32,000 bases of DNA from Coprobacillaceae bacterium (GCA_963675915.1 OY780959.1:60001-92000), one strand, 5' to 3'; positions 1 to 32,000 are shown, numbered from the stretch's first letter. A program made the numbers and translations. Notes: generated from the letters alone by a model not told the origin.

Positions 1-2001
1 TTTCCCTTCCGGAGCTTTGACCGGGAATTCGATGACTTTGGTAGTGCAGTCTTCCTCGGTTTGACCGACTTCCGGGAAAATCGGATAATTCAATTCTTCG
101 CAGACTTTAACCAGCGGATCGGTCGCACTGATGCGGACCCTGCGGATATAGTAAGGAGAATGCGAGTAATGAACGCCGCTGGAAACCGTAGGAAGTTGGG
201 AAAGGGTTCCTTCCGGTTTGACAGTTGTCACCAGCAGTGGCGCGTTTTCGCTTAGCTGTTCAGCGTATTCTTCAACCGCTTCATGGGCAATCTCGCGCAT
301 TTTTTTGAGGATTTCAGCCTGTTGTTCTCTTGAAAGGTTGGCCTTATTGACAAAATCTTGCCATCCGGTCATTGAACAGCCAACCAATTTATCACGTTGT
401 TGGACAGTGTTCCAGGCCGGAAGCTCCAATTCGGTGCAGGTCATCCGATAACCGGCACGCGCCGACAATCTTTGGGCCTGATACAACCCTTCGTAGTCGA
501 TTTTGCCTTCATCATCGACAAATGAATAGACATTGACAGTAGTCAGGTTGCATAATCCTTTCGAGTCAAGCAGAATTTCTCCACACGGATTAACTCCGTT
601 CATGTTAGGACGGCGTTTGGCCCCGGCAATTTCATTGACCCATCCCGGCTCACCGGAATAACGCATTTGTTCAATTTGCCAATGAAGCTGTTCGCGCGAT
701 GGTTTGTCGCGATAGTAGATCGAGTTGTTTGACATTTGACGGTGAATGATATCTTTGTCGACCAGCCATTGCCCGTCAATCTGTTTGTAAAGGTTGCTTT
801 TGGCTTCAATACACTCCTTGTCATCGGCGTCAACAAGCACGATTTCCGCAGTCCGGCGCACTCCACCGACAACAACATTTTCACCGATGATATTGGCAAT
901 ATCAAGGCAGTCAATCGGCATCAGTTTGACGAGGCTGTAATGATCAAGCACACCCCTTTTTTTGATGACGGTGACAATTTTTTCAAACATCGCTTTGATC
1001 GAGTTGTGACCCGAAGCCGTCCCCCCGAAGGTTGATAGACGCTCCCCTTGAGGTCGGACATTTGAATAGTTGATCACGATTGTCTTGATTTCCCGATATT
1101 CACGGGCATAGAGGATTTTAAAGAAGAAATCCAAAGCCTGAGTCCAACCTTCTTTGGAATCACCGATAATGATCCGAGCAATGTTTTTCTGGTTGAAAAA
1201 CAGTGAAGTTGAATCTTCGCGCTGCTGTTTCTTGATTGGGGTGTAGTCTTCGTGAATCACTTCGAAATCAATCCGTACCTTCGGCAATTTGGCAACGTCG
1301 TCTTTAAGAATCCGAACTCCGACCCCCGAACCGATCATCAACAGATAAAAAAGATCTTTGAAGGCTTCGAAATTGTCGATTACTTCAAAGGCGCAGTTGT
1401 AATTGGCCATCGGATAGTAACGGGAAACATCGGTTCCACCAACCCAGAAAGTCCGACCGCTTAAAAATTGGCGCAGGTTGAAGATGTTTTCAAACAGCTG
1501 CTGGGCTTCCTTGCGGGTGGTTGGGACTAAAGAACAGTTGTATTCGACTGCCCGGGCCACGGTTTCCCACCAGTATTCGCGGCGGCTCTCTTCATCAAGC
1601 CAACGGGAATAGGTCCGGTAATATACAAAGTTTCCCAGTTGCTGCAGCGGTGACTGGATATGTTTGTACTTGGAAATGAATTCATCGCTTAAAAGTAAAT
1701 TGGAATTGTCGCGGGAACGTTTCTCCCGGGATTTGTCGCGCTCGTACCGGTAAATCATGTAAACTTTGGCGACATCCTTGCGTGATGATGACATCAACTG
1801 CTGCTCGACGATATCCTGGATGATATCCACACTAAAAGGTGAATAATAATCCTGAAGGATGGCTTCGACCTCATTGGTGATGTCGGCTGCCAACAATTCG
1901 TCGATCCCTTTTACAGTTTCTCCCATCGCGTTAATAATGGCGTTGTAAATTTTTTCCTTATGAAAAGGTGTGATAGTATTATTTCTTTTAATAACGTCCA
2001 T
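1..2001 (-). CDS. nrdJ: Adenosylcobalamin-dependent (class II) ribonucleotide reductase with N-terminal ATP-cone; 3' end lies beyond the window
   Basis: It is absent from the ORF track because it is open to the window edge. My reverse-strand translation from ATG 2001-1999 (SD GGAGGA at 2013-2008) is uninterrupted for 667 codons. It reads MDVIKRNNTITPFHKEKIYNAI (ATP-cone), then FGGTASGH, NPCGEILL and TVKPEGTLSQL, which are class II RNR hallmarks. Confidence 0.85.
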   Translation of the reverse strand, partial: MDVIKRNNTITPFHKEKIYNAIINAMGETVKGIDELLAADITNEVEAILQDYYSPFSVDIIQDIVEQQLMSSSRKDVAKVYMIYRYERDKSREKRSRDNSNLLLSDEFISKYKHIQSPLQQLGNFVYYRTYSRWLDEESRREYWWETVARAVEYNCSLVPTTRKEAQQLFENIFNLRQFLSGRTFWVGGTDVSRYYPMANYNCAFEVIDNFEAFKDLFYLLMIGSGVGVRILKDDVAKLPKVRIDFEVIHEDYTPIKKQQREDSTSLFFNQKNIARIIIGDSKEGWTQALDFFFKILYAREYREIKTIVINYSNVRPQGERLSTFGGTASGHNSIKAMFEKIVTVIKKRGVLDHYSLVKLMPIDCLDIANIIGENVVVGGVRRTAEIVLVDADDKECIEAKSNLYKQIDGQWLVDKDIIHRQMSNNSIYYRDKPSREQLHWQIEQMRYSGEPGWVNEIAGAKRRPNMNGVNPCGEILLDSKGLCNLTTVNVYSFVDDEGKIDYEGLYQAQRLSARAGYRMTCTELELPAWNTVQQRDKLVGCSMTGWQDFVNKANLSREQQAEILKKMREIAHEAVEEYAEQLSENAPLLVTTVKPEGTLSQLPTVSSGVHYSHSPYYIRRVRISATDPLVKVCEELNYPIFPEVGQTEEDCTTKVIEFPVKAPEGK

Positions 2002-2028
2002 AATTTTTCCTCCGAATCTTATAACCCA

Positions 2029-2057
2029 ATTGTAAACAATATCAAAATCAAAATCAA
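2029..2057 (-). promoter_or_regulatory. Candidate sigma-A promoter for the RNR gene (TTGATT-N17-TACAAT on the minus strand)
   Basis: The reverse complement of 2052-2057 is TTGATT and of 2029-2034 is TACAAT, with a 17-nt spacer, about 25 nt upstream of the start codon. Confidence 0.4.
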
Positions 2058-2148
2058 CGAATGTGGCTGATTGCTCTGCTGAAATTCAACCGGTATTCAT
2101 CCTGGGAAAAATCCCCTTTTAGTCGATTTTTTTCGTATTTTCAATTAT

Positions 2149-2175
2149 TTAGCACTACAGTGTTGACAGTGCTAA
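2149..2175 (+). promoter_or_regulatory. CIRCE operator 1 (HrcA site), overlapping the clpB -35
   Basis: TTAGCACTA-N9-CAGTGCTAA against the consensus TTAGCACTC-N9-GAGTGCTAA. Confidence 0.8.
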
Positions 2176-2190
2176 ATATAGTGCTATAAT
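2163..2190 (+). promoter_or_regulatory. clpB sigma-A promoter
   Basis: TTGACA at 2163-2168, a 16-nt spacer, and TGcTATAAT (extended -10) ending at 2190. Confidence 0.7.
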
Positions 2191-2194
2191 ATGT

Positions 2195-2221
2195 TTAGCA
2201 CTAGAATGCGATGAGTGCTAG
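2195..2221 (+). promoter_or_regulatory. CIRCE operator 2 (HrcA site), just downstream of the -10
   Basis: TTAGCACTA-N9-GAGTGCTAG, which has one mismatch per arm to the consensus. Confidence 0.8.
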
Positions 2222-2237
2222 CGAAAGGAGTGACGCT

Positions 2238-4799
2238 ATGAATAACGAAACAATGACTGAAAAAATGCAACAGGGGTTGTATAACGCCAGTCAGCTTGCA
2301 TTGAATAATAATAATCCGACTATTGATGTGGCCCACGTGGCAGTTAGTCTGTTGAATGATGGTCAAGGAACATTCAAGCGGGTACTGCAAAAACTGAATA
2401 TCGATACCAATGCGATTTTGATTGATTTTGAAAACAATCTCAAGACCAAAGCCAGTGTCGATAATGTCGATGTCAATAGCATGCGATTATCTTATGATTT
2501 GAATCAGGTGATCACCAGTGCCAACAAATACATGACATCTTATAAGGATAGCTACTTGAGTGTTGAGCATTTTGTGATGGCCTTGTTTGACTGTCAGAAT
2601 TCTGAAATCAAAAATATATTAGGTAAATACAATCTGCAAAAGAGCGAGGTGGAACGTGTAATTATGGAAATGCGTGATGGAAAAACCGTTGACAATCCCA
2701 ATCCGGAAAACAGTTACGAAGTACTCGACAAATACGGACGTGATCTGATCAAGGATGTCAGAGACGGTAAGATTGATCCGATAATCGGTAGGGACGAGGA
2801 AATTAGAAGAGTGATCCAGATCCTGTCGCGGAAAACGAAAAACAATCCGATTCTAATCGGAGAACCCGGAGTTGGGAAGACAGCAATTGTCGAAGGGTTG
2901 GCATGGCGGATCTTCAAGAACGATGTTCCGGCAACCCTTAAAAACAAGATAATTTATGAATTGGATCTGGGTTCCTTGGTGGCCGGGGCCAAATACCGTG
3001 GTGAATTCGAGGAACGGTTAAAAGCAATTCTGCAGGAAATCAAGAAATCCGATGGTCAGATCATCATGTTCATCGATGAGATCCATCAGCTGGTTGGGGC
3101 CGGTAAAACCGATGGAGCCATGGATGCGGCCAATCTGTTGAAGCCGATGCTGGCTCGTGGTGAACTTCACTGTATCGGGGCAACTACTTTGGATGAATAC
3201 CGCAAATATATCGAAAAAGATGCGGCTTTGGAACGTCGTTTCCAAAAAGTTCAGGTTGATGAACCGACTGTCGACGACACCATCGCGATCATTCGGGGGC
3301 TTAAAGATTCATTCGAATCCCATCATGGGGTTAAAATATCCGACAGTGCCATCATCGGAGCGACCAACATGTCGATTCGGTATATCACTGACCGTTTTCT
3401 TCCCGATAAGGCAATCGATTTGATTGATGAATCATGTTCATTGATCAGGATGGAAATCGACTCGATGCCAATCGAACTCGATGCAATCACCCGTGAAGTC
3501 AACCGTTTGAAAATGGAAGAAATCTCGATTGGAAAAGATACCGATGAAGCGTCACTGGAACGAAAAGAACAGATTTCCAGCAAAATCGCTTCGCTTGAAG
3601 AACAGCGTCGGGTTCTTGAGGACCGCTGGAAATCCGAAAAGGAAAGTATCGACCGACTCAAAGAACTAAAAGAACAGCGGGTTCGTTATGAAGCTTTGGA
3701 AGAAAAATATCAAAGCGACGGCGATCTGGCTGAAGCTGCCAAAATCAAGTATGAAACCCTTCCGGCAATCACTAATGAAATTAAGGAACTTGAAAACAAA
3801 GAGAAGGAAGATAATCTCCTTCAGGAAGTTGTCGATGTGGATACCGTATCCCAAGTCATTTCCCGCTGGACCGGAATTCCGGTAAGCAAACTGATGGAAT
3901 CGGAACGGGAAAAACTGTTGTCGCTTGACAAAGCGCTGGAACAGCGGGTAATCGGTCAGGATGAAGCAATCCACAAAGTCAGTGATGCGATCTTGCGTTC
4001 AAGAGCCGGAATCAATGACGAGAACCGACCAATCGGATCGTTCCTGTTCTTGGGACCTACCGGGGTTGGTAAAACTGAAGTTGCCAAAGCGTTGGCGGAA
4101 CAGCTTTTTGACAGCGAACGGAATATAGTTCGGATTGACATGAGCGAATATATGGAAAAATTTGCAGTCAGCCGTTTGGTTGGAGCGCCACCAGGTTATG
4201 TGGGGTATGAAGAGGGAGGTCAGCTGACCGAAGCGGTCCGTCGTCATCCTTATAGTATCGTCCTGCTTGATGAAATTGAGAAAGCTCATCATGATGTCTT
4301 CAACATTCTGTTGCAGATCCTTGATGACGGAAGAATCACTGACTCCAAAGGGGTGACTGTGTCCTTCAAGAATACAATCATCATCATGACATCCAATATC
4401 GGTAGCCAGTACCTGCTTCAGGGTAATGACGAAAACACCCGCGAACTGGTAACTAATGAATTGAAAAACTATTTCAAACCGGAAATGCTTAACCGGATCG
4501 ATGATGTCGTTCTGTTCAATTCGCTTGATGAATCAGTGATTGATGCGATTATTGATAAATTTATCGCCCAGCTGCAAAAACGGTTGGAAGAAAAACATAT
4601 TCAAATCAAAATTACCAAAGCTGCCAAGGATGAAATTCGGGCTGAAGGGTATGATGTCACTTATGGGGCTCGTCCAATCAAACGTTTCATCCAGAGCAAT
4701 ATCGAAACCTTGCTTGCCCGGGAAATAATTTCCGGTACGGTTGTACCTAACAGCGAAGTAAGTGTTGACTATTCCAACGGTAAGTTTATAATAGAATAA
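2238..4799 (+). CDS. clpB: ATP-dependent chaperone/disaggregase ClpB
   Basis: Two AAA+ modules are present (GEPGVGKT, GPTGVGKT), along with a long coiled-coil middle domain and the motif GARPIKR. I prefer ATG 2238 (AAAGGAG SD 7 nt upstream) over the track start at 2211, which lies inside CIRCE-2. Confidence 0.93.
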   Translation: MNNETMTEKMQQGLYNASQLALNNNNPTIDVAHVAVSLLNDGQGTFKRVLQKLNIDTNAILIDFENNLKTKASVDNVDVNSMRLSYDLNQVITSANKYMTSYKDSYLSVEHFVMALFDCQNSEIKNILGKYNLQKSEVERVIMEMRDGKTVDNPNPENSYEVLDKYGRDLIKDVRDGKIDPIIGRDEEIRRVIQILSRKTKNNPILIGEPGVGKTAIVEGLAWRIFKNDVPATLKNKIIYELDLGSLVAGAKYRGEFEERLKAILQEIKKSDGQIIMFIDEIHQLVGAGKTDGAMDAANLLKPMLARGELHCIGATTLDEYRKYIEKDAALERRFQKVQVDEPTVDDTIAIIRGLKDSFESHHGVKISDSAIIGATNMSIRYITDRFLPDKAIDLIDESCSLIRMEIDSMPIELDAITREVNRLKMEEISIGKDTDEASLERKEQISSKIASLEEQRRVLEDRWKSEKESIDRLKELKEQRVRYEALEEKYQSDGDLAEAAKIKYETLPAITNEIKELENKEKEDNLLQEVVDVDTVSQVISRWTGIPVSKLMESEREKLLSLDKALEQRVIGQDEAIHKVSDAILRSRAGINDENRPIGSFLFLGPTGVGKTEVAKALAEQLFDSERNIVRIDMSEYMEKFAVSRLVGAPPGYVGYEEGGQLTEAVRRHPYSIVLLDEIEKAHHDVFNILLQILDDGRITDSKGVTVSFKNTIIIMTSNIGSQYLLQGNDENTRELVTNELKNYFKPEMLNRIDDVVLFNSLDESVIDAIIDKFIAQLQKRLEEKHIQIKITKAAKDEIRAEGYDVTYGARPIKRFIQSNIETLLAREIISGTVVPNSEVSVDYSNGKFIIE

Positions 4800-4805
4800 G
4801 CCTGA

Positions 4806-4839
4806 AAGTTCAATCCGATTTTGGGATTGAACTTTTTTT
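4806..4839 (+). terminator. Intrinsic terminator of clpB
   Basis: An 11-bp stem AAGTTCAATCC/GGATTGAACTT is followed by a T7 tract. Confidence 0.8.
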
Positions 4840-4881
4840 GAATACATAAAAGTGATATTATATAAGGTAGAGGTGAACAGG

Positions 4882-5622
4882 ATGCAACGTTATTTTATCA
4901 AGGGAAAAACAGAATTGAATCAGCGAATCTCGTTGGAAGATGATGACTATTTCCATCTTCGCAAAGTGATGCGAAAAAGCAACGGGGACCAGGTTGTTGT
5001 CATTGACGAAACTGGAACCAACTATTTAGCCAGCGTGGTCGATATCAACGGCAATTTGCTTGAGGTCGAAAGTATCAGGGAAAATGACAGTGAACTCGAT
5101 GTCGATGTGACCCTGATTTACGCCTTGTCAAAAGGGGAGAAATTCGATATGGTCCTCCAGAAGGCAACGGAACTTGGAGTCAAGCGGATTGTCCCGCTGA
5201 TGAGTTCCCGCTGTGTGGTCCGACTGACGCCGGAAAAGTTCGTTAAGAAAAGAGCCCGTTATGAAAAAATCCTCAAAGAAGCCAGCGAACAGTCGCGCCG
5301 CAATTTCATCCCGGTTCTGGATGAGCTGATCACAGTTGAAGGAGTAGGGGATTATCAAGGTGATTTCAATCTGGTAGCCTATGAGCAGACTGCTAAAGAC
5401 AAGGAACACGGAGGCTTGAAAACAGTCCTGGAAAACCTTCAACCCGGTCAGTCGGTCAATGTGATCGTTGGTTCCGAGGGTGGTTTTTCTCAGGAAGAAG
5501 TCGACCGCTTCAACAGTTTCGGTTATGTCAATGTTTCGCTTGGGAAAAGGATCTTAAGATCGGAAACCGCACCGCTGTATCTTCTTAGCGCAATCGGACT
5601 ATACCGTGAGGTTATGCGATGA
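4882..5622 (+). CDS. rsmE: 16S rRNA (uracil1498-N3)-methyltransferase RsmE
   Basis: The N-terminus MQRYFI and the C-terminal SPOUT motifs VGSEGGFS and LGKRILRSETA fit RsmE. The start is ATG 4882 with a GAGGTGA SD. Its position upstream of mtaB matches B. subtilis yqeU-yqeV. Confidence 0.85.
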   Translation: MQRYFIKGKTELNQRISLEDDDYFHLRKVMRKSNGDQVVVIDETGTNYLASVVDINGNLLEVESIRENDSELDVDVTLIYALSKGEKFDMVLQKATELGVKRIVPLMSSRCVVRLTPEKFVKKRARYEKILKEASEQSRRNFIPVLDELITVEGVGDYQGDFNLVAYEQTAKDKEHGGLKTVLENLQPGQSVNVIVGSEGGFSQEEVDRFNSFGYVNVSLGKRILRSETAPLYLLSAIGLYREVMR

Positions 5623-6371
5623 TTATCGATTATCTAAGCAAATACAGTCGCAGTTTCGATTACAAGAAGACGGAACTTTTCCGTGAATATCGTAAAAATT
5701 CCAACCGCCTCAAGGAAAAAAGTTATGATTTGAAAATCAAAAGCAGTTTTGACCTGTACAAATATCAAATAATTATGCGCACCCTTGAAAACGAGACTGA
5801 CATCATCACTCGGATGAAATCGGTGATTGTCGAGAATGACGATTTGATCAAATATCTAAACTATCAGGAACGCCGCAACCTTTATCGGGTGGAAATGAGC
5901 GCCATAGTTGCAAAGATGCGTCATTTGCAGTATGATTCACCTATCTACTTGCCTTGTTTCGACCGGTTGGTCAATGGCCATTTTCTAAATGACTATGAGA
6001 CTTTGAGTCTGAAAAAATATCAGGAAATCCTCAATTCTGACAATCGCAGCTTTGCGGACATGTTCGCTTGCTATGGCTATGACCTTTATAGCAGTGAGTT
6101 TTGCGATTTGAAGACGCTTGATTCAAATAATGAACTGGTCATCTATTATTCAAAAGATTTTGAAGTGATGTATATCATCGATAAAAACGATAATGACGTT
6201 ATCGAACTGGTTTTGAAAGACAAGTGGTTCAAAGGGGACTACCCAATTGAAAATATACGTGAGCTGGGCAATTTGATTGTCAATGACCGCGATGAAGTAT
6301 ATTCTTATTTGCTTGCCCAAAATATGGTAAGCGCCAAATTCGTTAAAAAGATGGAGAAAAAATTACCGTAA
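5619..6371 (+). CDS. Hypothetical protein (250 aa, Y/N/D/K-rich, no domain recognised)
   Basis: The ORF shares an ATGA overlap with the rsmE stop and a TAATG overlap with the mtaB start, so it is translationally coupled inside the operon. Confidence 0.6.
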   Translation: MIIDYLSKYSRSFDYKKTELFREYRKNSNRLKEKSYDLKIKSSFDLYKYQIIMRTLENETDIITRMKSVIVENDDLIKYLNYQERRNLYRVEMSAIVAKMRHLQYDSPIYLPCFDRLVNGHFLNDYETLSLKKYQEILNSDNRSFADMFACYGYDLYSSEFCDLKTLDSNNELVIYYSKDFEVMYIIDKNDNDVIELVLKDKWFKGDYPIENIRELGNLIVNDRDEVYSYLLAQNMVSAKFVKKMEKKLP

Positions 6372-7660
6372 TGAAAAAAGTAGCAATTCACACCCTAGGA
6401 TGCAAAGTAAATAGCTATGAGTCGGAAGCGATGCTCGAGCTTTTCAAAAAAGCCGGATATCAGGAAGTCGATTTCAAGGATGTTGCCGACGTCTATGTCA
6501 TCAATACTTGTACTGTGACCAATACCGGTGACCGCAAGTCGCGTCAGGTCATCCGCCAGGCAATCAAGAGAAACAGCGCTGCGACCGCCTGTGTCGTGGG
6601 ATGTTATTCTCAAGTGGCGAGTGATGAAGTTCTTAAAATAGCCGGAGTCGGAGTAGTGATCGGAACTCGTTATAAAAACATGATTGTCGATTTTGTCGAT
6701 GAGTATCAAAAAACCAATGTTCCGGTAGTCCGGGTCGACGACGTTTTGCGCCTTAGTGAATTCGAAGATCTGCGGATTGAAACTTTCAAGAATACCCGTG
6801 CCTTTTTGAAAATCCAGGATGGCTGCAATAATTTTTGTACCTATTGCATCATTCCCTATAGTCGGGGGAAATTGCGTTCCCGCGATATGGCTGACATAAT
6901 TGCCCAAGTCCGGGAACTGGTGGATAAAGGTTTTGTGGAAATCGTGCTGACGGGAATTCATACTGCCGGATACGGTGAGGACCTCGAAAACTGCACATTC
7001 TACGATTTGCTTGTGGAACTTGTCAAAATCGAAGGACTCAAAAGATTGCGGATTTCTTCAATCGAGACCAGCCAGATATCCGATGAAATAATCAACCTGA
7101 TTGGAAGCAATAAAATAATTGTCGATCATCTTCATGTTCCGATTCAAGCGGGAAGCAATGAGATTCTCTCTAAAATGCGCCGTAAGTACAATTTGGACCA
7201 ATTTGAAGAAAAGATTGCCAAAATTCGTGAAGTCCTGCCAAATATCGCCCTGTCGACCGATATCATTGTCGGTTTTCCCGGCGAGACTGATGAAATGTTC
7301 GAAGAATCGGTAGCGACCCTGGAAAGAATCCGATTCATGCAGCTCCACGTATTCCCATATTCGCCAAGAAAAAACACCCCCGCTGCCAGAATGAAAGACC
7401 AGGTGGACAATCAGGTGAAAAAAGAACGGGTTGCGAAGTTGGTTGAATTATCAAAAAAATTGACAGAGCAATATGCCCGTGCCAATATGGATATCATCCA
7501 GGAAGTTCTCTTTGAAAAGCGTGACGGCGACTATTTGGTCGGTCACAGTTCCAACTATTTGAATATCAAAGTTGCGACCGATCGTGATTTTGTCGGTCAG
7601 ATCATCCCTGTCAAAATCACTGATATTACAGGTGATGAATTTATAGGGGAGATCCAGTAA
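6371..7660 (+). CDS. mtaB: Radical-SAM methylthiotransferase, MtaB (YqeV)-like
   Basis: The N-terminal UPF0004 cysteines (HTLGCKVN, NTCTVT), the radical SAM motif CNNFCTYCIIP, a C-terminal TRAM-like region and the rsmE neighbourhood all fit MtaB. Confidence 0.85.
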   Translation: MKKVAIHTLGCKVNSYESEAMLELFKKAGYQEVDFKDVADVYVINTCTVTNTGDRKSRQVIRQAIKRNSAATACVVGCYSQVASDEVLKIAGVGVVIGTRYKNMIVDFVDEYQKTNVPVVRVDDVLRLSEFEDLRIETFKNTRAFLKIQDGCNNFCTYCIIPYSRGKLRSRDMADIIAQVRELVDKGFVEIVLTGIHTAGYGEDLENCTFYDLLVELVKIEGLKRLRISSIETSQISDEIINLIGSNKIIVDHLHVPIQAGSNEILSKMRRKYNLDQFEEKIAKIREVLPNIALSTDIIVGFPGETDEMFEESVATLERIRFMQLHVFPYSPRKNTPAARMKDQVDNQVKKERVAKLVELSKKLTEQYARANMDIIQEVLFEKRDGDYLVGHSSNYLNIKVATDRDFVGQIIPVKITDITGDEFIGEIQ

Positions 7661-9147
7661 TGAAGAAATTAAATGAACTGTTCGATTGTGAATACGAGGA
7701 TAAAATTTATTCAATCCATTCCGATTCCCGTTACGTCAGAAGAAACTCGCTGTTCTTCTGTATCGAGGGGTTGACTGTGGATGGGCACCAGTATATCAGC
7801 GACGCTCTGTTCCAAGGTGCAATCGCAATAGTTCATTCAAAAAAACTTTCTTATTACCGTCCGGGAATCCGTTATTTCAAAGTTGATGACGTCAAAGCGG
7901 AACTCAATCGGGTGGCGAACATATTTTTCGACTATCCTTCTTCAAAAATGAAAACCATTGGAGTGACCGGATCGGGAGGTAAGACAATTTTGTCGACCTT
8001 GATCAACAACGCTCTAAAAACCAAATACAATACCGGGTATATCGGTTCTCAGGTGGTCGAGTATGACGGGATGAGTTTCCGTCCTCCGGTTCGAACCCCG
8101 GAAGTCGTTTATCTCCATCAGCATCTTTCCCGGATGGTTTCGCGTGGTGTCGACATCGCCACTCTGGAAATTTCCAGTGCTGGTTTGTCATTGCACCGGT
8201 TTACGGATATCCAATTCGATATAGTCGCTTTGACGTCGATATCACCCCGACACCTTGAACTCCATGGGACCTTCGAAGAATATCTTGAAGCGAAATTATC
8301 GCTGTTTTCCCAGGTGGATGAAAATTCTTTTGCGATTTTGAATCAGGACGATGATCATTTCGAGGAGTTCAAAAATGCTACCAAAGCCAAGGTGATCAGC
8401 TATTCGCTGACCGACAAAAGCGATATTTATGCCCGTAATTTGAACCTGTCATTAAAAAGGAACAAATTCGATTTGATTGTTGATGATCAGGCGATTGCGA
8501 TTGACACCAAATTGAGCGGCAAATACAATCTTTACCATGTTCTGGCATTGGCCGCGGTTTTGAAAGCTTGCCAAATTGAAGCTGCGGACATGGGTGATAT
8601 CATCAATTCGCTCGATATCGTTCCCGGCCGCTATGAAGTGCTGGAGACCGCTGAGAAATTCGATGTAATCATCGATTACTGCCAGGAACTTGATGATTAT
8701 GAGAAAATCTTCACTTTCGCGAAAAGGTATGTCAAGGATTCAGGTCGGATTATCGGCGTGTTTGGGACCTCGAGTTACCGGGGGCATGGATTCAGGGATA
8801 AACTGGGCCGAATTGCCAACCGTTATCTCGATCATGTCATTTTGACCAACCAGGATGATCGGCTGGAAGTCAGTGATATCGAGGAAATCTGCGGTGATGT
8901 CCAGGCCAATTTGAAAAAACCGTCTTCAATCGTCATCTCCCAAAGACAAATCGCTATTCAGCAGGCAATTGAGATCTCAAGTCCCAACGATATCATTTTG
9001 ATTTTGGGCAAAGGTGATGACAAATATATGGGACTGAGTGTCGGAACTAATTTTTATCCCGGCGATCGCGCAGTTGTGATGGAAGCAATTGAAAATGTCT
9101 ACCATCGTCCGTATCAAGTCGAGGAAGATGATTATTACTGTGAATAA
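7660..9147 (+). CDS. murE: Mur ligase family protein, MurE-like (UDP-MurNAc-L-Ala-D-Glu : amino acid ligase)
   Basis: The N-terminus is MurE-like (DSRYVRRNSLFFCIEGLTVDGHQYI) and the P-loop is GVTGSGGKT. The length of 495 aa fits, and the start overlaps the mtaB stop as TAATG. Confidence 0.75.
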   Translation: MKKLNELFDCEYEDKIYSIHSDSRYVRRNSLFFCIEGLTVDGHQYISDALFQGAIAIVHSKKLSYYRPGIRYFKVDDVKAELNRVANIFFDYPSSKMKTIGVTGSGGKTILSTLINNALKTKYNTGYIGSQVVEYDGMSFRPPVRTPEVVYLHQHLSRMVSRGVDIATLEISSAGLSLHRFTDIQFDIVALTSISPRHLELHGTFEEYLEAKLSLFSQVDENSFAILNQDDDHFEEFKNATKAKVISYSLTDKSDIYARNLNLSLKRNKFDLIVDDQAIAIDTKLSGKYNLYHVLALAAVLKACQIEAADMGDIINSLDIVPGRYEVLETAEKFDVIIDYCQELDDYEKIFTFAKRYVKDSGRIIGVFGTSSYRGHGFRDKLGRIANRYLDHVILTNQDDRLEVSDIEEICGDVQANLKKPSSIVISQRQIAIQQAIEISSPNDIILILGKGDDKYMGLSVGTNFYPGDRAVVMEAIENVYHRPYQVEEDDYYCE

Positions 9148-9151
9148 TAAA

Positions 9152-9215
9152 AAAAGAAGAATTCTGATAGCTGTTAAAGCGCCCTAGTGCCTTAACGACT
9201 GTGAATTCTTCTTTT
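9152..9215. terminator. Long bidirectional hairpin between convergent murE and the PRD gene
   Basis: AAAAGAAGAATTC at 9152-9164 pairs with GAATTCTTCTTTT at 9203-9215, with A and T runs on either side. Confidence 0.6.
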
Positions 9216-9229
9216 TATTATTGATGATG

Positions 9230-9907
9230 CTATTTTTGTTTTGCAGTTACAACGGCAAAATGCAGTGCCAGGAAGGCAACTTCGTCATCGTTGAATTCGA
9301 GATTTAAATCCTCTTTGACAATATCACGAATCACTGATGCGTATTCAAATTCGATTGGATGGCGCTCCTTGATTTGCGCGGTCAATGGATTCGACACTTG
9401 ACGGCCTTCAGCCAGTCTTTCCAAAGCCGGTTCCAGATGCAACCCGATAGCTACGATGAATTTTTGATTTGCGAATATCTCGTTGTTATATAACTCTTTA
9501 ATCCGTTGAAGAGAGACTTTGAGATAGTCGTAAGTCTGGTCATCGAGAAGGTCGATTCCAGTTGTAATTTCCAGATCCAGTGCATTGGTTTTGCGCAGAT
9601 ACATTGTCACCAATGAAATCTCGTTCTCAGGAAATTCAATTCCATATTCCGTAGCGATTGCATCACAGATTTTTTTGGCAATCGGATACAGCTCGTCTTC
9701 TTGGTATTCCAATACTTTGGCTTTAGACAAAGGAATATAGTTTTTATTTTGGATTCTGATAGTAGTTATCGATAAATGAGTTGCCAGATTCTTTTTTGAA
9801 TAAGCAGATAAAAAGACATTGTTACTCTCCACATTGGTCGATAAAATGCTTTGAACATTGCTTTTTACATCATTAAAGGACTCGCTTGTCATAATTTTTC
9901 TTGACAT
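9230..9907 (-). CDS. PRD-domain protein (two PTS regulation domains, no CAT RNA-binding domain)
   Basis: PRD-like signatures are LATHLSITTIRIQN and ENEISLVTMYL (PRD1), then AIGLHLEPALERL and DEVAFLALHF (PRD2). A GGAGGT SD lies 5 nt upstream of ATG 9907. Confidence 0.65.
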   Translation of the reverse strand: MSRKIMTSESFNDVKSNVQSILSTNVESNNVFLSAYSKKNLATHLSITTIRIQNKNYIPLSKAKVLEYQEDELYPIAKKICDAIATEYGIEFPENEISLVTMYLRKTNALDLEITTGIDLLDDQTYDYLKVSLQRIKELYNNEIFANQKFIVAIGLHLEPALERLAEGRQVSNPLTAQIKERHPIEFEYASVIRDIVKEDLNLEFNDDEVAFLALHFAVVTAKQK

Positions 9908-10124
9908 TTCTTACCTCCGCTTTTTAATATATGTTCACTATAATATATTACTATCTAAAAATAAAGGAAAAAATTAAAATAATCGGGTTTATCACTGGAA
10001 TTTTTTTAAAAAAAGGTATATAGTGTAAATGCTAGTGAGAAAACATCTTTTGTAATTGTTCGATACAGGATGGAAAAATAATGATAAGTACTAGTAAAAA
10101 TTAATATGGGGGTATTAAACTTAG

Positions 10125-12188
10125 ATGAATTTCGAAAACGAATGGTCTGGATTTAAAGCCGGGAAATGGAATAAAGAAATCAACTTAAGAGACTTTATTC
10201 AAAAAAACTACACACCTTATGATGGTGATGATAGTTTCTTGGCTGGACCAACTGAAGCAACAACAACATTATGGGATCAAGTAATGGATCTTACTAAACA
10301 AGAAAGAGCTGCTGGTGGTGTTCTTGATATGGACACTAAAGTAGTTGCTACTTTAACTAGTCATGATGCTGGTTACTTAAACAAAGATCTTGAAACAATT
10401 GTCGGATTCCAAACTGACAAACCTTTCAAACGTGCATTGCAACCAAACGGTGGTATCCGTATGGCTTACCAAGCATGTAAAGACAATGGTTATGAGCTTG
10501 ACCCAGAAGTAATTGAAATCTTTACAAAATATCGTAAAACTCACAATGCCGGTGTATTTGATGTATATACAGCAGATATGCGTGCATGTCGTTCTTCTCA
10601 CGTTATCACAGGTTTACCAGATGCTTACGGACGTGGACGTATCATCGGTGACTACCGTCGTATCGCATTATACGGAATTGACCGTTTAATCGAAGACAAA
10701 AAATATCAAAAAGATACTACTCGTGTCCGTATGGATCCAGAAAACATCCAATTACGTGAAGAGTTATCTGAACAAGTACGTGCTTTAGGTGAATTAAAAG
10801 AAATGGCTGCATCTTACGGATGTGACATCTCTAAACCAGCTACTGACGTAAAAGAAGCTATCCAATGGTTATACTTTGGATACTTGGGAGCAGTTAAAGA
10901 ACAAAACGGTGCTGCGATGTCATTAGGTAGAACTTCTACTTTCATCGACATTTATGCAGAACGTGATTTGGCTGCCGGAAAATACACTGAACAAGAAATC
11001 CAAGAATTTGTTGATCATTTCATCATGAAATTAAGATTAGTTAAATTCGCTCGTACTCCAGACTATAATGCAATCTTCGCTGGAGACCCAACTTGGGTAA
11101 CTGAATCAATCGGTGGGGTTGGTATCGACGGACGTCACTTAGTAACTAAGTCTTCTTTCCGTTACTTACATACATTAATCAACTTGGGAACTGCACCAGA
11201 ACCAAACTTGACAGTTTTATGGTCAACTCGTTTACCAGCAAACTTCAAAAAATTCTGTGCTAAAATCTCAATTGAAACTTCATCTATCCAATATGAAAAT
11301 GATGACATGATGCGTGTTACTCATGGTGATGATTATGGTATTGCTTGCTGTGTTTCTTCAATGAGACTTGGTAAAGAAATGCAATTCTTCGGAGCTCGTG
11401 CTAACTTAGCTAAATGTTTATTATACGCAATCAACGGTGGTGTTGATGAAAAATCTAAAAAACAAGTAGGACCTAAATTCCGTCCAATCACATCTGAATA
11501 CTTAGATTACGATGAAGTAATCGAAAAATATGAAGATATGATGGAATGGTTGGCTGACGTTTATGTTAACTCATTAAACATCATCCACTACATGCATGAC
11601 AAATATGCATATGAAAGAATCCAAATGGCTTTACATGACCGTGAAGTAAAACGTTACTTCGCTACAGGTATCGCTGGTCTTTCAGTAGTTGCTGACTCTT
11701 TATCAGCAATCAAATATGCTAAAGTAAAAGTACTTCGTGATGAAGATGGTTTAGCTACTGATTACGAAATCGAAGGTGACTTCCCAACTTACGGTAACGA
11801 TGATGACCGTGTTGATGAATTGGCTAACTGGCTAGTTCATACATTCATGGGATATGTAAAAACTCACTTCACATACAGAAACTCAGTACCTACAACTTCA
11901 ATCTTAACAATCACATCTAACGTTGTATATGGTAACGCAACAGGAAACACTCCTGATGGACGTAAAGCTGGACAACCATTTGCTCCAGGTGCTAACCCAA
12001 TGCACGGACGTGACAAATCAGGTGCTGTATCATCATTAGCTTCAGTTGCGAAATTACCATTCGCTGATGCTCAAGATGGTATCTCTAATACTTTCTCAAT
12101 CATTCCAGGTGCTTTAGGTAAAGATGACCAAGTATTCATGGGAGATATCGAAATAGATCTTAACTTAGAAGATTTAGAAGATAAATAA
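10125..12188 (+). CDS. pflB: Formate C-acetyltransferase (pyruvate formate-lyase) catalytic body, lacking the C-terminal glycyl-radical domain
   Basis: It is collinear with E. coli PflB from the region [11 protein letters not shown], through the active-site IACCVS, to [13 protein letters not shown]. It then diverges into a 17-aa acidic tail ([17 protein letters not shown]) and a stop. Confidence 0.92.
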
Positions 12189-12205
12189 GAAAAGAGGTAA
12201 TTAAC

Positions 12206-12421
12206 ATGTCTAAAGAACAGAATATTGACGATATTGTTAATATGTTGGATTCTTTTGCTCAAAAGGGCAGCGGACATATTAATGTAATCGTAGAGAACCC
12301 TGAAGCAATGGATTCTCAAGAAGCGGCGATTACCGAAGGTTGCAATTGCGAAATCGGTGATACTGCCTGCAAGATTCCTAACATGCCATTGTATGGTGAT
12401 GAAGGATCTAATGAATATTAA
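12206..12421 (+). CDS. Small protein (71 aa) paralogous to the N-terminal part of the glycyl-radical domain, with a Cys-rich C-terminus and no RVSGY motif
   Basis: An AAGAGGT SD lies 7 nt upstream. [29 protein letters not shown] parallels [29 protein letters not shown] of the next ORF. It then continues as [28 protein letters not shown]. Confidence 0.6.
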
Positions 12422-12435
12422 AAGGAGAATTTAAG

Positions 12436-12675
12436 ATGACTAACGAAAAACAAGTAGATAACTTAGTAAGTATGTTAGATGGTTATGTTGACCAAGGTGG
12501 ACACCATTTAAACGTTAACGTATTCAACCGTGATACATTGGTTGATGCTCAAAATCATCCTGAAAAATACCCACAATTAACTGTCAGAGTTAGTGGATAT
12601 GCAGTAAACTTTGTAAAACTTACAAAAGAACAACAAGATGACGTAATTTCTCGTACTTTCCACGAAGGAATGTAA
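12436..12675 (+). CDS. Stand-alone glycyl-radical domain protein (split PFL C-terminus, GrcA/YfiD-like)
   Basis: An AAAGGAG SD lies 8 nt upstream. The protein contains [28 protein letters not shown] and [14 protein letters not shown], matching the last ~75 residues of PflB including the radical glycine. Confidence 0.9.
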
Positions 12676-12676
12676 T

Positions 12677-12704
12677 CTTGAAGATACCTGGAGCTTAATG
12701 CTCC
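12677..12704 (+). terminator. Intrinsic terminator of the pfl unit
   Basis: CCTGGAGC-TTAAT-GCTCCAGG followed by T7. Confidence 0.85.
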
Positions 12705-12888
12705 AGGTTTTTTTATTGCGACATTAAAATAATATATCAATTCCTGAAATTAAATTTCTCAATTATGAAATTATATTTATTTATTAAAAATAATTATTGC
12801 TTCAATAAAAAAATATTGATTTTATCAAAGAAATGTATAATAATATTCGTGTAAAATTACTATTAGGACGAGAAGGAATTTAATTGAA

Positions 12889-13149
12889 ATGAGTTTTTAC
12901 AATACTAGAAATCATGTAAAAGAACTTGATTATGATTACGAAGAAGATTATGAGAATGAAGAATTTTTAGCGTATGATTACGGATTAGATTTAGATGAAA
13001 GTAATGAAGAGGAAGTTGCAGACTTTACAAGAATGATTAAAAAAATGCCGGGAATTGACTTGATGGATCTTTATCAGGAGAGTCATGAATTCACCAAGAA
13101 GGCAATTGAAATTGTTGAAGGTGAGATGAACCGCCGAAAAATCAGATAG
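12889..13149 (+). CDS. Hypothetical small, highly acidic protein (86 aa)
   Basis: The ORF has a weak SD (GAAGGA, 11 nt spacing), an AT-rich upstream region containing TATAAT, and its own terminator. Confidence 0.5.
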   Translation: MSFYNTRNHVKELDYDYEEDYENEEFLAYDYGLDLDESNEEEVADFTRMIKKMPGIDLMDLYQESHEFTKKAIEIVEGEMNRRKIR

Positions 13150-13154
13150 AGATG

Positions 13155-13183
13155 ATGACAGCATTGTAATGCTGTCATTTTTT
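13155..13183 (+). terminator. Intrinsic terminator, which also serves as the group IIC intron target motif
   Basis: ATGACAGCAT-TGTA-ATGCTGTCAT followed by T6. Confidence 0.8.
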
Positions 13184-13708
13184 GGTATGCCGGGCATGGC
13201 ATATATCTAGGTGGTGAAAGTCCACTGTGGGGGTGACGTCGCAACTGCCAACCACTAGCCAATATCAAGGGTGTCCATCGTGAGGTGGAATCTGAAAGAA
13301 GATGGAGGCAAAACCCTGGTCCGAGGTACACAAATCACATATCAGGCAGGTAATGGGGACGAGCGTGCCAAACAACGCGAAGTCATAAGAGGTTGCGGAA
13401 TACAACTATTACATGTAAATGTGGCGGATATATGGGGTGAAAGAGATATGACCTTATCCCGGGAGATCCTGCGAGGGAGCAATCCTAGTAACAACGAATC
13501 GCAAGAAGTCAGCAGACGTCGTAGTAGCGAAGAAGTGGCTGTAATGGCCATGGAGTGAAGGACTGAATGAATCTATCAGTTATTAAAATTAGGCTTGATT
13601 TCATCGCGCGAAACCGCAAAGACAGACGAACACACTATCAAGGCCCGAAAGAAGAATGTAGGGGAAGTGAGCCTGATGAATAGCAAAATCAATGGAGGTA
13701 ACGGAAAT

Positions 13709-14992
13709 ATGAATACTGATAACACATTACTTGAAGAAATGCTTAGTGATATCAATCTCAAAAAGGCATATACCCAAGTAAAACGAAACAAAGGCGCTAG
13801 TGGCGTTGATGGAATGAAAGTATTGGACCTCAAAGGACATCTCGATGAACATCTTGATGAAATAAAGGAAATGATACAAAACAGGAAATACAAACCACAG
13901 CCTGTATTAAGAGTGGAAATACCTAAACTAGATGGTGGAGTTAGAAACCTAGGAGTGCCAACAGTGCTCGACAGGTTCGTTCAACAAGCCATCGCCCAGG
14001 TATTGATTCCTATCTATGAACCCTTGTTCAGCGATAACAGCTACGGTTTTAGACCTAATAGAAATTGTGAGATGGCAATCATCAAATCATTGGAATACAT
14101 GAATGATGGTTTCCAATGGATTGTTGACATTGACTTGGAGAAATTCTTTGATAACATCAACCACGATAAATTGATTACCTTAATCATGAAAGATGTCAAG
14201 AATGGTGAAATTGTATCACTGATAAGAAAATTCCTGGTAAGTGGAATAAGCATTGATGGAGAATACAAAGAGTCAATAATCGGATCAAGCCAAGGAGGGC
14301 CGTTGAGTCCATTGTTGAGTAATATCGTCCTTAACGAACTCGACAAAGAATTGGAGGCTAGAGGGTTGCATTTTACTAGGTACGCTGATGACTGCATGAT
14401 ATTTGTCGGTAGCAGTAAAGCTGCAGATAGAGTTATGGAGAATGTGCGAAAGTTCATTGAAAAGAAGTTGGGGCTCAAGGTCAACATGACCAAAAGCAAA
14501 GTATCCAAACCAAATGATATCAAATACTTGGGATTTGGATTCTATTATGACAACTTCAGCCAGTCATGGAAAGCCAAACCACATGCTAAATCAATAGCTA
14601 TCTTGAAAGATAAGCTCAGAGAACTGACTAATAGAAGTTGGTCAGTATCATGGGAATTTCGCCGAATGAAAATAAGGCAACTTATTGTCGGGTGGATCAA
14701 TTACTACCGAATCGGAAATTTCAAATCCAAATGTGCAAGGCTGGATGGCTGGATTAGATTTAGAATCCGAATGTACCTGTGGAAGAAATGGAAAACCATC
14801 AAGAACCGTAGAAAACAGTTGAGAAAACTAGGGGCCCAAAGATGGCAATATGAATCATGGTCAAATTCCAGGAAATCATATGCCCGCTGTGCAAGCACGT
14901 TTCTGCGAACCAAAATAACAAACAAAGTACTCAAAAGAAATGGTCTAGCATCACTGCTAGACCAATATCAGTTAAAACATATTTTAGTATAG
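13709..14992 (+). CDS. ltrA: Group II intron reverse transcriptase/maturase (no En domain)
   Basis: RT motifs present are GVDGM, FRPNR, DIDLEKFFDNINH, SQGGPLSPLLSNIVLNELD and RYADDCMIF; the X domain is GWINYYRIGN. I prefer ATG 13709 (GGAGGT SD 9 nt upstream). ATG 13676 and the track start 13595 are alternatives. Confidence 0.9.
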   Translation: MNTDNTLLEEMLSDINLKKAYTQVKRNKGASGVDGMKVLDLKGHLDEHLDEIKEMIQNRKYKPQPVLRVEIPKLDGGVRNLGVPTVLDRFVQQAIAQVLIPIYEPLFSDNSYGFRPNRNCEMAIIKSLEYMNDGFQWIVDIDLEKFFDNINHDKLITLIMKDVKNGEIVSLIRKFLVSGISIDGEYKESIIGSSQGGPLSPLLSNIVLNELDKELEARGLHFTRYADDCMIFVGSSKAADRVMENVRKFIEKKLGLKVNMTKSKVSKPNDIKYLGFGFYYDNFSQSWKAKPHAKSIAILKDKLRELTNRSWSVSWEFRRMKIRQLIVGWINYYRIGNFKSKCARLDGWIRFRIRMYLWKKWKTIKNRRKQLRKLGAQRWQYESWSNSRKSYARCASTFLRTKITNKVLKRNGLASLLDQYQLKHILV

Positions 14993-14998
14993 ATTTAA

Positions 14999-15032
14999 AC
15001 CGCCGTATGCCGGACGGCACGTACGGTGGTGT
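14999..15032 (+). ncRNA. Intron 1 domain V
   Basis: ACCGCCGUAUGCCGGACGGCACGUACGGUGGUG is nearly identical to the O. iheyensis domain V (CCGCCGUAUACCGAACGGUACGUACGGUGG). Confidence 0.85.
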
Positions 15033-15148
15033 GAGAGGTCGGAAATAAAATTTTATTTATTTCCTCCTACTCGATTCCTTTATTCATCAATATCAGAATA
15101 TTGAGAATGCGTTGATTCAAATCAGAATATTAATGTGAGTTATCACAT

Positions 15149-15178
15149 TTGATTGTTGCCAGGAGCAGGGTGTATAAT
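15149..15178 (+). promoter_or_regulatory. Candidate fsa promoter
   Basis: TTGATT at 15149-15154, an 18-nt spacer, and TATAAT at 15173-15178. Confidence 0.5.
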
Positions 15179-15268
15179 AAAAGTACATAAACTCGTTTGA
15201 TAATTATCGGTTTTCGCGATTGTTATCAAACGAATTCATAACAGGTCTTAAGGAAAGGAGAAAATAAT

Positions 15269-15919
15269 ATGAAATTCTTTATAGACACTGCCAATGTCGA
15301 TGATATCATCAAAGCCAATGAAATGGGGATTATTTGCGGTGTTACCACCAATCCATCGCTGATTGCCAAAGAGGGAAGAGATTTCAATGAGGTCATCAAA
15401 GAAATCACCAGCATTGTCGACGGTCCGATTTCCGGAGAGGTCAAAGCGACAATTGTCGCCGCTGAAGATATGATTGCTGAAGGGCGGGAAATAGCCAAAA
15501 TTCACAAGAATATGGTCGTGAAGATTCCAATGACCCAGGAAGGATTAAAGGCGACCAAAGTCTTGAGCAGTGAAGGAATCAAAGTCAACATGACTCTGAT
15601 CTTTTCAGCTAACCAGGCCCTGCTTGCGGCGATTGCCGGAGCAAGTTACGTTTCACCGTTTCTAGGGAGATTGGATGACATAACCTCACCGGGGATGACC
15701 CTGATTGAAGATATTGTCACCATTTTCAAGGCTCAGGGAATCAAAGCCGAAATCATCGCGGCCTCAGTCCGCAATCCGATTCATGTTCTCGAATGTGCCA
15801 AATTGGGAGTCGATATCGCCACTGTACCATTCAAGGTGATTGATCAGATGACCAAACATCCGCTGACCGATATCGGAATTGAAAAATTCAAAAAATCATA
15901 TTTGGATTCAATCAAGTAA
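15269..15919 (+). CDS. fsa: Transaldolase / fructose-6-phosphate aldolase family (short type 3B)
   Basis: [21 protein letters not shown] and the Schiff-base lysine context VVKIPMT are present. The length is 216 aa and the SD is AAGGAAAGGAG. Confidence 0.88.
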
Positions 15920-15940
15920 CCAAAGTGACTATTGATTATC

Positions 15941-15963
15941 AGACTGTCTGGGACAGTCTTTTT
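15941..15963 (+). terminator. Intrinsic terminator of fsa
   Basis: AGACTGTC-TGG-GACAGTCT followed by T5; the intron sequence GTGCG follows immediately. Confidence 0.7.
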
Positions 15964-18142
15964 GTGCGACAGGCAGTCGCTTAGATGCCATGTATACAGG
16001 TACATGGCATTTTCCTTTTATAAATGAGTTCCTGTAATAGTTCGCTATCAATACAGTAAATATCATGGAATAGGGAAACCCTGTAGGTGTAAGTCCTATC
16101 CCGTGCGCACTGGTGCTATTCGGGAAATCTAGTCTAGGGCATAATCGGGAGATTGTGTTTGAAGGAGACGCAGTAGTCGAGAGACCTGTAGATGAGTTGG
16201 CAGGCCGAAACGAAAAGTGAATCACATGTTGCGGCAGTGGAGAATGTGACGACGTTGCGAAAGGTGCGGAAGTCTATTCACGACATATTCTAAGAACCAG
16301 TCGAATATGCCGGCACTCCATTGTGAAGGTGATTGGCATGTCAACAAGGGCGTAGTTGATGACCCTGTGAGACCTCTTCATCCACCGAAAGGATAATCAT
16401 CTATAAGAGTCATTCGAAGTGATGGTTATATGAAGAGGAGTCAGACAATCTCATAGTAGTGAAGTAGTCATGCGACCAAACGTTTGGCGAAGCGAAGGGG
16501 ATTGACCTTTTACAATTCTTACTTTGTTTAATCGTAATGGTAAGAATGACGGTACTTAGGTACAAACGAATTCAAAGAACGATAAATAGAAAGAGAGGTT
16601 TGAAATTATGAATGAACCGTTGAAATTGAAGTGGCATTCTCTGTATGGACAAATACTCCAGGACAGGAAAATACTAGAAGCATGGAAGCAGGTAAAAGCA
16701 AATCATGGAAGTGGAGGGATTGATGGGGTAACCATTGAACGCTTCATGGAAAATGAACAAGACAATCTGGACAAGCTACTGGAAGAACTGAGATTAAAGG
16801 AATATAGACCAACCCCTGTAAGGCGAGTATATATCCCTAAGAAAAACGGAAAGAGAAGACCATTGGGAATACCAATAGTCAAAGATCGGATAGTTCAGCA
16901 GGTGCTAACCAATATCCTAACCCCAAAATATGAGGCAGGAATATTCCATCACTGGTCAGTTGGCTACCGCCCGAATCGTGGTGTCGACAGTGCCATGCAG
17001 ATTATCATCAAGAACATCGAGGAAGGAAGAAACTGGATATACGATTGTGATATCAAAGGGTTCTTCGATAACATTCCCCATAAAAAGTTGATGAAGGTAT
17101 TGAATAAATGCATCGCTGATGGGACTGTTCTTGATTTGATTTGGTCATGGCTCAAAGCGGGATACATGGAAGACGGCAAACATATGCAAAGCAAAAGTGG
17201 AACACCGCAAGGTGGCGTTATTTCACCTCTACTTGCAAACATCTACCTGAACGAACTGGATTGGAAGTTGCACGAGGCAAAGATTCACTTCGTGCGTTAT
17301 GCCGATGATTTTCTCTTGTTTGCGAAAACAGAAGAAGAAATTGAGAGGGCAGGAAAGATAGCCAGAGAAGTGATTCAATCATTGGGATTGGAAATGGCTA
17401 TGGACAAAACCAAAGTGGTGGACTTTAAAAATGATAATTTTACATTTCTTGGATTTGACTTCAAACACTGGAGGAAAAACAAGAAAGGTGAAGACTACTA
17501 TTTCATAGTTCCCACCGCCAAGTCGCTCAAAGACTTCAAAAAGAAAATCAAGGATAAGACGCAAAGAAAGTGGACATTTTCTCAGGATAAATGGGTAAGC
17601 ATGCTTAACCCGATTATAGTTGGTAAAGTCAATTACTACCTGAACGTCTACAAAGCACTGGAAATATTCAAGAAGCACAATTACAAAACCCGGTGTAATA
17701 TCAAGATAATGGGATGGAAGCTCAATAAAATTGATCAGTATATCCGGCATAGATTGCGGATGTGCATGTTGCATAAACACCCGACAATCAGGAGGGCATC
17801 TGGAATGAATGTGAAATGGAATCTCAAATTCTTCGCACTGATAGGTTTGAAACCGGCAAATTGGTATTATTTCAATGTTATGTATGACTATCCGATTGAA
17901 ATTTATGTCCAAAATCAACAGAGCAAAAATAGAACTCGCGCAAAGAAAAATGCCGAACGCGACAGAAAATTGGGAACTAAAAGATACACAAAACAAAAAT
18001 TCACAAAAATAGCCTACTCTTTTAGCAAGTAGACTATAATCATTCATAAAATCAGATTTAGTAAATTGGTAAGCCGTATGCGTTAATAGCGCATGTGCGG
18101 TTTGATAAGGGGCTAGCTTAGAAATAAGTTAGCCTACTTTAT
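15964..18142 (+). mobile_element. Second, unrelated group II intron with an RT/maturase ORF (3' end approximate, +/-10 nt)
   Basis: The 5' end is GUGCGAC at 15964, with 644 nt of ribozyme before the ORF. Domain V is AAGCCGUAUGCG...CGCAUGUGCGGUUU (18071-18103) with an AGC triad. Domain VI is a hairpin with a bulged A (18136), and the 3' end is about CUUUAU. Confidence 0.8.
16608..18032 (+). CDS. Group II intron reverse transcriptase/maturase (no En domain)
   Basis: RT motifs present are GIDGV, YRPNRG, DCDIKGFFDNIPH, TPQGGVISPLLANIYLNELD and RYADDFLLF. The X domain is GKVNYYLNVY and the C-terminal tail is basic. Confidence 0.9.
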   Translation: MNEPLKLKWHSLYGQILQDRKILEAWKQVKANHGSGGIDGVTIERFMENEQDNLDKLLEELRLKEYRPTPVRRVYIPKKNGKRRPLGIPIVKDRIVQQVLTNILTPKYEAGIFHHWSVGYRPNRGVDSAMQIIIKNIEEGRNWIYDCDIKGFFDNIPHKKLMKVLNKCIADGTVLDLIWSWLKAGYMEDGKHMQSKSGTPQGGVISPLLANIYLNELDWKLHEAKIHFVRYADDFLLFAKTEEEIERAGKIAREVIQSLGLEMAMDKTKVVDFKNDNFTFLGFDFKHWRKNKKGEDYYFIVPTAKSLKDFKKKIKDKTQRKWTFSQDKWVSMLNPIIVGKVNYYLNVYKALEIFKKHNYKTRCNIKIMGWKLNKIDQYIRHRLRMCMLHKHPTIRRASGMNVKWNLKFFALIGLKPANWYYFNVMYDYPIEIYVQNQQSKNRTRAKKNAERDRKLGTKRYTKQKFTKIAYSFSK

Positions 18143-18260
18143 TTGATTTATAGTCCAAATTATAACTATTTAAGCTTTTTTGTTTGATTCTATGCGTTTT
18201 TTGATGTCAAGGTATTACAAATAAGCTATAATAATAAAAACGCTAGAGGAGGTAAAAATC

Positions 18261-18815
18261 ATGGTAATGGATGTCTTGGTGCTGCTTACTTTCGGGATTA
18301 TTTTCATCCTTCGGCTTTCGATCCCGGATCTGATTTTAAGAAGAATCGAAACCAAAATCGACAAGTATGATCCTGATCCTGGCATGATGGAATATTCCAT
18401 CTATCATGTCAACTACTTCAAATATATTTTGAAGCTGGTCTTGGAATTCTTCTTGATTGCCGTGGCTTTGATGGTGATATTTTTCACTCTTAACCTTTTA
18501 CTGAAATTCTTCATGGTTTTGGCAATAGCTTTTTTGATGATGTTTGTGATATTGACTTTACGGGTTACCAATAAGAAAATTGTGATCGAGAATTCGATTC
18601 TCAAGGTTTATAAGGGCAAAAAGGTTGAAAGGCGTTTTAACTTGGAGGAAGTTGCCCTGGTGGGCTTGCGAAAGTTGTTTTTGGGCAATTACCTGTTTTG
18701 TTATTACCTTGAATTTGAAGATGGCAGCAATTTCAATATCAATCCCAATTACCAAAACTGGCATCGGATTGTCAAGCTTGCCAAGAATATCATCAGTTAC
18801 AACAGCGGTATTTGA
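18261..18815 (+). CDS. Hypothetical membrane protein (about 3 TM helices plus a soluble C-terminal domain)
   Basis: A strong SD (AGAGGAGGT) precedes the start, and hydrophobic segments are evident in the translation. Confidence 0.6.
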   Translation: MVMDVLVLLTFGIIFILRLSIPDLILRRIETKIDKYDPDPGMMEYSIYHVNYFKYILKLVLEFFLIAVALMVIFFTLNLLLKFFMVLAIAFLMMFVILTLRVTNKKIVIENSILKVYKGKKVERRFNLEEVALVGLRKLFLGNYLFCYYLEFEDGSNFNINPNYQNWHRIVKLAKNIISYNSGI

Positions 18816-18874
18816 TTTAAAATTTAATATAAGTGTAGTATAATTGAACTTGTAAAATATGATGAGGTGATACA

Positions 18875-20062
18875 ATGAAAAAAACGGTTTTGCTTGGAAT
18901 TACTGGAAGCATCGCAGCCTACAAGATGGCTGATGTTGCCAGCAACCTTACTAAAAACGGAGTGGATGTCTATGTCATCATGACTGAAAATGCAGCTAAG
19001 TTTATCAGTCCGATTGTCTTTTCAACTCTCACAGGAAACAAATGTTATGTGGACACATTTGATGATGAAGGTGAAATCAATGTGCCCCATGTCAATCTGG
19101 CCAAAAACGCAGATTTGCTGATGGTGGCACCGGCTTCAGCCAATATGATTGGCAAAATAGCCAACGGAATTGGCGATGATATGCTTTCAACGACCATCAT
19201 AGCTTATCATGGTCCAAAAATGATTTCGCCGGCGATGAACACCAATATGTACAATAACCACATTGTTCAGGATAATTTGGGGAAACTGGCCAACTATGGC
19301 TGGGAAATAATTGAACCAGGCAGCGGAGTTTTGGCCTGCAAGGATGCCGGAAAAGGCAAGCTTCCCAAGGTTGAAGTCCTGCTTGAACATATCTACCGGG
19401 AGATCAAACTGGAAAAAGACCTTGAGGGTAAGAAAGTGTTGATTACGGCCGGTCCGACTCAAGAACCGCTTGACCCAGTCAGGTTCATTTCCAATCATTC
19501 AAGTGGCAAGATGGGATATGCCTTGGCCAAAAATGCCATGCAAAGAGGCGCTGAGGTCGTTTTGGTGAGCGCTAATGTTACGTTGGAAGACGTTCCTTTC
19601 GTGGAAACAATCAAGGTTAAAACCGCCTTTGAAATGGCAGAAGCCGTGAAGCATAATTATGGTGAAAGTGACATCGTGGTAATGGCGGCAGCAGTCGGTG
19701 ATTACCGCCCTAAAAAGTATTCTAAGCATAAAATCAAGAAGGAAAAAAGCGCCGAGGATATGCTTGAACTCGAAAGAACCGAGGATATTTTGAATTATCT
19801 GGGCCATAATAAAAAAGAAGGACAATTTGTCTGTGGTTTTTCAATGGAAACAATCGACCTGATTGCCAACAGCACCAGAAAACTGGAAAAGAAGAATGTC
19901 GACATGATTGTCGCAAACAATCTTTTCGTACCCGGAGCGGGTTTCCAGGGCGATACCAATGTGGTCACACTGATCACCAAAAATGAGCAGATTGAACTTG
20001 ATATGGATACCAAAGACAATATTGCCGGGGCGATTTTTGATTTCATCGTTGAAAAAAGGTAA
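18875..20062 (+). CDS. coaBC: Bifunctional phosphopantothenoylcysteine decarboxylase / phosphopantothenate-cysteine ligase
   Basis: The N-terminal flavoprotein domain shows GITGSIAAYK and PASANMIGKIANGIGDDMLS. The CoaB half shows ITAGPTQEPLDPVRFISNHSSGKMG. Confidence 0.9.
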   Translation: MKKTVLLGITGSIAAYKMADVASNLTKNGVDVYVIMTENAAKFISPIVFSTLTGNKCYVDTFDDEGEINVPHVNLAKNADLLMVAPASANMIGKIANGIGDDMLSTTIIAYHGPKMISPAMNTNMYNNHIVQDNLGKLANYGWEIIEPGSGVLACKDAGKGKLPKVEVLLEHIYREIKLEKDLEGKKVLITAGPTQEPLDPVRFISNHSSGKMGYALAKNAMQRGAEVVLVSANVTLEDVPFVETIKVKTAFEMAEAVKHNYGESDIVVMAAAVGDYRPKKYSKHKIKKEKSAEDMLELERTEDILNYLGHNKKEGQFVCGFSMETIDLIANSTRKLEKKNVDMIVANNLFVPGAGFQGDTNVVTLITKNEQIELDMDTKDNIAGAIFDFIVEKR

Positions 20063-20330
20063 CACTATTTATAAGTAAATCGATTACTTATCGGGAGGGC
20101 TTTAATTGAGTTCTCCTTTTTTAATTTTCAGCAAACATTTCTATTGATAAAAAAAAGTCGTTATGATAATATATCATTATTGTTAATAAGGTTACTCAGG
20201 GCTGTTATTTGGGAGATATTATCATGGTTTTTGTGATGGTGTATCTGATATTCAACTGTTCAAGAAGGGGATTTTATTGGCGGATTATTGATTATGAAAC
20301 AAGTATTAGTACAAAAACAGGAGGGAAATT

Positions 20331-21956
20331 ATGAAGAAAGTTTTAAGTACAGTTCTTGCAGCGGCGATGACAGTCGGTCTGGCTGGCTGTGGAAGTTCAT
20401 CGTCTTCATCGGATGAAAAAGTTTTCACGATGGCATCAGAGCTTGATATCGCTGGTTTGGATTCGTCAGTTGTGACTGACGGAACCTCATTTACCGCTAT
20501 CGGTTTGATGGTTGAAGGTTTAATGGGAGTAAACGAAGATGGGGAAATCGTTCCGGCTGCGGCTGACAGTGTCAGTACCAGTGATGACGGATTGGTTTAC
20601 ACTTACCATTTAAGAGAGGCTTCTTGGTCAAATGGGACACCGGTTACCGCTGATGATTTTGTCTATGGGTGGCAACGAATTATCGCTAATTCAGGCGACT
20701 ATGCTTATTTGTATGGAAGTGATGGAGCGGCTATTTTAAATGCTGATGCTCTGATGGGAAAACAAGCAGATGGTGAAACCCTGACTCAAGCTGATCTGGA
20801 TACTTTGGGAATCAAAGCGATTGATGATCAGACAGTTGAGATCACACTGGAAAAAACTTGTTCATTCTTTGATCAGTTGATGTCATTCTATGTATTCTAT
20901 CCAATTAACCGTGCTTATGCTGAGGAAGTTGGAGACCAATATGCGAAAACCGCAGATACCATGATTTCAAATGGGGCATTCACAATCGATTCATGGGACT
21001 TGGGTTCAAAAGCAGTATTCGAAAAAAATGAAGAATACTGGAACGCTGATGCTGTAAATCTTGACGAATTCGTAATGACATTGGTTCAAGATCCTCAAAC
21101 TTCAGCAACAAACTTCGATAGTGGTTATAATGACTGGGCGACTATCAACTCTTCTTTGGTTGACAAATACCGTGATACTCCGGAATTCAATGCTTACTCT
21201 TCAGGATTCCTGTTCTATCTTTCATTGAACTTTGAAGATCAAAACATTCAAAATTACAACATCAGAAAAGCATTGTCATTGGCAATCGACCGTACTGACT
21301 TTGCAGAGAACATTCTTAATGACGGTTCTACTGAAGCGGATGGTTTCATCCCGACAACACTTTGTGCCGATCCTGATGGGGTTGATTTCCGTGAACGTGC
21401 CGAAGACTTCACTACATATGATATGACAGCAGCTCAAGAAGCATTGGATGCGGGTCTGGCTGAACTAGGTGTCGAAGAAATCACATTGACACTGTTATAC
21501 GGTACCGATGAATCACCAATGGAACAAGAAGCTACTTACTTACAAAACGCATTCACTCAATTGGATGGACTGAACATTGAAATGGTTGCAACAACTAAAA
21601 AAGACCGTTTGAACAATAAAATGCCAAATGGTGAATATTCAGTTGCCTTGACTCGTTGGGGTCCTGACTATGCTGATGCTACTACTTACCTGAATTTGTT
21701 GATTTCAACTAATACAGCAAGATCCGGTCACTATGCAAATGCTGAATATGATGCAATGATGGAATCAGTTCAAACTGAATCGGATGTTGCAACAAGATTC
21801 GATGAAATGGTTGCAGCAGAAAAAATCGCAATGGATGACATCGCTGTAATTCCAGTATTCGAAAAAGGTTCTGCATTATTGATTAGAGAAACTGTTTCAA
21901 ACTATGTATATCGTTCTGTAGGTGGATTCACTTACACTTATATTGATATCGAATAG
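20331..21956 (+). CDS. oppA: ABC peptide/oligopeptide-binding lipoprotein (SBP family 5)
   Basis: It has a signal peptide with lipobox LAGC followed by a Ser-rich linker. The length of 541 aa and the position upstream of oppBCDF fit OppA. Confidence 0.85.
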   Translation: MKKVLSTVLAAAMTVGLAGCGSSSSSSDEKVFTMASELDIAGLDSSVVTDGTSFTAIGLMVEGLMGVNEDGEIVPAAADSVSTSDDGLVYTYHLREASWSNGTPVTADDFVYGWQRIIANSGDYAYLYGSDGAAILNADALMGKQADGETLTQADLDTLGIKAIDDQTVEITLEKTCSFFDQLMSFYVFYPINRAYAEEVGDQYAKTADTMISNGAFTIDSWDLGSKAVFEKNEEYWNADAVNLDEFVMTLVQDPQTSATNFDSGYNDWATINSSLVDKYRDTPEFNAYSSGFLFYLSLNFEDQNIQNYNIRKALSLAIDRTDFAENILNDGSTEADGFIPTTLCADPDGVDFRERAEDFTTYDMTAAQEALDAGLAELGVEEITLTLLYGTDESPMEQEATYLQNAFTQLDGLNIEMVATTKKDRLNNKMPNGEYSVALTRWGPDYADATTYLNLLISTNTARSGHYANAEYDAMMESVQTESDVATRFDEMVAAEKIAMDDIAVIPVFEKGSALLIRETVSNYVYRSVGGFTYTYIDIE

Positions 21957-21963
21957 AATGGAG

Positions 21964-22001
21964 AATAAGTAGGTACGTTAATTTTAATGTACCTACTTAT
22001 T
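21964..22001 (+). terminator. Intercistronic hairpin between oppA and oppB (probable partial terminator or attenuator)
   Basis: A 13-bp stem AATAAGTAGGTAC/GTACCTACTTATT is followed by a weak T/A tract. Confidence 0.5.
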
Positions 22002-22059
22002 TATATTCAGACTCCTTTAACCACTTGAAGTAATCTGAATATAAGGAGAGGATAAATTA

Positions 22060-23004
22060 ATGAACAATTCAATGATTCGTTATATATTAAAAAGAATTCT
22101 GATTTCCCTGGCAACTTTGTTCATAATCCTGGCAGTTTTATTTTTGATGATCAAGCTGTTACCGGGTACCCCGTTCAATGATGAAAAACTATCAGAAGGA
22201 CAAAAAGCCGTAATCATGGCCAAATATGGTCTTGACCGGCCAATCTATATTCAATTTGTCAGCTATCTAAAAAATATGGTGACTGGCGATTTTGGGATTT
22301 CTTATGCGCTTTATAAAGATCTTGAAGTCAGCACTTTAGTTTCTTCAGCGGCGAAAATTTCATTCTCATTGGGGATTTTTGCAGTTATTCTCGGAACAAT
22401 CATCGGGATGGTTCTGGGAGTTGTCGCTGCCTTGAACCGCAATAAATTCTGGGATACTTTTGCAACCATCATTTCCGTTATCGGAGTATCGGTGCCTTCA
22501 TTTGTGTTTGCGCTGTTGCTGCTGATTGTTTTGGGAGTGCAGTTCCGCTGGCTTCCAACCATTTACAATTCCGATCATGCTTTTGAAACCAGCATCATTC
22601 CTGTCTTGGCCCTGTCGGTATCAGTAGTGGCCAATGTGGCAAGGTTTACCCGGACTGAGATGATTTCGGTGCTGACCAGCGATTATATCCAGTTGGCCAA
22701 AGCCAAAGGGATTTCTGCAACCAAGATTATCACCCGGCACTCGCTGCGTAATGCGCTGATTCCGGTAGTTACAATCTTGGGTCCGATTTTGGTCAATCTG
22801 ATGACCGGAACAATGGTTGTTGAACAAATCAGTGGAGTTCCGGGCCTTGGTAAGTTGCTGATCAACAGCATTCGTGCCAACGACTACAATATTATTTTAG
22901 CTTGTGCATTCTTGTATTCGGCCATGTATATCATCATGATGCTGATTATCGATGTTTCATATGGAATCATTGATCCAAGAATCCGCTTGGGAAAGGATGA
23001 CTGA
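22060..23004 (+). CDS. oppB: Oligopeptide ABC transporter permease
   Basis: It shows the BPD-transporter topology with an EAA-like loop (LAKAKGIS...HSLRNALIP). Confidence 0.88.
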   Translation: MNNSMIRYILKRILISLATLFIILAVLFLMIKLLPGTPFNDEKLSEGQKAVIMAKYGLDRPIYIQFVSYLKNMVTGDFGISYALYKDLEVSTLVSSAAKISFSLGIFAVILGTIIGMVLGVVAALNRNKFWDTFATIISVIGVSVPSFVFALLLLIVLGVQFRWLPTIYNSDHAFETSIIPVLALSVSVVANVARFTRTEMISVLTSDYIQLAKAKGISATKIITRHSLRNALIPVVTILGPILVNLMTGTMVVEQISGVPGLGKLLINSIRANDYNIILACAFLYSAMYIIMMLIIDVSYGIIDPRIRLGKDD

Positions 23005-23005
23005 T

Positions 23006-23932
23006 ATGGAACAATTTGAATTTTTGGAAGATGATTTTGAATTTGTCGGCGACAAGGTTGATATCTCAATCGATGAGGTATTGCCGTCACGTCCGGCCTG
23101 GAAGGATATCATCAGCCGTTTTACCAAAAACAAAGGAGCGGTTCTGGGATTGTTCTTTATTTTGCTTACAATAATACTTGCGATTTTCGTACCGATTTTC
23201 TCGAGTTTCGAATATGATACAATTGATACATCAATTGCCAATATCCAGCCAAATCTGGTTCACCTTTTCGGAACTGATTCATATGGACGGGATCTGTTTG
23301 TCCGGACCTGGCAGGGAACAAGAATTTCATTGTTCGTCGCTGTCTGTGCGGTTTTGATTGATGTTTTCATTGGGATGATCTATGGGTTGATTTCAGGTTA
23401 CTTCGGGGGAATGATCGATGCAGTTATGCAACGTTTCCAGGAAATAATGAACTCGATTCCGACCCTGGTTATTCTGACTCTCTTACTGACAATAATGAAG
23501 TCTTCACTTTTCACCGTAATTATCGCCCTGATGTTCACTGCCTGGATTGCGATGAGCCGGATTACCCGGGCTCAAGTGCTCAAGGTCAAAGAAGATGAAT
23601 ACGTCTTGGCATCAAAGACTTTGGGAGCCGGGCACTTCTTTATCATTTTCAAGGAAATTTTGCCTAATATCTATTCGCAGCTGATCATCATGTCGATGAT
23701 GACAGTCCCAAATGCGATATTCTATGAAGCTTATCTGGCCTTTATCGGGCTGGGACTGGCAGTTCCGGAAGCTTCACTGGGTACTTTGATCAATGAAGGA
23801 TTCAACTCGTTTTTGGTATATCCTTATATGATGATAATCCCGGCGGTTATCTTGGCGATATTGATGTTAAGTTTCAACTTGTTCGGTGATGGGCTCCGTG
23901 ATGCCTTCGACCCGACAATGAAGGAGATGTAG
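23006..23932 (+). CDS. oppC: Oligopeptide ABC transporter permease
   Basis: I place the start at ATG 23006 (AAAGGA SD, 8 nt spacing), directly after the oppB stop; the track start at 22952 overlaps oppB. An EAA loop is present (ASKTLGAGHFFIIFKEILPN). Confidence 0.85.
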   Translation: MEQFEFLEDDFEFVGDKVDISIDEVLPSRPAWKDIISRFTKNKGAVLGLFFILLTIILAIFVPIFSSFEYDTIDTSIANIQPNLVHLFGTDSYGRDLFVRTWQGTRISLFVAVCAVLIDVFIGMIYGLISGYFGGMIDAVMQRFQEIMNSIPTLVILTLLLTIMKSSLFTVIIALMFTAWIAMSRITRAQVLKVKEDEYVLASKTLGAGHFFIIFKEILPNIYSQLIIMSMMTVPNAIFYEAYLAFIGLGLAVPEASLGTLINEGFNSFLVYPYMMIIPAVILAILMLSFNLFGDGLRDAFDPTMKEM

Positions 23933-23935
23933 GAT

Positions 23936-25018
23936 ATGGAAAAAAGAGAAAAAATATTATCAATCAGTGATCTGCAGATCTCCTTCAAGACCGACAGCGG
24001 TAAAATCAAAGCAATTCGTTCGGTTGATTTCGACCTGTACAAGGGCGAAACCGTGGCTATCGTAGGAGAGTCCGGTTCAGGGAAATCAGTTACAACCAAA
24101 ACCATCATGGGGCTGTTGGCTTCCAATGGAACAATCGATTCGGGAAGTATTTATTACAGCTGGAATGATGAAAACACCGGAGTGAAACAGGAAGTGGACA
24201 TCGTTGAAATGTCTGAAAAGGAACTCCAAAAGGAAATCAGGGGGCGCAAGATTGCCATGGTTTTCCAGGATCCGATGACTTCGCTGAATCCGACTATGAC
24301 AATCGGGAAACAAATCATGGAACCGATGATCCACCATTATGCCTATTCCAAGAATGATGCTTATGACAAAGCAGTCGAATTGCTGGAACTGGTGGGAATC
24401 ACCGATGCAATGAAGCGGATGAAAAATTATCCCCATCAACTTTCTGGGGGGATGCGTCAGAGAATCGTCATTGCGATTGCCTTGAGCTGTGATCCTTATG
24501 TTCTTATCTGCGATGAGCCGACAACGGCACTCGATGTAACCATCCAGGCCAAAATCCTCGATCTGATTAAGGATATCCAACGGAAAAAAGACTTGTCAGT
24601 CATTTACATTACCCACGATTTGGGGGTAGTTGCAAAAGTGGCTGATTATATCAATGTCATGTATGCCGGTAAGATTGTGGAAAAGGGTACCGCCGAGGAA
24701 ATCTTCTATGATCCCCGTCATCCTTATACCTGGGGTCTGCTTTCTTCAATGCCGGATATGGAAATTGAAAGTGATGAACTTTACACGATTCCCGGTTCAC
24801 CGCCAAATATGGCCAAGGAAATCGTTGGTGATGCTTTCGCCCGCCGTAATGCTTATGCCTTGAATATCGATTATCGGCTGGAACCGCCGATGTTTGATGT
24901 TCCCGGATCATCCACTCATAAAGTTGCATCTTGGCTGATGCATGAAAAGGCGCCAAAAGTGGAAATGCCTGATTCATTGAAGCGAAGAATTGAATTCATG
25001 AAAAGAGGTGCGAAATAA
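23936..25018 (+). CDS. oppD: Oligopeptide ABC transporter ATP-binding protein
   Basis: Walker A is GESGSGKS, the signature is LSGGMRQR and Walker B is LICDEPTTALD. An oligopeptide C-terminal extension is present. Confidence 0.9.
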   Translation: MEKREKILSISDLQISFKTDSGKIKAIRSVDFDLYKGETVAIVGESGSGKSVTTKTIMGLLASNGTIDSGSIYYSWNDENTGVKQEVDIVEMSEKELQKEIRGRKIAMVFQDPMTSLNPTMTIGKQIMEPMIHHYAYSKNDAYDKAVELLELVGITDAMKRMKNYPHQLSGGMRQRIVIAIALSCDPYVLICDEPTTALDVTIQAKILDLIKDIQRKKDLSVIYITHDLGVVAKVADYINVMYAGKIVEKGTAEEIFYDPRHPYTWGLLSSMPDMEIESDELYTIPGSPPNMAKEIVGDAFARRNAYALNIDYRLEPPMFDVPGSSTHKVASWLMHEKAPKVEMPDSLKRRIEFMKRGAK

Positions 25019-25941
25019 TGAGTGAACCAATTTTACAAGTTCGGAATCTGAAACAGCATTTCAAGATTTCTCGAAAACATACTGTCAAAGCGGTCGATGG
25101 TATTTCATTTGACATTTACCCGGGGAAGACATACGGGCTGGTAGGTGAATCGGGGTCGGGAAAATCGACAACCGGGAGAGCCGTAATCAGACTGTACAAT
25201 CCGACTTCAGGTCAGATTATATTCAACGGGAAGGATATTTCCGGTAATTTGGACAAGGAAACCGAATCGATGCTTCGCAACAAGATGCAGATGATTTTCC
25301 AGGATCCGATGGCTTGTCTCAATCCAAGGAAAAAGGTTATCGACATCATTGGAGAAGGTCTTGATATCCATAAAAAATATCAAACCACCCAGGAAAGAAA
25401 TGAAAAAGTTTATCGCATTTTGGAATTGGTGGGCTTGTCACGCGAACATGCAACCCGTTTTCCTCATCAGTTTTCCGGAGGACAGCGGCAAAGAATCGGG
25501 ATAGCCCGGGCCTTGATCATGGATCCGGAACTGATTATCGCTGATGAGGCGATTTCAGCTTTGGACGTCTCAATTCAGGCTCAAGTGGTCAATTTGATGA
25601 AGAAGATACAAAAAGAGACCAATATCGCCTATCTGTTTATCGCCCATGACTTGAGCATGGTCAAATATATTTCCGACCATATTGGAGTTCTCCATCTTGG
25701 TCATTTGGTGGAATCGGGTACGACCGAGGAGATTTTCTCCAATCCGGTTCATCCCTATACCAAGTCATTGCTTTCGGCAATTCCAGTACCTGATCCGGTA
25801 ATTGAAAGAAACCGAACTTTGATCGAGTATGATTATGCCACTTCAGGATTGAACTATGAAGCGGGCGAACTGATTAATGTGGGGGGATCCCATCTTGTAT
25901 TGGGGAATGAAGCCTTGATTGAAAAATGGCAAAGTGAATAA
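25018..25941 (+). CDS. oppF: Oligopeptide ABC transporter ATP-binding protein
   Basis: Walker A is GESGSGKST, the signature is FSGGQRQR and Walker B is IIADEAISALD. The start overlaps the oppD stop as TAATG. Confidence 0.9.
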   Translation: MSEPILQVRNLKQHFKISRKHTVKAVDGISFDIYPGKTYGLVGESGSGKSTTGRAVIRLYNPTSGQIIFNGKDISGNLDKETESMLRNKMQMIFQDPMACLNPRKKVIDIIGEGLDIHKKYQTTQERNEKVYRILELVGLSREHATRFPHQFSGGQRQRIGIARALIMDPELIIADEAISALDVSIQAQVVNLMKKIQKETNIAYLFIAHDLSMVKYISDHIGVLHLGHLVESGTTEEIFSNPVHPYTKSLLSAIPVPDPVIERNRTLIEYDYATSGLNYEAGELINVGGSHLVLGNEALIEKWQSE

Positions 25942-25942
25942 T

Positions 25943-25982
25943 AAAAAAAATCCTAAAGTCTCATGATGACTTTAGGATTTTT
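25943..25982. terminator. Bidirectional intrinsic terminator between opp and the NifX/MinD operon
   Basis: AATCCTAAAGTC-TCATGAT-GACTTTAGGATT is flanked by A8 upstream and T5 downstream. Confidence 0.8.
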
Positions 25983-25991
25983 GGTTTTACA

Positions 25992-26354
25992 TTAGTGAGA
26001 ACATTGGTGATTATCATCGTGATCGTGACCGGCGCATTGAGCTCCAGTTGAGACCAGGGTACCGTTTAAAAAGTTTGCGATGTTTTGTTTGCATCCTCCG
26101 ATACATCCAGAATAAACATCGATATTGTTTTGATTGAACAGGGTAACGGCTTTGCTTCCGATTCCGCCAACCAAGACTACATTGACATCATGGTCAGCCA
26201 AAAATTTTGGCAATACCCCAGGTTTGTGTTCCGGTGCACTAAGGTATTCGAAGTTTTTGACTTCTGTCCCTTCGCATTCGGCTACCAGATACTCTTTGCA
26301 ATGCCCGAAGTGGGCTCCGATCATATTGTTGTCACATGCTACAGCTACTTTCAT
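25992..26354 (-). CDS. NifX/NifB-C-terminal-like protein (dinitrogenase FeMo-cofactor-binding fold, PF02579-like) with a His/Cys-rich tail
   Basis: MKVAVACDNNMIGAHFGHC and VLVGGIGSKA are typical of this fold, and the tail is CAGHDHDDNHQCSH. I place the start at ATG 26354 (GAAGGT SD), 4 nt after the upstream stop; the track start at 26372 is a TTG. Confidence 0.7.
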   Translation of the reverse strand: MKVAVACDNNMIGAHFGHCKEYLVAECEGTEVKNFEYLSAPEHKPGVLPKFLADHDVNVVLVGGIGSKAVTLFNQNNIDVYSGCIGGCKQNIANFLNGTLVSTGAQCAGHDHDDNHQCSH

Positions 26355-26358
26355 TATC

Positions 26359-27204
26359 TTACCTTCTTTCAATTATATTTGTTAAGTTCTTTGCGATTTT
26401 TTTGATGGATTTTGATGCGGGGGTATCAAAGTCCACGACATTAATGCCGTTGTTGATGCACTTGACGACGTTGATGTCGTTGGGTATTTTTCCAACCAGT
26501 TTGATTCCTTCATGGATACAGTATTGTTCGATTTCACTGGTCGCTTCCAATGAGAGATCAAAACGGTTGATGATACAGGCGGCTTCAAGATTGAATGATC
26601 GGGAGAGTTCGTAGGTCCTTTTCATATCAGCCAAGCCGCTTTTGGTAGCCTCACAGACCAGCAGGATTAAATCGACATTGGCCATTGAGGCAATGACCGG
26701 ACATCCGACTCCCGGAGAACCGTCGATAATGCAGACGGTATCCTGTTCAACCATCAGACTTTTAACCTGGGTTACCAGCTTGCCGGAGTTTCCTTCGCCC
26801 ATCTTGAGTTTGGCGCTGTAGAAATGAGTGTCGTCTTGCACTGCTTCAAAAGTTTCGCCACAGACGTTGTCTACCATGGTTATGGCGCCAACCGGGCAAA
26901 CCAGCTCACAGACGCCACAACCTTCGCAGCGGTAATTGATCACTCTTTCATCCCGAATTGCATTGAAGTTGCAATTATCCAGGCAACGTCCGCAATGGAT
27001 GCATTTTTCAAGATCGATAACTGCTTTGGGAAGGCCGTAATAGTCTTCCTTTTTGGATATTTCCATTTGATTGAGCAGATGGAGATTTGGCGCATCGACA
27101 TCGACGTCGCCAAACACTTTCGAGTCGAATAATTTTATCAGACTTGAAGCAATGGTGGTCTTCCCGGTACCACCTTTGCCACTTAGTACCAGTAATTTAA
27201 ACAT
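26359..27204 (-). CDS. MinD/ParA-type P-loop ATPase with an inserted 2x[4Fe-4S] ferredoxin domain (COG1149-like)
   Basis: The deviant Walker A is SGKGGTGKTT, and there are two CxxCxxCxxxC motifs (CIHCGRCLDNC, CEGCGVCELVC). ATG 27204 overlaps the upstream stop as ATGTTTAA. Confidence 0.8.
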   Translation of the reverse strand: MFKLLVLSGKGGTGKTTIASSLIKLFDSKVFGDVDVDAPNLHLLNQMEISKKEDYYGLPKAVIDLEKCIHCGRCLDNCNFNAIRDERVINYRCEGCGVCELVCPVGAITMVDNVCGETFEAVQDDTHFYSAKLKMGEGNSGKLVTQVKSLMVEQDTVCIIDGSPGVGCPVIASMANVDLILLVCEATKSGLADMKRTYELSRSFNLEAACIINRFDLSLEATSEIEQYCIHEGIKLVGKIPNDINVVKCINNGINVVDFDTPASKSIKKIAKNLTNIIERR

Positions 27205-28009
27205 GGGCAATTTCCTTTACTTTGGCGTAGATATCTTCGAAGATGGTCCTATATTCTTCGCTGTGATCGACTACAATTTTTCCGTTAGCGACCAATTTTC
27301 CGATTTCCGGGTTGTAGGGTATCCGGCCGATAACGTTGTCATTATAACTGACCTTGCTGTCCATATCCTTGTTGACAACAAGTCCATAGGGAAGATTGAG
27401 TCGCTCAAGCAATTCCTTGACCATCAGATAATTGTGATGGGAGAAAACAGTCGGCTCAACTACAATGATACAGTAGTCGGCTTCGTCGACAGCTTCCATC
27501 ACGCTGCAAGCTGATCCGGGAGGACAGTCGACGATGTTGAACTCACCAAGATGGGTAAGAACCTGAGAAATTGTCGGGACCGAAGATTCGGTTCCTACTT
27601 TGATTTTTCCGGTTACCACTTTGATATCATTATTAGTTGCGACAGTCACTTCACCGACTTTCTGCTTTTCATAACTGATGGCTCCCTGTTTGCAGACCAG
27701 GGCACAGCCATTGCAGCTGTGGCAGATATTCTTGAAAACAAGTACCCGGTCGTAAACAAAGCCCAGGGCGTTAAAGCGGCAGAAGTCGACGCACTCCCGG
27801 CAGCCGTTGCACTTGGATTTGTCGATTAAGGGGACCTTGACTGTGACATCTTCGATGGAAACTGTTGTTCCATCAAGAAAGATATCACCATTGGGCTCTT
27901 CGACATCACAATCCAAATAGGTACAATTGCCAATAACCCGGGCCAGGTTGGTCGCCAGGAATGTTTTCCCGGTGCCGCCCTTGCCTGATAAAATGGCGAT
28001 TTTAGCCAT
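27197..28009 (-). CDS. MinD/ParA-type P-loop ATPase with an inserted 2x[4Fe-4S] ferredoxin domain (paralog)
   Basis: The Walker A is SGKGGTGKTF, and the ferredoxin motifs are CNGCRECVDFC and CHSCNGCALVC. The start overlaps the upstream stop as ATGGCTAA. Confidence 0.8.
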   Translation of the reverse strand: MAKIAILSGKGGTGKTFLATNLARVIGNCTYLDCDVEEPNGDIFLDGTTVSIEDVTVKVPLIDKSKCNGCRECVDFCRFNALGFVYDRVLVFKNICHSCNGCALVCKQGAISYEKQKVGEVTVATNNDIKVVTGKIKVGTESSVPTISQVLTHLGEFNIVDCPPGSACSVMEAVDEADYCIIVVEPTVFSHHNYLMVKELLERLNLPYGLVVNKDMDSKVSYNDNVIGRIPYNPEIGKLVANGKIVVDHSEEYRTIFEDIYAKVKEIAHV

Positions 28010-28355
28010 TGTGATATCCTGGGTGGGCCCCGATTCCCTTAATCAGTTCGTTATTGTGGAATTTTTCGAGGTTGTCTTTCAAACTGCTGTTTATCCCGGT
28101 ATACAGTTCCACTGTACCAGTCAGCATATCACTGGCGTTTTGGCCCAGTTTTTGGGTAATCAGGACAGTTGCTTTGTTGTCAATCAAAAATTGCCCGGCT
28201 TTGATTCCGGCACCACCGCTGCTTTGACTTGCAGGATTGTCAAGAAAGTCGACGGAATTGTCTTCGAGACTGACAAACGCGAAATATTTCGCTCTTGCAA
28301 GGTTCGGTGAGAGCATGGCATTCATGCTTTTTTCGTTTACTGCCATTACAAGCAT
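28002..28355 (-). CDS. NifX-like (PF02579-like) small protein
   Basis: SPNLARAKYFAFV, GGAGIKAGQFLIDNKATVLITQKLGQNA is the typical NifX/NafY-like pattern. An AGGAGG SD lies 9 nt upstream of ATG 28355. Confidence 0.65.
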   Translation of the reverse strand: MLVMAVNEKSMNAMLSPNLARAKYFAFVSLEDNSVDFLDNPASQSSGGAGIKAGQFLIDNKATVLITQKLGQNASDMLTGTVELYTGINSSLKDNLEKFHNNELIKGIGAHPGYHNG

Positions 28356-28405
28356 TTAGTATTTCCTCCTTTTTCTAGGGGTGATCTAATCACCCTATGA
28401 GTTAA

Positions 28406-28433
28406 ATTATAAAACTTTTAGAACATATGTCAA
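28406..28433 (-). promoter_or_regulatory. Promoter of the NifX/MinD operon
   Basis: On the minus strand, TTGACA (28433-28428), a 16-nt spacer, and TATAAT (28411-28406). Confidence 0.6.
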
Positions 28434-28457
28434 TAATAGTTTTGAACATTTGTTCAA

Positions 28458-28497
28458 ATAAAACAAAAACAGCGATATCAATTTAATGATATCGCTG
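28458..28497 (-). terminator. Intrinsic terminator of uraA
   Basis: The stem is CAGCGATATCA/TGATATCGCTG. On the minus strand it is followed by TTTTTGTTTT. Confidence 0.8.
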
Positions 28498-28504
28498 CAA
28501 GAAT

Positions 28505-29773
28505 CTATTTGTCTTCTGGAATAATCAAGTTCAAGATGATTCCCACCAGGGCGCACAAAGCGGTTCCCGAAAGAATCGCCGATCCAGGCAGGGGCAACAC
28601 TGCGCCACCAAGACCGAATACCAGCATCGCTGATGTGATGATCAGATTTTTTTGTTTTGAATAATCAACGCGATTTTCAATCAAAACGCGCAAACCGTTA
28701 GAGGCAATTACTCCGTAAAGCATGATTGACATCCCCCCGAGAACACAAGTAGGAATTGTCGAAATCAAAGCAGAAACCTTGCCACAAGTAGAAAGGAGTA
28801 TCGCGAATACCGCTGCTCCGCAAGTAACGTAGACAGAACCGATTTTAGTCATTCCGATAACTCCGGTATTTTCACCATAAGTGGTATTGGCTGGACCACC
28901 CAGGAATCCTGATATTGCTGTTGCCAGACCATCACCGATCAGAGTACGGTTAAGTCCAGGATTTTTCAGGAAATTTTCACCACAAATATGTCCTAAAACG
29001 ACGTGGTCACCGATATGTTCGGAAATAGTTACCAGGGCAACCGGCAGGATTGCCAATGTTTCCGGACCGAAGTAGAATTTGTAGGTACCGAAATTACCTA
29101 ATTTGAAAGGCAGTGAAAATTGGGGCAATGCAAACCATGATGCTTCGCTGATTGCTGAAAAATCAACCAGTCCCATGATCATTGACAGGACGAATCCGAC
29201 AATGATGGCGATCAAAAAAGGAATGATTTTGAAGAATCCTTTTCCTTTGGCACTGATAAAAGCAGCGGTCAGGAATGTCACTGCGGCAATAATCATGTTT
29301 CTAGGATCTCCTCCGGATACGAATCCGGCGTTGGAAATTGCGGTAGAAGCCAAGCCTAACCCGATTACGGCAATCATCGGTCCGATTACAACCGGTGGCA
29401 AGATGCGGTCAATCCAAGCTTTTCCGCTGAATTTGATAATAAAAGCGACCACACAGTAAATCAACCCGACCAAAATCAATCCGGTCTGAGCTGCGGAAAT
29501 GTCGCCTCCCATAGCTTCAACTGCGACAATTACCGCTGTGATATAGGCAAATGATGAGCCTAGATAAACAGGAACTTTTCCTTTCGTTACAAACGAATAA
29601 ATCAAAGTACCGATCCCTGAAGCAAACAGGGCTACTGAAACTGGATAACCAGTCAAGATTGGAACAAGAATTGTCGCTCCAAACATTGCAAATACATGTT
29701 GCATCGATAAAAACAGCCACTTTTTAGGTTCTGGGCGTTCATTGATGCCGATCAGTAATTTTTTCTCTTCCAT
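28505..29773 (-). CDS. uraA: Uracil/xanthine permease (NCS2 family)
   Basis: The 422-aa protein has about 12-14 TM segments and the motifs QHVFAMFGATILVP and GENTGVIGMTK. The SD is GGAGG. Confidence 0.85.
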   Translation of the reverse strand: MEEKKLLIGINERPEPKKWLFLSMQHVFAMFGATILVPILTGYPVSVALFASGIGTLIYSFVTKGKVPVYLGSSFAYITAVIVAVEAMGGDISAAQTGLILVGLIYCVVAFIIKFSGKAWIDRILPPVVIGPMIAVIGLGLASTAISNAGFVSGGDPRNMIIAAVTFLTAAFISAKGKGFFKIIPFLIAIIVGFVLSMIMGLVDFSAISEASWFALPQFSLPFKLGNFGTYKFYFGPETLAILPVALVTISEHIGDHVVLGHICGENFLKNPGLNRTLIGDGLATAISGFLGGPANTTYGENTGVIGMTKIGSVYVTCGAAVFAILLSTCGKVSALISTIPTCVLGGMSIMLYGVIASNGLRVLIENRVDYSKQKNLIITSAMLVFGLGGAVLPLPGSAILSGTALCALVGIILNLIIPEDK

Positions 29774-29849
29774 AACTATCCTCCAATTACTGTTATGAAT
29801 GATAACATATTTTAATGATTATTCAAGAACTTTAATAAAGATTAAGGGT

Positions 29850-30368
29850 TTATTCAAAATGATCTGTTTGAATATTTAGTTTTTCAAGAAATTTGTGGAG
29901 TTGGGCGACATTTTTGAAATGATATGCCTTCTTGGCGGTAGCGACCAAATGTCGGTTTCGCTGCTGGATTTCTTTGGTGCGGCCATCGATTAAAATCCAG
30001 CGGGCAAATTCGAAATCGAATTTTTCCGGACTGTTGCACGAGTCTCTGCAGGTTCCCCGATATTTCAGGTAGCGTTGCCAGGCTTTCTTGAAACAGTACC
30101 AGCGACCATAATCGAGAAAGATGGTCAGGTCAGCTTTTTCAAAACGCTCTGGAGCCAGGTGATGATAGTTGCCGTCAATCACCCAGTCTTCATTTTCACC
30201 CAAAAAATCGCGGACCATCTGTTGCTGTAAATCACGCGGACGGGTTTGCCAGTTTCCGGTGAACTGGACATTGTCGAGATGAAGCAGCGGAAATTGGTAG
30301 TGATCTGCCAGGATTTTGGCCAGAGTGGATTTTCCCGAGCCACTGTAGCCGATTATTTGTATTTTCAT
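29850..30368 (-). CDS. P-loop NTPase, topology modulation protein FlaR-like / adenylate-kinase-like
   Basis: MKIQIIGYSGSGKSTLAK contains the Walker A. The length of 172 aa and the motif WVIDGNY fit the family. The SD is AAAGGAG. Confidence 0.7.
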   Translation of the reverse strand: MKIQIIGYSGSGKSTLAKILADHYQFPLLHLDNVQFTGNWQTRPRDLQQQMVRDFLGENEDWVIDGNYHHLAPERFEKADLTIFLDYGRWYCFKKAWQRYLKYRGTCRDSCNSPEKFDFEFARWILIDGRTKEIQQRNRHLVATAKKAYHFKNVAQLHKFLEKLNIQTDHFE

Positions 30369-30446
30369 GTAAAATCTCCTTTACCCTGGTTAGATTATAA
30401 CTTTTTTCCCCCGTAAATTCCAGTGATCAAATAATCTTCGATATCA

Positions 30447-30476
30447 TTGTACATTTAAGCGGATATATAGTATAAT
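30447..30476 (+). promoter_or_regulatory. Candidate promoter of the thiT leader
   Basis: TTGTAC-N18-TATAAT, positioned just upstream of the riboswitch. Confidence 0.5.
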
Positions 30477-30482
30477 ACAGCC

Positions 30483-30556
30483 GTGAACAGGGGTGCCGTT
30501 TTGGCTGAGAAATACCCTTATCACCTGATCTAGTTAGGACTAGCGTAGGGAGTTAC
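30483..30556 (+). promoter_or_regulatory. TPP (THI-box) riboswitch
   Basis: GGGGUGC...GCUGAGA...ACCC...ACCUGAUCUAGUUAGGACUAGCGUAGGGA matches the THI element core. Downstream, CGCCUC (30583-30588) can pair with the SD GAGGUG (30599-30604), which suggests translational control. Confidence 0.9.
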
Positions 30557-30610
30557 AAATTTAATAATTATCTTATTCCTTGCGCCTCAAAAAATTCGGA
30601 GGTGTTATTA

Positions 30611-31150
30611 ATGAAAGTCAAAGATCTAGTTTTCATGGCGATGTATATTGCTCTAGCTTTAGTATTGGATTATGTTTCGGAATTGATTCCATTTTTGCAG
30701 ATGCCGATGGGTGGCAGCATCAATCTGGCAGTGATTCCGGTGCTTGTGGCATCGTATCACATGGGGTGGAAAAATGGAGCCCTGGTGGGACTTTTATGGT
30801 GGTTTGTCGGGTTCGTGATGTTCGGATTCAACCGCTGGTATCTTAATCCGTCCCAATACCTGTTGGATTACATTATTCCGGCTGCAATTTTGGGATTTGC
30901 GAGTATCATGCCAAAATTCGGCATGAAAAACAATTTGTATACCGGGATCGTGATTGTTTCGGTATTGCGATTTACCTGCAACCTGCTATCGGGAGTGTTC
31001 TTCTATTTCCCTGAAGGTTCAGCTCCGGGAAGTCTGGGGGCCTGGATTTATTCATTCAATTACAATATCTGGTACAATCTGGCGACCATGGTGGCAGCAA
31101 TTATTATTGCTCCAATCCTGATCAAAAGACTGCCTCATACAAAGTTATAA
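30611..31150 (+). CDS. thiT: Thiamine transporter, ECF S-component ThiT
   Basis: It lies downstream of the TPP riboswitch and is a 179-aa protein with about 6 TM segments. I place the start at ATG 30611 (GGAGG SD, 8 nt spacing). Confidence 0.85.
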   Translation: MKVKDLVFMAMYIALALVLDYVSELIPFLQMPMGGSINLAVIPVLVASYHMGWKNGALVGLLWWFVGFVMFGFNRWYLNPSQYLLDYIIPAAILGFASIMPKFGMKNNLYTGIVIVSVLRFTCNLLSGVFFYFPEGSAPGSLGAWIYSFNYNIWYNLATMVAAIIIAPILIKRLPHTKL

Positions 31151-31155
31151 AATTT

Positions 31156-31178
31156 ACCCGTCATAAAGACGGGTTTTT
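31156..31178 (+). terminator. Intrinsic terminator of thiT
   Basis: ACCCGTC-ATAAA-GACGGGT followed by T5. Confidence 0.85.
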
Positions 31179-31272
31179 GATTCTTTTCTCTTTATTTTTA
31201 AAGGAATAAGTGATATAGTTGATTGGCTTAAAACATTTGATATCATAATCATAGTTTTGGAAGGAGAACATT

Positions 31273-32000
31273 ATGGGTAGAAGAATTGATTTGCTCAATG
31301 ATCGAATATCGATATCGCTGTTGAAACTGGCAATGCCCATTATGGCAACTTCCCTGATTCAACTGGCTTACAGCATGATCGATATGATTTGGATCGGCCG
31401 GATCGGAGTTGGTGCTGTCAGTGCCATTGGAACTGCCGGATTGTATCTCTGGGTGGGTGACGGGATTATTTTGATGCCAAAAACCGGATCCCAGATTCTG
31501 GTCGGTCAGCAACTTGGGGCCAATAAACTGACCAAGGCCCGCAGTTATGTCAAAACTGTAATGCAGTTGGCCTTGATTATGACAGCTATTTATACTTTTA
31601 TCTTATATTTCTTCGCTGACGGACTGATTGCCTTCTACAATCTCGATCAGGCCGATGTGGTTACTCAGGCAGTCGGCTATTTGAAAGTCACTTCGTTGGG
31701 AATTGTATTCATGATGTACAATTACGTCATGACCGGGCTGTTGACAGCGACGGGGGATTCCAAAACACCCTTCTATCTCAATACTGTGGGAATCGTAGCG
31801 AATATAATTCTTGATCCATTGCTGATCTTCGGATTGAATCTTGATGTCTTTGGAGCGGGAATGGCAACAGTTATTTCCCAGGGAATCGTTTCGGCCATAT
31901 TCCTGGCCCATTCAATCAAAGACAAATACCTGTTTGATCACTTGAACCTGCTGTCAAAAATCAATTTCCAAGAAGCAAAAGAGATTATCAAGCTAGGTTT
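31273..32000 (+). CDS. MATE family efflux transporter (3' end beyond the window)
   Basis: It is absent from the ORF track because it is open at the window edge. My translation from ATG 31273 (AAGGAG SD) reads MGRRIDLLNDRISISLLKLAMPIMATSLIQLAYSMIDMIWIGRIG, a typical MATE N-terminus, and the frame stays open to position 32000. Confidence 0.8.
   Translation, partial: MGRRIDLLNDRISISLLKLAMPIMATSLIQLAYSMIDMIWIGRIGVGAVSAIGTAGLYLWVGDGIILMPKTGSQILVGQQLGANKLTKARSYVKTVMQLALIMTAIYTFILYFFADGLIAFYNLDQADVVTQAVGYLKVTSLGIVFMMYNYVMTGLLTATGDSKTPFYLNTVGIVANIILDPLLIFGLNLDVFGAGMATVISQGIVSAIFLAHSIKDKYLFDHLNLLSKINFQEAKEIIKLG

Follow-up and report, generated by a model that had tools for sequence, protein, structure and literature searches.

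In Escherichia coli, pyruvate formate-lyase (PFL) that has been cleaved by oxygen is rescued by the small protein YfiD/GrcA (PMC8683613; review PMC13450708), and residues 696–733 of the cleaved enzyme were shown to be required for YfiD binding (PMC8683613). Two-piece enzymes have also been engineered from PFL residues 1–695 (tPFL) or 1–733 (cPFL) in combination with YfiD, and here the remnant adjoining the break is important for binding: tPFL binds and activates YfiD poorly, and once activated its activity equals that of the wild type (PMC8683613). A review on glycyl radical enzymes from June 2026 treats YfiD as a spare part only (PMC13450708), and papers on Mycoplasma girerdii mention PFL together with GrcA and do not mention a truncation of PFL. 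Both YfiD/GrcA, the partner of E. coli PflB, and Y06I of phage T4 are small free proteins featuring an RVSGYAV loop together with a C-terminal helix, which provide the radical in trans. Small accessory subunits, some of them Cys-rich, are also found beside the large glycyl radical barrel of benzylsuccinate synthase (alpha-beta-gamma) and 4-hydroxyphenylacetate decarboxylase, and in these enzymes the radical glycine is located on the large subunit.

In the present study, we analysed a window of 32,000 nucleotides from a Coprobacillaceae bacterium (the whole stretch of DNA considered here), in which three consecutive cistrons encode a PFL body, a middle protein and a small protein with the radical motif, hereafter GrcA3 (Table 1). 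We consider it likely, based on sequence comparison across many species, that these three cistrons together specify an obligately multi-subunit PFL. In contrast to the multi-subunit glycyl radical enzymes mentioned above, the radical glycine would here be carried by the small subunit. In E. coli, moreover, the body is full-length and GrcA serves as an emergency replacement after cleavage, whereas the small protein of the locus described here appears to be the sole source of the radical.

Table 1. Features of the split PFL locus; positions are counted from the first nucleotide of the window.
Feature	Position	Strand	Details and basis
Promoter-like site TTGACA-18-TAATAT	9901..9930	+	consensus scan only; ~195 nt 5' of body start
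PFL catalytic body	10125..12188	+	687 aa; Pfam PF02901, TIGR01255, E. coli PFL alignment
Conserved acidic body tail	12135..12185	+	17 aa, strand-like alternating pattern; motif conservation, dN/dS
Middle protein	12206..12421	+	71 aa, own AAGAGG site; hhalign against GrcA3, invariant residues, dN/dS
GrcA3, predicted glycyl-radical subunit	12436..12675	+	79 aa; NF038360, Pfam Gly_radical, E. coli PFL alignment
Intrinsic terminator closing the three-gene operon	12686..12718	+	hairpin 12686-12708; 9-bp stem (6 GC pairs) and T-run

The three ORFs lie in three distinct reading frames, each with a Shine-Dalgarno sequence and ATG of its own (AAGGAG, 8 nt upstream of the ATG, for the 79-aa ORF), and are separated by spacers of 17 nt and 14 nt. 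No terminator-like hairpin was found between the three cistrons, the only one in the region being located downstream of the 79-aa ORF, in line with the shared terminator that the preliminary description of this DNA had reported. The same description had placed a gap of 250 bp between body and 79-aa ORF; this interval, which measures 247 bp, is in fact occupied by the conserved middle ORF. The consensus scan that gave the promoter-like site upstream of the body returned no more such sites in the region than expected from shuffled sequence. Body and grcA3 stand out in the window by the most pronounced expression-type codon usage, with CGT accounting for 80% of the Arg codons of the body, so that the codon bias claimed earlier is real for these two genes. 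The middle ORF lacks the bias of its neighbours and its product may therefore be sub-stoichiometric. No pflA gene was found within the 32-kb window. A radical-SAM gene at 6371–7660 is of the UPF0004 methylthiotransferase type and is not pflA.

With regard to the body, residues 19–603 match the Pfam PFL-like domain (PF02901, E 1.7e-219), and the protein reaches 1126.8 bits against TIGR01255, the PFL equivalog model (cut-off 994.2), where it spans profile positions 2–666 of 744. Its alignment to E. coli PFL comprises residues 9–681 and ends at chain residue 681. The active-site pair Cys408/Cys409, located in the motif IACCVSS (11346–11351), aligns to C418/C419 of E. coli. Accordingly, the barrel domain score and the adjacent cysteines of a PFL are present, but the RVSGY motif is found on the separate 79-aa ORF and not on the same polypeptide, and from the Gly_radical profile (106 positions) the body reaches positions 1–51 only. 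The initial view of a PFL body with an intact CC pair and no radical glycine was therefore correct; apart from the radical domain, the body is complete. AlphaFold2 prediction of the body as a single sequence resulted in an unusable model (pLDDT 34); a Foldseek search with this poor model gave matches to E. coli PFL entries only.

The remaining part of the enzyme is found on the 79-aa protein, which matches the GrcA3 family NF038360 over its full length (166.6 bits, cut-off 158; positions 2–78 of 78), contains positions 50–106 of the Pfam Gly_radical profile and aligns to E. coli PFL 679–759. Here, Gly54 in RVSGYAV (codon 12595–12597) takes the place of E. coli Gly734 and represents the predicted radical site; the earlier claim that a separate ORF with its own Shine-Dalgarno sequence resumes PFL is borne out by these data. 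Since the body corresponds to E. coli PFL 9–681 and GrcA3 to 679–759, the two proteins together account for a normal PFL, leaving no gap and repeating no part of it. The break at E. coli residue ~680 is located upstream of a helix and the barrel strand beta10 and not directly before the flexible loop; GrcA3 consequently carries this helix and strand in addition to the glycine loop. The preliminary description was right in that the radical domain is separate, and misplaced the break in the linker preceding the domain that flips out. Judged by homology, GrcA3 is the missing radical domain, with a helix, strand beta10 of the barrel, the Gly54 loop as well as a C-terminal helix.

GrcA3 differs from the E. 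coli spare part. Against the GrcA model TIGR04365 it reaches only 93.9 bits, below the cut-off of 170, and covers profile positions 67–125 only; residues 20–78 align to GrcA 68–126. It does not possess the disordered N-terminus of 60 residues present in E. coli GrcA and features a helix equivalent to PflB 681–693. A role as substitute for the radical domain in a full-length PFL cleaved by oxygen does not seem to fit the arrangement found here, as the partner body has no such domain, either in the window or in any of 87 related loci.

These 87 loci originate from 80 species ranging from Lachnospiraceae to Helcococcus, and the break is found at the same place in all of them. Besides the bacterium studied here, at least 80 gut-type Firmicutes species hence encode their PFL in pieces. 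A search with the body, taking one genome per species, yielded 80 best-matching loci (74–81% identity) from Lachnospiraceae, Ruminococcus, Christensenellaceae, Acetivibrio and others. In all 80, the PFL ORF ends at 678–719 aa, and in none of them does it contain a radical domain of its own; GrcA3 is therefore the only source of the radical that we can assign to these bodies. A grcA3 ORF follows downstream of the body in 78 of the 80, the remaining two being contig ends. At closer range, a search with the middle protein led to five loci (L001–L005), stemming from independent metagenome assemblies and a 2.9-Mb genome, in which the 687/71/79 triplet recurs with the same neighbours and a 92% identical body; the triplet is also present on at least 24 independently assembled contigs of a sister species. 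The exact proteins of the window are also recorded from a 2.6-Mb contig. Comparison with the two nearest relatives (dS 0.7–1.7) gave dN/dS values of 0.05–0.06 for the body, 0.05–0.07 for the middle ORF, 0.06–0.08 for grcA3 and 0.05–0.13 for the tail of the body, i.e., all four parts are under strong purifying selection (dN/dS 0.05–0.13 overall).

The occurrence of the same break in independent assemblies and species, together with the low dN/dS values, excludes a sequencing or assembly artefact, a recent pseudogene or a translational fusion, or renders them very unlikely. For the first two of these, in favour of which nothing but prior expectation speaks, the split could have arisen from erroneous reads or have been confined to a single strain, which is practically inconceivable for an arrangement kept across bacterial families under purifying selection and which we regard as refuted. 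The assumption of a functional enzyme instead of a pseudogene thereby holds as far as the natural split is concerned; the number of conserved parts, in turn, is three and not two as initially proposed. Joining of the ORFs during expression into a PFL of normal length, e.g., by frameshifting, bypassing or protein splicing, would be in line with the collinearity of the pieces with full-length PFL and the short spacers in the window. Such a process is nevertheless highly improbable: the use of three frames makes joining by read-through impossible, each ORF has initiation signals of its own, the spacer between body and grcA3 varies from 3 to ~980 bp among relatives, and the middle ORF repeats the beginning of GrcA3 and does not form a bridge to it. 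Moreover, intron or intein families were looked for at this position and none was found.

A further explanation to be considered is that GrcA3 serves as spare part for another, full-length PFL encoded elsewhere, with the truncated body representing an inactive remnant or fulfilling some other role. The name given to the family by NCBI ("autonomous glycyl radical cofactor") and the function of E. coli GrcA, which serves full-length or cleaved PflB, would agree with this option. We nevertheless regard it as improbable, as a body with a dN/dS of 0.05, an expression-type codon bias unsurpassed in the window and a score above the TIGR01255 equivalog cut-off hardly resembles a remnant, and as the closest PFL genes are without a radical domain in 80 of 80 cases. 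In addition, the order of body, GrcA3 and PflA is kept in dozens of species: among the 80 relatives, at least 53 have a gene with a typical PflA N-terminus directly after grcA3, and in Helcococcus a body of 718 aa is followed by a GrcA3 of 79 aa and a PflA of 256 aa.

Apart from body and GrcA3, the middle protein turned out as a conserved third component. Its residues 1–31 match residues 1–31 of GrcA3 (hhalign probability 95.8%, E 7e-9), so that it starts as a copy of the radical-domain helix and the G-H-x-N-V strand; against the GrcA3 model, the first ~38 residues match below threshold (27 bits vs. 158). The second half contains the cysteines C46, C48 and C55 (codons 12341–12343, 12347–12349 and 12368–12370) as well as P58. 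An alignment of this Cys half, in which AC-x-VPTL corresponded to KYPQLT before the glycine loop, was hinted at by MAFFT and was dropped, as hhalign aligned residues 1–31 only. Searches of Pfam and PDB returned no match for the middle protein, and NCBIfam none above cut-off. The family is large: clustering gave 2276 groups at 90% identity and 275 at 50%, nearly all with lengths of 45–140 aa, and its members are without a family name and are all labelled hypothetical.

In 62 of the related loci, the body ends with ALGK(E/D)DQVF-x-GD(I/L)E(L/V/I)DL and is followed by a middle ORF of 60–85 aa. In another 24 loci the middle ORF is absent and the body carries a longer tail with cysteines, such as GDIEVELDCANGACSTPTLFEGLD or FELEPDCACCEPN. 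The one locus of the 87 with neither middle ORF nor Cys tail is located on a contig that ends 87 nt downstream of the body. A 12-mer, ACS(V/T)PTLFEGLD, is common to middle ORFs and some of the body tails (11 of 12 residues). The subset of tails with PTLFEGLD is clearly related to the middle protein by eye, and the comparison of all tails of this second type as a set with the middle family gave a weak signal (26% probability). Since every uncut locus contains the Cys module, either in cis or in trans, it appears to form an obligatory component of the system, provided on the body tail or on the middle protein.

The acidic tail at the end of the body was initially considered unrelated. This view has to be revised, as the motif VF-x-GD(I/L)(E/D)(I/V/L)(D/E)L is kept in all related bodies and as the tail aligns to residues 688–702 of PDB entry 38lb_A. 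An equivalence of its GDIEIDL segment with strand beta10 or the middle protein was returned by hhalign in that register with a probability of 5.6% only. The similarity of the tail to LGDIEY, a segment in the N-terminal part of E. coli GrcA, was rejected as chance (probability 0.2%).

Taken together, these comparisons suggest how the enzyme might operate. By homology, the body would provide the barrel and the thiyl-radical cysteines, and GrcA3 the glycine. PflA, encoded outside the window, would abstract a hydrogen from Gly54 of GrcA3, which would then dock in the body and complete the ten-stranded barrel, bringing Gly54 next to Cys409/Cys408 for the cleavage of pyruvate. Upon cleavage by oxygen at the radical site, only the 9-kDa subunit would have to be replaced, and the 77-kDa body would be reused. 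The enzyme would hence permanently hold the state that in E. coli arises only once YfiD/GrcA has carried out its repair, and for such a permanent repaired-like configuration with an exchangeable GrcA3, which we infer from the relatives, the comparative evidence is strong. Compared to the artificial tPFL and cPFL, the natural break is located ~15 residues earlier (~680) and is accompanied by an acidic tail and a Cys module which are absent in E. coli. As the engineered tPFL binds and activates YfiD poorly (PMC8683613), the natural split would need compensating contacts.

More speculatively, the middle protein could act as a decoy of the radical domain without the glycine, a role that would be played by the Cys-bearing body tail in other genomes. 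Such a decoy may occupy or guide the docking site while the radical subunit is not bound, comparable to residues 696–733 of oxygen-cleaved E. coli PFL. We hypothesize that the conserved tail and the middle protein hold or guide this site, and that both could represent glycine-less remnants of a duplicated radical domain, with the two invariant cysteines as a possible metal or redox element. A tentative extension is an exchange between three states: the Cys decoy would plug the open barrel of the resting body and shield its active-site cysteines, GrcA3 activated by PflA while free in solution would displace it, and GrcA3 broken by oxygen would leave, upon which the decoy would return. The invariant Cys pair might then serve as a latch based on a metal or on redox chemistry, perhaps in combination with Cys408/409. 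We regard this full cycle as one possible reading among several; if true, it would describe the first glycyl radical enzyme with a freely exchangeable radical subunit and a dedicated placeholder.

An alternative option could be that the Cys module of middle protein and tail is no docking decoy and forms a unit in its own right, e.g., a site for a metal or Fe-S cluster, or a radical-quenching or radical-relaying thiol, which would serve as built-in deactivase or redox sensor. In favour of this, two cysteines and one proline (C48, C55 and P58) are invariant among 49 sequences of the middle family, next to G23 and H24, the module is present in every locus in cis or trans, and the Cys half could not be aligned to GrcA3. 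On the other hand, the middle protein matched no metal-binding or redox family among the known families compared, some members of its family possess two cysteines only, and for the protein in isolation disorder is predicted (AlphaFold2 with the 49-sequence alignment, pLDDT 50; residues 3–19 as sole helix). We therefore consider an independent function of this kind rather unlikely. It concerns the third component only and is compatible with the split-enzyme model.

Full-text literature searches for a naturally split PFL, the middle protein, GrcA3 or 38la/38lb returned no describing paper, which agrees with the preliminary description, to whose author no described two-piece PFL was known. In the databases, however, the split PFL is not unrecorded. 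The 79-aa ORF is a member of NF038360, "autonomous glycyl radical cofactor GrcA3", a name carried by many genomes, which implies a spare part, omits that the neighbouring PFL is missing this very domain and does not cover the middle protein. Furthermore, the best structural relatives of the body are the PDB entries 38lb_A (739 residues) and 38la_A (687 residues), both named "formate acetyltransferase", neither of which matches GrcA3. These are two distinct proteins that stem from organisms other than the present one, since the stretch of 38lb that could be aligned shares at most ~74% identity with the related loci; the alignment of 38lb extends through the acidic tail, where Cys is likewise found (GECDMCEM). 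Both entries are missing from a Foldseek copy of the PDB ending on 2026-04-08 and were therefore probably released later; someone is probably working on split PFL.

In many gut anaerobes, pyruvate is converted to acetyl-CoA and formate mainly by PFL, and among the genomes sampled from Lachnospiraceae, Ruminococcus, Oscillospiraceae, Erysipelotrichaceae and Helcococcus it is the split form that was encountered. Annotation pipelines give the body the plain label formate C-acetyltransferase and treat the small protein as a spare part, which obscures the dependency linking the two; likewise, the middle protein constitutes an unnamed family of ~2300 sequence clusters that is tied to a central metabolic enzyme. 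In this context, the split enzyme might offer a natural system for studying two questions of the field, namely how the activase gains access to a glycine buried in the assembled enzyme, and by what means a free radical domain docks. Should the radical domain indeed be a separate subunit, the repair known from E. coli would have been made permanent in these organisms, with the costly 77-kDa body surviving oxygen and the 9-kDa piece being sacrificed.

The codon usage of the 71-aa middle open reading frame (ORF; 12206-12421) of the split pyruvate formate-lyase (PFL) operon is ordinary, with an NNC fraction of 0.21 in comparison to 0.61 and 0.52 in its neighbours, the body (10125-12188) and GrcA3 (12436-12675). 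Albeit in a small sample, this hints that its product is less abundant than both. Two different PDB chains, 38la_A (687 residues) and 38lb_A (739 residues), are both named "formate acetyltransferase" and lack the radical domain; 38la ends in ...SLGKED, while 38lb runs on into a Cys-containing tail. Neither chain was present in the PDB copy ending 2026-04-08.

The surroundings of the operon (see table) are partly conserved in the five sister-species loci carrying the same triplet. There, both the divergent gene for a 225-aa protein, which may act as a sugar-responsive regulator, and the very acidic 86-aa ORF directly 3' of the operon keep their positions. An RNA-binding CAT domain was not detected in the former, and no family was found for the latter in Pfam or NCBIfam. 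The leader from the promoter-like site, which derives from a consensus scan, to the PFL start comprises about 195 nt. Further downstream, the window contains two group II introns, whereas what follows the 86-aa ORF in all five sister loci is instead a PRD/PTS regulator; this region of the window is consequently unlike that of the sister species.

Features flanking the PFL operon and elsewhere in the window
Feature	Position	Strand	Remark
225-aa protein, two PRD domains	9230-9907	-	divergent from PFL operon
86-aa ORF	12889-13149
Terminator-like hairpin of 86-aa ORF	13154-13179
Group II intron 1	13274-15075
D1-D4	13274-13563		Rfam
RT/maturase ORF	13595-14992		flanked by D1-D4 and D5-D6
D5-D6	14998-15075		Rfam
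Group II intron 2	about 16500-18142		
RT/maturase ORF	16608-18032
D5-D6	18069-18142
TPP riboswitch	30479-30568		65.5 bits; upstream of transporter gene
ThiT/YuaJ-type thiamine transporter gene	30602-31150

A related locus, L017, encodes a second glycyl radical enzyme of the PFL2-type (8994-10778) in addition to a split PFL. Since the radical domain of this PFL2-type enzyme is still fused, the split is confined to PFL proper in that genome.
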